64,000 bases of DNA, from contig SKTZ01000014.1 of assembly GCA_007122335.1 (NCBI GenBank), forward strand, positions 6,170-70,169, in the 5' to 3' direction. Of the stretch, positions 1 to 64,000 are shown piece after piece. The notes beneath the pieces were generated by a model that was given only the letters and a program-made list of their open reading frames with translations, did no database searches and was not told the origin of the DNA. Origin of the DNA: Bacillota bacterium. Its GTDB lineage: Bacteria; Bacillota; Halanaerobiia; B1SED10-174. The stretch's first letter is position 1, and each line of letters starts with the position of its first letter. Both the position numbers and the translations under genes were made by a program.

Positions 1-31
1 ATAAGTAGCTGGGGAGAGAGGAGGTGCCACC

Positions 32-574
32 ATGGCTGTGCTTAGAGAACAGTACAGAGAAGAAATCGTTCCCAATTTAATGGAGCGATTCAAATATAAG
101 AATGTGATGGAAGTTCCCAAGCTGGACAGGATTGTTGTTAATCTTGGAGTTGGCGAAGCCAAGGATGATGTTAAGGCACTTGATGATGCGGTCAGCCAAT
201 TGACCCAAATTACCGGGCAAAAGCCGGTAATTACCAAGGCCAAAAAATCCATAGCCAATTTTAAAATCAGGGCTGGAATGCCTGTAGGTTGCAAGGTTAC
301 CCTGCGGGGAGAATTAATGTATGAATTCTTTTACAAGCTGGTTACCGTCGCCCTGCCCCGGATTCGAGATTTTAGAGGAGTATCCACCCGGTCTTTTGAT
401 GGTCGTGGAAATTACTCACTTGGGATCAGGGAAATGACCGTGTTCCCGGAAATCGATATTGATAATATTGATAAGGTGCGAGGAATGGACATTATTATTG
501 TAACTTCCGCCCAAACCGACGAAGAAGCCCAGGAGCTTCTGGCCCGGTTGGGAATGCCTTTTAAGAAGGACTGA
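32..574 (+). CDS. rplE: 50S ribosomal protein L5
   Basis: 180-aa ORF with classic L5 sequence ([20 protein letters not shown]...). First gene of the spc-operon remnant in this window. A GGAGG ribosome-binding site lies upstream. Confidence 0.95.
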
Positions 575-588
575 AAGGGGGAAAACGT

Positions 589-774
589 GTGGCACGAAAG
601 AGCCAGATAGAGCGAGAAAAGCACGGCGAGAAATATGACACCCGCAAGGTTCGACGCTGCCGTCGCTGCGGTCGGGCCCGGGGAGTTCTCCGTAGATTTG
701 AAATATGCCGAATTTGTTTCCGTGAATTGGCCCATAAAGGGGAAATTCCCGGAGTCAAAAAGGCCAGCTGGTGA
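589..774 (+). CDS. rpsN: 30S ribosomal protein S14 type Z (zinc-binding)
   Basis: 61-aa ORF with a CxxC...CxxC zinc ribbon ([23 protein letters not shown]). It sits between L5 and S8 as in the spc operon. Confidence 0.9.
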
Positions 775-807
775 TTAATTTTATGAAAGAGAGGAGGTTG
801 GCATTAC

Positions 808-1209
808 ATGGCAATGACTGACCCCGTAGCTGATATGCTAACCAGGATTAGGAATGCAAATATGGCCCAGAAAGATAATGTTGATATCCCTACCTCCAAG
901 TTGAAGGCCAGAATTGCGGAAATCCTAAAAGAGGAAGGGTTTATCAAAAATTTCAAAGAAATTGAAGGAGGCAATCCTCAGGGGATTCTTCGCCTTCAAT
1001 TAAAATACGGCCCAGATGGAGAAAAAGTTATTACAGGTTTGAAAAGAATAAGTAAGCCGGGAATGCGTGTTTACGCCAAAAAAGATGAAATTCCCCGGGT
1101 ATTAGGCGGCCTGGGAATCGCAATAATTTCAACCAGCCAGGGAGTAGTGACCGATCGTGAAGCCCGGAAGATGGATCTGGGTGGAGAGGTCATCTGCTAT
1201 GTTTGGTAA
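808..1209 (+). CDS. rpsH: 30S ribosomal protein S8
   Basis: 133-aa ORF. The [15 protein letters not shown] motif is diagnostic of S8. Confidence 0.95.
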
Positions 1210-1223
1210 GGGAGGTGACTTAA

Positions 1224-1763
1224 TTGTCCCGTATTGGTAAAAAACCGATTCCTATTCCCGAGGGAGTAGAAGTGAAAATAAAAAAGGACAGTGTTGAAGT
1301 CAAGGGACCCAAAGGGACCCTTACCCAGTCCCTGCACCGGTACGCCAAGGTGAAAGAAGAAGATGGCCAGGTATTTGTAGAGGTTCCTGGTAAGGAAAAA
1401 CGGTTCCGAGCTATCCAGGGTTTGACCAGGAGCTTAATTTCCAGCATGATTGAAGGAGTAACCAAGGGTTACGAAAAGAGGCTGGAGATGGTAGGTACCG
1501 GTTACCGGGGAGCGATGAAAGGGAAAAACATTGAATTACAGCTCGGATTTTCTCATCCAGTTGTAATAGAACCACTTCATGGAATTGAACTGGCCATGGA
1601 AGGCAACACAAAAATTATTGTCAAGGGAATCGATAAACAAAAAGTGGGCCAGATGGCTGCCGATATACGCCAGATTCGCAAACCCAACCCCTATAGTGGC
1701 AAGGGTGTTCGTTATGAAGGCGAATATGTCCGGCGCAAGGTTGGTAAAGCCGGTGCCCAATAA
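1224..1763 (+). CDS. rplF: 50S ribosomal protein L6
   Basis: 179-aa ORF. MSRIGKKPIPIPEGVEV is a typical L6 N-terminus. Confidence 0.95.
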   Translation: MSRIGKKPIPIPEGVEVKIKKDSVEVKGPKGTLTQSLHRYAKVKEEDGQVFVEVPGKEKRFRAIQGLTRSLISSMIEGVTKGYEKRLEMVGTGYRGAMKGKNIELQLGFSHPVVIEPLHGIELAMEGNTKIIVKGIDKQKVGQMAADIRQIRKPNPYSGKGVRYEGEYVRRKVGKAGAQ

Positions 1764-1787
1764 GGTGTAGAAAAAGGAGTGAGGGCC

Positions 1788-2147
1788 ATGAAAAACAAGA
1801 GACAGATGCGGCACAGCCGGCATCTTAGAGTAAGAAATAAAGTAACAGGAACCCCCGAGCGGCCCCGCCTCAATGTCTACCGTAGCTTGAAAAATATCTA
1901 TGCCCAGATTATTGATGATGTTAGCGGACATACCCTGGTTGCAGCCTCTTCGATGGAGAACGGTGTAAAAGAGGGACTTGAAAAAACCGGGAATAAAGAC
2001 GCAGCAAAAAAAGTAGGCGAGTTAATCGCTGAAAGGGCAGTTGCTAAAGGTATTGAGCGGGTAGTATTTGACCGGGGAGGTAACCTCTACCACGGCCGGG
2101 TTAAAGCCCTGGCAGATGGAGCTCGTGAAAAAGGGCTTAAATTTTAA
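1788..2147 (+). CDS. rplR: 50S ribosomal protein L18
   Basis: The ORF track starts at GTG 1779. ATG 1788 ([16 protein letters not shown]...) has better spacing from the AAGGAG ribosome-binding site. Sequence is L18-like and the gene sits between L6 and S5. Confidence 0.9.
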
Positions 2148-2165
2148 GCGGAAGGAGGGTAATAT

Positions 2166-2666
2166 TTGACTGCAAAAGATGTTCAAGAAAAGGAATTTAT
2201 TGAAAAGGTAGTTAATATAAATCGGGTAGCAAAAGTTGTAAAAGGTGGACGCAGGTTTAGCTTTAGCGCCCTGGTTGTAGTAGGAGACGGAGAAGGCAAG
2301 GTTGGTGTTGGCCTGGGGAAAGCGAACGAAGTTCCCGATGCAATCAGAAAAGGCGTTGATGATGCAAAAAAAGAGATGGTCGAAGTTCCTATGATTGGAA
2401 CCACCATACCTCATGGAATTACCGGGCAGTTTGGAGCCGGGCGTGTCCTTTTAAAACCGGCCTCGAAAGGAACCGGTGTAATTGCTGGGGGAGCAGTGAG
2501 GGCGGTTCTTGAAGCAGCAGGAGTTTCAGATATCCTTACCAAATCTCTGGGTTCTGATAATCCGCTGAATATGGCTTCTGCAACCATGGAGGCCCTTCGC
2601 GGCCTTAAAAGACCTGAAGAAGTTGCCAAACTCCGCGGAAAAGAAATAAAAGACTTTATGGGTTAG
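2166..2666 (+). CDS. rpsE: 30S ribosomal protein S5
   Basis: 166-aa ORF with [24 protein letters not shown], which is diagnostic of S5. Confidence 0.95.
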
Positions 2667-2687
2667 TCCTAGAAGGAGGGGAAAGAA

Positions 2688-3125
2688 ATGCGAATTCATG
2701 ACCTTAAACCCCGTCCGGCTAGCCGAAAAAACAGGAAAAGGGTAGGCCGGGGAACCGGTTCCGGTCTGGGAACCCACGCCGGGCGCGGCGATGGAGGACA
2801 GAACTCCCGCGCTGGAGGTAGTGTTCGCCTGAGTTTTGAAGGTGGGCAAATGCCCCTGTTTAGGAGGTTGCCAAAAAGAGGTTTTAAGAATATTTTTGCC
2901 GATAAGTATTCGGCAGTGAATGTCCGGGCCCTGAACCGTTTCGAAGAGGGAACGGAAATTACTCCAGAAATTTTACTGGAGGCCGGACTTGTAAAAAGAA
3001 GGGACAAGGTAAAAATCCTGGGAGATGGTGAATTAAAACACTCCCTGACTATCAAAGCTCACAAATTCACCAAAGCTGCCCTGGAGAAAATTGAAGCAGC
3101 CGGTGGCAGGGCGGAGGTGCTATAA
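2688..3125 (+). CDS. rplO: 50S ribosomal protein L15
   Basis: 145-aa ORF with [18 protein letters not shown], the Gly-rich L15 motif. It follows S5 directly (21-nt gap), so no L30 gene is present. Confidence 0.95.
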
Positions 3126-4385
3126 ATGCTTACTGCACTCTCAAATGCATTAAAAGTAAAAGAACTCCGCAAGAAAATCCTGTTCATCTTTGCTATGATT
3201 ACTGTTTACCGGCTGGGTTCTTTTGTCCCGGTTCCGGGAGTAGATCCGGCCCAATTCCGGGAATTAATTGAAGCCGGCGGTATCCTTGGTTTACTTGACC
3301 TTTTTACCGGCGGTGCCCTGGCTCGTTTTACCATCTTCGCAATGGGGATCAGTCCCTATATTACCGCATCTATTATCATGCAGCTCCTTACGGCAGTTGT
3401 TCCCAAGCTGGAACAGCTTTCCAAGGAAGGGCCTGAGGGCAGGAAAATAATTGCCCAGTATACCCGTTATGCTACTGTTGTTCTTGGATTTGTCCAGGGT
3501 ATTGGTTTTACCATGTTTATTCAGAACATGGGAGCAATCCCGGATCCGAACATTGTTAGCCTGGGAATTATTGTCCTAACTCTTACCGCAGGAACTGCTT
3601 TCCTGATGTGGTTGGGAGAGCAAATTACGGAAAAAGGAATTGGAAATGGTATATCGATTCTGATTTTCACCTCGATTATTTCCGTTTATCCGAGCGTGTT
3701 CTTTGATACAATTGAGCGCTTCCAGCTCGGAACTGTATCTATCTGGAACCTCCTGATCTTTGTTGTTGCCGGGCTCGCCCTCGTGGCTGCAATTATCTTT
3801 GTTCAGCAGGGTGAGAGAAGGATACCGGTTCAATATTCCAAGCGGGTGGTAGGACGCCGTATTTACGGCGGGCGTTCAACACATATCCCGATGAAGGTAA
3901 ACCAGGCTGGTGTTATTCCTGTAATTTTTGCTTCCAGTGTGCTGGCTTTCCCAGTGACCATAGCCCAATTACTTCCCTTTGGATGGGCCCAGAGTCTGGC
4001 AGAAGCCCTGCAGCCTGAAGGAGCTCTTTATCTGGGAACTTTTGCTGCTATGATTATTTTCTTCACTTACTTTTATACAGCGATCACTTTCAACCCGCAG
4101 GAAGTATCAGATAACATTAAAAAATACGGTGGTTTTGTTCCGGGATTACGTCCGGGTCGTTCAACTGCCTCCTATATGGACCGAATTTTAACGAGAATAA
4201 CCCTGGCTGGGGCTGTCTTCCTGGCAATAGTTGCAATCCTGCCCAACTTTATGCTTCCGCTTACACGGATTAACATTGAATTTGGTGGAACATCACTGCT
4301 GATTGTAACAGGTGTCGCTCTTGAAACCATGAAGCAAATCGAATCTCACCTTCTCATGCGCCATTACGAAGGTTTTATGCGTTAG
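3126..4385 (+). CDS. secY: preprotein translocase subunit SecY
   Basis: 419-aa polytopic membrane protein with SecY signature segments, in the conserved position after rplO. Confidence 0.95.
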   Translation: MLTALSNALKVKELRKKILFIFAMITVYRLGSFVPVPGVDPAQFRELIEAGGILGLLDLFTGGALARFTIFAMGISPYITASIIMQLLTAVVPKLEQLSKEGPEGRKIIAQYTRYATVVLGFVQGIGFTMFIQNMGAIPDPNIVSLGIIVLTLTAGTAFLMWLGEQITEKGIGNGISILIFTSIISVYPSVFFDTIERFQLGTVSIWNLLIFVVAGLALVAAIIFVQQGERRIPVQYSKRVVGRRIYGGRSTHIPMKVNQAGVIPVIFASSVLAFPVTIAQLLPFGWAQSLAEALQPEGALYLGTFAAMIIFFTYFYTAITFNPQEVSDNIKKYGGFVPGLRPGRSTASYMDRILTRITLAGAVFLAIVAILPNFMLPLTRINIEFGGTSLLIVTGVALETMKQIESHLLMRHYEGFMR

Positions 4386-4395
4386 GAGGACTTTT

Positions 4396-5043
4396 ATGAA
4401 CATCGTTTTTTTGGGACTACCGGGAACGGGAAAAGGAACACAGGCAGAGGAACTTGCCGGCGAATTGAGGATCCCCCATATTGCCACGGGTGATATTTTT
4501 CGCCAGGCAATCAGTCAGGGAACCGACCTGGGAAAAAAGGCAAAAAAGTTCCTTGATTCTGGAGAGCTTGTTCCTGATGAAGTTACCTGTGGAATGGTTA
4601 AGGAAAGGTTGATGCAGGAAGATGCAGCTTCGGGTTTTATCCTTGACGGTTTCCCCCGAACCCTTCCCCAGGCCGAGGCTTTAGACCGGATAATGGATGA
4701 ACTGAACCGGGAACTGGAAAAGATTGTTTTCTTCTCCGCTCCCGAAGAGGTTCTGGTCATGAGACTTGCGGGCAGGCGAGTATGCTCAGAATGCGGAACT
4801 ACCTATCACATCGAGCATAATCCTCCCTCTCAGGAAGGGATTTGCGATAAATGTGGAGGGAAGCTGATCCAGCGCGAAGATGACCGGGAGGAAACTGTAG
4901 TCCGTCGACTCCAGGTAAACAGGGATAAAACTCAGCAACTGGTGAATTACTATGAAAAGCAAGGAAAACTGACTACAATCGATGCTGATCGTTCGCTGGA
5001 AGAAGTTAAAATACAACTAAAAGAAGCAGTGGCCTCCCCATGA
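4396..5043 (+). CDS. adk: adenylate kinase
   Basis: 215-aa ORF with a GLPGTGKGTQ P-loop and the CxxC...CxxC zinc lid (CSECG...CDKCG). Conserved position after secY. Confidence 0.95.
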   Translation: MNIVFLGLPGTGKGTQAEELAGELRIPHIATGDIFRQAISQGTDLGKKAKKFLDSGELVPDEVTCGMVKERLMQEDAASGFILDGFPRTLPQAEALDRIMDELNRELEKIVFFSAPEEVLVMRLAGRRVCSECGTTYHIEHNPPSQEGICDKCGGKLIQREDDREETVVRRLQVNRDKTQQLVNYYEKQGKLTTIDADRSLEEVKIQLKEAVASP

Positions 5044-5786
5044 TTATCTGTAAATCAAAGCGGGAAATCGATTATTTGCTGAAAGCTGGTTCCATTGCAG
5101 CCCAGGCCCAGGAGAAGATGGCTGAATTAATCGCTCCGGGAATAACTACAGGGGAAATTGATCGCCTGGCAGAAGAATTCATTTCTCGAAATGGTGCCCG
5201 ACCAGCCTTCAAAGGTTATCGGGGCTTCCCCGCAAGTGTATGTTCCTCAGTTAATGACCAAGTAGTCCACGGAATTCCAGGCGATCGAGTTTTAAAAGAA
5301 GGCGATATTGTAAGCCTGGATGTGGGAACAATAATGGACGGATTTTACGGAGATTGTGCTCGCACCGTTCCAGTGGGAAAGGTTAGCAGGGAAGCAGAAC
5401 AACTTATCGAGGTTACCCGTAAGAGCCTGGAAGAAGGAATTGCCAGGGCTCAAGAGGGAGGAAGACTTACTGATATTTCCCACGCCATTCAGAATTATGT
5501 TGAACAACATGGATATTCGGTTGTCAGGGATTATGTGGGACACGGTATTGGCAGGTCGATGCATGAAGCTCCCCAGATTCCAAACTTTGGGCCACCAAAC
5601 CGAGGACCCCGGCTGAAGAAGGGTATGACCCTGGCGATAGAACCCATGGTAAATTGCGGGAGCTATGAGGTTAAGACCCTGAAAGATGGTTGGACGGTTG
5701 TAACCTGTGATGGAAGTCTTTCTGCTCACTTTGAAGATTCCATTGCGATTGATGGTGACAGGGCCCAAATCCTGACCAAACCTTAA
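5040..5786 (+). CDS. map: type I methionine aminopeptidase
   Basis: 248-aa ORF. The DIVSLDVG and HGIG..MHE metal-ligand motifs match Map. It overlaps the adk stop by 4 nt. Confidence 0.93.
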   Translation: MIICKSKREIDYLLKAGSIAAQAQEKMAELIAPGITTGEIDRLAEEFISRNGARPAFKGYRGFPASVCSSVNDQVVHGIPGDRVLKEGDIVSLDVGTIMDGFYGDCARTVPVGKVSREAEQLIEVTRKSLEEGIARAQEGGRLTDISHAIQNYVEQHGYSVVRDYVGHGIGRSMHEAPQIPNFGPPNRGPRLKKGMTLAIEPMVNCGSYEVKTLKDGWTVVTCDGSLSAHFEDSIAIDGDRAQILTKP

Positions 5787-5787
5787 A

Positions 5788-5817
5788 TTGCATTATATGC
5801 TTTTGCTGTGTTATAAT
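5788..5817 (+). promoter_or_regulatory. sigma-A-type promoter
   Basis: TTGCAT at 5788-5793 (-35), an 18-nt spacer, and TGtTATAAT with -10 at 5812-5817. It lies upstream of the KOW-infA-rpmJ-rpsM-rpsK-rpsD-rpoA-rplQ block. Confidence 0.5.
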
Positions 5818-5837
5818 ATTTAGCTGAGGTGATTTAA

Positions 5838-6134
5838 ATGGCCAGCAATTTTTCGCTGGGCCAGGTTGTTCAGTCCAAAGCCGGGAGAGACAAAGAAAAA
5901 CTTTATGTTGTGGTTGACATTGAAGGGAACCAGAGCTTTCTTTATCTTGCAGATGGTGAAACCCGAAAAGTTGAAAAACCAAAGAAAAAAAATCCCAGGC
6001 ACCTGAATCGCCTCAACCTGGTTATTGAGGAAATCAAGGCCAAGGAAAAGGCCGGGATGAGAATTACCAACAGGGAAATTGCGAGTGCGCTGCAGAAGGT
6101 GCGGGAAAAAGATCACAATAATAAGGAGGTCTAG
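5838..6134 (+). CDS. KOW-domain RNA-binding protein (conserved Firmicutes gene between map and infA)
   Basis: 98-aa basic ORF ([23 protein letters not shown] is a KOW-like motif). Position is conserved in Clostridia and Bacilli. Confidence 0.7.
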
Positions 6135-6142
6135 CCGGCCCC

Positions 6143-6361
6143 ATGCCAAAAGAAGAGGCTATTGAAGTTGAAGGGACCGTTGTGGAGCCCTTACCCAACG
6201 CTATGTTTTGGGTAGAATTGAAAAATGGCCATAAGATACTGGCCCATGTTTCGGGTAAGATGCGAATGAATTTTATCCGGATTCTTCCCGGAGATCGGGT
6301 GACTGTTGAGCTGTCTCCCTATGATCTAACCCGGGGCAGAATAACCTACCGTCATAAGTAG
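6143..6361 (+). CDS. infA: translation initiation factor IF-1
   Basis: 72-aa [35 protein letters not shown] is near-identical to the IF-1 consensus. Confidence 0.97.
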
Positions 6362-6493
<132 letters not shown>

Positions 6494-6507
6494 AGAGGGG
6501 GTAAAGT

Positions 6508-6876
6508 ATGGCCAGAATAGAAGGTGTTGATCTGCCCAGAGATAAGCGAGTTGCAATCGGCCTTACCTATATATACGGGATTGGCAAGTCACTTGCCCAG
6601 ACAATCCTGGAAAGGGCCGAAATTGATCTTAATACCCGAGTTCGGGATCTAACCGAAGCTGAAATAACCCGGCTTCGCAAAGAAGTAGGAGAGTTGCAGG
6701 TTGAAGGAGAATTGCGGCGGGAAGTCCGCGGCAATATTAAACGCTTGATGGATATTGGAAGTTACCGCGGCCTGCGTCACCGGCGGAATGTTCCCGTAAG
6801 GGGACAGAGAACCAGAACTAATGCCCGGACCAGAAAAGGACCCAAGAAAACTGTTGGTGTCCGCAGGGGTCGCTAA
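6508..6876 (+). CDS. rpsM: 30S ribosomal protein S13
   Basis: 122-aa [29 protein letters not shown] is a typical S13 N-terminus. Confidence 0.95.
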
Positions 6877-6892
6877 AGGAGGTTGAGATATA

Positions 6893-7291
6893 ATGTCTAA
6901 AGGAAAATCCCGGAGTAGAAGAACCAAAAAGAAAGTAAGAAAAAATATAGAACGCGGTCAGGCACATATCAAGTCTACCTTTAACAATACCGTGGTAACT
7001 CTAACTGATATGGAAGGGAACGTTATTTCCTGGGCTTCTGGCGGCAATATGGGTTACAAGGGATCCAGAAAGAGTACTCCCTTTGCTGCCCAGATGGCTG
7101 CTGAAAAAGCGGCCAAGGATGCCATGGAGCACGGTTTAACCCAGGTAGAAGTATATGTGAAGGGCCCCGGAGCGGGAAGAGAATCTGCGATCAGGTCCCT
7201 GCAATCTGCAGGCCTGGAAGTAAGCCTGATCAAGGATGTTACTCCAATCCCTCACAACGGATGCCGTCCGCCGAAAAGGCGCCGTGTATAA
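6893..7291 (+). CDS. rpsK: 30S ribosomal protein S11
   Basis: 132-aa ORF with the S11 C-terminal motif [13 protein letters not shown]. Confidence 0.95.
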
Positions 7292-7309
7292 TACAATCGA
7301 GGAGGTGTA

Positions 7310-7942
7310 ATGATGGCTAGATATACCAAGGCAGTTTGTCGCCTTTGCAGGCGAGAAGGAACAAAACTTTATCTCAAAGGCGAACGCTGCTATACTGATA
7401 AATGTGCTATTACAAAAAGACCCGGGAAACCCGGCGAGCATACTCAGGAACGCAGAGGAAAAATGTCCGATCACGGCTTGCAGCTGCGGGAAAAACAAAA
7501 GGTTCGCCGCACCTATGGTCTGCAGGAAAAGCAATTCAGAAGATACTTTAAAGAAGCTGAAAGACAGCAGGGAATTACCGGCGAAAACTTCCTGAAAATT
7601 CTCGAGAGCAGGCTGGATAATGTAATTTATCGGCTAAACCTTGCTCGTTCCCGTCCCGAAGCTCGCCAGATTGTTCTGCACGGACACGTGCTGGTCAATA
7701 ACAGGCGGGTTAATATTCCTTCCTTTCTGGTAAAGGAGGGGGATGTAATCAGCATTAAGGAAAAAAGCCGGGGGCTGGCTCATATTAAAGAAATTCTGGA
7801 AACAAATGAAGGGCGAGGAGTTCCCTCCTGGCTCGAAGTTGATCTGGAAAAGGCAACTGGAAAAGTCCTCGGAGAACCGCGGCGTGAAGACCTTGACATG
7901 GAATTTGAGGAACACCTGATTGTTGAATACTACTCCCGTTAA
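7310..7942 (+). CDS. rpsD: 30S ribosomal protein S4
   Basis: 210-aa ORF ([16 protein letters not shown]...). An S4 domain is present. Confidence 0.95.
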
Positions 7943-7964
7943 ATTGTAAAGGAGGGGGAAATGG

Positions 7965-8906
7965 ATGATAGAAATAGAAAAGCCCCGTATTGAGGTTGTG
8001 GAGAGCACCCCGACGTACGGAAAGTTTGTAGTCACCCCATTAGAGCGGGGCTTTGGTATTACTCTTGGTAATGCCCTCCGCCGTGTTCTCCTTTCCTCGC
8101 TGCCCGGAGCTGCGGTGACCTCGGTCAAAATTGATGGAGTTCGCCACGAGTTTTCAACCATCCCCGGGGTGGTTGAGGATGTAACTGATATTGTTCTTAA
8201 CCTGAAAAACCTTGTCGTTAAGACATTTTCCGATGAACCCCAGACCTTAACTCTTGAAGCCAAGGGTTATGCCAAAGTTAAGGCGGAACAATTCACCTCT
8301 ACAGGGGATTTGGAGATAGTTAACCCTGATCTTTATATCGCAACTCTGAATGAAGATGCAGAATTACTGCTCGAAGTAACTGTAGAGAAAAACCGTGGTT
8401 ATGTTTCCGCAGAGGAACACAAATTGGAACAGGAACATGTAATAGGGATAATTCCCCTTGATGCTTCCTTCTCACCTGTTGAGAGGGTTAACTTCTCCGT
8501 TACAGATACCAGGGTTGGGCAGGTTACAGATTTTGACCGTCTGCAGGTTGAAGTTATGACCAACGGCAGTATACATCCTGAAGAAGCAGTTGCACTGGCA
8601 GCAAGGATTTTGCAGGAACATTTAAGCCTGTTTATTAATCTAACCAAAGAAGCCGGGGAAGTTGAGATTATGGTTGAAAAAGAAGAAGATGAGAAAGATA
8701 AAATTCTGGAGACAACCATTGAAGAACTTGAACTTTCGGTCCGTTCTTCCAATTGTCTCAAGCGAGCAGGGATAAATACCGTTGAACAGCTCACCAGTAA
8801 AACCGAGGAAGAATTAATGAAAGTTCGCAACCTTGGTAAAAAGTCTCTGGACGAGATAAAGGAAAAGCTCGAGAATTTAAATCTTTCTTTGCGTGAACCG
8901 GAATAA
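7965..8906 (+). CDS. rpoA: DNA-directed RNA polymerase alpha subunit
   Basis: 313-aa ORF with N-terminal and C-terminal domains typical of RpoA ([20 protein letters not shown] in the CTD). Confidence 0.95.
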
Positions 8907-8927
8907 TTGTAAGGGAGGTAAAGGCAG

Positions 8928-9269
8928 ATGGCTTACAGAAAATTAGGCGTTTCCAGTCCACACCGGCAGGCAATGCTGGCCAATATGGTTTGTTCTTTAA
9001 TTGAACATGGTCGGGTCACAACAACTCATTCCCGGGCCAAAGAGGCCAGTGCTGTAGCCGATAAAATGATAACTCTGGCCAAGGAAGGCAGTGCGCACTC
9101 TCGCAGGATTGCTTTCCGAACACTGCAGAACAAGAAAGCGGTTACAAACCTTTTTGATAATTTAAGCCCCAAATTTGCTGATCGTCAGGGTGGGTATACC
9201 CGGGTCCTTAAAATTGGCCCCCGTCGTGGAGACGGTGCTGAAATGGCCATCCTGGAACTGGTTGAATAA
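8928..9269 (+). CDS. rplQ: 50S ribosomal protein L17
   Basis: 113-aa ORF. MAYRKLGVSSPHRQAMLANM is a typical L17 start. Confidence 0.95.
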   Translation: MAYRKLGVSSPHRQAMLANMVCSLIEHGRVTTTHSRAKEASAVADKMITLAKEGSAHSRRIAFRTLQNKKAVTNLFDNLSPKFADRQGGYTRVLKIGPRRGDGAEMAILELVE

Positions 9270-9298
9270 TTTAAAAAGACCGCTGGGTGCGGTAGCAG

Positions 9299-10141
9299 GT
9301 GATCATTATGGCGTTTATTGAACTCAAAGATGTTTCCTATACCTATATTGAAGGGGATGAACCCCCGGTAACTGCTTTAAAAAACATCAATCTTTCCGTG
9401 GAAAAAGGAGAGATGATAGCCATAATTGGTCCCAATGGGTCGGGAAAGTCTACCCTGGCCAAGCTTTTTAACGGTCTTTTCCAACCAACTGAAGGCTCTG
9501 TTTCTGTTGGAGGTCTTAATACCAGTGATCAGGATAAAATATGGGATATCAGGCAGCAGGTAGGAATGGTTTTTCAAAATCCTGACAACCAGTTAATTGC
9601 AACCATGGTTGAAGAAGAAGTAGCTTTTGGCCCGGAAAACCTTGGTTTGCCTTCTGCTACTATTAAGGCAAGGGTGGACGAAGCCCTTGCCCTGGTTGGT
9701 CTGGAAGAATTCAGACAGGCCGCTCCGCACCACCTTTCGGGAGGACAAAAACAACGTGTGGCAATTGCCGGGATTTTTGCAATGCGCCCTGATTGTATTG
9801 TTTTTGATGAACCGACAGCGATGCTTGATCCCATGGGCCGTAAGGAAGTTATGGCTACAATCCAGAAATTGAGATCTGAAGGAAAAACCATTGTTTATAT
9901 AACCCATTTCATGGAAGAGGTTGTTGATTGTGACCGGGTTATCATCTTAAAAGAAGGTGAAAAAATCCTCGAAGGAACCCCCCTGGAAGTTTTTCAGGCC
10001 CGCGAATTGATAAAGGATGCTGACCTGGAATTGCCGGAAGTCCCTTACCTGGTCTACAGGTTGAGAGAGGCGGGGTTGCAACTTCCGGATGAAATCCTTA
10101 CCCCGGAAAGCCTGGTGGAAAAATTATGTTTGTTGAACTAA
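9299..10141 (+). CDS. ecfA1: ECF transporter ATPase subunit A1
   Basis: ABC ATPase with Walker A GPNGSGKST and signature LSGGQKQR. The true start is probably ATG 9308 (MAFIELKD). Position after rplQ is conserved. Confidence 0.9.
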   Translation: MIIMAFIELKDVSYTYIEGDEPPVTALKNINLSVEKGEMIAIIGPNGSGKSTLAKLFNGLFQPTEGSVSVGGLNTSDQDKIWDIRQQVGMVFQNPDNQLIATMVEEEVAFGPENLGLPSATIKARVDEALALVGLEEFRQAAPHHLSGGQKQRVAIAGIFAMRPDCIVFDEPTAMLDPMGRKEVMATIQKLRSEGKTIVYITHFMEEVVDCDRVIILKEGEKILEGTPLEVFQARELIKDADLELPEVPYLVYRLREAGLQLPDEILTPESLVEKLCLLN

Positions 10142-10983
10142 AAGATGTTTATTATCGTTACCAGGCAGGAGAAGAAGATATTTTACGCGGGGTCAACCTG
10201 GGAATAGAAAAGGGAGAATTTGTCGCCCTGGTCGGTCATACTGGCTCGGGTAAATCAACCCTGGTGCAGACTATTAATGGATTGCTGCGCCCTTCAAGCG
10301 GTCAGGTTTTGATTGAAGGCCGGGAAATTAAAGAGTGGGAGAGCCCTATCATGGTTCGGAAAAAGGTGGGGCTTGTTTTTCAGTACCCCGAACATCAACT
10401 TTTCGAGGAAACAGTTTTCAAGGATATTGCTTTTGGACCTAAAAACCTGGGCTGGTCAGAGAAGGAAATTAAGGAAAAAGTCAAACAGGCTATGGATTTT
10501 GTCCAGCTTGATTATGAAGAACTAAAAGACCGCTCTCCATTTGGTCTTTCAGGGGGCCAAAAAAGAAGAGCCGCCATTGCCGGCGTGCTGGCCATGGAAC
10601 CGGAACTTTTGATTCTGGATGAACCCATTGCGGGTTTGGACCCCCGGGGGCGAAGAAAACTTCTGGATAGGATCAACTGGCTTAACGAGGAACAGGGGAT
10701 AACTGTTCTTTTAATTTCGCACAGGATGGAAGACGCAGCCCGTAGAGCCCAAAAACTTTTTGTCATGAATCAGGGACAGATCGTTTTGCAGGGGTCTCCC
10801 CAGGAAATTTTTGAACAACGCGATGAATTATATGAAATTGGGCTGGAAATCCCCCCACTAAATGAGGTCCTCTGGCAACTGCGGAAGTGTGGGTATCCCG
10901 TTCGAACAGATATCTTTACCATTGAAGATGTTGAAGAAGAAATCCTCCGGCATTGGAGGGGATTTAGATGCTCAAAAATATAA
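10126..10983 (+). CDS. ecfA2: ECF transporter ATPase subunit A2
   Basis: Second ABC ATPase (GHTGSGKST, LSGGQKRR). It overlaps ecfA1 by 16 nt. Confidence 0.9.
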   Translation: MFVELKDVYYRYQAGEEDILRGVNLGIEKGEFVALVGHTGSGKSTLVQTINGLLRPSSGQVLIEGREIKEWESPIMVRKKVGLVFQYPEHQLFEETVFKDIAFGPKNLGWSEKEIKEKVKQAMDFVQLDYEELKDRSPFGLSGGQKRRAAIAGVLAMEPELLILDEPIAGLDPRGRRKLLDRINWLNEEQGITVLLISHRMEDAARRAQKLFVMNQGQIVLQGSPQEIFEQRDELYEIGLEIPPLNEVLWQLRKCGYPVRTDIFTIEDVEEEILRHWRGFRCSKI

Positions 10984-11759
10984 CCCTGGGGCAATATATT
11001 CTACGGGATTCATTGATTCACAGCCTTGATCCCCGAATGAAGATAATGATAACAATGCTCATTGTTATTGGACTTTTTTTCATCGGATCCTTCTGGGGTT
11101 TTTTGGTTGCCGCTGCCTATATCTTTACGATAATTGCCTTTTCTCACCTTTCCTGGAAAGTTGTTATCAGGGGCCTTAAACCTGTAATGTTTATTTTGAT
11201 TTTTACCCTGGTAATTCACCTTTTTTTCACCAGGGGTGGAGTTGTTCTTTTTGAGCTTGGTTTTTTGAGGATTGAAAGCGAGGGTCTTTTTACTGGCCTT
11301 TTTATGGCAGTTAGAATTATGCTTTTAATTAGCCTGACCTCCCTTTTAACATTGACCACATCGCCTATTCAGTTAACTGATGGGCTTGAATATTTGCTTA
11401 ATCCCTTTCGAAGGTTTGGATTGCCTGCCCATGAACTGGCAATGATGATGACTATTGCTCTTCGTTTTATTCCGACACTTTTGGAAGAGGCGGAAAAGAT
11501 AATGAAAGCTCAGCAGGCCCGTGGGGCAGACTTTGAATCCGGGAGTATTTTTAGAAGGGCTAAAAGTCTGGTGCCCCTTCTTGTTCCTTTGTTCCTCAGC
11601 GCCTTCCGGAGGGCAGATGACCTGGCAATGGCAATGGAAGCTCGTTGTTACAGGGGCGGAGAAGGGCGAACCAGGATGAAAGAACTTCACTTTTTGTCGC
11701 GGGACTGGCTGGCCCTTGGTTTCTCAGCGAGTTTTATTATCATTTTTATTATTCTTTAA
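10968..11759 (+). CDS. ecfT: ECF transporter transmembrane T subunit
   Basis: 263-aa polytopic membrane protein with an EcfT/CbiQ-like motif (ARGADFESG...). Confidence 0.88.
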   Translation: MLKNITLGQYILRDSLIHSLDPRMKIMITMLIVIGLFFIGSFWGFLVAAAYIFTIIAFSHLSWKVVIRGLKPVMFILIFTLVIHLFFTRGGVVLFELGFLRIESEGLFTGLFMAVRIMLLISLTSLLTLTTSPIQLTDGLEYLLNPFRRFGLPAHELAMMMTIALRFIPTLLEEAEKIMKAQQARGADFESGSIFRRAKSLVPLLVPLFLSAFRRADDLAMAMEARCYRGGEGRTRMKELHFLSRDWLALGFSASFIIIFIIL

Positions 11760-11771
11760 CAGGTGGGGTAA

Positions 11772-12509
11772 ATGTTTAAATACCGGGGAACTTTAGCTTA
11801 TGATGGGCGAAATTTATCAGGATGGCAGAGGCAGGCCAATACAGATAATACCATCCAGGAATGGATGGAAAGAGCAATTGCAAGAATTAGCCGGGAAAAA
11901 GTGCATGTCATCGGAGCAGGAAGAACTGATGCGGGTGTCCATGCGGAAGAACAGGTATTTCACTTTTCCCTTCGGGAGGAAATAGATGCCCGGAAGCTCC
12001 GGGGAGCAATTAACGGAAATATTCCCCGGGAAATCGCGGTCCTTTCTTTAGAGAGGACGGACAAAAACTTTCATGCTCTTCGTGATGCCCGGCAAAAATG
12101 GTATCGCTACCGGATTTTAAATCGCCCTGTTCGGTGCCCTTTGAGAGCTGGTTTTGTTCTTTTTTGCCCTTATCCGCTTGATCTTGAGTCCATGCAAAAA
12201 GGAGCTCAATTCCTTAAAGGAGAACATGATTTTGCTTCTTTTTGTGCTTCGCGAAGTGGTGCCAAAACCACCGTTCGCAACTTAAAAACTCTCGATTTTT
12301 TCCGTCAAGATGATGAGATCCATATTGATTTTATGGCCGAGGGCTTCCTTTATAAAATGGTCCGGAACATTACAGGGACACTGTTAGAAGTAGGTAGGGG
12401 CAAGTTACCCCCGGAATCTGCAGAAAAGATTTTGCAGGGGAGGGACCGGAGGTTTGCTGGGCCAACAGCACCCGGGTACGGCCTAATCCTGCTGAAAATT
12501 GATTACTGA
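11772..12509 (+). CDS. truA: tRNA pseudouridine(38-40) synthase
   Basis: 245-aa ORF with GAGRTDAGVHA, where the Asp is the catalytic residue. Conserved position after ecfT. Confidence 0.92.
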   Translation: MFKYRGTLAYDGRNLSGWQRQANTDNTIQEWMERAIARISREKVHVIGAGRTDAGVHAEEQVFHFSLREEIDARKLRGAINGNIPREIAVLSLERTDKNFHALRDARQKWYRYRILNRPVRCPLRAGFVLFCPYPLDLESMQKGAQFLKGEHDFASFCASRSGAKTTVRNLKTLDFFRQDDEIHIDFMAEGFLYKMVRNITGTLLEVGRGKLPPESAEKILQGRDRRFAGPTAPGYGLILLKIDY

Positions 12510-12526
12510 ATGAAAGGTTTGCAGGC

Positions 12527-12555
12527 TTGACAGTTTGTCCTTATTGTAATAAAAT
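12527..12555 (+). promoter_or_regulatory. sigma-A promoter for rplM-rpsI
   Basis: TTGACA at 12527-12532, a 17-nt spacer, and TAAAAT at 12550-12555. A roughly 70-nt leader follows before rplM, which may be the L13 leader. Confidence 0.6.
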
Positions 12556-12626
12556 ATCCTTTGGACGACTCATCCTTTCCTAGCCCCGGAAAAGGAGAGT
12601 ATCCGTGAAGATTGGAGGTAAATCGA

Positions 12627-13076
12627 ATGAAAACCTATATGCCCAAGGCAGAAGACATAGAACGTTCCTGGTATGTAGTCGATGCAACGGGAGTTCCTCT
12701 GGGACGCCTGGCTTCAGAAGTGGCGAAAATCCTTAGAGGGAAACACAAACCAACTTTTACTCCCCACCTGGATATGGGAGATTATGTAGTAATAACCAAC
12801 GCTGAAAAAGTTGTCCTTACCGGGAAAAAATGGGAAGAAAAAGTTTATTATCACCACAGCAATTATCCCGGTGGTTTGAAAGCCACCGTCTACAAAGAAA
12901 TGGCCAAGAAATTTCCCGAACGGGTTGTAGAACTTGCCGTTCGCAGGATGCTTCCCCAGAATAAATTGGGACGCAAAACCTTTAAAAAGCTGAAAGTTTA
13001 TCGGGGAGAAAATCATCCCCATGCCGGACAGAAACCCGAGACAATGGAAGTTCAGAAGTATAGAGAGGAGGAATAA
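12627..13076 (+). CDS. rplM: 50S ribosomal protein L13
   Basis: The ORF track begins at TTG 12612. ATG 12627 ([20 protein letters not shown]...) sits 8 nt after GGAGG. Sequence is canonical L13. Confidence 0.93.
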
Positions 13077-13079
13077 ACT

Positions 13080-13472
13080 TTGCAAAGAGATTACTATATT
13101 GGAACCGGTCGTAGAAAAGAATCAGTTGCCCGCGTTCGCCTCCTCCCGGGTAAAGGGGAAATTAAGATCAACGGAAAACCTTCCCCCGAATACTTCCATC
13201 GAAAAGCCCTGGAAAAGATGATTATTCAACCCCTGGAGATTACTGGAACTGCTGGCAATTTTGACGTAATAGTAAAAGTTCAAGGTGGGGGAATTTCAGG
13301 CCAGGCTGGAGCAGTCCGACACGGAATCGCTCGGGCGCTGCTTGATGCTGACGAAGATTACAGGGTTCCCCTGAAAAAAGCAGGGATGCTTACCCGCGAT
13401 CCCCGCATGGTAGAAAGAAAAAAATACGGTTTGAAAAAAGCAAGGAAGGCTCCTCAATTCTCCAAGCGTTAA
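13080..13472 (+). CDS. rpsI: 30S ribosomal protein S9
   Basis: 130-aa ORF ending in the conserved S9 tail ([17 protein letters not shown]). Confidence 0.95.
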
Positions 13473-13480
13473 AAACAACA

Positions 13481-13517
13481 ATCCTGGTCGTTTATGGCCA
13501 GGATTTTTATTTTTTTC
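13481..13517 (+). terminator. rho-independent terminator after rpsI
   Basis: Hairpin ATCCTGG-loop-CCAGGAT at 13481-13504 followed by TTTTTATTTTTTT. Confidence 0.8.
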
Positions 13518-13550
13518 ACGCAGGGAAAAGGACCGGGAATGTCAAAATTC

Positions 13551-13579
13551 TTGCATAAAGGAAAATAATTATTTAAAAG
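13551..13579 (+). promoter_or_regulatory. candidate promoter for the AmmeMemoRadiSam operon
   Basis: TTGCAT at 13551-13556, a 17-nt spacer, and TAAAAG at 13574-13579 (a weak -10). A GGGAGGG ribosome-binding site follows before ATG 13607. Confidence 0.4.
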
Positions 13580-13606
13580 GTAAAAAAAATCAGGGAGGGA
13601 AATAAA

Positions 13607-14941
13607 ATGCCCTTGGAAATTGCGGCTTTAGCGCCCCACCCGCCCATAATAATTCCCGAAATCGGGGGTGGCGAAAGGAATAAAGTTGCGAAGACTATTG
13701 AATCAATGGAAGAATTGGCCAGAATTTTTGTAGGTAAAGAACTAGATGTCCTAGTAACGATAAGTCCCCATGGTCCTGTTTTTTCTGATGTAATCAGCAG
13801 TCTCCACGTGAATCCCATCAGGGGTTCTTTTGCTGCCTTTGGCCACCCCCAGGTTAGCCTGACGCTGGAGCTTGAAGAAACACTTAGTGAAAATATTAAC
13901 CGGGAAATGGAAAGAGAAAAAATACCTTTTCGAAAACTTAGAGAAGAAGACTGCAAACGTTTCAGGATAACCCCTGAACTGGACCACGGCGTCCTTGTCC
14001 CCTTATATTTTCTTCAGGAGCAGGGAATTGATTTGCCCCTGGTTCCACTGAACATGGGTCTTTTAACCTATGCAGAATTAATTCAAGCAGGAAATGTTCT
14101 GCAGAGAGTTTTCGCTGATTACCCTGCCCGGATCGGAGTTATTGCCAGCGGTGATTTGTCCCATCGCCTCACAAAAAATGCTCCTGCGGGTTATAGTCCT
14201 CAGGGGCGGGAATTTGATGAAAAGGTTATGGAAATAATTGAAGGGGGGAACCTTTTAGAGTTAAAAGACCTTGACCCGATTCTTGTAGAAAGAGCAGGTG
14301 AATGCGGGCTGCGGCCTCTTTTAATTCTTGCCGGTGTTCTTTCCGGCAAACCAGTAAAAAGCCAGGTGCTCTCCTATGAAGGACCATTTGGAGTTGGCTA
14401 TGGAGTTGCCTGTTTTACCGAGGGAAGTGCTGCCCCTCCGGGCCTGGCCAGAAAAGCAGTAGAAGCATACCTGGAAAAAAAGGAAGTAATAGAACCTCCT
14501 GCTGAGCTTCCGGACCTGTTTAAAGTAATGGCTGGAGCCTTTGTTTCTATTAAAAAGCTTGATGGGTCTTTGCGTGGCTGTATCGGCACCCTGGAGCCTA
14601 CCCAAAAAAATCTTGCCCAGGAAATAATCAGGAATGCCATCCAGTCTGCCTTCAAAGATCCCCGCTTTCCCCCAGTCAGTAAGATGGAAATGGAAGAACT
14701 TGTTTTTTCCGTTGATGTAATTCATCCACCTGAACCAGTAGATAGTATTGCCGACCTGGACCACAAAAAATACGGTGTTATTGTTGAGAAAGGCGGGAAA
14801 AAGGGAGTTTTACTCCCGGACCTGGAGGGAATTAATTCTGTAGAGGAACAGGTGGAAATTGCTAAAATGAAGGCTGGGCTGGGAGGAACTCCTGATGTTT
14901 TCCTGAAAAGGTTCCAGGTTGAAAGATATATACAGGAGTGA
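13607..14941 (+). CDS. fusion protein: LigB/Memo-like extradiol-dioxygenase-fold domain + AMMECR1 domain (AmmeMemoRadiSam components A and B fused)
   Basis: 444-aa single ORF. The N-terminal roughly 270 aa shows class-III extradiol dioxygenase / Memo-clan motifs (APHPPIIIPEIGGGER, VTISPHGP, ASGDLSHRL). The C-terminal roughly 170 aa carries the AMMECR1 hallmark SLRGCIGTLEP. It sits immediately upstream of the cognate radical SAM gene. Confidence 0.75.
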   Translation: MPLEIAALAPHPPIIIPEIGGGERNKVAKTIESMEELARIFVGKELDVLVTISPHGPVFSDVISSLHVNPIRGSFAAFGHPQVSLTLELEETLSENINREMEREKIPFRKLREEDCKRFRITPELDHGVLVPLYFLQEQGIDLPLVPLNMGLLTYAELIQAGNVLQRVFADYPARIGVIASGDLSHRLTKNAPAGYSPQGREFDEKVMEIIEGGNLLELKDLDPILVERAGECGLRPLLILAGVLSGKPVKSQVLSYEGPFGVGYGVACFTEGSAAPPGLARKAVEAYLEKKEVIEPPAELPDLFKVMAGAFVSIKKLDGSLRGCIGTLEPTQKNLAQEIIRNAIQSAFKDPRFPPVSKMEMEELVFSVDVIHPPEPVDSIADLDHKKYGVIVEKGGKKGVLLPDLEGINSVEEQVEIAKMKAGLGGTPDVFLKRFQVERYIQE

Positions 14942-15012
14942 ATAATTTTTTCTATCTCAGGCAGGAAGATGAAAAAATTGAGGGAATATAATAATGTTGG
15001 GAGGAAAAATCC

Positions 15013-15993
15013 TTGCAGGAATCAGCTTATTATAAGCGGGAAGATAAAGGGTTCCGCTGTGAATTGTGTCCTCAATCCTGCTTTCTTGATACGGGTGCTG
15101 TGGGTCTCTGTGGGGTTAGAAAAAACATGGGAGAAAAGGTTGTTGCCTTAAATTACGGGAAGATCGCAGCCCTTGCCCTGGATCCCATTGAAAAAAAACC
15201 CCTGTATCATTTTTTCCCGGGGTCACATATTCTTTCGGTGGGAACCTTCGGTTGCAATTTTAACTGTGGTTTCTGTCAGAACTGGGCACTTGCCCAGGGG
15301 CATGCTCCAACCCAGGATACAACATGCTGGGACCTTATCTCCCGGGTCCAGAGGCCGGACAATATTGGTCTGGCCTTTACCTATGCTGAACCCCTGATGT
15401 GGTATGAATTTATCCGGGATATGCTTCCCAGGCTCAAAGAAAAAGGGCAGAAAACGGTTCTGGTAACCAACGGTTATATTAATCCTGCTCCCTTAGAAGA
15501 AATTCTACCCTATATAGATGCTGTTAACATTGATATCAAAACTTTTTCCAGCGGAACCTATTTCCGCTATTGCCAGGGAAATTTAAACCGGGTTTTGAAA
15601 AATACCCTGCTTTTTGCCCGTAACTGCCACGTTGAAATTACCACGCTGATAATTCCAGGTGTAAACGATAGTAATGCTGAAATAGGACGCCTGGTTGAAT
15701 GGATTTCAGAAGAAATCGGTCCTGAAACCCCATTTCACCTTTCCCGCTATTTTCCCGCATACAAGTTTACCACTCCTCCTACCAGCATTAAAAAATTAGA
15801 AGAACTGTATCACCTGGCCGGGGAAAAACTATCCTATGTTTACCTGGGGAATATATCGGACTTTCGTTATCAACACACCTACTGTTCTCAATGTGGGTTT
15901 ACGGTTATTAAAAGAGGTTTCCAGGTTACAGTTGATCTATATAAAGGAAACACCTGCCCGGAATGCGGGCAGTCCATCAATATAATAAACTGA
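15013..15993 (+). CDS. AmmeMemoRadiSam system radical SAM enzyme
   Basis: 326-aa ORF with an N-terminal Cys-rich segment (CELCPQSC...GLCGVR) and a CNFNCGFC radical SAM CxxxCxxC motif. It resembles PFL-activase-like radical SAM enzymes and sits in the conserved position beside the AMMECR1 gene. Confidence 0.8.
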   Translation: MQESAYYKREDKGFRCELCPQSCFLDTGAVGLCGVRKNMGEKVVALNYGKIAALALDPIEKKPLYHFFPGSHILSVGTFGCNFNCGFCQNWALAQGHAPTQDTTCWDLISRVQRPDNIGLAFTYAEPLMWYEFIRDMLPRLKEKGQKTVLVTNGYINPAPLEEILPYIDAVNIDIKTFSSGTYFRYCQGNLNRVLKNTLLFARNCHVEITTLIIPGVNDSNAEIGRLVEWISEEIGPETPFHLSRYFPAYKFTTPPTSIKKLEELYHLAGEKLSYVYLGNISDFRYQHTYCSQCGFTVIKRGFQVTVDLYKGNTCPECGQSINIIN

Positions 15994-16005
15994 GGAGGGA
16001 CTTAT

Positions 16006-17322
16006 ATGAAACAAAAAGTTCTAATTATGGGTGCAGCCGGAAGGGATTTTCATAATTTTAACACCTATTTCCGTGACAATGAAGATTACGAGGTGGTTGC
16101 TTTTACCGCCACCCAGATCCCTGATATTCACGGAAGAAAATATCCGGGGACACTGGCTGGTCCCCTTTATCCTGACGGGATACCTATTTATGATGAATCT
16201 GAACTGGTCAGGCTGATTAAAGAAAAAGATGTTGACCAGGTTGTTTTTGCGTACAGTGATATTTCCCACAAAGAAGTTATGAACAAAGGTTCTGTTGTTA
16301 TGGCTGCAGGTGCTGATTTTAGACTTATGGGACCCAATACAACCATGCTCAAGGCCAATGTTCCGGTTGTCGCTGTTTGTGCGGTTAGAACCGGTGTTGG
16401 AAAAAGCCAGACAACCCGTCGGGTGGCAAAGATCATGCAGGATGAAGGGAAAAAGATAGTTATAATCCGCCATCCCATGCCTTACGGTGATCTTGCCAAG
16501 CAAACCTGCCAGCGTTTTGCAACCTACGAGGACCTGGACAAACATGACTGCACAATTGAAGAAAGGGAAGAGTACGAACCCCATATTGACAACGGTTTCG
16601 TTGTTTTTGCTGGTGTTGACTACCAGGAAATTCTCAAGCAAGCAGAAAAGGAAGCAGATGTTATCCTCTGGGATGGAGGGAATAACGACCTGCCATTTTA
16701 TCTTCCTGACCTGCACATTACCCTTGTTGATCCCCACCGCCCTGGAGATGAGCTGGCCTACTATCCCGGCGAGACTAACCTCCGCATGGCTGATGTAGTT
16801 GTAATTAACAAGATCGAGACCAGTTATCCCGAAAAGGTTGAAGAAGTCCGGGTAAATGTCCGAAAAGCCAACCCTGAAGCCATTGTTGTGGAAGCGGCTT
16901 CCCCGATTTTTGTGGAAAAATCAAAAGAACTTACCGGGAAAAGAGTTCTGGTTGTAGAAGATGGGCCAACTTTAACTCACGGGAACATGGCCTATGGAGC
17001 CGGAGCTATTGCAGCCCGGAAATACGGCGCCAGTGAACTGGTTGACCCCCGTCCCTATGCTGTGGGATCACTTGTTGATACATTTGAAAAATATAGTCAC
17101 CTTTCTGATATCCTGCCAGCGATGGGTTACGGCCGGAAGCAGATGGATGAACTGGAAGAAACTATTTCTCGGGCCGAAGCAGATGCAGTCCTTATTGGAA
17201 CTCCTATTGATCTTCGCCGCCTGGTAAAAATTGATAAGCCCGCTTACCGAGTTCGTTACGAATTACAGGAAATTGGTGAACCAAATCTCAAGGATATCAT
17301 TCTGGAACGAGTGCTCAAGTAA
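16006..17322 (+). CDS. cyclic 2,3-diphosphoglycerate synthetase-like P-loop protein
   Basis: 438-aa ORF starting 12 nt after the radical SAM gene. A central P-loop (VRTGVGKSQTT) and overall architecture recall archaeal cDPG synthetase (CpgS) homologues found in some Clostridia. The call is made from memory of the family and is not verified. Confidence 0.45.
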   Translation: MKQKVLIMGAAGRDFHNFNTYFRDNEDYEVVAFTATQIPDIHGRKYPGTLAGPLYPDGIPIYDESELVRLIKEKDVDQVVFAYSDISHKEVMNKGSVVMAAGADFRLMGPNTTMLKANVPVVAVCAVRTGVGKSQTTRRVAKIMQDEGKKIVIIRHPMPYGDLAKQTCQRFATYEDLDKHDCTIEEREEYEPHIDNGFVVFAGVDYQEILKQAEKEADVILWDGGNNDLPFYLPDLHITLVDPHRPGDELAYYPGETNLRMADVVVINKIETSYPEKVEEVRVNVRKANPEAIVVEAASPIFVEKSKELTGKRVLVVEDGPTLTHGNMAYGAGAIAARKYGASELVDPRPYAVGSLVDTFEKYSHLSDILPAMGYGRKQMDELEETISRAEADAVLIGTPIDLRRLVKIDKPAYRVRYELQEIGEPNLKDIILERVLK

Positions 17323-17323
17323 A

Positions 17324-17360
17324 GAAAAAACCCTGCAGCCCTTTGCTGCAGGGTTTTTCT
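17324..17360. terminator. bidirectional rho-independent terminator
   Basis: AAAGAAAAAA, then CCCTGCAGC-loop-GCTGCAGGG, then TTTTTCTT. It separates the + operon from the convergent aldo/keto reductase gene. Confidence 0.85.
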
Positions 17361-18319
17361 TAACTGAATTTCTTGACAGACCGGTTAATCCGTGCCATTA
17401 CATCTTCGGTTAGCATTTCTTTTACTGAAATTGCCTTAATATTTTCCTCGATCTGATCCTTGTTAGTGGCCCCGATTACAACTGAATTGACCTTTGAATT
17501 TTTTAAACACCAGGCTACTGCAAGTTTTGCCAGCGTACTATCCAGGCTATGGGCAATTTCTTTTAATTCATCGATAATTTTTAGATTTTTTTCCTCCAGA
17601 TAACCTTCCTGAGAAAGCCACTGGAATTTTCCAATTCGGCTTCCCTTAGGTATGCCCTCCTGGTATTTTCCGGTAAGAACACCTGCATAAAGGGCATAGT
17701 AGGTAGTTAGCCCCATCCCGTATTTGGGATATAGAGGTGCGTATTCTTCTTCAACTCGCTTGCGAGAAAAAATATTGTATTTAACCTGCTCAACCAGAGG
17801 AGGAACTGCATTTAACTCCCGGGCTGCGTTATGAGCCTTTTCGATCTGGCTTCGCGACCACTCGGAAGTTCCCCAGTATCGGATTTTGCCTTCATGGACA
17901 AGGTGATCCATGGCCCGAACGGTTTCATGAATGGAGGTATCAGGATCATAACCATGGCAGTAGAGAATATCTACATAATCAGTCTGCAATCGGCGCAGGC
18001 TATTATGAAGGCCGTCAACAATGTGCTTGTGGTTTAACCCTTTTTGACTGGGTTTTGTTCCTCCGTACATAACCTTGGTTCCGATGATAAATTGATCTCG
18101 CGGAATATAGCGCATCAGTTCGCCTATTATTAGTTCCGCCTTTCCCAGGCCGTACTGTTCGGAGGTGTCGATGTAGTTGATTCCCCCGTTCAATGCTGCC
18201 GCCAAACATTCTTTAATAGTGTGAAGGTTATCATGCTGGCAGAAGAAACTGTACTGAGAAGAGCCCAGGCCCAGGGCGCTGGCCTTTAATCCCGACCTTC
18301 CTAAAGAATTATAGTCCAT
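17360..18319 (-). CDS. aldo/keto reductase family oxidoreductase
   Basis: 319-aa ORF with AKR family motifs (NYIDTSEQYG, IIGTK, HGYDPD); Kv-beta-like subfamily. Confidence 0.85.
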   Translation of the reverse strand: MDYNSLGRSGLKASALGLGSSQYSFFCQHDNLHTIKECLAAALNGGINYIDTSEQYGLGKAELIIGELMRYIPRDQFIIGTKVMYGGTKPSQKGLNHKHIVDGLHNSLRRLQTDYVDILYCHGYDPDTSIHETVRAMDHLVHEGKIRYWGTSEWSRSQIEKAHNAARELNAVPPLVEQVKYNIFSRKRVEEEYAPLYPKYGMGLTTYYALYAGVLTGKYQEGIPKGSRIGKFQWLSQEGYLEEKNLKIIDELKEIAHSLDSTLAKLAVAWCLKNSKVNSVVIGATNKDQIEENIKAISVKEMLTEDVMARINRSVKKFS

Positions 18320-18518
18320 AACAGCCTCCTTTTTGCAGGTTATAATTTATCTTATTAACTAAAAATCCAAAAAATCCTGTTTCCACTTGTAAAACTTATT
18401 AAAGGGTTTGCCCATTTTTTAACGTAATTATAAGCAGAGGGTTTGTGAGAAAAAGGCATATGATCCAGAAGGACCTGGCCTTCTTGCATCAATACTATGA
18501 GGTGAGGAGTGATTTTTT

Positions 18519-19556
18519 TTGGCAAAAACCATGAAAGCATTAATGAAGAAAAAATCAGCAGTAGGGGCTTCTCTGGAAGAGGTGCCCCTTCCCAAGATCA
18601 AAAACGGGGAAGTCATGGTAAAAGTCAAGGCAGCAGCAATATGTGGAACAGATGGACACATCTATTCCTGGGATCGCTGGGCTGAATCCCGGATTAAACC
18701 CCCTCTGATTTTTGGGCATGAGTTTTGTGGGGAAATAGTGGAAGTTGGTTCCGAAGTAAAAGATTTAAAAGTAGGGACAAAGGTTTCTGCCGAAGGCCAT
18801 TTTATCTGCGGAAAATGTTTTTTCTGCAGGACAGGTCAGGGGCATATCTGCCAGGATGTAGAAATAATTGGGGTGGATACCGATGGCTGTTTTGCGGAGT
18901 ACGTGCGGGTTCCTGCTGAGAATATCTGGGTTATGGACCCCAGTATTCCCGAAGAAATAGCTGCCATCCAGGATCCGGTAGGAAATGCGGTCCATGCTGC
19001 TCTGATTGATGAAATTGTCGGAAACAATGTCCTGATAACAGGATGCGGACCCATTGGCCTGGCTGCAGTTGCTATCTGCCGGTTTGCAGGGGCCAGGAAG
19101 ATTTTTGCAACTGATGTTAACCAGTACCGCCTGGATCTGGCCAGGAAACTGGGTGCAGATTTTGCCTATAATGCGGTTGAAACAGACCTGGTTAAAGAAG
19201 TCTTGAAAGAAACCCATGGATTGGGCGCAGATGTTTTCCTGGAAATGGCGGGGAAAGAAAAAGCCATTAATGATGGTTTCAAGGCCCTGCGTAAGGGGGG
19301 CTGGATTTCTCTCCTGGGAATTACGGATGGGAATGTAAGTCTTGATATTAACGATGGGCTGGTTTTCAAGGGGGCCAAACTATACGGGATCAATGGGCGG
19401 CTTATGTATGATACCTGGTACAAAATGGAAGCCCTGCTTTTGTCGGGACTTGATTTAAAGCCCCTTGTTACCCACTCTTTTTCTTTTGAAGAATTTGAAA
19501 AGGCCTTTGACCTGGTTCTTTCCGGGTCGTGTGGCAAAGTAATATTATATCCGTAA
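18519..19556 (+). CDS. tdh: L-threonine 3-dehydrogenase
   Basis: 345-aa zinc-dependent MDR alcohol dehydrogenase (CGTDGH, GHEFCG, a Cys-rich structural-zinc loop). It lies upstream of kbl, the classic tdh-kbl pair. Confidence 0.88.
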   Translation: MAKTMKALMKKKSAVGASLEEVPLPKIKNGEVMVKVKAAAICGTDGHIYSWDRWAESRIKPPLIFGHEFCGEIVEVGSEVKDLKVGTKVSAEGHFICGKCFFCRTGQGHICQDVEIIGVDTDGCFAEYVRVPAENIWVMDPSIPEEIAAIQDPVGNAVHAALIDEIVGNNVLITGCGPIGLAAVAICRFAGARKIFATDVNQYRLDLARKLGADFAYNAVETDLVKEVLKETHGLGADVFLEMAGKEKAINDGFKALRKGGWISLLGITDGNVSLDINDGLVFKGAKLYGINGRLMYDTWYKMEALLLSGLDLKPLVTHSFSFEEFEKAFDLVLSGSCGKVILYP

Positions 19557-19568
19557 GGAGGATCCAAG

Positions 19569-20747
19569 ATGACACAGGAGAAAATGAATTTTATCGATCG
19601 TGAACTACAGGAATTAAAAGATGAAGGTCTATATAAGGATATTAAAACCCTGGAAGGAGCCCAGGGCGCATGGGTGCAGATTAAAGGAGAAAAGGTTCTG
19701 AATTTCTGTTCCAATAATTACCTTGGGTTTGCTGCTGATTCAAGGATAAAGGAAGCAACAAAAAAAGCAATTGATAAATACGGGGTTGGGCCGGGTGCAG
19801 TTAGAACCATAGCGGGCACAATGACCATTCACAAAGAACTGGAAGAAGAACTCGCCAGATTTAAAGGGGTAGAAGCCACTCTGGTTTTGCAATCCGGCTT
19901 TATGGCAAATCTTGCCGCCATTCCAGCCCTTGCTGATAAAGGCGATACAATTATTAGCGATGAGCTCAACCACGCCAGCATTATTGATGGATCCAGGTTG
20001 AGCCGGGCCAATAAAAAGGTTTATCCCCACAACGATATGGAGGGTTTGGAGAAAGTTCTCAAAGAAACCCCCGAAGGGAAAAAGCTGATAATTACCGATG
20101 GGGTTTTCAGTATGGATGGTGATATTGCTCCTCTCCCGGGAATAGTTGAACTGGCTGAAAAATACGGGGCAATGACCTTCGTGGATGATGCCCATGGGGA
20201 AGGGGTAGTTGGCCGGGATGGCCGGGGGATTGTGGATCACTTCAACCTGCATGGGCGGGTTGATGTGGAAGTTGGGACTTTTTCAAAAGCCCTGGGAGTT
20301 ATGGGAGGAGTAATTGCAGGAAGTAAAAAGCTGGTGGAATACCTGGTTCAGAAAGCCCGTCCCTTTACCTTCAGTTCTGCTCTGACAGTGCCTGATACTG
20401 CGGCAACTCTTGAAGCGGTCCGGATTCTTTCCGAGAGCGGTGAACTGGTTGAAAAACTCTGGGATAACGCCCGTTATTTCCAGGAAGGTATCAAGGAGAT
20501 TGGCCTGGATACAGGAGTAACTGAAACTCCGATTACACCTGTAATGATTGGTGAAGCCCATCAGGCTGCAGAATTCAGCAAAAAACTTCTGGAGGAGAAA
20601 ATATTTGCCCAGTCAATTGGATTTCCTCTTGTTCCCCGTGGAAAAGCCAGGATCAGGGTCATGATTTCAGCGACTCACAGTAAATCAGATCTTGACTTTG
20701 CCCTGGACAAATTCAGGAAAATAGGAAAAGAGCTGAAACTGGTTTAA
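19569..20747 (+). CDS. kbl: glycine C-acetyltransferase (2-amino-3-ketobutyrate CoA ligase)
   Basis: 392-aa PLP-dependent class-II aminotransferase (SNNYLGFA..., FSKALG with the Lys). Adjacent to tdh. Confidence 0.9.
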
Positions 20748-20782
20748 AAAAAAGCGGGGTCAATTTCGATCCCGCTTTTTTA
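20746..20782. terminator. bidirectional terminator between kbl and the convergent CPBP gene
   Basis: AAAAAAAA, then GCGGGG-loop-CCCGC, then TTTTTTAT. Confidence 0.75.
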
Positions 20783-21490
20783 TATATTAAAATATTGCCA
20801 GCCGACTGCATACAAAGTCAGAACTGCTTTGACTAAGGAGAGATAAATAACTCCTGGCCAGAGGCTTTCCCGGCTGGTGTAACAATAATAAAGACCCAGG
20901 CCCAGAAGAAAATGAAAAAGAAGCCATCCAGGGTGCAGACCTGCCCAGACGATTGCAAAAAAAGCTGAACTGAGGGCAGCTGCACCAAAGGTTCCCAATT
21001 TACGGTGGAAATAGCTTGCTATTATTCCGCGGAAATACAGCTCTGTACCCAGTGCTGGAAGGAAAAACAATGTTGTGAAAAGGACCAGGTAGAGCAGGGA
21101 AGTTGTAAGCTGTTCCGCGTCAGTAATATAATAAAGGGGAGAAAAATTCAGGGAACTCTCTCGAGCAGCTAGGGGAAAATTAATCAGAAAAACGGCAAGC
21201 AAAATGAGAGGGATCCCAAGTTTCAATCCAAGAATAGTTCCACTTTTCAGTTTTTCTAATGTTAATCCAAGGTAAGGTGGAGGGACTTCATAAAGGAAAA
21301 ATAACCAGAAAAAAACAACTGCTAAAAACACCAGTTGCCCTCCTACTGGGAGCAGGAAGTTTAAAAAACTGTCCCCGGTAACCAGGACCTCCTGGCTCCA
21401 GCGAATTGCTTCCCGTAAAAGATAAAAAATAAATTGTAGGATAATTATATCTTTAATATTCCAGAGCGAATGTTTAGCTTTTTTGGCCAT
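20780..21490 (-). CDS. CPBP-family intramembrane glutamic endopeptidase (CAAX protease-like)
   Basis: 236-aa polytopic membrane protein with EL..R (TELYFRG) and FxxxH (FFAIVWAGLH) motifs characteristic of the Abi/CPBP family. Confidence 0.75.
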   Translation of the reverse strand: MAKKAKHSLWNIKDIIILQFIFYLLREAIRWSQEVLVTGDSFLNFLLPVGGQLVFLAVVFFWLFFLYEVPPPYLGLTLEKLKSGTILGLKLGIPLILLAVFLINFPLAARESSLNFSPLYYITDAEQLTTSLLYLVLFTTLFFLPALGTELYFRGIIASYFHRKLGTFGAAALSSAFFAIVWAGLHPGWLLFHFLLGLGLYYCYTSRESLWPGVIYLSLVKAVLTLYAVGWQYFNI

Positions 21491-21594
21491 TTTTTCACCT
21501 CAAAAAGAAGCTTAGACATCGGGGGTGGATTTCCCTTCTGAAAAGGACTTTTTAATAGCCATGTGGAAATAATTATTCAAAGGAGAAGGGTGCT

Positions 21595-22380
21595 ATGTTC
21601 TGGACTTCAGCAATCAGAGATATTATTGATGTTTTGATTGTGGCCTATATGTTCTATCGACTTATTTTACTTATCAAAGGGACGAGAGCGGTAGAGCTTC
21701 TTAAAGGTCTTGTTTTGCTATTTATTACTGCATTGCTAAGTGACCGGTTGGGTTTTACAACCATTAGCTGGATTCTACGAAATGTAATGACCTTTTTAGT
21801 TGTTGCTCTACCAATTGTTTTCCAGCCAGAGCTTAGAAGAGCCCTTGAACACCTCGGAAGAGGCAGGTTTTTCAATCCGGTAGCCGTGGACCGGGAAAAA
21901 ACGAGCCGAGAAATTTCTTCTGCAGCCTTCCGTTTATCGGAAAAGGGATGGGGAGGAATTATTGTTATCGAGAGAGAAACAGGTCTTAAAGATTTTATTG
22001 AAGAGGGTACCATTCTGGATAGCGTTATTTCAACCGAACTGCTTATTGGAATTTTTTCTCCTCAAAATCCTCTCCACGATGGGGCGGTAATTATTAGTGA
22101 TGGGAGAATTAAGGCTGCGTCCTGTGTTCTTCCCCTGGCTGAAACCAGCAAATTAAAAGGTTCTCTTGGCACCAGACATAGAGCTGGAATTGGAATTACC
22201 GAACACTCTGATGCCCTGGCTCTGGTTATTTCTGAAGAAACGGGAACTGTTAGCCTTATCGATTCTGGGAGGATGAGAAGATTCTTCGACCAGGATAGTT
22301 TACAGGAAAAGCTGCAGAGAGAAATGAAAAGAGTATTCGATGAAAAGAATATTTTTCGCCAGTGGAGGGTAAACGTATGA
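21595..22380 (+). CDS. cdaA: diadenylate cyclase CdaA (c-di-AMP synthase)
   Basis: 261-aa ORF with N-terminal TM helices and a DAC domain (DGAVIISDGRIKAASCVLPL, TRHRAGIGITE). Classic cdaA-cdaR-glmM neighbourhood. Confidence 0.92.
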   Translation: MFWTSAIRDIIDVLIVAYMFYRLILLIKGTRAVELLKGLVLLFITALLSDRLGFTTISWILRNVMTFLVVALPIVFQPELRRALEHLGRGRFFNPVAVDREKTSREISSAAFRLSEKGWGGIIVIERETGLKDFIEEGTILDSVISTELLIGIFSPQNPLHDGAVIISDGRIKAASCVLPLAETSKLKGSLGTRHRAGIGITEHSDALALVISEETGTVSLIDSGRMRRFFDQDSLQEKLQREMKRVFDEKNIFRQWRVNV

Positions 22381-22760
22381 CTGAGGATAGGAAGCTTAAA
22401 CTAACCGCCCTATTACTGGCTCTTCTTCTTTGGTTTTATGTCAGTGGTCCGGGCTGGCCTTTTCCCGGGCTGGTTGAAACTGAACCCGGAAGAACAGTTG
22501 TCAGTATATCGCTGGAAACAGTAAATATCCCTGAAAACCTTGAGGTCAATGCTCTCCCGGAAAAGGTCAGGGTCGGTTTAATCACTCCCGAATCCCCAGA
22601 AGAAGAAATCAGTGAACTATTAAACGCGTACCTTGATTTTGAGCATGTTGTCCCCGGGGTTTACTTGCTACCAGTGGTGCTAGATCATCCCCGGGAGTGG
22701 GAAATTGACTTTATTTCCCCTCAGAGTATTCAGGTGGATGTTCGGGAAGGAAATCAGTAA
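22362..22760 (+). CDS. cdaR: CdaR/YbbR-like protein (unusually short)
   Basis: 132-aa ORF overlapping cdaA by 19 nt. It has a TM helix near the N-terminus (LTALLLALLLWFYV) followed by about 90 aa. It is much shorter than typical 300-480-aa CdaR regulators. Confidence 0.5.
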   Translation: MEGKRMTEDRKLKLTALLLALLLWFYVSGPGWPFPGLVETEPGRTVVSISLETVNIPENLEVNALPEKVRVGLITPESPEEEISELLNAYLDFEHVVPGVYLLPVVLDHPREWEIDFISPQSIQVDVREGNQ

Positions 22761-22993
22761 TCTGGTTTATATCCCGGGATTTTCTGTCCTTGGTTAATTA
22801 ATTTCCAGACCTGAGAAAAAGGGTTCGCCAAAGAAAATTCGAAGTTATTGGGGATAAAGGAAAAAGCTTTCTGCCCGGGTTCAGAGGGAGAAACAAAATC
22901 TTTTTGGGTTCCCGCTGGTTAATTGATTTTATTTGGCGGGTATTTTTTCCGCCTATTACCCCTATGTAATATTAAATTTTTAGAAAGGGTGAT

Positions 22994-24343
22994 TTGATCT
23001 TGCCTTCAATATTTGGAACTGATGGAGTTCGTGGAGTTGCCAACAGGGAATTAACTCCTGAGCTTGCATTAAAATTAGGCCTCGCAGGAGGCAGATACTT
23101 ATTAGATAAGCAAATAAATCCGGGCAGGGGAAAAGTTTTAATAGGTCGAGATACCCGGCTTTCGGGAGATATGCTGGAATCTGCTCTCGTTGCAGGACTA
23201 ACTGCTGCGGGTTTGGATGTCCACCTCGGGGGGATTTTGCCTACCCCAGCAGTTGCCTACCTAACACGAACAGAAGATTTCTCTGGCGGGATCATGATTT
23301 CCGCTTCCCATAATCCAATTGCAGATAATGGGATCAAATTTTTTAATGCTGATGGGAACAAATTAACCGATAAACAGGAAAACCAAATCGAAACCTATCT
23401 GGAAAACGGTGAAAAATATGCCCGGCCTGAAGGCGAAGAGGTGGGTAAAAAAAGAGAAGCATTCCAGTTAAAAGAAAAGTACATGAATTTTTTGTGCAGC
23501 AAGGCTAATGGAGATTTTACTGGATATAAAGTTGTTCTGGATACCGCCTACGGGGCTGCATGGGAAATAGCTCCCCGGGTCTGGGAACTGCTTGGCGCAG
23601 ATGTTATCAGTCTCCACGATTCTCCTGCAGGAGAAAAAATTAACCATCAATGTGGCTCAACTTATCCCCAGGTAATCAGGGAAATCATCCTGGAAGCGGG
23701 AGCAGATTTTGGTTTTGCTTTTGATGGAGATGCCGACAGGGTAATTGCCATTGATGAAGAAGGCAACGAACTTGACGGTGATTTTATTATGGCTATTTGT
23801 GGTTGTCACCTATTAAAAACCGGGAGACTCGCTAACAGAACCTTAGTGGCAACCAAGTACAGTAACCAGGGCCTAAAAGAAGCTCTACAAAAAGAGGGGG
23901 GAGAGTTACTCCTCACTCAGAATGGTGATCGCTACGTTTTTGAGGCTCTAAAAGGGAAAAAATTAAATCTGGGAGGTGAAAAATCAGGTCATATAATTTT
24001 CCTTGAAGAAAATACTACAGGAGATGGTCTCCTTACCTCAATTATGCTCGCAAATGTGATATCTTCTGAGCATGATAAGCTTTCACAGCTGGCAAAGGTA
24101 ATGAAACCCTGGCCCCAGTTGTTAAGAAATGTTGAGGTTAAGGACAAAGGTTGGAAAGACAACCTGAAAATTCAGGAAGTGATTAAGAGGTCAGAAAATA
24201 CTCTGGGTGACCGGGGCCGAATTTTGGTCCGGGCATCGGGAACTGAACCCGTAATTAGAGTGATGGTGGAAGGAAAAGACGAAAAAATTCTTGGGAAAAT
24301 TCTGAATGGTGTTGTTGGGGTAATTGAAAAAGAACTCGGTTAA
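22994..24343 (+). CDS. glmM: phosphoglucosamine mutase
   Basis: 449-aa ORF with an active-site serine loop (SASHNP), GTDGVRG and FDGDADR motifs. Confidence 0.93.
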   Translation: MILPSIFGTDGVRGVANRELTPELALKLGLAGGRYLLDKQINPGRGKVLIGRDTRLSGDMLESALVAGLTAAGLDVHLGGILPTPAVAYLTRTEDFSGGIMISASHNPIADNGIKFFNADGNKLTDKQENQIETYLENGEKYARPEGEEVGKKREAFQLKEKYMNFLCSKANGDFTGYKVVLDTAYGAAWEIAPRVWELLGADVISLHDSPAGEKINHQCGSTYPQVIREIILEAGADFGFAFDGDADRVIAIDEEGNELDGDFIMAICGCHLLKTGRLANRTLVATKYSNQGLKEALQKEGGELLLTQNGDRYVFEALKGKKLNLGGEKSGHIIFLEENTTGDGLLTSIMLANVISSEHDKLSQLAKVMKPWPQLLRNVEVKDKGWKDNLKIQEVIKRSENTLGDRGRILVRASGTEPVIRVMVEGKDEKILGKILNGVVGVIEKELG

Positions 24344-24344
24344 T

Positions 24345-24505
24345 CAAGCGCCTGGTCTTGGCTCAAGCCAAGTTGACGAGGTAGAGGTTTATCGAATTAT
24401 CGGCGGATGCCTCTAGGCCTGCTACCGGTCTTGAGCCAGTCTTTAAAACTTGCAAGTGATTGTAAGGCAAAGAGGCTGGTAGGTGGCTAAAGCAGTTGAA
24501 TGGAA
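24345..24505 (+). ncRNA. glmS leader: glmS ribozyme (GlcN6P-responsive self-cleaving riboswitch)
   Basis: Core sequence ...AAGCGCCUGG...GCUCAAGCCAAGUUGACGAGGUAGAGGUUUAUCGAAUUAUCGGCGGAUGCCUCU... matches the conserved glmS ribozyme core (GUUGACGAGG..UUAUCGAAUU.UCGGCGGAUGCCUCC). It lies directly upstream of glmS. Confidence 0.9.
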
Positions 24506-24517
24506 GGGGAGAAGTTA

Positions 24518-26341
24518 ATGTGTGGAATAGTTGGATATATAGGGCCTAAAGGGGCCGTTCCAATATTGCTTGAAGGTTTGAAAAAACTGGAGTACCGTGG
24601 TTATGATTCTGCTGGAATTGCGGTAATTGAAGATAAAAACCTTGAGCTTCGTAAAGCAGAAGGGAAACTAAAGGTCCTAGATGATAAACTCAGCCTGGAA
24701 AAATTTAAGGGAAATATTGGACTTGGGCATACCCGCTGGGCAACTCATGGCAGGCCTTCAGATGAAAATGCACACCCTCACCAGGATTGTGGGGGAAAAC
24801 TGGCCCTGGTTCATAACGGGATAATCGAAAACTTCCAGGAAATAAAAAGGAATCTTGAAAAAGAAGGACATACCTTTTCTTCGGAAACGGATACGGAAGT
24901 TGTGGTGCACCTGGTTGAAAAATTCTTTTCGGGAAATCTTTCCGAAGCAGTGCAGAAGGCGACAGCCCTACTTGAAGGTTCTTATGCAATTGCTGTAATC
25001 AACCAGGAGAACCCCGATCAAATTGTAGCTTACCGCCAGGACAGTCCCCTTATTCTGGGAATAGGCGAAGGAGAATATTATCTTGCGTCAGATATTCCGG
25101 CCCTTTTACCTTATACCCGCAGAGTAATAATCCTGGAGGACGGTGAAATGGTGGAATTGAACCGGGAAAACTATAGGGTTATTGGCCCTGGTGGAGAACT
25201 GCTGAATAAGGAAATTGAAGAAATAGACTGGGACCTGGAAATGGCCGAGAAAAAAGGTTTTCCGCATTACATGTTAAAAGAAATTCATGAGCAACCTGAT
25301 GTTATGCGGCAATTGCTGGAAAAGCCTCTTAGGGGGAGCGAAATCGAACTTCCGGAAATTGATGCCATTCTCAAGAGCCAGGAGAAAATCGAGAAAATTT
25401 TTATTGTGGCCTGTGGAACCGCATATCACTCGGGTTTAATTGGTAAAGCCTTATTGGAAAAGGCAACCGGGATTCCCGTGGAAGTTGATATGGCGTCTGA
25501 ATTCCGTTATCGTTCTCCTCTGATTGGAGAAAATTCCCTTGTTATTGTGGTCAGCCAGTCGGGAGAAACGGCTGATACGCTGGCAGCTCTCCGCCATGCC
25601 CGGGATAAAAGAGCAAAAACCTTAGGAATAGTAAATGTCCAGGGCAGTACAATAGCCAGGGAGGCAGACCAGTTATTATTAATAGAAGCAGGGCTGGAGA
25701 TTGCTGTTGCTTCTACCAAAGCCTATTTAAATATGCTGACTGCTTTTAACCTCCTTGCCCTTAAAATGGGTGATGGTGATATCGCCGGGAATGAAAATGG
25801 CGAATTGCTTCATCTTCTAAGAGAAATACCTGCTCAGGTGGAAAAAACCCTGCTCAGGATGGAGAAGCCAGTTCGCAAAGCGGCAGAGTATATCAAAAAC
25901 TGGGATAATGCTTTTTTTGTGGGGAGGGGGCTGGATTTCAGCCTTGCCCTGGAAGGGGCTTTGAAATTAAAAGAAATTTCATATATTCACGCCGAGGCCT
26001 ATGCAGCAGGGGAATTAAAACATGGAACCCTGGCCTTAATCGAGGAAGGAATTCCCGTTGTTGCCCTCCTAACCCAGGAGAGCCTTTTAGAGAAGATGAT
26101 TAGCAATATCCAGGAAATCAGAGCCCGTGGTGGCTATGTATTTGGTATTACTCAGGACAGATTTGCTTCCCGCGTGGCAGAGGAAGTTGATTTCCTTTTT
26201 AAAATACCCAATACTGCTGATATTTTTGCTCCTCTGCTGGGAACTGTTCCCCTGCAACTACTCTCCTATTTCACAGCGGATTTCCGGGATTGCCCGATAG
26301 ATCAACCCCGGAATCTGGCAAAAAGCGTTACAGTTGAATGA
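24518..26341 (+). CDS. glmS: glutamine--fructose-6-phosphate aminotransferase
   Basis: The true start is MCGIVGY (Cys nucleophile) at 24518; the ORF track starts upstream at 24500. GATase-2 and two SIS domains are present. Confidence 0.95.
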   Translation: MCGIVGYIGPKGAVPILLEGLKKLEYRGYDSAGIAVIEDKNLELRKAEGKLKVLDDKLSLEKFKGNIGLGHTRWATHGRPSDENAHPHQDCGGKLALVHNGIIENFQEIKRNLEKEGHTFSSETDTEVVVHLVEKFFSGNLSEAVQKATALLEGSYAIAVINQENPDQIVAYRQDSPLILGIGEGEYYLASDIPALLPYTRRVIILEDGEMVELNRENYRVIGPGGELLNKEIEEIDWDLEMAEKKGFPHYMLKEIHEQPDVMRQLLEKPLRGSEIELPEIDAILKSQEKIEKIFIVACGTAYHSGLIGKALLEKATGIPVEVDMASEFRYRSPLIGENSLVIVVSQSGETADTLAALRHARDKRAKTLGIVNVQGSTIAREADQLLLIEAGLEIAVASTKAYLNMLTAFNLLALKMGDGDIAGNENGELLHLLREIPAQVEKTLLRMEKPVRKAAEYIKNWDNAFFVGRGLDFSLALEGALKLKEISYIHAEAYAAGELKHGTLALIEEGIPVVALLTQESLLEKMISNIQEIRARGGYVFGITQDRFASRVAEEVDFLFKIPNTADIFAPLLGTVPLQLLSYFTADFRDCPIDQPRNLAKSVTVE

Positions 26342-26353
26342 GGTGGTTCAACA

Positions 26354-26737
26354 TTGATTGAAGGTATTGGTGTTGATATAGTTTCGGTAGAGAGGATTAA
26401 TTTGGTTTATAAAAAACATGGTAACAGATTCCTGCAGAAAATTTTCACTCCAGGAGAAATTGAGTACTGTAAAACAAAGAAAAAACCTGCTGAGCACTTT
26501 GCTGCAAGATTTGCGGCTAAAGAAGCCCTGGCGAAAGCATTAAATACTGCCAAAAAACCCGGGTGGCAGCAGGTTGAAATCCTGCCGGGTAATGATGGAC
26601 CGGAAATAAAAATAAAAGAGAGCTTTTTGGACCCTGATTTGGATATTAAACTATCAATGTCCCACGAACGAAGGTGGGCGGTAGCCATGGTTATAATCTC
26701 TAAGGAGGTTGGGAAAAGTGAAACTGGTAACCGGTGA
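26354..26737 (+). CDS. acpS: holo-[acyl-carrier-protein] synthase
   Basis: 127-aa ORF with the MIEGIGVDIVSVERI N-terminus typical of AcpS. Confidence 0.9.
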   Translation: MIEGIGVDIVSVERINLVYKKHGNRFLQKIFTPGEIEYCKTKKKPAEHFAARFAAKEALAKALNTAKKPGWQQVEILPGNDGPEIKIKESFLDPDLDIKLSMSHERRWAVAMVIISKEVGKSETGNR

Positions 26738-28259
26738 AGTAATGGCAGAAATTGATCGCCGAACAATTGAAGAAGCCGGGATTCCGGGGACAATACTCAT
26801 GGAAAAAGCAGGCCAGGGGGTTGCTGACAAAGCAATTTCAATGCTCGGGCCAGAGGAAAAAAGGATTATGATTATCTGTGGGACAGGTAATAATGGAGGA
26901 GATGGTTTTGTAGCTGCACGAATTCTTGCTCACAGAGGGTATCTTGTTCATGTTTTTCTGGTTGGAAGTATTCCTCAAGAGGGAGAGGCGGCATTAAATT
27001 ACAATATTCTCAGTAATATTGGGTTGGAGGTAATCGACCTGAAAGATGCTGAGACTCTCTGGCAGGTTACCAGGGAGAGGGAATATGATCTGATAATTGA
27101 TGCTTTGCTGGGAACAGGGCTTAAAGGAGAAGTTCGGGGACTGGCTGAAGAAGCAATTAGCTTTATAAATAGTCATGAAATCCCGGTTCTAAGCGTAGAT
27201 ATCCCCTCCGGCCTGGATAGCAGCAGCGGAAAAATTCTGGGGCAGGCAGTTGAAGCCAATGTAACTGTAACTTTTGGATTGCCGAAAGTGGGGCTCCAGG
27301 TTTACCCGGGTTGTGTTTACAGCGGAGAGGTCGAGATAATCGATATTGGCATTCCCCATTACATTACCGAAGAAGCTGAAACCAGTGCAGTAATGCTTGA
27401 AGAAAACTGGGCCTCACAGCATTATCCTTTTCGGTCAATAGAAGCTTATAAGGGTAGTTGTGGGAGAATATTTATTGTTGGTGGATCCCGGGGCATGACA
27501 GGAGCCCCTCTGCTTGCTGCCCAGGCGGCTTTCCGCTCCGGAGCTGGAGTGGTTACCCTGGGGGTTCCGGCCAGCCTTAACGATATTATTGAAATTAAGG
27601 CCACAGAGGTTATAAGCTGTCCTCTTCCCGAGAGCACTCCCGGCCTTCTTGGTAGTGCAGCCCTTCCTGTAATTATGGATAGAGCCCAAAACAATGATTT
27701 CCTTGTCCTGGGGCCGGGATTGGGGCGAGGCAAAGAAATTGAGCGGCTTGTTGAGGGTATGCTTAAAGAAAGCAACCTTCCGATAATTCTGGACGCTGAC
27801 GGAATAAATTCGCTTCCAGGGCCCCAGATATTAAAAGATCGTCGGGCCCGGACCATACTCACCCCCCATTATGGAGAAATGGCCAGACTTTTAGGGGTTT
27901 CCAAAGAAGAGGTACTTACCGCTCCTTTTGAAATAGCCAGGTCGTTTGCCCAACAATGGGAAGTTATTCTGGTCTTAAAAGGTCCTCACAGCCTGGTTGC
28001 TCTTCCGGACGGGAATATGTATGTTAATACTTCTGGCAATCCCGGGCTGGCAACGGCAGGTTCGGGGGATGTTTTAACTGGAGTTATTGCCGGTATCATG
28101 GGGCAGACCCTTTCTCTGACGGAAGCAGTAGCAATGGGAGTTTATCTGCATGGGAAATCCGGTGATCTGGCTGTAGAACAAAAGGGGATATATGGAATTA
28201 ATGCTGGAGACCTGGTAGAGTTCCTACCGCAGGCCTGGAAAGTCATACAGGAGGGTTGA
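26709..28259 (+). CDS. nnr: bifunctional NAD(P)H-hydrate epimerase / ADP-dependent dehydratase
   Basis: 516-aa ORF with an N-terminal YjeF-N domain (CGTGNNGGDG) and a C-terminal carbohydrate-kinase-like dehydratase domain (GGSRGMTGAPLLAA..., GSGDVLTG). Confidence 0.88.
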   Translation: MGKVKLVTGEVMAEIDRRTIEEAGIPGTILMEKAGQGVADKAISMLGPEEKRIMIICGTGNNGGDGFVAARILAHRGYLVHVFLVGSIPQEGEAALNYNILSNIGLEVIDLKDAETLWQVTREREYDLIIDALLGTGLKGEVRGLAEEAISFINSHEIPVLSVDIPSGLDSSSGKILGQAVEANVTVTFGLPKVGLQVYPGCVYSGEVEIIDIGIPHYITEEAETSAVMLEENWASQHYPFRSIEAYKGSCGRIFIVGGSRGMTGAPLLAAQAAFRSGAGVVTLGVPASLNDIIEIKATEVISCPLPESTPGLLGSAALPVIMDRAQNNDFLVLGPGLGRGKEIERLVEGMLKESNLPIILDADGINSLPGPQILKDRRARTILTPHYGEMARLLGVSKEEVLTAPFEIARSFAQQWEVILVLKGPHSLVALPDGNMYVNTSGNPGLATAGSGDVLTGVIAGIMGQTLSLTEAVAMGVYLHGKSGDLAVEQKGIYGINAGDLVEFLPQAWKVIQEG

Positions 28260-29395
28260 AGAAAAAGATGAACTTAATTAACCGACCAGTCTGGGTTGAA
28301 ATCAACACGAAAAAATATGCTTACAATCTCCAACAGGTAAGGGAAAGAATTGGCGAGGGACCACTGATTATGGCTGTTGTAAAGGCGGATGCTTATGGGC
28401 ATGGTAGTTTGCCTATGGCAGAACAGGCAGTAAAAGCAGGGGCCGACCGTTTGGGCGTGGCCCTTGTTGAAGAGGGAGTGGAACTGCGTCAGGGAGGAAT
28501 AGAAGTCCCAATTCAGGCCATGAGCGGGTTTCTTCCCGCTCAAATTGAGGCTGCCCTTGAGCATGATATTATTCTGACCATTGGAAATGAAGTTATAGCA
28601 GGAGAGGTAGCGAAAAAGGCTCGTTCTCTGGGAAAAAGGGCAGTTGTTCACGTAAAAGTTGATACCGGAATGGGCAGACTGGGACCTTTGCCCGACAAGG
28701 CAATTGGTCTTGCCCGAAAAGTCAGCAAAATGGAGGGAATAAAACTTGAGGGGTTAATGTCCCACATGTCTTCTGCGGATGAACCGGATAAAGCATATTC
28801 TCAAGAGCAATTCCGGCGTTTCCAGGAAGTGATTTCTGGTCTTAAGGGTCAGGGATTAGAGGTGCCTCTATGCCATATTGCCAACAGTGCTACAATTATT
28901 GATCTCCCGGAAATGGCCCTGGATATGGTTCGACCCGGCATAATGAGTTACGGCTTATGGCCTTCAGGGGATGTCAATAAGAAGGAAATTTCTTTACAGC
29001 CAGTCCTGCAGTGGAAGGCAAGACTGGTTCAGGTGAAAGAAATGCCTCCCGGGAGTTTTATAAGTTATGGTCGAACTTATGAAACTGCCAGGGAGCAAAA
29101 GCTTGCTTTACTTCCCCTTGGTTACGCCGATGGCTTCAATCGTCTTTTATCAAATAATGGAGAGGTTTTAATTAGAGGACAAAGAGCTCCTGTTCGGGGA
29201 AGGGTTTGCATGGACCAGGTTGTGGTGGATGTTTCAGCCATCCCCGGGGCAGAGGTTGGAGACGAGGTTGTGATCATTGGGAAACAGGGTGAACAGGAAA
29301 TAACAGTTGATGAGATTGCCCAAAAAATTAATACCATTAATTACGAAGTTGTTTGCATGATAAATAAAAGAGTTCCCAGATTTTTGCAATCATAG
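28256..29395 (+). CDS. alr: alanine racemase
   Basis: 379-aa ORF with the PLP-binding Lys motif AVVKADAYGHG and the C-terminal Alr domain. Confidence 0.92.
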   Translation: MKKKMNLINRPVWVEINTKKYAYNLQQVRERIGEGPLIMAVVKADAYGHGSLPMAEQAVKAGADRLGVALVEEGVELRQGGIEVPIQAMSGFLPAQIEAALEHDIILTIGNEVIAGEVAKKARSLGKRAVVHVKVDTGMGRLGPLPDKAIGLARKVSKMEGIKLEGLMSHMSSADEPDKAYSQEQFRRFQEVISGLKGQGLEVPLCHIANSATIIDLPEMALDMVRPGIMSYGLWPSGDVNKKEISLQPVLQWKARLVQVKEMPPGSFISYGRTYETAREQKLALLPLGYADGFNRLLSNNGEVLIRGQRAPVRGRVCMDQVVVDVSAIPGAEVGDEVVIIGKQGEQEITVDEIAQKINTINYEVVCMINKRVPRFLQS

Positions 29396-29668
29396 AGCTG
29401 AGAAGGCTATTTAAGCTCATTTTTCAAATTGGGGTTGTAAGGGTGATGAATATCAAGATAATACTATAAAAAAGGAGGAAATTCCGCCGGGCTAAAAATT
29501 TTGCCACTATTTAACGGATTACCGGCAGGAGTATTTTCTTCGATGTATAAAAGAATATATATCATTAGCTATATCTTTTTGTCTCCTGTAAAAACAATCG
29601 ATTTTTAATTGTAGAAATTGTGTTCCTTATTGTTTCACCAAAACAAATCGGACCGGGAGGAGATTGTT

Positions 29669-29962
29669 ATGGATAATTTGAAGCGGGTGATGGTCAGCCT
29701 GCCCGAGAGTTTACTGGATGAAGTGGACTGGCTTGTGCAGCAGGAAAGCTGGAACAGGAGCCAGTTTATCCGGGAAGCAATGAAGCTGTATCTGGCTGAT
29801 CTTCGCCGGCGAGAACTTCGGGAAGAGATGAAACGGGGCTATGAGGAAATGGCAGATTTTAATCTCCAAGTTGCTCACGAGCATAATTGTAAAGATGAGC
29901 TGAATATTTTGGAGAAATACGAACAAGGCCTGGTGGATGGCGATGGCAGTCGTGGTTCGTAG
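29669..29962 (+). CDS. ndoAI: EndoAI/MazE-like ribbon-helix-helix antitoxin
   Basis: Start taken at ATG 29669, after a GGGAGG ribosome-binding site ([20 protein letters not shown]... is an RHH motif). It overlaps the downstream toxin gene. The alr-antitoxin-toxin arrangement matches B. subtilis alr-ndoAI-ndoA. Confidence 0.8.
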
Positions 29963-30299
29963 AGGCGACGTTTTTTACGCGGACCTGAATCCGGTAATCG
30001 GGTCCGAGCAGGGAGGGGTTAGGCCCGTCCTTGTGGTTCAAAATGATATTGGTAATAAGTACAGCCCCACCGTTATTATAGCGGCTATTACTTCCCGGAT
30101 TAAAAAAGCAAAGCTTCCAACTCATGTAGAAATAAAAACACATGAGAGTAATCTGGAGGTTGATTCAGTTATTCTCCTGGAACAGGTCCGGACAATCGAT
30201 AAAAAAAGATTGCAACGCCAGGTTGCTCATCTTGATCCTGAGATTATGAGCAAAGTAAATACCGCTCTGGAAATTAGCCTGGGTTTAATCGATTTATGA
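29943..30299 (+). CDS. ndoA: EndoA/MazF-family mRNA interferase toxin
   Basis: [60 protein letters not shown]... is highly similar to B. subtilis EndoA (MazF/PemK fold). Confidence 0.9.
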
Positions 30300-30386
30300 A
30301 CCTTGAGTTTTTTGCTTGAGGTTTATATTTTTGTTTGGGGATTAAAAAGAAAAGATAAACCAGCTTGATTTTTTTATTTTCAATTA

Positions 30387-31442
30387 ATGAGGAGGAATAA
30401 GATGGTAACAGTTCCTTTAGTAAACGTTGTTCGCGGTCCCCTTGTTGAATCAACCCATCGAGGTGTTCTGGCCCTTGTGGACGTGGAAGGTAATGTTTTA
30501 GGCAAGCTGGGCCTTCCCGGTGGGAAATCTTATATCAGATCTTCTGCCAAACCAATTCAGGCTTTACCCCTCCTGGTTCTGGGAGCAGCAGAAAGATTTA
30601 ACCTTACAGACCGAGAACTTGCTTTAATGTGTGCTTCCCACAATGGGGAGGATATCCATGTGGAAACTGCCCGGGGAATTTTGCAGAAAGCAGGTTTAAC
30701 TGAGAAAGATCTGGAATGTGGAACCCACCTGCCTTACGATAAGGAATCAGCCCGGGCCTTAATGGCTCGAGGGGATGAAGTTTCTCCCCTATATAACAAT
30801 TGTTCTGGTAAACATGCTGGAATGCTGCTTCTCTGTCAGCACATGGGCTGGCAAACAAAAGGGTATGTCCAGGCAGAACATCCCCTCCAACAATTAATGC
30901 ATGAAACTATTGCCGAACTTTCTGAAATGGCTCCTGAGAAAGTAGATAGGGGTATTGATGGTTGTGGAGTGGTTGTTTTCGGTTTGCCGGTAGCAAAGAT
31001 GGCCTTTCTATTTGCTCGCCTTGCCAATCCCGAAAAACTTCCGCCTTCTTACCAGGAAGCAGCCCAGAGAGTGACACAGGCCATGGAGAAGGAATCCTAC
31101 ATGGTTGCAGGAAGGAACAGGCTATGTACGGATTTAATGCAGGCTACTTCCGGGAAACTAGTAGCAAAAGGAGGAGCAGAGGGAGTTTATTGTATAGGAT
31201 TGCATGGCCGGGACCAGGGACTTGCAGTTAAAATTGAGGATGGCAATAGCCGTGGTTTGGGAACAATTGTCTACCATACCCTTGATTCCCTGGGGATCTT
31301 AAATGATCAGGAAAAAGAAGCACTGGGCAAATACAGATTACCCCTAATTAAAAACCGGCGGGGCGATGAAGTAGGGAGGATTAAAGCCTGTTTTGATTCT
31401 AAAGATATCATAAAGGAGTTGCCGGAATGGACCAAGAAATAA
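30387..31442 (+). CDS. L-asparaginase II family protein (PF06089-like)
   Basis: 351-aa ORF with a VESTHRG N-terminal motif and the overall pattern of the asparaginase_II family. Assignment is from memory of the family. Confidence 0.55.
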   Translation: MRRNKMVTVPLVNVVRGPLVESTHRGVLALVDVEGNVLGKLGLPGGKSYIRSSAKPIQALPLLVLGAAERFNLTDRELALMCASHNGEDIHVETARGILQKAGLTEKDLECGTHLPYDKESARALMARGDEVSPLYNNCSGKHAGMLLLCQHMGWQTKGYVQAEHPLQQLMHETIAELSEMAPEKVDRGIDGCGVVVFGLPVAKMAFLFARLANPEKLPPSYQEAAQRVTQAMEKESYMVAGRNRLCTDLMQATSGKLVAKGGAEGVYCIGLHGRDQGLAVKIEDGNSRGLGTIVYHTLDSLGILNDQEKEALGKYRLPLIKNRRGDEVGRIKACFDSKDIIKELPEWTKK

Positions 31443-32680
31443 TAAAAGCGATAAATAACCTTGTCGAAAAATTTGCAGAAGAAACCATCTCCCTTAGAAG
31501 AGATCTTCACATGGAACCCGAACTGGGTTTTGCCGAAGAAAAAACTGCAGCCCGGGTTGCGGAAGAATTGGAGAAGATGGGTCTGGAAGTTCAGACTGGA
31601 ATTGCTAAGACAGGAGTTTTGGGCCTGCTCAGGGGAGAACAGGAGGGGCCCACAATTTTACTCCGGGCAGATATGGATGCTCTTCCTATCCAGGATAAAA
31701 AGGAAGTTCCCTATGCTTCCCGGCGGGAAGGAGTCATGCACGCCTGCGGACACGATGCCCATACGGCCATTCTTGTTGGAACGGCCAGGGTTCTAAGTGG
31801 TTTGCGTAATCACCTTAAAGGGAACATTAAGTTTCTCTTTCAACCGGCAGAAGAAGGCCCTGGAGGGGCAGCACCCATGATTGAGGAAGGAGTAATGAAA
31901 GAGCCCGAAGTCAAAGCAGCCCTGGCCCTGCATGTTGATTCTTCTTACGCCCCGGGAGAAATTGCTCTGGGAACGGGCCCGATTAACGCCAACGCTGATG
32001 AGATCAATTTGACCATAATCGGCAAAGGGGGACATGGAGCCCGACCCCACAGCACCGTTGATGCCCTGGCTGTTTCCGGGCAGGTTATTGTGGCCCTGCA
32101 GCAAATTATTAGCAGGATGGTAAACCCCTGTGAGGACATGGTGCTTACCTTTGGAAAGATTGAGGGAGGTTATCGCCGCAACGTTATCGCTGACCGGGTT
32201 AAAATGGAAGGGACCCTTCGCACAAGAAGTGATGAACTTCGTGCCGAAATGCCAGGTTTAATTGAACAGGTTTTAAATGGGGTAACTTCTGCATTTGGGG
32301 CAACCTATTCCCTGGAAATTGATCCAAGCTACCCGGCGTTAATCAATGACCCCGGTATGGCAAAAATACTCGAAGATGCGGTTGGCCAATTGAATCAGGG
32401 CTTTCATGTTAATAAAGATTTTACACCTTCTATGGGGGGAGAGGATTTTTCCTACTTTTCCCGGCTGGTCCCGTCAGTAATGTTCAGGCTTGGAACCGGT
32501 TCTGATGAGCGGACAAAATGTTCGGCCCACAACTCATTTTTCGATATTGATGAAAGCGCAATTCCAGTTGGAATGAAAATTTTTGCCTCTGCTGTTTGCA
32601 ATTACCTGGAGGGGGAATTGGATGGAAAAAATAGAAATGAGGGTGAAAAATCAAAAACAGACAGCTTTCCTGGCCAGTAG
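31427..32680 (+). CDS. M20-family amidohydrolase (aminoacylase / hippurate hydrolase-like)
   Basis: 417-aa ORF with MHACGHDAHTA and M20D dimetal-ligand motifs. It overlaps the upstream gene by 16 nt. Confidence 0.8.
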   Translation: MDQEIIKAINNLVEKFAEETISLRRDLHMEPELGFAEEKTAARVAEELEKMGLEVQTGIAKTGVLGLLRGEQEGPTILLRADMDALPIQDKKEVPYASRREGVMHACGHDAHTAILVGTARVLSGLRNHLKGNIKFLFQPAEEGPGGAAPMIEEGVMKEPEVKAALALHVDSSYAPGEIALGTGPINANADEINLTIIGKGGHGARPHSTVDALAVSGQVIVALQQIISRMVNPCEDMVLTFGKIEGGYRRNVIADRVKMEGTLRTRSDELRAEMPGLIEQVLNGVTSAFGATYSLEIDPSYPALINDPGMAKILEDAVGQLNQGFHVNKDFTPSMGGEDFSYFSRLVPSVMFRLGTGSDERTKCSAHNSFFDIDESAIPVGMKIFASAVCNYLEGELDGKNRNEGEKSKTDSFPGQ

Positions 32681-33080
32681 GATTGCTGAAAAACTTGAGG
32701 GCGGTGAAATCATATTTCTGCAGGGACAACTGGGAGCAGGGAAAACTTTCCTGGCCCGGTCAATACTAAAAGCCCTGGGCTACGAGGATGAGGTTGTTAG
32801 CCCCACTTTTATCCTGCAGTGTGAGTACCAGGCCCGTTTTCCCGTTCTGCACCTGGATCTGTATCGCCTGGAATATAGCGAAGAAATTGATGGCCTGGGG
32901 CTGGAGGAATATCTGGATCGATATGTCTGGCTGGTTGAATGGGCCGATCGGTTTCCCCAGAAACTGCCAGCCCCTGACCTGGTTATTTCCCTTTTTATTG
33001 AAGGTGAAGAAGAAAGAAAGATTGTTATGGAAGGCAAATCCTGGATAAGGAGTTTGGAAAAAGATGATTTTGGGGATTGA
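32622..33080 (+). CDS. tsaE: tRNA threonylcarbamoyladenosine biosynthesis ATPase TsaE
   Basis: P-loop GQLGAGKT and YjeE family. The ORF track starts at 32583, but the start is probably an internal ATG (32622 or 32637). It overlaps the 3' end of the M20 gene. Confidence 0.85.
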   Translation: MEKIEMRVKNQKQTAFLASRIAEKLEGGEIIFLQGQLGAGKTFLARSILKALGYEDEVVSPTFILQCEYQARFPVLHLDLYRLEYSEEIDGLGLEEYLDRYVWLVEWADRFPQKLPAPDLVISLFIEGEEERKIVMEGKSWIRSLEKDDFGD

Positions 33081-33735
33081 TACTGCAACTTCAACGGGTG
33101 TAATGGGAATTTTTCAGGGTAAAAAAGGTATAAGAGGAGAAATATCCTTCCAGGTTGAGCGTGGTCACGGTAGGATATTAAATCCCCTCCTGGATGAACT
33201 GTTTTGGCGCCTGGGATTAAAACCCGTGGATCTGACAGGAATTGTTGTTGGTCTTGGACCGGGTTCTTTTACCGGAACCAGGGTGGGAATAACCCTGGCC
33301 AGGTCTCTGGCTCTCGCTATGGATATTCCTCTCTGGGGTCTATCCACATTACAGGCCCTTGCTTTTAATTGTCCCCAGGGACAACCTGTTCTCAGCCTTC
33401 TTGATGCTCGCAACGAGAGAGTTTACTGGGGTCTTTATTCCTGGGAACAGGAAAAACCTGTTGCTATGATCAGGGACGGGGCAGGAAAGGCCAGTGATCT
33501 GGGTGCGGAAATTGAAGCTTATTGTGCCAACGTGGTCGTAGTTGGAGAATACCCCGACCATTACCTGGAAATTTTAAGGCGGGGTTTTTCGGGATCAATT
33601 TCGACTCCACCTGTTTTTAATAACCAGCTGCGGGGAGGTGCAGTGGCTTACGCCGGGTACTTGCTCAGCAAAGAAAATCCAGAAGGAGAAAGTTTGGAAA
33701 AAATTGTCCCCCGCTACATGAAAAAAGCAGTTTAA
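33064..33735 (+). CDS. tsaB: tRNA t6A biosynthesis protein TsaB
   Basis: 223-aa YeaZ-type inactive Kae1 paralogue (MILGIDTATS...GPGSFTGTRVG). Confidence 0.88.
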   Translation: MILGIDTATSTGVMGIFQGKKGIRGEISFQVERGHGRILNPLLDELFWRLGLKPVDLTGIVVGLGPGSFTGTRVGITLARSLALAMDIPLWGLSTLQALAFNCPQGQPVLSLLDARNERVYWGLYSWEQEKPVAMIRDGAGKASDLGAEIEAYCANVVVVGEYPDHYLEILRRGFSGSISTPPVFNNQLRGGAVAYAGYLLSKENPEGESLEKIVPRYMKKAV

Positions 33736-33740
33736 TTGAG

Positions 33741-34229
33741 GTGGTTAAACTGGATATTAGACTGATGAAGTTTTCTGATCTTCCCCGAATTATGGAGATT
33801 GAAAAAAAATCGTTTCGTTCCCCCTGGTCGGAGAGGCTTTTTCGTCATGAACTGTCCCGCAACCGCCGGGCCAGTTATTTGGTCTTCGAGGACCAGGATT
33901 TAATTATAGGTTATGTAGGAATGTGGTTTTTGCCCGGTGAAATCCACATTACCAGTCTGGCAGTCGCTCCAGAGTACCGCCGTAAGGGTATTGCTTCCCG
34001 GCTAATTGAAGAGGTTTATAAAGCCGCCCAGGAAAAAAAGGTTTATCGAATTACACTGGAGGTAAGAGCCTCCAATAAAGTAGCACGTCAACTGTACAAA
34101 AAAGAAGGCTTTGCGGAAACGGGAATTAAACCCTGTTATTACAGTGATAACCGGGAAGACGCTGTAATAATGACCAGGAAATTGGAAGGAGGCGGAGATA
34201 ATGGGCACGGATTTAATTTTAGGAATTGA
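33741..34229 (+). CDS. rimI: ribosomal-protein-alanine N-acetyltransferase
   Basis: GNAT fold (acetyl-CoA motif RRKGIASRLI). Conserved position between tsaB and tsaD. Confidence 0.85.
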   Translation: MVKLDIRLMKFSDLPRIMEIEKKSFRSPWSERLFRHELSRNRRASYLVFEDQDLIIGYVGMWFLPGEIHITSLAVAPEYRRKGIASRLIEEVYKAAQEKKVYRITLEVRASNKVARQLYKKEGFAETGIKPCYYSDNREDAVIMTRKLEGGGDNGHGFNFRN

Positions 34230-35211
34230 AACCTCCTGTGATGAAACTTCGGCTGCTGTAGTGGATAAAGGAAGATATGTGAAGAGCAATATAATTGCTT
34301 CTCAGATTAACCTGCACCGGGAATTTGGTGGTGTAGTTCCTGAACTGGCTTCTCGAAAACACCTGGAATTATTGGATCGGGTGATAAAAAGAGCTCTGGA
34401 AAAAGCGGAAGTCAACTTCTCGGATCTGCAGGGAATAGCAGTAACCTACGGTCCTGGTCTGGTAGGCAGTTTACTGATAGGGATTGTTGCTGCCAAAACC
34501 CTCTCCTGGGCCCTGGGTTTGCCTCTGATAGGAGTTAACCATATTCTGGGCCATATCTACTCCAATCTTCTGGAACACCCGGAACTAAAGCCTCCTCTGC
34601 TTTGTCTTACGGTATCAGGGGGTCATACCGACCTTTTATATACTGAAGAATGGGGCCAGTATCAAATTCTGGGAAGAACCAGGGATGATGCTGCCGGGGA
34701 ATCTTTTGATAAGGTTGCACGCTTCCTTGGCCTGGGTTACCCGGGAGGGCCTGCTATTGAAAGAATTGCCGAAACAGGAAATTCCGAAAGATTTCCTCTC
34801 CCCAGGCCAGATCTGGGTGAGGACAGGTATGGTTTTTCTTTTAGTGGTTTAAAAACTGCTGTCATCAACCTGGCTCACAACCTTGAACAGAGAGAGGGAA
34901 ATATTCCTGAAGCAGATATAGCCGCTTCGTTTCAAAAGACGGTTGTTGATATTCTCCTGGAAAGGGTTGAAAGGGCCTTAAAGGATTTTCCTGTGGACAA
35001 GGTCCTTCTTGCAGGGGGCGTTGCTGCAAATAAGTATCTGCGCAGGCGCCTGGAAGAAATGCTAAAAGAGAAAAGGGCCAGTCTGTACTACCCATCACTT
35101 GAATACTGTACCGATAATGCTGCAATGATTGCAGGGGCTGGTTACTTCCTGCTAAAACAGGGAAAAACCAGCATGCTGGATTTAGACGCCCATCCGCAAT
35201 TGAAATTATAG
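34201..35211 (+). CDS. tsaD: tRNA N6-adenosine threonylcarbamoyltransferase
   Basis: 336-aa Kae1/Gcp (GIETSCDETS..., HILGHIY metal site). Confidence 0.93.
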   Translation: MGTDLILGIETSCDETSAAVVDKGRYVKSNIIASQINLHREFGGVVPELASRKHLELLDRVIKRALEKAEVNFSDLQGIAVTYGPGLVGSLLIGIVAAKTLSWALGLPLIGVNHILGHIYSNLLEHPELKPPLLCLTVSGGHTDLLYTEEWGQYQILGRTRDDAAGESFDKVARFLGLGYPGGPAIERIAETGNSERFPLPRPDLGEDRYGFSFSGLKTAVINLAHNLEQREGNIPEADIAASFQKTVVDILLERVERALKDFPVDKVLLAGGVAANKYLRRRLEEMLKEKRASLYYPSLEYCTDNAAMIAGAGYFLLKQGKTSMLDLDAHPQLKL

Positions 35212-35238
35212 CCTGTGAGTTTTTTCGCACTGGCGAAT

Positions 35239-35415
35239 TGTGGAAAATGTGGAAAAACCCTTTCCTCCTCATGCCGGGAAGGGTTTTTCTGTGGACATAA
35301 AAAGGTAAAAAATGTAATCGGAAATGGAAATTTTAAGAAAACCTGTGGATAAGTTCGATGGTTTTCGGCCTTCAGGTGATCTAAGTGTGGATAAGTCTGT
35401 GGATACTGTGGATAT
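35239..35415 (+). promoter_or_regulatory. cluster of DnaA boxes (7 same-orientation TGTGGAnAA motifs)
   Basis: There are two perfect reverse-complement DnaA boxes TGTGGATAA (35344-35352, 35386-35394). Two tandem one-mismatch boxes are TGTGGATAC (35398-35406) and TGTGGATAT (35407-35415). Further one- or two-mismatch boxes are TGTGGAAAA (35239-35247, 35248-35256) and TGTGGACAT (35290-35298). The cluster lies between tsaD (gcp) and the next gene. Confidence 0.75.
35256..35290 (+). terminator. rho-independent terminator after tsaD
   Basis: AAAAACCCTTTCC-loop-GGAAGGGTTTTTCT. The stem is slightly imperfect. Confidence 0.7.
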
Positions 35416-35430
35416 AGGAGGAGGCGGGAA

Positions 35431-36750
35431 ATGATAAAAAAATGGGAACAGTTAATCGTGGAAAGTTATAGCAGAGATAATATCCTCCATCTGACCTCTA
35501 TATGTACCCAGAAATGTGTCTTTTGCAGCCACCGATTCAACCCTCCTGAAATAGAAGTTTTTTCTCCTGGCCACCTGCCTTTGCCTTTTATTAAGGAGAT
35601 GATGGATTTTTTAGATCCCGGGAGAACGGTCAGGACGGGAGAATCTGTAAGCAGAGTAATTGAAGGAGAACCCTTCTGTCATCCTGATTTTTTCGAGATT
35701 ATAGAGTTATTCCGATCCTGCTATCCGGATACTCCCCTGGAAATTGTAACCGGAGGGGATCGGCTGGACGAGGATAAGATAAAACGGCTTGCAGAACTTA
35801 AACCCTTGAGTTTAAAATTTTCGCTTAATCTGGTTGACCCAATTTTGAGAGGGAGGTTTCTTTCGGCAAAAAAAGAAAAAATTGAGCCAGTTTTAAACAG
35901 CCTGCAGATTGAGGGAATCCCCTATTCAGTAACTGCTGTTGCTATTCCACATTTAACCGGGTGGGAGGCCCTTGATAAAACCATTAACCTTGCTTCAAGG
36001 TATGGGCCTGAAGATATTACAGTTTACCGCCCCGCATTTTCCGGGAAAGCTCCAGGGAATTTAATCCCTGCTCCAGCCCAGGATGAGGAACTGGAAAAAC
36101 ACCTTGAAGCTCTATCGGCTCAAATTAAAACCCCACTTTTGCTTGAACCTGCCAGGCTTTACGATTTTATTCCCAGAGTTGTTGGGGTTCGGGAACAAAG
36201 TCCTGCTGGGAAAGCTGGACTACAAACTGGAGATGTTATTGTTTCTGTAGACGGAGTAAAACCCTGGTCCCGAGTAGAAGCACATCTTGCCCTGAACAAG
36301 GCGGGAGGAAAAAGGCTTTTGATCCAGAGAGCGGGAAAAGAAAAGGAATTATTTTTGCAGAATGGAAGTAATTCCTGCAGTGGAGCAATTTTCTATCGGG
36401 ATATCGATTTCAGGATTATCGAGGAAATAAAGGAAACTGGAGCAAGAGAAAAAGTTGGTGTTGTAACATCTTATGGAGCTTTTCCCCTTTTACAGGGGGG
36501 TTTATCGGGAAGTGAAATCGAATTATTTCCAGTTGCCAATAGAGGATTTGGCGGGAATTTGAATTCTGCAGGCCTTTTGGGGGTTAGAGATATTCTTCAG
36601 CAAGCCGGAAAAGCTTTTGTGGAGAAAGAACTGGAGAAAATAATCCTTCCGGGGGTTATGTTTGATAGGCGGGGTCGAGACCTCTGGGGTCTAAATATTA
36701 CTGAGCTTGAAGAAAGGGTTGGCATTCCCTGTTTGGAATTTTCTGGTTGA
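35431..36750 (+). CDS. DUF512-type protein: radical SAM-like N-terminal domain + PDZ domain
   Basis: 439-aa ORF with CTQKCVFC (CxxxCxxC) near the N-terminus and a PDZ-like segment (GVREQSPAGKAGLQTGDVIVSVDG). Confidence 0.6.
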   Translation: MIKKWEQLIVESYSRDNILHLTSICTQKCVFCSHRFNPPEIEVFSPGHLPLPFIKEMMDFLDPGRTVRTGESVSRVIEGEPFCHPDFFEIIELFRSCYPDTPLEIVTGGDRLDEDKIKRLAELKPLSLKFSLNLVDPILRGRFLSAKKEKIEPVLNSLQIEGIPYSVTAVAIPHLTGWEALDKTINLASRYGPEDITVYRPAFSGKAPGNLIPAPAQDEELEKHLEALSAQIKTPLLLEPARLYDFIPRVVGVREQSPAGKAGLQTGDVIVSVDGVKPWSRVEAHLALNKAGGKRLLIQRAGKEKELFLQNGSNSCSGAIFYRDIDFRIIEEIKETGAREKVGVVTSYGAFPLLQGGLSGSEIELFPVANRGFGGNLNSAGLLGVRDILQQAGKAFVEKELEKIILPGVMFDRRGRDLWGLNITELEERVGIPCLEFSG

Positions 36751-36902
36751 GATATTTGATGGGGAAATAAAAATAATAACTATTTGAAGAAAAAAGAAGC
36801 TTATCTTTGTTTTTTAGATTTAAACAACGTAGATAGCCAAATTTTGCCTGTGGAAGTGTTTGATTTTAATTGCTTTCTTGATTATTATAATCTGTGTGAA
36901 CA

Positions 36903-36929
36903 TTAGCACTCGGCTAAGATGAGTGCTAA
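36903..36929 (+). promoter_or_regulatory. CIRCE operator (HrcA binding site)
   Basis: Perfect inverted repeat TTAGCACTC-N9-GAGTGCTAA, about 40 nt upstream of groES. A TATAAT -10 at 36886-36891 is just upstream. Confidence 0.95.
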
Positions 36930-36966
36930 CAATTTTATACTAATTATTTTTAAAGGGGGTATTGTA

Positions 36967-37257
36967 GTGAACATAAAGCCATTGGGTGATCGCGTGGTCA
37001 TCAAGCCCATAGAAAAAGAGGAGATGACCAAGAGCGGGATCGTTCTCCCTGATACTGCAAAGGAAAAGCCGCAGGAAGGGGAAGTAATCGCTATTGGTGA
37101 AGGTCGCATGCTTGAGAACGGAGAAAAGGTTGACCTTAGCGTAAAAGTAGGAGATAAAGTAATCTATGCAAAATACGCAGGGACCGAATTAAAAAGAGAT
37201 GACCAGGAATATCTGATTATCAGTGAAAAAGATATTCTGGCCATAGTAAACGACTAA
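36967..37257 (+). CDS. groES: co-chaperonin GroES
   Basis: The ORF track starts at 36919 (spurious extension). GTG 36967, after an AAAGGGGG ribosome-binding site, gives the canonical 96-aa [19 protein letters not shown]... GroES. Confidence 0.93.
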
Positions 37258-37274
37258 AAAAAATGGGGAGGTAG

Positions 37275-38906
<1,632 letters not shown>

Positions 38907-38956
38907 AAAACTTACCCTCTTGTTAAAAGAGGGTTAGAAAATAAAAGATAACTATA

Positions 38957-38986
38957 AGCCCCGCCTTGAGCGGGGTTTATAGTTTT
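38957..38986 (+). terminator. rho-independent terminator after groEL
   Basis: AGCCCCGC-CTTGAG-CGGGGTTT followed by ATAGTTTT. An upstream hairpin at 38914-38934 lacks a T-tract. Confidence 0.7.
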
Positions 38987-39163
38987 CACCTCAAAAAAAT
39001 TGCGACTCTCAAAATGGCTAAAATAGAGGAGTTTTTAAAATTTTACAGAAGAAAAGATTTAGCAGGAAATCTGCTTTGATTTCTTAACAAATTGGGGCTT
39101 TGCAGGAGGAACTTCCAATAAAAAGTTGAAATTTCTGGGTGCAAAGAAAAATGAGGTGAAAAA

Positions 39164-40156
39164 ATGTGGCAAAAAAATTTCCCAAAAATTAAACTCACAA
39201 CAACACCTACTCCTCTGGAGAAAATGGAGCGTTTGAGTAAGGACCTGAAAGGTGTGGAGATATATATGAAAAGAGATGACCTTACAGGCCTTGCTTTTGG
39301 TGGCAATAAGGCTCGCAAGCTGGAATTTCTTCTGGGAGAAGGGCAGGAAAAAGGATCCAGAACAGTTATTACCCAGGGAGGGGCTCAGTCCAACCATGCC
39401 CGGATGACTGCAGCAGCAGCAGCCAAACTGGGCTGGGAAGCAGTCCTGGTTCTGGCAGGCCACCCTCCTCAGAATGAGCAGGGCAATGTCCTGATTGACA
39501 CTCTTCTGGGAGCCAAAATTATCTGGACTGGGGGAGAAAAGAGAAGTGAGGTAGTTAAAAGAGAAATAGAAAGTTTAAAAAAGGAAGAAAAGAAGGTTTG
39601 CAATATTCCCACAGGAGGCTCAACTCCTCTTGGTTCTCTTGGATATTTGCAGGCTGCAGAAGAGATTTATAACCAGGAGAAGGATTTGGGGGTAAATTTT
39701 GATTATATTGTTGCTCCAGTTGGCTCCGGAGGAACCCACGCCGGCTTGCTTTTTGGTAAATATATGTATGGGTTAAAGGCGAAAATAATGGGGGTCGCTG
39801 CCGATGATCAGGATTTTTCACCGGTTATCGGTGACCTTTTCCGGGGTATTGCAGAACTTACAGGAATAGCTTATCAAAGAGAAGAGGGAGACCTGATTTT
39901 GACCCAGGACTATGTTGGCCCTGGGTATGGAGAAGTTGACGAACCGACCCTCAAGGCGGTTAAATATCTGGCCCTGCAAGAAGGAATTATTGTTGGCCCG
40001 GTTTATACCGGAAAAGCCCTGGCCGGAGTTCTGGATCTGGCCTTAAAAGGATTTTTTCCACAGGGTAGCAAGGTTCTTTTTATTCACACCGGGGGAAATC
40101 CGGAGATTTTCGCTTATAATCAGGAATTGGGAGGACAGAAAAATGCTATCCAATGA
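39164..40156 (+). CDS. dcyD: PLP-dependent D-cysteine desulfhydrase / ACC deaminase family protein
   Basis: 330-aa ORF with [11 protein letters not shown] (PLP Lys) and the fold-type-II family pattern. Confidence 0.8.
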
Positions 40157-41681
40157 AACAGTTGTAGTAATTGACTTTGGGGCCCAGTATAATCAATTGA
40201 TTGTCCGCCGGATCCGGGAAGCCAATGTTTTTGCCCGGCTTTTACCTCATAATACTCCTGTTGAAGAAATAAGAAAAATTAACCCCAAGGCAATTATTCT
40301 TTCCGGTGGTCCCAACAGTGTATATTCGCCGGGAGCCCCCCGGGTTGACCAGCGAATTTTTAATGAGGGAGTTCCGATTTTAGGGATTTGTTATGGAATG
40401 CAATTAATGGCCTATCAGTTAGGAGGAAGAGTCCGGAGGTCTGAGAAAAGGGAATATGGGCCAGCTTATTTAGAAATTCTCAAAGATTCTCCTCTCTTTG
40501 CTGGTACAAAAAAAGGGCTCGATGTCTGGATGAGCCATGGTGACCAGGTGCTCTCCCTTCCCCAGGGTTTTAAACCCATCGGGCGAACGGAAAATACTTC
40601 CCTGGCTGCAGTAGGAGATGCTGAAAGAAATTTTTACGGGGTTCAATTCCACCCCGAGGTAGCCCACACGCCCGAGGGCCAGAAAATAATAACCAATTTT
40701 TTATTTGAAATCGCGGGTTGTTCAGGAGACTGGACTGAAGAAAATATAATAGGGGAAAAAATTACAGCCATCAAAGAACGGGTAAAAAACGGAATTGCCA
40801 TTTGCGGTTTGTCAGGAGGTGTGGATTCTGCTGTTGCCGCACGCCTGGTGCAAAAAGCCATTGGAGATCGATTATACTGCATTTTCATTAATCATGGTTT
40901 ATTGAGAGCAGATGAGGCCGAAGAAATTGAAGAAACCTTTAACCGGGAGTTCCAGGCCAAACTAATTGTGGTTGATGCCCGGAAAAGGTTTTTGGACAAG
41001 CTCGCCGGGGTAAAAGATCCTGAAGAAAAGCGCCGGGTTATTGGCCACGAATTTATTGCTGTTTTTGAAGAAGAAGCAGCAAAATTGCCTGACGCAGATT
41101 TCCTGGTTCAGGGGACAGTCTATTCCGATGTTATCGAGAGTGGTTTCGGGGAAGCTTCCCGGATTAAATCTCATCATAACGTGGGGGGCCTTCCGGATCG
41201 GATGAACCTCAATCTTGTGGAGCCCCTGCGGGAACTCTTTAAAGATGAAGTCCGTAGAATTGGAGATATGCTTGGTTTGCCTCCATCCCTTGTCTGGCGC
41301 CAACCATTCCCCGGTCCCGGTCTGGCGGTAAGGATAATAGGAGAAATTACTGAAGAAAGGCTGGAAACTGTTAGACTTGCTGATCAGATTCTTCGCCAGG
41401 AAATAAAAAAGGCCGGACTGGAAAGAGAAGTCTGGCAGGCATTTGCAGTCCTGCCCGGTGAACTGCGCAGTGTGGGGGTAATGGGGGATGAAAGAACCTA
41501 CGGGTCAGCAGTAGTTTTGCGGGCAGTAACCAGTGAAGATGCCATGACTGCGGACTGGGCCAGGTTACCCTATGAAGTTTTGGACCGGGTTTCGGGACGT
41601 ATCACCAATGAGGTAGAGAGGGTTAATCGGGTTGTTTATGATATTACCTCAAAACCTCCGGGAACCATTGAGTGGGAGTAG
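40143..41681 (+). CDS. guaA: GMP synthase (glutamine-hydrolysing)
   Basis: 512-aa ORF with GATase (GICYGMQ) and ATP-PPase (SGGVDS) motifs, ending ...TIEWE. Confidence 0.95.
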
Positions 41682-41760
41682 GATAACCCCAAATCCTTCT
41701 TTTGTTTAAAGAAGGATTGTTTAAAAGGAAAGAGAATAACTAAAAGAGGAGACCTTAAAT

Positions 41761-42372
41761 ATGGCCTGGATTGTTTTACTGGGTGCTTTCCTTCTGGGAA
41801 GCATACCGGGGGCAGTGCTGGTTGGCCGCAGTCGGGGGGTTCAGGTAACCAGGGAAGGAAGTACCAACCCCGGAACGGCAAATATCCTCAGGCTCCTGGG
41901 CCGGGGACCGGCCTTGATCTGTCTTTTGATAGATTTAGGAAAGGGAATTATTGCAGTTGTTTTAGGTGGCCTGTTAGGTTTTAGCCTCCTTGCTGCTGCA
42001 GGAGTGATTGCAGGTCATAACTGGTCAGTGTTTTTGAAAGGTAAAGGAGGCAAGGGAATTGCCACCATGGCGGGAACGTTATTGGTTCTCAGCCCTTTAA
42101 TTATACCTGTTTTGATAATTACTTTTCTTGCAATCAATTTTTTGACATCATATATTGCTTTAAGCAGTGTTATTACTGGTTTTTTTCTCCCGCTTCTCCT
42201 GGGATGGCAGCTGGGAATTAGTGGTGCTTGCCTGGGATTTGCCATCGCAATCATGTTGCTTCTCAAGCACTGGAAGAATTTAAATTTAACTTTTAAAGGT
42301 AAAGAAGAAAAGAAAAACTTAATAAAAGCGATAATTCCTAAAGGAGGTGAGTTTGATGAACGGAAGAATTAA
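41761..42372 (+). CDS. plsY: glycerol-3-phosphate acyltransferase PlsY
   Basis: 203-aa membrane protein with a GSTNPGTANILR motif (PlsY GSGNxGATN-like). Confidence 0.85.
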   Translation: MAWIVLLGAFLLGSIPGAVLVGRSRGVQVTREGSTNPGTANILRLLGRGPALICLLIDLGKGIIAVVLGGLLGFSLLAAAGVIAGHNWSVFLKGKGGKGIATMAGTLLVLSPLIIPVLIITFLAINFLTSYIALSSVITGFFLPLLLGWQLGISGACLGFAIAIMLLLKHWKNLNLTFKGKEEKKNLIKAIIPKGGEFDERKN

Positions 42373-42655
42373 AGATGATATGACCGACCAACTTTTTAAG
42401 GCGGTACTGACCTTACGGAACATTGAAGAAGCGTATTCTTTCTTTGAGGATGCCTGTACGATTAACGAAATTAAGGCAATGGCTCAGAGGCTAGAGGTTG
42501 CCCGGATGTTAAGGGCTGGAGCCACATATGAAGAAGTGGCTGATGCAACGGGAGCAAGCACTGCGACAATCAGCCGGGTGAAACGCTACTTAAATTACGG
42601 TTCAGACGGCTATCGTCTGGTCCTGGACCGTTTAAAGGAAGATGATAGGAAGTAA
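42347..42655 (+). CDS. YerC/YecD-family TrpR-like DNA-binding protein
   Basis: About 95-aa ORF with a helix-turn-helix (TYEEVADATGASTATISRVKR) typical of YerC/YecD. The start is probably ATG 42359 or 42380. Confidence 0.75.
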   Translation: MSLMNGRIKDDMTDQLFKAVLTLRNIEEAYSFFEDACTINEIKAMAQRLEVARMLRAGATYEEVADATGASTATISRVKRYLNYGSDGYRLVLDRLKEDDRK

Positions 42656-42679
42656 GGAAAGGCTAATAATAAAATAAAA

Positions 42680-42710
42680 AAGGAAAGGGGGAACCCCCTT
42701 TCCTTTTTTG
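42680..42710 (+). terminator. rho-independent terminator after yerC-like gene
   Basis: AAGGAAAGGGGG-AA-CCCCCTTTCCTT followed by TTTTGG. Confidence 0.85.
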
Positions 42711-42738
42711 GGTAACATTTGGTGGGAGGAGATCGTTT

Positions 42739-43173
42739 TTGAAAATTGCAATAATTGATGGGCTGGGAGGGGGCCTGGGAAGCCAGATCGCCCGGAAGAT
42801 TTCTGCCCGGCTTCCGGATGGGGTCGCTTTATTTTTGCTGGGCACCAATGGAATTGCTACCCAGAAAATGTTAGAAGGGACCTCTGGTCTTGGAGTTAGT
42901 GGGGAAAAGGCAATAATTTATAATCTGGGAGATATAGATTTAATTACAGGCCCCATGGGGATAATTATTCCCCATGCCATGCGGGGAGAAATTACTCCCG
43001 AACTGGCCACCGCAATTGCCAGGTCACCGGCCAGAAAAATTTTGATTCCCCTGGAACAGCCTCATGTTCACCTTGTTGGCAGGCAGACCTCCAATCTTGC
43101 AAGCCTAATTGAAGAAACAGTGGAATTGATTCTGAAATTCTGTGGGGAGGGGGGCCATGATGAGCGGTTATGA
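42739..43173 (+). CDS. DUF3842-like small protein
   Basis: 144-aa ORF with a TTG start after a GGGAGGA ribosome-binding site (MKIAIIDGLGGGLG... is a Gly-rich N-terminus). Family assignment is from memory and is tentative. Confidence 0.45.
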   Translation: MKIAIIDGLGGGLGSQIARKISARLPDGVALFLLGTNGIATQKMLEGTSGLGVSGEKAIIYNLGDIDLITGPMGIIIPHAMRGEITPELATAIARSPARKILIPLEQPHVHLVGRQTSNLASLIEETVELILKFCGEGGHDERL

Positions 43174-44539
43174 TGTAATAATTGTTGGGGCCGGACCTGC
43201 GGGAATTTTTTGTGCCCTGCAGTTAATGGATACTGATAACAGCATCCTTATTATCGAAAAAGGTAAATCTTTAGAGAAAAGATACTGTCCCGCCAAGGAA
43301 AAAGGAGGACGCTGCCTGCAGTGTGAAAATTGTTCTATTGTTTGCGGCTGGGGTGGGGCAGGAGCATACAGTGACGGTAAGCTCACACTTTCAGGGGATG
43401 TAGGGGGTAATCTGGCCCAGTACCTGGGAAGTAACAGGCTGGATAGGTTAATCGGGGAAGTTGATTCTATCTACCAGGAATTCGGTGCGCCGAAGCGTAT
43501 CTTTGGGGCTGCCCCGGAAAAAGTTGAACAGCTCCAGAAAAAAGCCCTGATGGCAGAAATGAAATTTGTAGCAGCTCCTCTCCGCCACCTGGGGACTGGT
43601 TATAGTCGAGAGATTCTCCAGAAGATGTATGATCGTCTCCGGGAAAATGGCGTTGACATAATGACAAACACCAGGGTTAATAGTTTTCAGGTTGAAAAAG
43701 GCAAAGTTATAGGAGTTGTTACCGGAAAAGGCGAAAAAATCCAGGCCAGGTATGTCATGGTTGCTCCCGGAAGGGAAAACTCCGAATGGTTTGAGTCCGA
43801 AGCAAACCGGCTTAAGATGGAACTTTCCGTTAATCCAGTTGATATTGGTATCCGGGTTGAAGTTCCCTCGGTAGTTACAGATGATATTACCAGGGACATA
43901 TATGAACCCAAACTGCTTTATTTCTCCAAAACTTTTGATGACCGGGTTAGGACTTTTTGTATGTGTCCCAATGGGGAAGTTGTCCAGGAAAATAACCAGG
44001 GCTTAATAACTGTGAATGGGCACAGCCACTCGGATTATAAGACCAAGAATACCAATTTTGCCCTGCTTGTAAGCAAAAGTTTTACTGAGCCGTTTAAAGA
44101 ACCGATTAAATATGGACGCTATATTGCCCGCCTTGCTAACCTGTTAGGCGGCGGGGTGCTTGTCCAGAGACTGGGAGACCTCCTTGCAGGACGGCGATCC
44201 ACCGAGCAGAGGATTATCCGAGGGCAAGTAGAACCCACGCTTACCGATGCGACTCCTGGTGATTTGAGTTTGGTCCTGCCATACAGGCATTTAAAATCCC
44301 TTATTGAAATGCTGGAGGCTCTTGATAAAATGGCTCCGGGAATTTATTCCAGAAACACCCTTTTATATGGTGTGGAAGTAAAATTTTATTCTTCCTGTAT
44401 TGAAGTCTCGCCGGAACTTGAGACCAGGATTACCAATTTGTTTGCGGGCGGAGATGGAGCAGGAATAACCCGCGGATTAATGCAGGCCTCCGTTTCCGGA
44501 TGGGTAATAGGCCAGGAAATTAAAAAGAGATTGCAATAA
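43157..44539 (+). CDS. FAD-dependent dehydrogenase (COG2509-like)
   Basis: YDVIIVGAGPAG Rossmann dinucleotide motif and a Cys-rich CLQCENCSIVCGWGG segment. It overlaps the upstream DUF3842 gene. Confidence 0.65.
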   Translation: MMSGYDVIIVGAGPAGIFCALQLMDTDNSILIIEKGKSLEKRYCPAKEKGGRCLQCENCSIVCGWGGAGAYSDGKLTLSGDVGGNLAQYLGSNRLDRLIGEVDSIYQEFGAPKRIFGAAPEKVEQLQKKALMAEMKFVAAPLRHLGTGYSREILQKMYDRLRENGVDIMTNTRVNSFQVEKGKVIGVVTGKGEKIQARYVMVAPGRENSEWFESEANRLKMELSVNPVDIGIRVEVPSVVTDDITRDIYEPKLLYFSKTFDDRVRTFCMCPNGEVVQENNQGLITVNGHSHSDYKTKNTNFALLVSKSFTEPFKEPIKYGRYIARLANLLGGGVLVQRLGDLLAGRRSTEQRIIRGQVEPTLTDATPGDLSLVLPYRHLKSLIEMLEALDKMAPGIYSRNTLLYGVEVKFYSSCIEVSPELETRITNLFAGGDGAGITRGLMQASVSGWVIGQEIKKRLQ

Positions 44540-44557
44540 AGAAGGGAAGTTTTCATT

Positions 44558-45778
44558 GTGGTAAAGCAATATATTAATTCCCTGGGTCAGGCCAGTCCAA
44601 ATATTAAGAGGATGTTCCTGGCCCTCTGCCTTTCTGCTATGGCCCGGGGTGTCCACATGGTTATATTTAATCTTTACCTGCGGGACCTTGGTTTTACCGA
44701 GGCTTTTGTGGGTCAAACAGTTTCTCTAAAAGCCCTGGCTGCAGTCCTGGTCCTTATTCCCGCGGGAATAGTAAGTGATAATAAAGGCCGAAGGCTGGTC
44801 ATGTCCGGGGGAGTCCTTCTGGTTGGGATGGGTTTAATTGGAGTGGCCATGGTAGAAACCAATTTCCCAATCCTGATTTTCTCTTTTACTTTTGGTTTGG
44901 GACAGGCAATTTTTATGGTAACCAACCCTCCCTTTATTTCAGAAAACGCCGGGCCCCGGGAAAGAATGCACCTTTTTAGCCTGAGCTGGTCATTGATGAT
45001 GTTTTCCTCAATGCTGGGTAATGTGGGTGGAGGCTGGCTTGCAGATTCTTTAGAAGTCATTATTGGAATGACTCCAGTCTGGAGCAAACAGGTTACCCTA
45101 ATAATTGCTGGAGTCTTATCCATTGTAGCCCTTTTTCCCCTGGCAAAAATCAGGGAGAAAAAGCACGGAGGAAAGCAGAGCTGGACGAGCTTTGGCCGTC
45201 GCTTAAAAGAAACACCCGAGAAAAAGACGATCTTTAAATTTGTGCTTGCCTCTCTGCTTTTGGGCCTGGGAGCAGGCCTGATTGTCCCTTACTTTAACCT
45301 TTACTTTGCCCATGTTTTTGGGCTTACCACAGGAAGAATTGGAACTATAATGGCTGGTGGGCAGGCAGTTATGGCTACGGCCATGCTAATCGGACCTCCT
45401 CTGGCGCAAAAGGTGGGGAGGGTCCCGGCGATCTGCACCCTGCAGGGATTATCCATAGTTTTTCTTCTGATACTGGGCAATACCCATTTACTAATCCTGG
45501 CCTTAATTGCCTTTCTTTTCCGCGGGGGATTGATGAATTCGGCCAATCCCATAACGATGAACCTGATGATGGATAATGTTTCGGATAAAATGAAAGGAAC
45601 TGCGACCAGTCTCCACCAGCTTGTATTTCAGCTTGGCTGGACGATCTGTGGTCCCATAAGCGGTATGCTGATCGCCGGTTTCAGTTATCAGTTTGTTTTC
45701 CAGATAGCTGCAGTTTTTTACACTTTCTCAACGATATTCTTTTACTTCATGTTCCGTAGCCTGGAAAAACAGGGATAG
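44558..45778 (+). CDS. MFS transporter
   Basis: 406-aa ORF with 12 predicted TM helices and an MFS motif-A-like GRRL... loop. GTG start. Confidence 0.75.
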   Translation: MVKQYINSLGQASPNIKRMFLALCLSAMARGVHMVIFNLYLRDLGFTEAFVGQTVSLKALAAVLVLIPAGIVSDNKGRRLVMSGGVLLVGMGLIGVAMVETNFPILIFSFTFGLGQAIFMVTNPPFISENAGPRERMHLFSLSWSLMMFSSMLGNVGGGWLADSLEVIIGMTPVWSKQVTLIIAGVLSIVALFPLAKIREKKHGGKQSWTSFGRRLKETPEKKTIFKFVLASLLLGLGAGLIVPYFNLYFAHVFGLTTGRIGTIMAGGQAVMATAMLIGPPLAQKVGRVPAICTLQGLSIVFLLILGNTHLLILALIAFLFRGGLMNSANPITMNLMMDNVSDKMKGTATSLHQLVFQLGWTICGPISGMLIAGFSYQFVFQIAAVFYTFSTIFFYFMFRSLEKQG

Positions 45779-45865
45779 GAGAAAGAGATATTGTAGGAAA
45801 ATATTACTTTACAAACCCCCCAGAAAGGGCTAAACTAAGAGGAGAAAAAGGAGGGGGAGACCGGT

Positions 45866-46774
45866 TTGAAAAGAAAAATTTTGTTTGTTCTTATACTTTT
45901 ATTCTTGTTTTCTGGTTTGGCCCAGGCCAATGGAGGAGTAACTTTTGGAGGAAGCAGGCTAGTTGCTCCCGGTGAAACTATCCGGGGGGATATAGTAATT
46001 TTTGGAGGAAGGGTTGAAATCCTGGGGACTCTTGAAGGAGACCTGGTCTGTATCGGGGGAAATGGTACTGTCGAAGGAAGAATAACCGGTGATCTGATAA
46101 GTGTTGGCAGCAGCCTTAACCTGGAAAGAGGTGCCAGCATTGGGGGAGACCTGGTTCAGGTTGGAGGGTCAATCTGGAGAGATCAGGAAGTTCAGATTGG
46201 GGGAATTTTTCGAACTGTAAGTTATATGGAGCCATTTCGGATAGGATTTCCGGGTTGGGTTTTTCGACCGGTAATATCCCTCTGGGGTTCTGTTTTAGGC
46301 TTTTTTTACCAGTTACTGTTTACCCTGCTTGTTGCCTTTTTATTTGCGAACAATGTAAAGGGAGTGGCTTCAACAATTAAAGGGGAGTGGGGATTATCTC
46401 TCCTGGTGGGCTTCCTTGGGTTTATTCTCCTGTTTCCAGTAGTAATTTTCCTTTTAATAACCATCCTTGGTATTCCCCTGGCTCTGGTGGTTTTACTCGG
46501 TTATTACCTCGCGGTTATTCTGGGCCAGGTAGGCATATTTTACATCCTGGGCGATTGGTTAATGGATAGATTTGGGCGGAAGCAGGATAAGGTGATTGGT
46601 ACTGCTGTAGTAGGACTGCTGGCAATATTTATTATCCGCCTGCTGATCAGAATAATCCCTTTTATTGGCGGACCTATCCACATGGTAATAATGGCTCTGA
46701 TTTACATGCTTGCTCTCGGAGTTACCCTTAAGAGCCGTTTTGGAACCAATAAACCCTGGATTGCCCGGGGTTAA
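45866..46774 (+). CDS. membrane protein with signal peptide, beta-helical (bactofilin/DUF4097-like) repeat domain and C-terminal 4-TM domain
   Basis: 302-aa ORF. After the signal peptide MKRKILFVLILLFLFSGLAQA there are repeating G-D-[LIV]-x-[IV]-x-G-G units (GDIVIFGGRVEILGTLEGDLVCIGGNGTVEGRITGDLISVGSSL...). The C-terminal half is hydrophobic. Confidence 0.55.
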   Translation: MKRKILFVLILLFLFSGLAQANGGVTFGGSRLVAPGETIRGDIVIFGGRVEILGTLEGDLVCIGGNGTVEGRITGDLISVGSSLNLERGASIGGDLVQVGGSIWRDQEVQIGGIFRTVSYMEPFRIGFPGWVFRPVISLWGSVLGFFYQLLFTLLVAFLFANNVKGVASTIKGEWGLSLLVGFLGFILLFPVVIFLLITILGIPLALVVLLGYYLAVILGQVGIFYILGDWLMDRFGRKQDKVIGTAVVGLLAIFIIRLLIRIIPFIGGPIHMVIMALIYMLALGVTLKSRFGTNKPWIARG

Positions 46775-46809
46775 AAACAAAAAATCCCCGGCCCACCATT
46801 GGGCCGGGG
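46772..46809 (-). terminator. terminator for minus-strand tRNA-Pro
   Basis: Hairpin CCCCGGCCCACCATTGGGCCGGGG (46786-46809) followed on the minus strand by ATTTTTTGTTTTT. Confidence 0.7.
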
Positions 46810-46820
46810 ATAACTATCAG

Positions 46821-46897
46821 TGGTCGGAGCGCCGGGATTTGAACCCGGGACCTCTGCCTCCCGAAGACAGCGCGCTTCCAAGCTGCGCTACGCTCCG
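46821..46897 (-). tRNA. trnP: tRNA-Pro (anticodon CGG)
   Basis: The reverse complement folds as a canonical cloverleaf. The parts are: acceptor CGGAGCG/CGCTCCG, D-arm GCGC-AGCTTGGAA-GCGC, anticodon arm CTGTC-TTCGGGA-GGCAG with anticodon CGG, T-arm CCGGG-TTCAAAT-CCCGG, discriminator A, and an encoded CCA. Confidence 0.9.
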
Positions 46898-46960
46898 CAT
46901 TCTCATATTAGAGTATACCATTTGCGAAAGTATTTGTAAAGGGAAGGAGTTTGCAGGGTT

Positions 46961-49678
46961 ATGCTAAAAACATTTCTTTTTTCCCTGGTTTTGCTGGTTG
47001 TTTTTGTTCAGCCTGCCCAAGGTGCCATGTTTTTTAACTGGCAGCAAATAGACACCGAGAATTTCAGGGTTTATTTTCCTGCTGGCCTGGAAGAACAGGC
47101 CAATCAGGCTGCAGAAATTGCGGAAGAAGTTCATGTTGAACTTACGGAGTTTTTAAGCTACGAACCTAAGAAAAAGACCGATCTAATTTTATATGCCCAA
47201 AGGGATACTGCTGGAGGGTGGGCAGATATTTCCTGGGATCGCCGGATCGGGATTTATCTTGGGCATTTTAACCTTGAGGGTGGCTTCGGTGAATATGAAA
47301 GCATGCTCCGGTTAATTATTGCCCATGAATATGCCCATATTCTCCAGCTTTCCCTGCCCCCGGAAAATCTTTTGCCCTGGGGTTGGCTTTCCCAGATATT
47401 CCCTCCGATTTTATTGCAGCCTTACTGGTTTATTGAAGGTTTTGCTATGACCGTGGAAACAGACCTTACCGAAGGGGGTAGGGCTGATAGCCCGATTATT
47501 GGAGCAATGCTTAGAGCCCAGGCTGATGCTGATGAAATGTACCATTTTGACCAGATCCAGGGGTTGTACAACCTGGAGTCCTGGCCCGGGGCAATGGCCG
47601 CCTACAATTATGGAGCCTGGTTTATGGCCTACCTAATTGACGTATATGGCGAAAACCTAATAGTTGATCTGGCACGAAAATATCCGGAAAATCCTTTAAG
47701 GGGTATTTCCGGCTGGTTTAATTATCTGACCGGCGATAACCTGCAGGAGGTTTATCTTGAATGGCAGGATAAATTAGATTCAATTGGCAGAGTTGAGCAA
47801 CCCGAAACCATTACTTCTGCCTGGGGTTACAATCAAAACATTGCTACCTGCCCGCAAACAGACCGGGTATTGTATTTTCATCAGGGGGAGCTTTTTCCTT
47901 CCCTGAGGCTTTCTGATGGAGAAAAGGATGAACAGGTCCTTGCTGTTGCCGGGATTAATGGGGGTAGGCCCACATGGTCGCCTGATGGAGAAAAAATAGC
48001 CTTTGCCCGGCTGCGGCCGGAAGGCTTAAAGGAAATGTACCACCAGATTTTTATATTCGATTTAGACACCGGGGAACAAAAACAAGTAACCTCCGGTCGG
48101 GGCGGGAGGCATCCTGCCTGGTCTTCCCAGGGGGAATTGGCCTATGTAGAAAATTTAATGGGCGGGAACCAAATAGTACTCTACGATGTGGAAACCGGGC
48201 AGAAGGAAACCCTGTTTTTTAGCCGGCCCGAAATTGATTACGGATCGCTGGCCTGGGATCCCGCAGGTGAAAAACTTGCTATTGAGGTCTGGATAGAAGG
48301 GGGCGCAAGGGGGATTTGGATTTACGATACAAAAAGCGGCTACCTGGAAACTCTTTTTGCCCGGGAGGGAAATTTCCATCGGCCAGTCTGGTCGGCAAGT
48401 GGGTCCTTCCTTTATACAGTAGGCAGTATTGGAGGGCCTCCCCAAATATTTGCCTATAATTTGGAATCGGACAGGTTCTGGCAGGTCACATCCAATCCCT
48501 ATGGAACTTTTGATATTGGCCCGGGAATAGAAAAAGACTTCTTTGTAGTTTTAACTTCCCGGGGTTATCAGATTAAAGAGGAAAAAATTGGGTTAGAGGA
48601 ATGGCTTCCCAGACAACTAACCCGGTTTGTTCCCCGGGAAGATGAAGAGCTCAGGGAAATGAGGGAGGTGCGGAGGTCAAGTCGCAACTATCCCCTTTTC
48701 AGCAGATTAACACCCCGCCTGGTTATTCCCTGGTCAGGAGAAGGAGTTGTGGGGGTGAATATGTTTGGCTGGGATCCCCTGCAACTGGTTTACTATGAAG
48801 CCAGCATTGTTTCTGGTCTTCCCATTGCTCCCGCTTACAACATCTATACTGGTATTTATCCCGACCAGGGGAGGTTCGGTTTAATTGAAACCCTGCTGCA
48901 GGGTGGGTGGACTTCCCGGGTGGGTCCCGTTGAATACGAGAACCCCCGCCGGTTTGACGGGGGACAATTTCTCCTGCATATCCCGGTGCAGCGGGAATAT
49001 TTATCAGCCGGAACCCTGAGGCTGGGAGGGGGAGCATATTTCCTTCCTGACATGGTGTATCCAGGTGTTCACCTGGGTTGGACCCAGCAGTTTATCCGGG
49101 GCCAGGACAGGCTTAACGTAAATTTTGCCTACGCCCTTGATGGATCTACCTGGTATGTTGAAGGCTGGGATACTCAGTTGATCGGGCAGGGGCTAATGCG
49201 GATCAGCCCCTGGCGGGGAAGTAGCATTGGGTTATCCACTCTGGCCGGGGTAGCCCCCGGAGACTACCAGGTCAGCACCTCCATGAGGAGTTTTTCCGCT
49301 CCCCTGCAGGGGGAATTGATCTGGCTCAATCGGGTGGAATTTACCCAGCGGATCCTTGATATTAAAAGGGGAAGAGGGGAAATACCGATTTTTCTGGATA
49401 GTCTACAGGCCCGCCCCTATTTTGAAGCAGGTTCAGCCTGGGCAGGCGATATCCAGTTGAACAGGTACGGGGGAGGCCTGGAAGGAATTCTTGATGTAGA
49501 ACTGCTCCAGGGCCGGATCCCTCTTGAATTGGTTGGAGGCGTATCCTACAACACTGAGGAAAACCTGAGGGCCTACTTCCGCTTTAACCTGGGAGGTTTT
49601 GTCAGGACGATTGGTGAAAAGTACTTTTCTAGCCCCGTCGAGCAAGATAATTTAAAACCAGATAGAGACCAACAATAA
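46961..49678 (+). CDS. secreted multidomain protein: zincin-like metallopeptidase (HEYAH) + TolB-like beta-propeller + C-terminal Gly/aromatic-rich beta domain
   Basis: 905-aa ORF with signal peptide MLKTFLFSLVLLVVFVQPAQGA and an HExxH motif (IIAHEYAHILQ) plus a downstream E. Four or more PD40/TolB-type blades are present (PTWSPDGEKIAF, PAWSSQGELAYV, LAWDPAGEKLAI, PVWSASGSFLYTV). The C-terminal roughly 350 aa is beta-strand-like and Gly/Tyr/Trp-rich. Confidence 0.6.
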   Translation: MLKTFLFSLVLLVVFVQPAQGAMFFNWQQIDTENFRVYFPAGLEEQANQAAEIAEEVHVELTEFLSYEPKKKTDLILYAQRDTAGGWADISWDRRIGIYLGHFNLEGGFGEYESMLRLIIAHEYAHILQLSLPPENLLPWGWLSQIFPPILLQPYWFIEGFAMTVETDLTEGGRADSPIIGAMLRAQADADEMYHFDQIQGLYNLESWPGAMAAYNYGAWFMAYLIDVYGENLIVDLARKYPENPLRGISGWFNYLTGDNLQEVYLEWQDKLDSIGRVEQPETITSAWGYNQNIATCPQTDRVLYFHQGELFPSLRLSDGEKDEQVLAVAGINGGRPTWSPDGEKIAFARLRPEGLKEMYHQIFIFDLDTGEQKQVTSGRGGRHPAWSSQGELAYVENLMGGNQIVLYDVETGQKETLFFSRPEIDYGSLAWDPAGEKLAIEVWIEGGARGIWIYDTKSGYLETLFAREGNFHRPVWSASGSFLYTVGSIGGPPQIFAYNLESDRFWQVTSNPYGTFDIGPGIEKDFFVVLTSRGYQIKEEKIGLEEWLPRQLTRFVPREDEELREMREVRRSSRNYPLFSRLTPRLVIPWSGEGVVGVNMFGWDPLQLVYYEASIVSGLPIAPAYNIYTGIYPDQGRFGLIETLLQGGWTSRVGPVEYENPRRFDGGQFLLHIPVQREYLSAGTLRLGGGAYFLPDMVYPGVHLGWTQQFIRGQDRLNVNFAYALDGSTWYVEGWDTQLIGQGLMRISPWRGSSIGLSTLAGVAPGDYQVSTSMRSFSAPLQGELIWLNRVEFTQRILDIKRGRGEIPIFLDSLQARPYFEAGSAWAGDIQLNRYGGGLEGILDVELLQGRIPLELVGGVSYNTEENLRAYFRFNLGGFVRTIGEKYFSSPVEQDNLKPDRDQQ

Positions 49679-50219
49679 TCAGGGCAAAAGGCCACAGTAG
49701 ATCAAAACGCTGTAAAATAGCAACCGGAAGAATTTCTGTATCAAGTAGATAAATTAAAACTCCCGTTCCGAATAGTATGGCCGCGGGATAAAAAGGCCAG
49801 TTCCGCCTTTTCTTTTCCTGAAAGGTGCGGGTATGAAAAATAAAAACCAGAACAAAGGCCAGACTCAAAAGGTGAAAAAAAAGAGTCTGGTCTAAAAATG
49901 GGGGTAGCTTTACCTGGCGGGGAAGATAAGTTGTTCCAGCCAGGGAAAGAATGATTAGCCCGGTTACCAGGTAACCCTGGGTTCTGGCTGAAAGCAGATA
50001 AAAAAGGAAAAATAAAAAGGAAGATAAAAAAAGGAAGGTTTCGGTACTGTATAGAAAGGGGAATTGTTCCCAGAGGCCCAGGGTTCTGCTGAGCAAAAAA
50101 AGACCGGAAAACAAAAGGAAAATTCCAATGTAAGGGAGTCTTAATCCTTTGGCCAAAACAACCATTCCTTTCAAAAACATGTTACTAATAAGTTTACTTC
50201 CCTCACCTTGTAAAGTCAA
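49629..50219 (-). CDS. hypothetical polytopic membrane protein (about 6 TM)
   Basis: 196-aa ORF with six strongly hydrophobic segments. It overlaps the 3' end of the convergent 905-aa gene by 50 nt. The start is probably an internal Met (MFLKG.. or MVVLAKG..) because pcrA starts 27 nt beyond the annotated start. Confidence 0.45.
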   Translation of the reverse strand: MTLQGEGSKLISNMFLKGMVVLAKGLRLPYIGIFLLFSGLFLLSRTLGLWEQFPFLYSTETFLFLSSFLFFLFYLLSARTQGYLVTGLIILSLAGTTYLPRQVKLPPFLDQTLFFHLLSLAFVLVFIFHTRTFQEKKRRNWPFYPAAILFGTGVLIYLLDTEILPVAILQRFDLLWPFALIIVGLYLVLNYLARRG

Positions 50220-50246
50220 GGCATGGGCAAAGGAGTGTAGGGAAAA

Positions 50247-52400
50247 ATGAGTATACTGAAAAATTTAAACCCGCCACAAAAAAAAGCGGTTATCCATGGT
50301 GAAGGACCTTTATTGATTCTCGCTGGAGCTGGTAGCGGAAAAACCAGGGTTTTAACCCACCGTATTTCCTACCTGGTAGGGGAAAGGGGAATTTCTCCAA
50401 AAAACATAATGGGTGTTACCTTTACCAATAAAGCGGCGGAAGAAATGAAGAACAGGATCAGAAGATTAATTGGCCTGGGAACTGCTGATCTATGGATGGG
50501 AACCTTCCATGCTCTCTCGGTTCGAATCCTCCGCAGGGAGGCGGAAAGAGTCGGTTTTTCCAGCAACTTTGTAATATATGATACCCAGGAATCAAGGACC
50601 CTGATAAAAAACATAATGAAAAAAATTGGTTTGGACCCCAAGGAAATTAACCCGGCTGCTATCCAGCAGGAAATATCCCGCTTGAAAAGCGAACTAAAAG
50701 AACCCCACCAGATGGGCTCCACTGTTCACGATTTTTTCCGGGAAAATGTATACAAAGCTTACACCGAGTACCAAAAAGAACTCAAAAAAGCCAATGCCAT
50801 GGACTTTGATGACCTGATTATGATTACAGTAAAACTCCTTTTAGAGGAGCCAGAAATCCGTTCCCGTTACCAGTCCAGGTTTAGATATATCCTCGTTGAT
50901 GAGTACCAGGATGTTAATCATGCTCAGTACCGCTGGATTAACCTGCTCGCCGGTGACCAGGGCAACCTTACCGTAGTTGGAGATCCGGACCAGGGGATTT
51001 ATGGTTTCCGGGGGGCTGATATTAACAATATATTGAGCTTTGAAAAAGATTATCCCCGGGCCGAGGTTATTAAACTGGAAGAAAATTATCGTTCCTACCA
51101 GAATATTTTAAGCGGTGCACAGGGGGTAATTGCAGCGAATTCCCGCCGCAAGGAAAAAGATCTGTGGACAAGCAAGGGCAAAGGAAACCCCATAAACCTT
51201 CGGGAGTTTTACAACGGTGAAGAAGAAGCTGCCTTTATTGCCCAGGAGGTTCAGAATCTGCAGGAGAAGGATATCCTGGCCCGAGATATTGCTGTTTTTT
51301 ACCGGACCAACGCCCAGTCCCGGATCATAGAAACAGCCCTGACCCAGGCGGGAATCCCCTATAAAATAGTGGGGGGCATGAGGTTTTATGATCGGAAGGA
51401 AATTAAGGATCTTCTGGCCTACCTTAAGTTGATATATAACCGGGACGATACCATGAGTTTTTTGCGGGTGATTAACATGCCGCGCCGGGGCATCGGCCAG
51501 GCAACTATTGAAAAGGTGGAAAAAGAGGCCCTGCAGAGGGGAACGACTCTTTACAGGGTTTTAAGCCAGGTCGAGGAATTTTCCCTGGGCCCCCGGCAGC
51601 GAAAATCCCTGGCTGGTTTTTACAGGATGATTGAAGAATTGAGGAGTGAAGCTGAAAAACTGTTTCCTGGAGATCTATTGCAGGAAATCCTGGAAAGGAC
51701 AGGTTACTGGGCAGAACTTGCTGAAAGTGACAGCATTGAAGCCCAGGTCCGAATGGAAAATATCCAGGAGCTATTCAATGTATTGGAGGATATCCCCGAG
51801 GAAGGCTGGGAAGGTTTAGAAAACTTTCTTGCAGAAGTTTCACTGCTTTCCGACATTGACCTTTACGAGGAAGAACAGGGTGGTGTAACTTTAATGACCC
51901 TGCATACCGCCAAGGGTTTGGAATTCCCTGTTGTTTTTATGGTCGGCATGGAAGAGGGTTTTTGTCCACATAATAGGTCCATGGAAAATCCAGAAGAAAT
52001 AGAAGAAGAACGACGGTTATGCTATGTTGGTATGACCAGAGCCCAGGAAATATTATATATAACCTGGGCTCAGCAAAGGCAAATCTTTGGGACTAATGTT
52101 TTCCGGAAACCGTCCCAGTTTTTGCAGTGTATACCAGCGGAGAACTGTGCTGAAGTGGAAGAAGAGGAAAAGATTGATGATTTTCTTTCGGGAGAAAATA
52201 AAGGGGAAGAAAAAGAGGCCCCGGATGAGCCCCGGCACAACAATTTTGTTCTGGGACAGAAAGTTCGCCACCCCAAGTGGGGAGTGGGCCGGATTGTCAA
52301 CAAGACAGGAACGGGAAAGGATTTAAAACTTACTCTGGCTTTCGAGGGTCAGGGATTAAAAGAAATTTTAGTTGAATATGTAAACCTGGAAAAAATTTGA
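50247..52400 (+). CDS. pcrA: ATP-dependent DNA helicase PcrA (UvrD family)
   Basis: 717-aa ORF with the full SF1 motif set (AGAGSGKT, DEYQD, TLHTAKGLEF, VGMTRA). Confidence 0.93.
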   Translation: MSILKNLNPPQKKAVIHGEGPLLILAGAGSGKTRVLTHRISYLVGERGISPKNIMGVTFTNKAAEEMKNRIRRLIGLGTADLWMGTFHALSVRILRREAERVGFSSNFVIYDTQESRTLIKNIMKKIGLDPKEINPAAIQQEISRLKSELKEPHQMGSTVHDFFRENVYKAYTEYQKELKKANAMDFDDLIMITVKLLLEEPEIRSRYQSRFRYILVDEYQDVNHAQYRWINLLAGDQGNLTVVGDPDQGIYGFRGADINNILSFEKDYPRAEVIKLEENYRSYQNILSGAQGVIAANSRRKEKDLWTSKGKGNPINLREFYNGEEEAAFIAQEVQNLQEKDILARDIAVFYRTNAQSRIIETALTQAGIPYKIVGGMRFYDRKEIKDLLAYLKLIYNRDDTMSFLRVINMPRRGIGQATIEKVEKEALQRGTTLYRVLSQVEEFSLGPRQRKSLAGFYRMIEELRSEAEKLFPGDLLQEILERTGYWAELAESDSIEAQVRMENIQELFNVLEDIPEEGWEGLENFLAEVSLLSDIDLYEEEQGGVTLMTLHTAKGLEFPVVFMVGMEEGFCPHNRSMENPEEIEEERRLCYVGMTRAQEILYITWAQQRQIFGTNVFRKPSQFLQCIPAENCAEVEEEEKIDDFLSGENKGEEKEAPDEPRHNNFVLGQKVRHPKWGVGRIVNKTGTGKDLKLTLAFEGQGLKEILVEYVNLEKI

Positions 52401-52404
52401 CCGG

Positions 52405-52436
52405 GAGGGCAGCTTTATGCTGCCCTTTTCTTATTT
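52405..52436 (+). terminator. rho-independent terminator after pcrA
   Basis: GGGCAGC-TTTAT-GCTGCCC followed by TTTTCTTATTT. Confidence 0.85.
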
Positions 52437-52547
52437 CGAGAGTTTTTGGTGAAAGAAAGGAATCGGAAGTTTATCAGAAGAAATAAGAAGTTGAGGTAAA
52501 AATTATTCTCGCATGGTTTTTGTTTTTGTTAAAAGGGTTAAGAATAA

Positions 52548-54548
<2,001 letters not shown>

Positions 54549-54552
54549 AAAA

Positions 54553-54789
54553 GTGGAAAAAGAATTGGCCCGAATAACAGCCCTGGGAGAGGAAGATATC
54601 AAACTGGAATTACTCAGGAGTCAACTAGATGATATCAGGCTTTTTCTATCTCAAGGAGAAAAAGGGTTCGGGGAAGTTTTTAATTATAATTTCCTGACTT
54701 GGGAAAACCTCAGGGTTGATTGTCCCCAAGCAGAAGTAAGGGAAGCAGGAATAACCTTTAGGGTGGTTGAAATGCGGCAAAGGAGTTGA
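54553..54789 (+). CDS. gatC: Asp/Glu-tRNA amidotransferase subunit C (short)
   Basis: 78-aa ORF with a GTG start, immediately upstream of gatA. It shows GatC-like LxEE..(x)LDDI patterning (LGEEDIKLELLRSQLDDIRLF) and is shorter than the usual roughly 95 aa. Confidence 0.6.
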   Translation: MEKELARITALGEEDIKLELLRSQLDDIRLFLSQGEKGFGEVFNYNFLTWENLRVDCPQAEVREAGITFRVVEMRQRS

Positions 54790-56273
54790 GTTTTTTGAGC
54801 CTGGAAAATAAAAGCGCATCCTATATTTTCCACTTACTAAAAAAGGGAGGAATTTCCGCTCGTGAATTATTAAAAGATTGCAGGGAAAGGTTTAACGAGC
54901 GGGATCATAAACTTAATGCCTTCGTGGCAACCTCCTGGAAGCGGGCTGAAAAAAAAGCAAAAAAAATTGATGAAAAAAGGAAGGCGGGAGAGGAATTACC
55001 CCCTTTGAGCGGCATCCCCATTGCCATTAAGGATAATATGGCAAGGCGAAGGGATACAATGACCTGTTGTTCCAATTTTTTAGCCGATTTCTACCCGGGG
55101 TATTCTGCAACTGTGGTGGAAAAGCTGGAAAAGGCGGGAGCCGTAATAATAGGACGAACCAATATGGACGAAATGGCCATGGGTTCAACCACAGAAAAAT
55201 CAGCTTATTTCCCTACTCGAAATCCTCATGACCTGCATCGAGTTCCAGGAGGTTCATCAGGTGGTTCTGCTGCCGCAGTAGGTGGTGGAATTGTCCCGCT
55301 TGCCCTGGGCAGTGAGACGGGCGGTTCCATTCGCCAGCCAGCCTCTTTCTGCGGAGTTTATGGATTGCGGCCAACCTATGGAAGAGTTTCCCGTTTCGGG
55401 TTGGTTGCATATGCTTCTTCTTTAGACCAGATTGGGCCTTTTGCGGCTGACCTTGATGACCTCTGGTTGATTTTTTGCCACCTGGCAGGGAAAGATGAAC
55501 GGGACCAGACAACTTTTGCGGGCAAGGATCTAAAAAGAATGGGAGAAAATTTTGATCCCCCTGGTTTACGGGTAGCGCTGCCCCGAGAATACTTAGAAAA
55601 GGTTGAAGATGAGGAAATCAGCAAAAGATTGGAGCATGTTTGTGTTAGCCTGGAAAAAGCGGGGGTTAAAATTGAGGAAGTGTCTCTAATTGATCCCATC
55701 AGGGCTCTTGCAGTTTATTCTGTAATTGCAACTGCTGAAGCCAGCTCTAACCTGGCCCGTTTCGATGGGATTAGATTTGGACCTGAACCGGAAGGAGTCG
55801 ATAACTGGGAGGATTTTATAAAGAAAAGCCGGGCAGAGGGGTTTGGCGAGGAAGTGAAAAACAGGATTGCTCTGGGGGCCCTGGTTTTAAGTTCTGAGTA
55901 CCGGAAGGATTATTTTGACAGGGCCTTAATGGTCCGGGAGGAAATCCGCAAGGAACTGGAAGAACTGTGGCAAAGGTTTGATTTGATCCTGTCGCCGGCG
56001 ACCCCAACTCCTGCCTTCGAACTGGGGAGTGGTATGGAGATCTCTCTGCAGAAATATATGAGCGATATTCTTGCTATCCCCGCGAGTCTGGCGGGGATGC
56101 CTGCTATTTCATTACCTGCTGGGCTTAATGAAGACGGGTTGCCCCTGGGTTTGCAACTTATGGGACCCATGTGGTCAGAACCCCTGTTGATAGATTTTGC
56201 TGAATTTATTAAGCAAATAACGGGCTTTGGCGCCGAGGTTAAATTCAGGGCTGAAGGAGGTAGCGGATCATGA
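54786..56273 (+). CDS. gatA: Glu-tRNA(Gln) amidotransferase subunit A
   Basis: 495-aa amidase-signature enzyme (GGSSGGSAAAV, the Ser-cisSer-Lys triad region). Confidence 0.93.
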   Translation: MSFLSLENKSASYIFHLLKKGGISARELLKDCRERFNERDHKLNAFVATSWKRAEKKAKKIDEKRKAGEELPPLSGIPIAIKDNMARRRDTMTCCSNFLADFYPGYSATVVEKLEKAGAVIIGRTNMDEMAMGSTTEKSAYFPTRNPHDLHRVPGGSSGGSAAAVGGGIVPLALGSETGGSIRQPASFCGVYGLRPTYGRVSRFGLVAYASSLDQIGPFAADLDDLWLIFCHLAGKDERDQTTFAGKDLKRMGENFDPPGLRVALPREYLEKVEDEEISKRLEHVCVSLEKAGVKIEEVSLIDPIRALAVYSVIATAEASSNLARFDGIRFGPEPEGVDNWEDFIKKSRAEGFGEEVKNRIALGALVLSSEYRKDYFDRALMVREEIRKELEELWQRFDLILSPATPTPAFELGSGMEISLQKYMSDILAIPASLAGMPAISLPAGLNEDGLPLGLQLMGPMWSEPLLIDFAEFIKQITGFGAEVKFRAEGGSGS

Positions 56274-57679
56274 GCAGGGCTTTAGGGATGGTTGTGGGGC
56301 TGGAGATCCACCTGCAGTTAAAAACCAATTCCAAGATGTTTTGTTCCTGTTCAACAGAATTTGCTGCTCCTGCTAATACCAACACCTGCCCGATTTGCTT
56401 GGGCTGGCCGGGAACCCTGCCTTCTCTGAATCAGCGGGCTGTTTTTTTTGGCCTGCAGGGGGCTCTGGGGTTAAATTGCGATATTAACCTTGAGAGCTGG
56501 TTTGACCGGAAAAATTATTTTTACCCCGATTTACCTAAAGGTTATCAAATCACCCAGTACCAAAAACCTCTGGGCTATAATGGTACTTTCCGGGTGGGGA
56601 AAAAGGATTTTGCAATTCAGAAGGTTCACCTGGAAGAGGATGCAGGGAAAATAAATTACATTAATGGAAATATGGAAATCGATTTCAACAGGGCGGGTAT
56701 TCCCCTGCTGGAGATAGTTACTGAACCCGAAATAAGCAGTCCTGAACAGGCACGGAATTTTCTCCGCGAACTGCGGTTGTTTTTTCTGTACCTGGAGATA
56801 TCTGACTGCAATATGCAGGAAGGTTCTCTCCGCTGTGATGCCAATATATCCATGAGAAAGGTTGGAGAAGAATTATCTCCGAACCAGGTTGAATTAAAGA
56901 ATATGAATTCTTTCCAGGCCGTTGCTCGGGCTCTGGAGTATGAAGGAAAAAGACAGAGCAAAATCTTAAACGAGGGAGGATTAATAAAAAGAGAAACCCG
57001 AGGCTGGGATGGAGGAAAACAAAAAACATATTTCCTCCGCAGCAAGGAACAGGGTGTTGATTACCGTTATTTCTCAGAACCTGATCTTCCACCAGTTTTG
57101 CTAAAGCAAGAATTTGTTAATTCAGTTATGGGAAATTTACCCCGACAACCCGTTGAAAGACAGAAAAAATGGACCGAAGAGTGGGAAATTGGAGAAGAGG
57201 AAGCAGCAGTTCTAATTGCCCAAAAACCCCGGGCTGAATATTTTGAAAAAACTGCCTGCTTCGCTCCTCCTCAAGAAGTAGCAAAGTGGATTAAAGAAAA
57301 TCTTCTGCAATTTGATTTCCCCCTGGAAATACCACCAGAAGACCTGGCGGACATTATTAACCGGGTTGGAGTGGGAGAATTGAGCTCAACCAAGGGTAAG
57401 GAAGTTTTACAACTTGCCCTGGAAACCCGGAAAAAACCCGGAGAAATAATTCGAGAAAAAGGTTGGAAGCAGGTAAGCGACGAGGAATTTATTAAGCAAA
57501 TTGTTGAAAAGGTATTGCAGGAAAATCCTGAGGTTGTCCAGGATTACCTTTCCGGTAAGGAAAAGGCGATCCAGAATTTAATTGGGAAGGCCATGAAGAT
57601 CAGCGAGGGAAGGGCCAATCCCCGGCTTGTTGGAAACTTTCTGGCCAGCAAGTTAAAGGAGAGGGAGAACAATGGTTGA
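56270..57679 (+). CDS. gatB: Asp/Glu-tRNA amidotransferase subunit B
   Basis: 469-aa ORF (MVVGLEIHLQLKTNSKMFCSC...), a canonical GatB N-terminus, with a C-terminal YqeY-like domain. Confidence 0.93.
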   Translation: MSRALGMVVGLEIHLQLKTNSKMFCSCSTEFAAPANTNTCPICLGWPGTLPSLNQRAVFFGLQGALGLNCDINLESWFDRKNYFYPDLPKGYQITQYQKPLGYNGTFRVGKKDFAIQKVHLEEDAGKINYINGNMEIDFNRAGIPLLEIVTEPEISSPEQARNFLRELRLFFLYLEISDCNMQEGSLRCDANISMRKVGEELSPNQVELKNMNSFQAVARALEYEGKRQSKILNEGGLIKRETRGWDGGKQKTYFLRSKEQGVDYRYFSEPDLPPVLLKQEFVNSVMGNLPRQPVERQKKWTEEWEIGEEEAAVLIAQKPRAEYFEKTACFAPPQEVAKWIKENLLQFDFPLEIPPEDLADIINRVGVGELSSTKGKEVLQLALETRKKPGEIIREKGWKQVSDEEFIKQIVEKVLQENPEVVQDYLSGKEKAIQNLIGKAMKISEGRANPRLVGNFLASKLKERENNG

Positions 57680-58952
57680 AGAAATAATACCTGAATTGAA
57701 AATTAATGACCTGGGACATGATGGCCGGGGAGTTGGTAAGCTTAATGGCTATACCGTTTTTATACCTGGAACTCTACCCGGGGAGAGAGTCAGGGCCCGG
57801 CTTGTAAAAAAGAAAAAGCGTTTTGGAGAAGCCCTACTGGAAGAAGTTCTTGATGCATCACCCCACCGTAGAAAACCTCCCTGCCCTGTTTACTCCGAAT
57901 GCGGGGGGTGCCAACTGCAGCACATGGATTATTCTTTTCAGGTAGAATTTAAACAGGACCGATTGGTTCAGGCATTATACAGAATAGGTGAGGCTCAGGA
58001 TTTTCCTGCTCCCCGAATTCATGCTGCAGGAAAGGAATGGAATTACCGAAATAAAGCAACCTACCATCTTCAGGGAAGCCAGGTAGGTTTTTTCAGCCGC
58101 CAATCCCGCAGGGTAATTCCTCACGAGGAATGTGCTCTTTTGCCCCAGGAGGTCAACCAAATCAAAAAGAGCCTGGCAGATCTTTTAAAACAGAAGATTA
58201 TAACCTCGGGAAAAAATTTCACTGTAAGAACGAGTTTTTCCCATCAGCAGAGTCTCTTAATCCTCGACCAATCAGTAAAACCAGGGTCCTCCTGGGAGAA
58301 GGTTACAACTATTTTGCGGAAGGAAAACCCGGAACTTTTAGGGATCTATCAGCAGGGCAAGGGAAAAAGAGAGGGAAGAGGAATCTGGGGAAAGAGCATG
58401 ATTAAAGAAAAAATGGGTGATTATACTTTTGAGCTCGGACCGGCGACTTTTTTTCAGGTGAATTCGGAGCAGAGAGAAGTCCTTTTGGAGAGGGCGAAAA
58501 AAATTGTCCTGGACCTAAACTGTAGAAATATTGGCGACTTATACGCTGGTGCTGGTGTTTTCGGGATAAATCTGGCCAAACACGTTGACAGAGTTCTGGC
58601 AATCGAAATTTCGAGAGAGGCAGTAGCTGAAGGGAAAAGGAAGGCCCAGCATGCAGGACTTGATAATATTGAATTCCACAGAGGTGAGGTGGAAAGGGTT
58701 TTTGCTAAAATGCCCCGGGAATTGGATTGTGTTTTGCTTGATCCTCCCCGGGAAGGCTGCCACCCCAATTTGTGGCAGTTAATTGAAGAGAAAAAAGTAA
58801 AAAATATCGTTTATATTTCCTGTAACCCGGCCACCCTGGCCAGGGATATTGCTGAACTCCAACCCCTGGGCTACAGAATAGAGACCCTTGATCTTATTGA
58901 TATGTTCCCCCAGACTTATCACGTAGAATGTTTGGTACGACTATGTCGGTAA
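57672..58952 (+). CDS. rlmD: 23S rRNA (uracil-C5)-methyltransferase, RlmD/RumA family
   Basis: 426-aa ORF with an N-terminal TRAM domain, a 4-Cys cluster (C..C..CGGC), a SAM-MTase fold and the C-terminal catalytic Cys (ISCNP). Confidence 0.85.
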   Translation: MVEEIIPELKINDLGHDGRGVGKLNGYTVFIPGTLPGERVRARLVKKKKRFGEALLEEVLDASPHRRKPPCPVYSECGGCQLQHMDYSFQVEFKQDRLVQALYRIGEAQDFPAPRIHAAGKEWNYRNKATYHLQGSQVGFFSRQSRRVIPHEECALLPQEVNQIKKSLADLLKQKIITSGKNFTVRTSFSHQQSLLILDQSVKPGSSWEKVTTILRKENPELLGIYQQGKGKREGRGIWGKSMIKEKMGDYTFELGPATFFQVNSEQREVLLERAKKIVLDLNCRNIGDLYAGAGVFGINLAKHVDRVLAIEISREAVAEGKRKAQHAGLDNIEFHRGEVERVFAKMPRELDCVLLDPPREGCHPNLWQLIEEKKVKNIVYISCNPATLARDIAELQPLGYRIETLDLIDMFPQTYHVECLVRLCR

Positions 58953-59721
58953 AAATGCTTGTAATAATTGTGTTTTAGATGTTTTGCGGACTTTATACTT
59001 TTAGTAAGAATGAACAGAATTTCGAAAATAAATGGTTAATGGACAGCCTGAAAGTGAAAATAGGGTATGACCTCGTCTGCGGAGGTAGGTGTCTTTTTAA
59101 CAGTAATACTGGACCAACCATAATAAAAAAACCCACAGAACAAGGCTTGAGAGTAAATACCTGTTTGGTGGGAGCTCTTGGCTTCAAATTTACGGGGAGG
59201 AAATTTCAGGGCTCGTCCAAGATTTACTTACATATATAGAGCGAATAATATTTACGGAAAAGTGTGTTAATAAAGGGTTTATAGCCATCGGTTAGCAAGG
59301 GATAATAAACATAACTTCCAGCATGTCCGCTGTTTTATAATACTTATCAAAATTCCGGGCGGTAATTGGCCGGATATTATCATATTAAGCAACTGATTTG
59401 CCTTCTTTGGGTAGCCGGATGATAATGATGATTATTTAATAACATTTTCTGATACGCTATAGAATTCTATTGCATGTGAAAGAGCTGAGCGAACAATCAT
59501 AAGTCTTTCGTTAACATACCTGATGTAATTGTGATTTTTTGTTGTTATTTTAGAGGGATGGAGGGTAAAATGACTGATCGAAGAGGCAGGTAGGGAAGGG
59601 GTTAATCTAAATCAGTAATGGGTATATTTGTTAGGTAAAGAGACAGGAAAAGGGAGTAGAGTCTGGGTAAACAGAAAACCTTTAGAAGTTATGTAACTGA
59701 CCCTTTATCTATTTGAAGGGA

Positions 59722-60675
59722 CTACAGGGGTTTTCTTGGCTTTTTCAAGCATAGCTCAATTAGATCGCTGACGTTTGCTGTTCCCACACACATCACTTTG
59801 TCTGCCCCGCCCCAATAGATTTTTACTGTGCCATCTTTTTCAGGGACTGCCCCACAGGTAAACACCACATTATGCACATATCCGGTTAACTCCCAGGGGT
59901 CTTCAGGTTCAAGGATCCATTCATCAGCTACCCCGAGAATCCGCGATGGATCCCTCAGATCATGAAGCATTGCTCCAAGTCTGTAAACAGCTCCGTCCAT
60001 GGTGCGAAAGACCCCATGATAGATGTGCAGCCAGCCGCTATCGGTTCTGAAAGGGGTAGCTCCGGGGCCAATTTTCATTTCATCCCAATGGTAGGTTTCT
60101 GGTTTGACAATCAACTTTGAGTCTCCCCAGTGAATTAAATCGGGAGAATAGGAAATCCAGATGGACCAGGGGTTGATTTCCGTATGGGGACGATCCAGGC
60201 GGACATAACGTCCAGCAAACTTTTCTGGGAAAAGAACTACGTTACGCTGGTCTGCCTGTGTAATAAGAGAGATCCTTTCCACTGTTTCAAAATCCCGAGT
60301 TTTGGCTAAAGCAATCCTTACCCCGTGCTTGGAATAGGCACTGTATGTAATGAAGAAATCCTCATCTATTTTGCAGATTCTGGGGTCTTCAATACCATAT
60401 TTCTCATATTCAGCAAAAATGCTTTCTTGGGCCGGAGTCATAAAAGGCTTGGACTTGACCGCGAACCGGTAACCGTCTGAACTTTCTGCTATTCCCAGAA
60501 TAGAACGCCCGTTATGAAGATGTGACCGAAAAATCATCAAATAGCGCCCATCTGTCTTGATTACTCCAGCGTTGTGCACCGTAACTACCGGGTATGGCAC
60601 ATCGTTTTTGGTGAGGATGGGATTTTTTTTATATCTCTTAAGAATTGGTTCCCGTTTTTGCACAATTAACAACAT
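59722..60675 (-). CDS. glycoside hydrolase family 130 protein (beta-mannoside phosphorylase-like)
   Basis: 317-aa ORF with GH130/DUF377 hallmarks (EDPRI, YSAYS, WGGAD near the C-terminus, five-bladed propeller pattern). Confidence 0.8.
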   Translation of the reverse strand: MLLIVQKREPILKRYKKNPILTKNDVPYPVVTVHNAGVIKTDGRYLMIFRSHLHNGRSILGIAESSDGYRFAVKSKPFMTPAQESIFAEYEKYGIEDPRICKIDEDFFITYSAYSKHGVRIALAKTRDFETVERISLITQADQRNVVLFPEKFAGRYVRLDRPHTEINPWSIWISYSPDLIHWGDSKLIVKPETYHWDEMKIGPGATPFRTDSGWLHIYHGVFRTMDGAVYRLGAMLHDLRDPSRILGVADEWILEPEDPWELTGYVHNVVFTCGAVPEKDGTVKIYWGGADKVMCVGTANVSDLIELCLKKPRKPL

Positions 60676-60705
60676 CCTTCCGGTTTACTTAAACACTCGG
60701 CTCCA

Positions 60706-61719
60706 TTAAGTTTTTTCTATTATCCGCCGGTATACTGACAGATAATTTTCCACCATTTGATCTTGTGAGAATTTTTCTTCTACTACTCTCCTGCACTTAT
60801 GACGTGATATGGTTTTTATATTCCCTATTGCATCTACTGCAGAAGAAACATCGTTAACAAGAAAGCCGTTTTCGCCATCACTAATTAACTCCGGCATCGA
60901 GCCTTTGTTAAAAGCCACCACCGGTGTTCCACAGGCGTTGGCTTCCACAACAGACAAGCCGAAAGGCTCATTAAAATTGATTGAATGGATAAAACCAAGG
61001 GCACTCCCTAATAACTTATCTCTCAACTCGGGACCGACGGGACCTACAAACTTGACCTGGTCATCGTCAAGAAAAGGTTCAATTTGTTCTTTGAAATAAG
61101 CCTCATCCTGAATAATTCCGGCCATGATCAGCTTCATGCCCGCTTTACGGGCAATCTGAATTGCTTCACCGGCACCTTTATCGTGATGGATGCGCCCTAA
61201 GAAAAGCAGATAATCTTCAGGGGTTTCCTTAAACGTAAAGTTCTCAATATCGATACCATGATAAACAGTATCGATGTAGTTCAGTTCTGGTGAGCGATCG
61301 GCGTTGCTAATAGACACATAAAAAGTTGTGTCGTTATACTTCTTGTAAACGGGAATAATTTTCAAACTGGAAAAACCGTGGATAGTTGTTAGGACAGGCG
61401 TTTTTGTAAGACTTGAGTAGGTAAGTGGCAAAAAGTCGAAATGGTTATGGATTAGATCAAAATTTTCTGCCCTTTCAAATACCTCAGATATATGAAGACT
61501 CTCCCATACCTTGATATCAAAAGACCTGTCCTCCTCATAGGGGTGTGGCACTACAGCATGGAGCTTTCCCTTTGTGACTGAATCAGCTGTGGCAAACAAT
61601 GTAACATCTATCCCTCTCTTAACAAGCCCTTCTGTGATTAATGAAACTACCCGTTCCCACGGCCCATATTTCCGGGGCGGGGTCCTCCAGGCTATAGGAG
61701 AAAGCATGGCTATTTTCAT
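60706..61719 (-). CDS. glycosyltransferase family 4 (GT-B, retaining) protein
   Basis: 337-aa ORF with an N-terminal IAWRTPPRKYGPWERVV motif and a C-terminal E-x7-E region (EPFGLSVVEANACGTPVV) typical of GT4. Confidence 0.75.
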   Translation of the reverse strand: MKIAMLSPIAWRTPPRKYGPWERVVSLITEGLVKRGIDVTLFATADSVTKGKLHAVVPHPYEEDRSFDIKVWESLHISEVFERAENFDLIHNHFDFLPLTYSSLTKTPVLTTIHGFSSLKIIPVYKKYNDTTFYVSISNADRSPELNYIDTVYHGIDIENFTFKETPEDYLLFLGRIHHDKGAGEAIQIARKAGMKLIMAGIIQDEAYFKEQIEPFLDDDQVKFVGPVGPELRDKLLGSALGFIHSINFNEPFGLSVVEANACGTPVVAFNKGSMPELISDGENGFLVNDVSSAVDAIGNIKTISRHKCRRVVEEKFSQDQMVENYLSVYRRIIEKT

Positions 61720-61781
61720 TTAATATATTCCTCCTTCCTAGAAAAAAATTATGATTTCTCCCCTAAGGCAGAGGCCGCTTC

Positions 61782-64000
61782 TTATTTACCGCGGTAACGG
61801 GAGGGAATAAGCGTCGAAACACTGGCGGTAGCGACGCCGATTACTGTGTCTGCTCCGCCGTAATAAACCAGAATTTCATCGTCTTCATCCAAGACGTTTT
61901 TGTCAAGGAGGGGGACGGCACCGCAGGTGAAGACCACGTTTGGCACCCAGCTCTCTCCGGAAACGCCTATCTCGTAAGATGTATCCGGTTCCAGGATGGG
62001 ATTGGGAGAGCGGTAGATAAGCTTGGCCGGGTCATCTAAAGAGGTAAGGAAAACACCGAGCCGGTATCGCAACCCGTAGTCCACTCCATGGTAGATATGA
62101 AGCCAGCCGAAGCGGGTTTTCAAAGGCTGGGCACCTGCTCCGATCTTGATCGCATCCCACATCATTCCGGAACGTGAACCCATAATAATCTTGTGGCCTT
62201 CCCGGGGCCATGGGGTGTCGAAGGTGGGAGAGTAAGTTACCCAAATACTGGGAGCGATACGATGGTACATGGCTAACTTACCGTTAAATCTTTCCGGGAA
62301 TAAGACGGCATCCTTATTGGAAAAACCGGGAAAAACCAATCCGTGGCGGTGCCAGTGCTGCCAGCGCTGGTGGATTAGATCGTCCTCGGCGATAGATGCC
62401 AGGGCGATTTGAGGGGTAACTCCGTCGTAGGCGGTGTAAAGCATGTAGATGCGGCCTTCGATAGCGATAAGGCGGGGGTCTTCGCAGCCCATTTTTTCAC
62501 TTTCATGGGCGGGAGCGAAAACCGGTTCGGGCAGCCGTTCGTCCACGCGCAGACCGTTTTTGCTTAAAGCCAGGCCAATACGGGAAATGCCGTCCTCACC
62601 AACAGCCCGGTAGAAGATGTGAACATCCCCATTGACACGAATGGCGCCGCAGTTTAAAACATATTTAGACTCCCAATTACTATCTGCGATTGGGGTTAGG
62701 ATAGGATTGAAATCGGAACGAACCAGTTTGCCCGCGGGAGGTAGTTCTTTGTCCATATTCTGTTCAACAATAACAGCCGCCCTGTCGGAATGGGCTCCAA
62801 GGAGCATCACGGCCAGGTCTTCATTTTCTTTACCTTGTCCCATCAGTTCAGCGATTTTTGGAAAAATGTTTTCGCGTTTTCCTCCCACTTGCTCATAGCA
62901 GCGGTAAAAAAGTTCGGCACTGAACCATCTCCGCTCTACCATGAGGGAAAGGGGGGAAGGTATGCCTTTGCCGCCTTTAAAGCTGTAACTGGCCCAACTC
63001 CACAGGGAGCAGGTGACAAAATGGCCATCAGGAAGGGTTATACCTAAGTGGTATACTGAGGCCATTAGTGCAAGGCGTTTGCGGAACCTTACCGTGTCCG
63101 GGTCTGCAGAGCCCCAGTCCTGATTGGTAATTTCCAGAAGTTTGTCTCTAAGGGTTTGCTGCTGAAGGTTTTCAAAAATACTGTGGGCAGAAAACATGTG
63201 ATAACCCGAGTGCCCTTCAATGGAATTTACCACCTTTTGGCCGAAGTCTTTGCCTGAATTGTTTTTAAAGGATTCCCAGATGACGCCGAACTGCTGTGCG
63301 TCGATGATGTTTTTTAAAATTATGGTCAGGAAACGAGCCTTGGGGAAACTACCGCCGCTCTCCTTACGGAGATAACTGATGACGACACGGCTGGTGAGAT
63401 GGTTCAGGGATGAAGATTCCCGCATGCCTGCTAAGGCGGGGAAATCTAGATAACTGACGAATAAAGGGCGGATGGGGGACAGTTCAAAATGTTCCGGTCG
63501 CAGGTTTTCGCGCAGCCACTCGTTGTTCCAGGCACTGTACCGAGCGGGCTCGGACCAGGTGGAGAGGGCTAGAACATCCAAAGGATTGTGGTTGGCCAGG
63601 AGTTCATCGGTATTGCGGTAACCCCAAAGGGTAATAAGGTTGCGGGGCGGTTGTTTCCGCAGCAGCCGTTCCGCAACTTCTTCTTTCAGAGAGAAGCTGA
63701 TAGGGGTGGGATAGAGATTAAAAATCCTTTCTGCCACCTGTTGAATGCCTGAGCTGGTGTGTAAGTCACCAGGCAAAAGGATAGTGTCCAAACCTTTTTC
63801 TACTTCTTCCATCAGTTCTTTGATGGCCTGGCCTAGCTTTTCAAAGCCGTCCTGGGGAGAAAGGTCTAACTGACGGCGGGCGAAGCCTTCAAACCCTTCT
63901 TTGTATTCTTTCAGCAGTTGTTCGTAGATTTCTGATACCCGGGCGGTTTTGCCTGAGGCTGAACGGACTGTGTGGGGCAGTATGATGGGAACGCCGGGGA
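61782..64000 (-). CDS. large fusion protein: unknown N-terminal domain (at least 490 aa) + C-terminal GH130 domain; 5' end beyond window
   Basis: The ORF track lists 61782-63812, but the same frame stays open (62 more sense codons, no stop) to the window edge, so the true start is upstream of 64000. The C-terminal roughly 300 aa is clearly GH130 (EDPRLIA, YTAYDG, YYGGADTV). The N-terminal region has no family recognised by inspection. Confidence 0.7.
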   Translation of the reverse strand, partial: PGVPIILPHTVRSASGKTARVSEIYEQLLKEYKEGFEGFARRQLDLSPQDGFEKLGQAIKELMEEVEKGLDTILLPGDLHTSSGIQQVAERIFNLYPTPISFSLKEEVAERLLRKQPPRNLITLWGYRNTDELLANHNPLDVLALSTWSEPARYSAWNNEWLRENLRPEHFELSPIRPLFVSYLDFPALAGMRESSSLNHLTSRVVISYLRKESGGSFPKARFLTIILKNIIDAQQFGVIWESFKNNSGKDFGQKVVNSIEGHSGYHMFSAHSIFENLQQQTLRDKLLEITNQDWGSADPDTVRFRKRLALMASVYHLGITLPDGHFVTCSLWSWASYSFKGGKGIPSPLSLMVERRWFSAELFYRCYEQVGGKRENIFPKIAELMGQGKENEDLAVMLLGAHSDRAAVIVEQNMDKELPPAGKLVRSDFNPILTPIADSNWESKYVLNCGAIRVNGDVHIFYRAVGEDGISRIGLALSKNGLRVDERLPEPVFAPAHESEKMGCEDPRLIAIEGRIYMLYTAYDGVTPQIALASIAEDDLIHQRWQHWHRHGLVFPGFSNKDAVLFPERFNGKLAMYHRIAPSIWVTYSPTFDTPWPREGHKIIMGSRSGMMWDAIKIGAGAQPLKTRFGWLHIYHGVDYGLRYRLGVFLTSLDDPAKLIYRSPNPILEPDTSYEIGVSGESWVPNVVFTCGAVPLLDKNVLDEDDEILVYYGGADTVIGVATASVSTLIPSRYRGK

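Follow-up and report, generated by a model that had tools for sequence, protein, structure and literature searches.

A rare GH130 fusion protein, encoded at the head of a candidate mannoside operon, with a predicted helical domain that has no counterpart among described families

Introduction

GH130 phosphorylases serve β-mannoside synthesis without nucleotide sugars, and compatible-solute pathways include bifunctional synthase-phosphatase enzymes, among them MgsD MpgS-MpgP, SPS-SPP and TPS-TPP. In the closest precedent, from Thermoanaerobacter, GH130 enzymes are encoded in a cluster with ManC and a GT4 glycosyltransferase, and the Asn/Asp/Asp set that recognizes mannose in the −1 subsite comprises N73, D131 and D344 in BfMGP, equivalent to N28, D92 and D281 in Teth514_1788 (PMC4264767). 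The Glu that directly precedes the catalytic Asp, a position held by Tyr in β-1,4 enzymes, is a determinant of β-1,2 specificity (PMC12814180), and three conserved basic residues bind phosphate in GH130 phosphorylases (PMC4599007). With regard to architecture, Li et al. 2020 count 6 multimodular proteins among 1592 CAZy GH130 entries in 2018, with more than 99% monomodular, and mention ‘GH130-GT81’ modular combinations without describing or characterizing them (PMC7660257). Finally, the metal ligands of mannosylglycerate synthase (MgS), a retaining GT-A enzyme, are D102, the second Asp of its DXD motif, and H217 (PMC2581804).

Here we analyse a 64,000-nucleotide stretch of a Bacillota contig (the window), one end of which cuts through a GH130 gene of unusual size. 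A sequence-only reading of this DNA had singled the gene out as an atypically large, edge-truncated fusion in a family of mostly single-domain enzymes, a view that agrees both with the family counts above and with the full-length orthologs described below.

Results

A long GH130 fusion gene is cut by the window edge

The gene lies on the minus strand, a point on which the sequence-only reading is corrected. The frame descends from 63998 to a TAA stop codon at 61782-61784 through 738 sense codons with zero internal stops; taken over 61782..64000, it is open for 739 codons and then leaves the window edge, as that reading had noted. The two peptide strings quoted in that reading are both found verbatim in the translation. 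Within the window the gene comprises the following features, and residue numbers throughout (H272, E506 and so on) count along the 738-residue window fragment.

61782..61784, minus strand: stop codon (TAA) that ends the fusion gene, read from the sequence
61785..62726, minus strand: GH130 module, fragment residues 425-738 (Pfam PF04041, E 1.7e-51)
62727..63998, minus strand: domain X, which spans fragment residues 1-424 and matches positions 461-884 in a 1198-aa ortholog

The GH130 fusion is real, rare and about 1,200 codons long. The window fragment aligns with residues 461-1198 of the 1198-aa ortholog at 88.5% identity and without a gap, the domain junction included, and comparison with three full-length, colinear orthologs from three independent assemblies (1191-1198 aa, 68-88% identical) places ~460 N-terminal residues beyond the window and gives a stretch of ~885 aa preceding GH130. 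One of the orthologs, L015, came from a single-protein search, and an exact 48-mer search for the window’s upstream sequence returned zero matches in metagenome contigs. The ATG at 63812, which opens a 676-aa ORF, was considered as the start and rejected as an internal Met, given the gap-free alignment to the ortholog.

It is extremely improbable that the frame owes its length to an error of sequencing or assembly that fused two ordinary genes, a reservation that the sequence-only reading itself had attached to its claim. Relatives on two indel-rich contigs (L003 and L005) do appear as several short gene calls; against this stand the intact orthologs in three independent assemblies, the uninterrupted alignment over the junction, and purifying selection on both parts of the protein, with dN/dS between the window and its closest ortholog (L001) of 0.13 for the pre-GH130 part and 0.07 for GH130. 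Furthermore, the same architecture recurs in no fewer than 13 clusters defined at 50% identity. Source labels in the fusion family include Bacillota, Dehalococcoidia and Syntrophaceae, a distribution that is rare yet phylogenetically spread.

Comparison with the orthologs and structure prediction together resolve the protein into three modules: a predicted GT-A-like module outside the window, X, and GH130. The N-X core, formed by the first two, is constant across the family, and the C-terminal module is GH130, a TreT-like GT4, or absent. The sequence-only reading had instead proposed one N-terminal domain of at least 490 aa. However, ~424 aa are visible in the window, as residues 1-424 are unmatched in Pfam, NCBIfam and the PDB and GH130 follows from residue 425, and 490 is exceeded in the complete protein only, where a helical X of 424 aa is preceded by the off-window module of 460 aa.

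The C-terminal module is of the β-1,2-mannoside phosphorylase type

Profile matches and conserved residues make a solid case for the C-terminal module as a GH130 five-bladed-propeller enzyme of the β-1,2-mannoside phosphorylase type. PF04041 matches fragment residues 445-730 with 175.5 bits over a cut-off of 26 (model positions 39-314 of 320), which upholds the family assignment made in the sequence-only reading, and the NCBIfam match begins at residue 424. The equivalog model for β-1,2-mannobiose phosphorylase (NF052550) gives 246.9 bits, under its 450-bit cut-off; the module is therefore a relative rather than an assigned equivalog, and may differ in substrate chain length or aglycone. The NCBIfam model for β-1,2-mannosidase falls far behind, with 69.9 bits. 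The best PDB matches are a 1,2-β-oligomannan phosphorylase (9fj8, E 1.6e-58) and a β-1,2-mannobiose phosphorylase (7fip, E 4.5e-55). The −1 subsite Asn/Asp/Asp set is kept in full as N449 (62652-62654), D507 and D717 (61848-61850), where N449 and D717 correspond to N28 and D281 of Teth514_1788, and the E506-D507 pair (62478-62483), in the motif GCEDPR, corresponds to E91-D92 of the same enzyme, with E506 as the retained Glu of the β-1,2-specific, GH130_6-like phosphorylases. The basic residues of the motifs NKD, HR and YHG, common to both Thermoanaerobacter phosphorylases, are likewise kept as K562, R580 and H637, candidate positions for the three phosphate ligands. The module would reversibly cleave by phosphorolysis, or build, a β-1,2-mannosidic bond (β-mannoside + Pi <-> aglycone + α-Man1P).

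The module could alternatively be a β-mannosidase, or act mainly as a GDP-mannose-dependent mannosyltransferase, a reading that we consider quite improbable. The Glu-Asp pair is characteristic of enzymes once classed as ‘GH130_NC’, hydrolases among them (PMC4264767; PMC4599007), weak GDP-Man transferase activity is present in all tested β-1,2 GH130 phosphorylases (PMC12814180), and the module scores below the equivalog cut-off. However, the two Thermoanaerobacter phosphorylases, which share this Glu, are its nearest characterized relatives, at ~40% full-length identity, and the retained basic residues and the low score of the mannosidase model also argue for phosphorolysis, as does the lack of a signal peptide in the orthologs, given that GH130 hydrolases are typically secreted (PMC4599007).

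The off-window N-terminal module is predicted to adopt a GT-A fold

As the N-terminal module lies outside the window, its properties are inferred from orthologs at 68-88% identity. An AF2 model of the 460-aa module of one of them (P0014; pLDDT 85.5) is matched by Foldseek to the MgS structures 2y4m/2bo4/2y4k with E-values of 1.7e-10 to 1.5e-9, a probability of 1.0 and TM-scores of 0.64-0.74 (target-normalized), the next match being GpgS (3e26, E 1.9e-5). The module is thus predicted to consist of a GT-A fold and a C-terminal helical domain, as in the retaining enzymes MgS and GpgS. At the level of sequence, the orthologs have no Pfam or NCBIfam match in this module, its profile finds nothing in the PDB, and weak Glycos_transf_2 matches occur in 4 of 20 members (best E 0.0038). 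The possibility of a common glycosyltransferase family, which the sequence-only reading had named as an outcome that would count against it, therefore holds for the off-window module, by structure comparison only, and not for X, the in-window part that had been flagged.

Many fusion-family members keep x-A-D and K-x-H at the MgS metal-ligand positions, which were mapped to D102 and H217 by motif and strand position rather than by residue-level superposition. In the window’s clade EPR, DPN or EPG replaces x-A-D and KPK, KPQ or KPR replaces K-x-H; other clades retain EAD and K-x-H. Since the Asp and His that align with the MgS metal ligands are lost, the GT-A module of the window’s clade is probably catalytically dead or altered.

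The fusion gene heads a candidate mannoside operon

Directly downstream of the fusion gene, on the same strand, the window contains:

61720..61781, minus strand: spacer of 62 nt, with a GGAGG ribosome-binding site ~9 nt ahead of the ATG at 61719
60706..61719, minus strand: GT4 glycosyltransferase, 337 aa (Pfam Glycos_transf_1, Glyco_trans_1_4, Glyco_transf_4)
59722..60675, minus strand: second, stand-alone GH130, 317 aa (PF04041, E 2.9e-58)

The layout with the 62-nt spacer looks operon-like. The best PDB match of the stand-alone GH130 is TM1225 (E 2.2e-57), followed by Teth514_1788. The same order, GT4 and then stand-alone GH130 downstream of the big gene, recurs in L001, L002 and L015, so that an uninterrupted big gene with these two neighbours is present at four loci, the window included. 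Upstream of the big gene, L002, L003 and L005 carry a divergent long PimA-like GT4, ManC and PGM/PMM.

On this basis we propose that the big gene encodes a cytoplasmic enzyme of ~1,200 aa, the first in a big-gene/GT4/GH130 operon that would handle intracellular mannosides. The N-X part may make, bind or process the aglycone or primer, for which a solute of the glycosyl-glycerate type and a short mannan are the candidates, and the neighbouring GT4s, together with the ManC and PMM of the orthologous loci, would supply GDP-mannose and the α-mannosyl steps. As a whole explanation, a three-module cytoplasmic enzyme encoded by the first gene of a conserved mannoside operon is the account that we favour, with moderate confidence.

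Domain X is a conserved helical domain with stand-alone homologs

X is a conserved domain of ~420 residues, helical by structure prediction, without a match to any described family or solved structure. Residues 1-424 have zero matches in Pfam and NCBIfam, and searches of the PDB return chance matches only, whether by sequence or by profile and whether with X or, as single sequence and profile, with the whole N-terminal 887 aa. The AF2 model of X (pLDDT 84.6, pTM 0.85) consists mostly of α-helices, of which two at the N-terminus are long; in Foldseek its best match in the PDB has an E-value of 0.04 and a TM-score of ~0.1, and BFVD, a viral library, gives no match. Weak Pfam matches pooled over 14 X domains and 66 stand-alone relatives reveal no recurrent family. 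In these respects the sequence-only reading, which could place no motif in the in-window N-terminal region, was right: profile searches find no GH or GT family there, and the PDB no matching fold. Three specific candidates were tried and rejected, namely an HD phosphohydrolase (the sole HD-domain Foldseek match has E ~1 and TM 0.13-0.16), an (α/α)6 glycosidase barrel (no fold match in support) and an internal duplicate of the N-terminal module, where HHalign aligns just a shared 9-residue junction. X is joined to the off-window GT-A-like module through the first ~9 residues of the fragment (PGVPIILPH).

Conserved positions in X include P117-P118 (63645-63650), H272 (63183-63185), E276 (63171-63173), D324 (63027-63029) and E355 (62934-62936), and the blocks WSWASYSFKGG and SAHSIFE are strongly conserved. 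In the fused family the conserved set is rich in aromatic and carboxylate residues (W241, Y316, W335, F327, E276, D324 and E355); across the wider family few residues are invariant, namely the PP pair, H-x3-E, D324 and E355, and MAFFT and HHalign alignments differ on which stand-alone residue matches D324. That wider family emerges from a profile search with X, which finds 346 relatives among 1.84 billion representatives. HHalign relates X to a stand-alone family of ~420 aa with a probability of 99.87% over 344 columns, and by this profile comparison X is a full homolog of the stand-alone proteins. In CPR bacteria the stand-alone relatives adjoin PfkB kinases within pentose-phosphate/glycolysis operons; elsewhere they adjoin, or are fused with, nucleotidyltransferases, and fusion partners of X relatives include NTP_transferase, DHH and LOG domains. 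In the fusion family, by comparison, X always follows the GT-A module, with or without a second glycosyl-transfer module behind it.

As to function, our most likely guess, itself tentative, is that X performs a phosphate-ester-processing step of phosphatase-like or mutase-like type. The guess rests by analogy on the synthase-phosphatase logic of compatible-solute pathways and on the partners of its relatives (PfkB, sugar-phosphate nucleotidyltransferases, DHH and LOG). Conservation in X displays no recognizable phosphatase, mutase or kinase signature, and the mutase idea is weakened by the canonical PMM/PGM already encoded in the orthologous clusters. It is likewise possible, though uncertain, that X is non-catalytic and serves as a helical spacer, as an oligomerization platform that positions the GT-A-like and GH130/GT4 modules, or as an allosteric sensor. 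Its mostly helical model, the very few invariant polar residues of the wider family and its placement between or behind glycosyl-transfer modules are consistent with such a role, and both GH130 enzymes and MgS are oligomers assembled via helical parts (PMC12814180; PMC2581804). However, X homologs exist as autonomous genes in metabolic operons and in unrelated fusions, a pattern that suits an enzyme or a ligand-binding protein better than a linker, and the conserved blocks, together with the dN/dS of the pre-GH130 part, point to more than mere spacing.

The sequence-only reading had suggested that the N-terminal region adds a carbohydrate-binding, transferase or hydrolase module. Such a carbohydrate-active role for X, in which the conserved carboxylates and aromatics would serve a glycosidase, a transglycosylase or a sugar-binding domain of a new kind, appears unlikely. 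X always accompanies glycosyl-transfer modules in the fusion family, and the conserved set there is of a suitable kind; but the aromatics are not conserved among stand-alone members, no GH, GT or CBM family or fold resembles X, and the gene contexts of the stand-alone members suggest small phosphorylated compounds instead of glycans.

Going beyond the phosphate-ester guess, X might be the founder of a superfamily of enzymes for phosphorylated sugars or sugar acids that is new and whose fold may be new as well, and GT-A/X/GH130, as a single polypeptide, might make and recycle an undescribed cytoplasmic β-mannoside; we regard this combined proposal as rather doubtful. If it is true, stand-alone X proteins would fill unassigned steps beside the PfkB kinases of CPR bacteria and beside nucleotidyltransferases in polysaccharide clusters, and the fusion might produce either a mannogen-like reserve in bacteria or a solute of the mannosyl-glycosyl-glycerate kind. 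X is in any case a handle on a larger unannotated family in central-carbon operons of CPR bacteria, in whose metabolism some steps still lack an assigned enzyme, and a function for it would annotate hundreds of ‘hypothetical’ proteins together.

Discussion

The Thermoanaerobacter X-514 phosphorylases (9fj8 and 7fip) align with the GH130 module over its full length, with N28, E91, D92 and D281 kept, but identity is only ~40%, and these enzymes are single modules of ~300 aa whereas GH130 here is the C-terminal third of a ~1,200-aa polypeptide. The gene neighbourhoods are also alike: both have a GH130 gene pair and a GT4, and the mannose-1-phosphate guanylyltransferase of the precedent is found here in the orthologous loci. 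In contrast to the Thermoanaerobacter cluster, no ABC transporter or GH5 was seen in the flanks examined.

At the other end of the protein, the Rhodothermus marinus MgS (GT78, 2bo4/2y4m) and GpgS (GT81, 3e26) share the predicted fold of the orthologs’ N-module. Identity is 12-17%, however, both presumed metal ligands are replaced in the window’s clade, and neither MgS nor GpgS has an X or a GH130 module. The CAZy ‘GH130-GT81’ entries, compared by label rather than by accession, probably have the same architecture as the fusion, and in view of these entries a combination of GH130 with a GT-A-like module is not wholly unrecorded. The ~420-aa domain between the modules goes unmentioned in Li et al. 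2020 (PMC7660257), and our literature searches for GT81 with GH130, or for mannosylglycerate with GH130, found nothing specific.

A more speculative analogy is offered by the synthase-phosphatase enzymes of compatible-solute pathways, in which, as may be the case in N-X, a glycosyl-glycerate-type glycosyltransferase is fused to a module that acts on its product, although X resembles neither HAD nor histidine phosphatases. The constancy of the N-X core beside a variable third module belongs to the same likeness. By coupling GH130 to an MgS-like module via X, the fusion points to an undescribed intracellular mannoside pathway.

The fusion gene is uninterrupted and extends beyond the window

The minus-strand frame at the right edge of the window runs from 63998 to a TAA at 61782-61784 through 738 sense codons without a stop. 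The gene therefore continues past the edge, as the sequence-only reading had described; both peptide strings quoted there occur in the translation. Features annotated in this region are:

61782..63812, minus strand, 676-aa ORF-tool call with an ATG start
60706..61719, minus strand, GT4 gene, next after the fusion gene
59722..60675, minus strand, stand-alone GH130 gene, third gene of the operon

The ATG at 63812 was rejected as the gene start, the methionine being internal in the alignment to the ortholog at locus L001. A Pfam GH130 match (PF04041, fragment residues 445-730, E 1.7e-51, 175.5 bits, from model position 39) bears out the C-terminal GH130 assignment, and the NCBIfam β-1,2-mannobiose phosphorylase match begins at residue 424, so that the in-window part lacking a family spans about 424 aa (62727..63998) rather than the at least 490 aa first proposed. 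This part, in which the sequence-only reading could place no motif, has no match in Pfam or NCBIfam.

The full gene was recovered from two loci, L001 (1198 aa) and L002 (1191 aa), when one genome per species was scanned, and a separate metagenome scan added a further full-length ortholog, L015 (1191 aa). Residues 461-1198 of the L001 protein match the window fragment with no gap (88.5% identity); about 460 residues are thus absent from the window, and the whole gene has about 1,200 codons. dN/dS between the two is 0.13 for the part without a family match and 0.07 for GH130. In loci L003 and L005 the gene calls are fragmented, and both assemblies are indel-rich. The uninterrupted 1191-1198-aa genes, the gapless alignment and the low dN/dS exclude a frameshift artefact for practical purposes, and the earlier concern that two ordinary genes might be involved is answered by three full-length genes that are not split. 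The orthologs have no signal peptide and comprise three modules: N (about 460 aa, off-window), X (fragment residues 1-424) and GH130 (residues 425-738).

The GH130 module resembles β-1,2-mannoside phosphorylases

The best solved relatives of the GH130 module, both aligned over the full length, are from Thermoanaerobacter sp. X-514: a 1,2-β-oligomannan phosphorylase (9fj8, E 1.6e-58), followed by a β-1,2-mannobiose phosphorylase (7fip, E 4.5e-55). N449, D507 and D717 of the fragment align with the mannose-recognition residues N28, D92 and D281 of Teth514_1788, and E506 with its E91, the Glu that stands in place of the Tyr of β-1,4 enzymes (Chiku et al., PMC4264767). The Glu preceding the Asp is a β-1,2 determinant, and weak GDP-mannose transferase activity accompanies all tested β-1,2 GH130 phosphorylases (Ladeveze et al., PMC12814180). 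At the level of alignment, the C-terminal module is shown to carry the residues of a β-1,2-mannoside phosphorylase. It also retains, in the motifs NKD, HR and YHG, the basic residues common to both Thermoanaerobacter enzymes, which may be the three phosphate ligands of phosphorylases. Because its NCBIfam β-1,2-mannobiose phosphorylase score (246.9 bits) falls below the equivalog cut-off of 450, we label the fused module β-1,2-mannoside-phosphorylase-like and withhold a narrower substrate name. By itself, the GH130 part is ordinary.

The off-window N module is predicted to be a GT-A glycosyltransferase

Profile searches detect no family in the N module, and weak Glycos_transf_2 matches appear in only 4 of 20 members. 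An AF2 model of the N module of ortholog P0014, built from 20 aligned sequences (pLDDT 85.5), was matched by Foldseek to Rhodothermus marinus mannosylglycerate synthase (MgS; 2y4m, 2bo4 and 2y4k, E 1.7e-10 to 1.5e-9, TM 0.64-0.74 normalised to target over ~440 columns), to GtrB, and to M. tuberculosis glucosyl-3-phosphoglycerate synthase (GpgS; 3e26, E 1.9e-5). On the strength of the MgS and GpgS matches, the modelled N module is assigned as a retaining-type GT-A with a helical C-terminal domain, near GT78/GT81.

MgS binds its metal through His217 and the second DXD aspartate, Asp102 (PMC2581804). Matched to these by motif and strand position only, most members of the family alignment follow the corresponding strand with x-A-D and a later one with K-x-H; in the window's clade (P0014, P0015, P0016, P0019), EPR, DPN or EPG replaces the former and KPK, KPQ or KPR the latter, and L001 and L002 were placed in this group by inspection. 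Since the presumed metal-ligand motifs are replaced, we infer that the GT-A module of this clade is inactive or altered. CAZy lists a few 'GH130-GT81' multimodular entries (Li et al., PMC7660257), which probably represent the N-X-GH130 architecture.

Domain X forms a constant core with N

The AF2 model of X, computed on the window sequence plus 13 relatives, is confident and mostly helical with a few short strands (pLDDT 84.6, pTM 0.85, 244 residues at 90 or above). A word-indexed search of 5.8 billion proteins returned only 13 relatives; searching 1.84 billion representatives exhaustively with a profile gave 346 (E ≤ 1e-3), of which 42 reach E ≤ 1e-30. Among the best 150 of the 346, annotated with local HMMs and Pfam, N-X-GH130 is the architecture of 13 or more clusters (50% identity), with source labels of Bacillota/Dethiobacteria and Dehalococcoidia. 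N-X also occurs without a third module (P0020, P0038, P0040, P0049) or with a TreT-like GT4 (P0023, P0053; Syntrophaceae by source label), and one protein is GH130-GH130-X (P0031). From this survey, N-X is the part that stays constant, and what varies is the third module. Residues conserved in the fused family include P117-P118, W241, S270, H272, E276, Y316, D324, W335, E355 and the block WSWASYSFKGG.

Several relatives are irregular. Near residue 560 of P0003 (731 aa), X gives way to a stretch resembling copper amine oxidase (PF01179), and its contig appears chimeric; P0029 (1416 aa) has X partly duplicated internally, and P0034 (3140 aa) has N-X-GH130 embedded within it. At locus L004 (2226..>12199), a divergent homolog without the GH130 module (P0008) is followed by a 6489-aa gene call, either a merged call or one giant protein of many domains, among which are Glycos_transf_1, TreT_GT1, CN_hydrolase and several methyltransferase domains.

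Stand-alone relatives and the role of X

Beyond the fusions, the X profile picks up many stand-alone proteins 390-440 aa long (E 1e-17 to 1e-8), which have no match in Pfam, NCBIfam or the PDB. Compared by HHalign with 66 of these, the X alignment scores a probability of 99.87% (E 1.2e-31) over 344 columns, nearly all of both. Loci with X-like genes include:

L006 6001-7269; L009 6001-7266; L010 6001-7263, stand-alone X-like genes on CPR contigs, relatives of window 62727-63998
L012 3049-4272; L013/L014 5001-6203; L008 6001-7965, X-like genes in polysaccharide-type clusters

On all three CPR contigs, one labelled Candidatus Harrisonbacteria, the X-like gene lies directly 3' of a PfkB-family kinase gene (overlapping it by 4 nt in L010), within an operon of RpiB, Rpe, split transketolase and class II aldolase from which transaldolase is absent; the CPR protein is a candidate for a central-carbon step without an assigned enzyme. 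In a second subfamily, three loci from two clusters share the order 2-hydroxyacid dehydrogenase, NTP_transferase, X-like, long aminotransferase; a TagF-like glycerophosphotransferase flanks the set on one side or the other. At L008, where no TagF-like gene was seen, NTP_transferase and X-like protein are fused (P0064); other X-like fusions involve DHH/RecJ-like and LOG domains. Together, the stand-alone genes, operon partners and fusions identify X as a self-contained unit, with partners that act on phosphorylated small molecules or nucleotide-activated donors.

Compatible-solute pathways have synthase-phosphatase fusions; by analogy with these, and from the partners of its relatives, X could tentatively be given a phosphatase-like or mutase-like role in phosphate-ester processing. 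A non-catalytic scaffold or sensor is an equally tentative reading, and a carbohydrate-active or carbohydrate-binding module seems rather improbable.

Operon context and comparison with known systems

In all four loci examined (window, L001, L002, L015), the fusion gene is followed by the GT4 gene and then the stand-alone GH130 gene, the window gaps measuring 62 nt and 30 nt; GGAGG precedes the GT4 start. In the orthologous loci a long PimA-like GT4, ManC and PGM/PMM adjoin the fusion gene. The stand-alone GH130 (59722-60675) has TM1225 of Thermotoga as its nearest relative (E 2.2e-57). TM1225 is grouped with β-1,4 enzymes, yet the window protein carries the Glu-Asp pair (GIEDPR) of β-1,2 type along with a QRN motif, and it may not share the specificity of the fused module. 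In the orthologous loci, the divergently transcribed neighbour of the fusion gene, ~800-930 aa long (L002 3671-6094, minus strand, with equivalents in L003 and L005), has an N-terminal half like PimA-type GDP-mannose mannosyltransferases and a C-terminal ~370 aa with no Pfam match and a weak PDB match to YPO2471 (E 9e-6). An 86-aa ORF (58979-59239, plus strand) lies between a convergent rumA-like gene and the operon end. The closest ortholog and the same three-gene operon are on L001 (JAUSPR010000152.1, 7.3 kb), labelled a Thermoplasmata archaeon MAG; because the remaining window genes (in the order pcrA, ligA, gatA, gatB) look Bacillota-like despite this likeness, the L001 contig is probably mis-binned.

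We propose that the operon may build and recycle an intracellular mannoside, in which the GH130 module would interconvert β-mannoside plus Pi with aglycone plus Man1P, and N-X would supply or hold the aglycone or primer. The window operon and its orthologous loci resemble the Thermoanaerobacter GH130/ManC/GT4 cluster but show no transporter or secreted glycosidase in the flanks examined. The fusion, whose size had been called atypical for GH130, is indeed rare, though it already has database entries, annotated 'hypothetical protein' or 'predicted GH43/DUF377 family glycosyl hydrolase'. The novelty lies in recognising X as a conserved domain of 420 aa that is well folded as modelled and has no relative among families or in the PDB, that is obligately tied to an MgS-like module, and that is kin to a widespread family of proteins lacking annotation.
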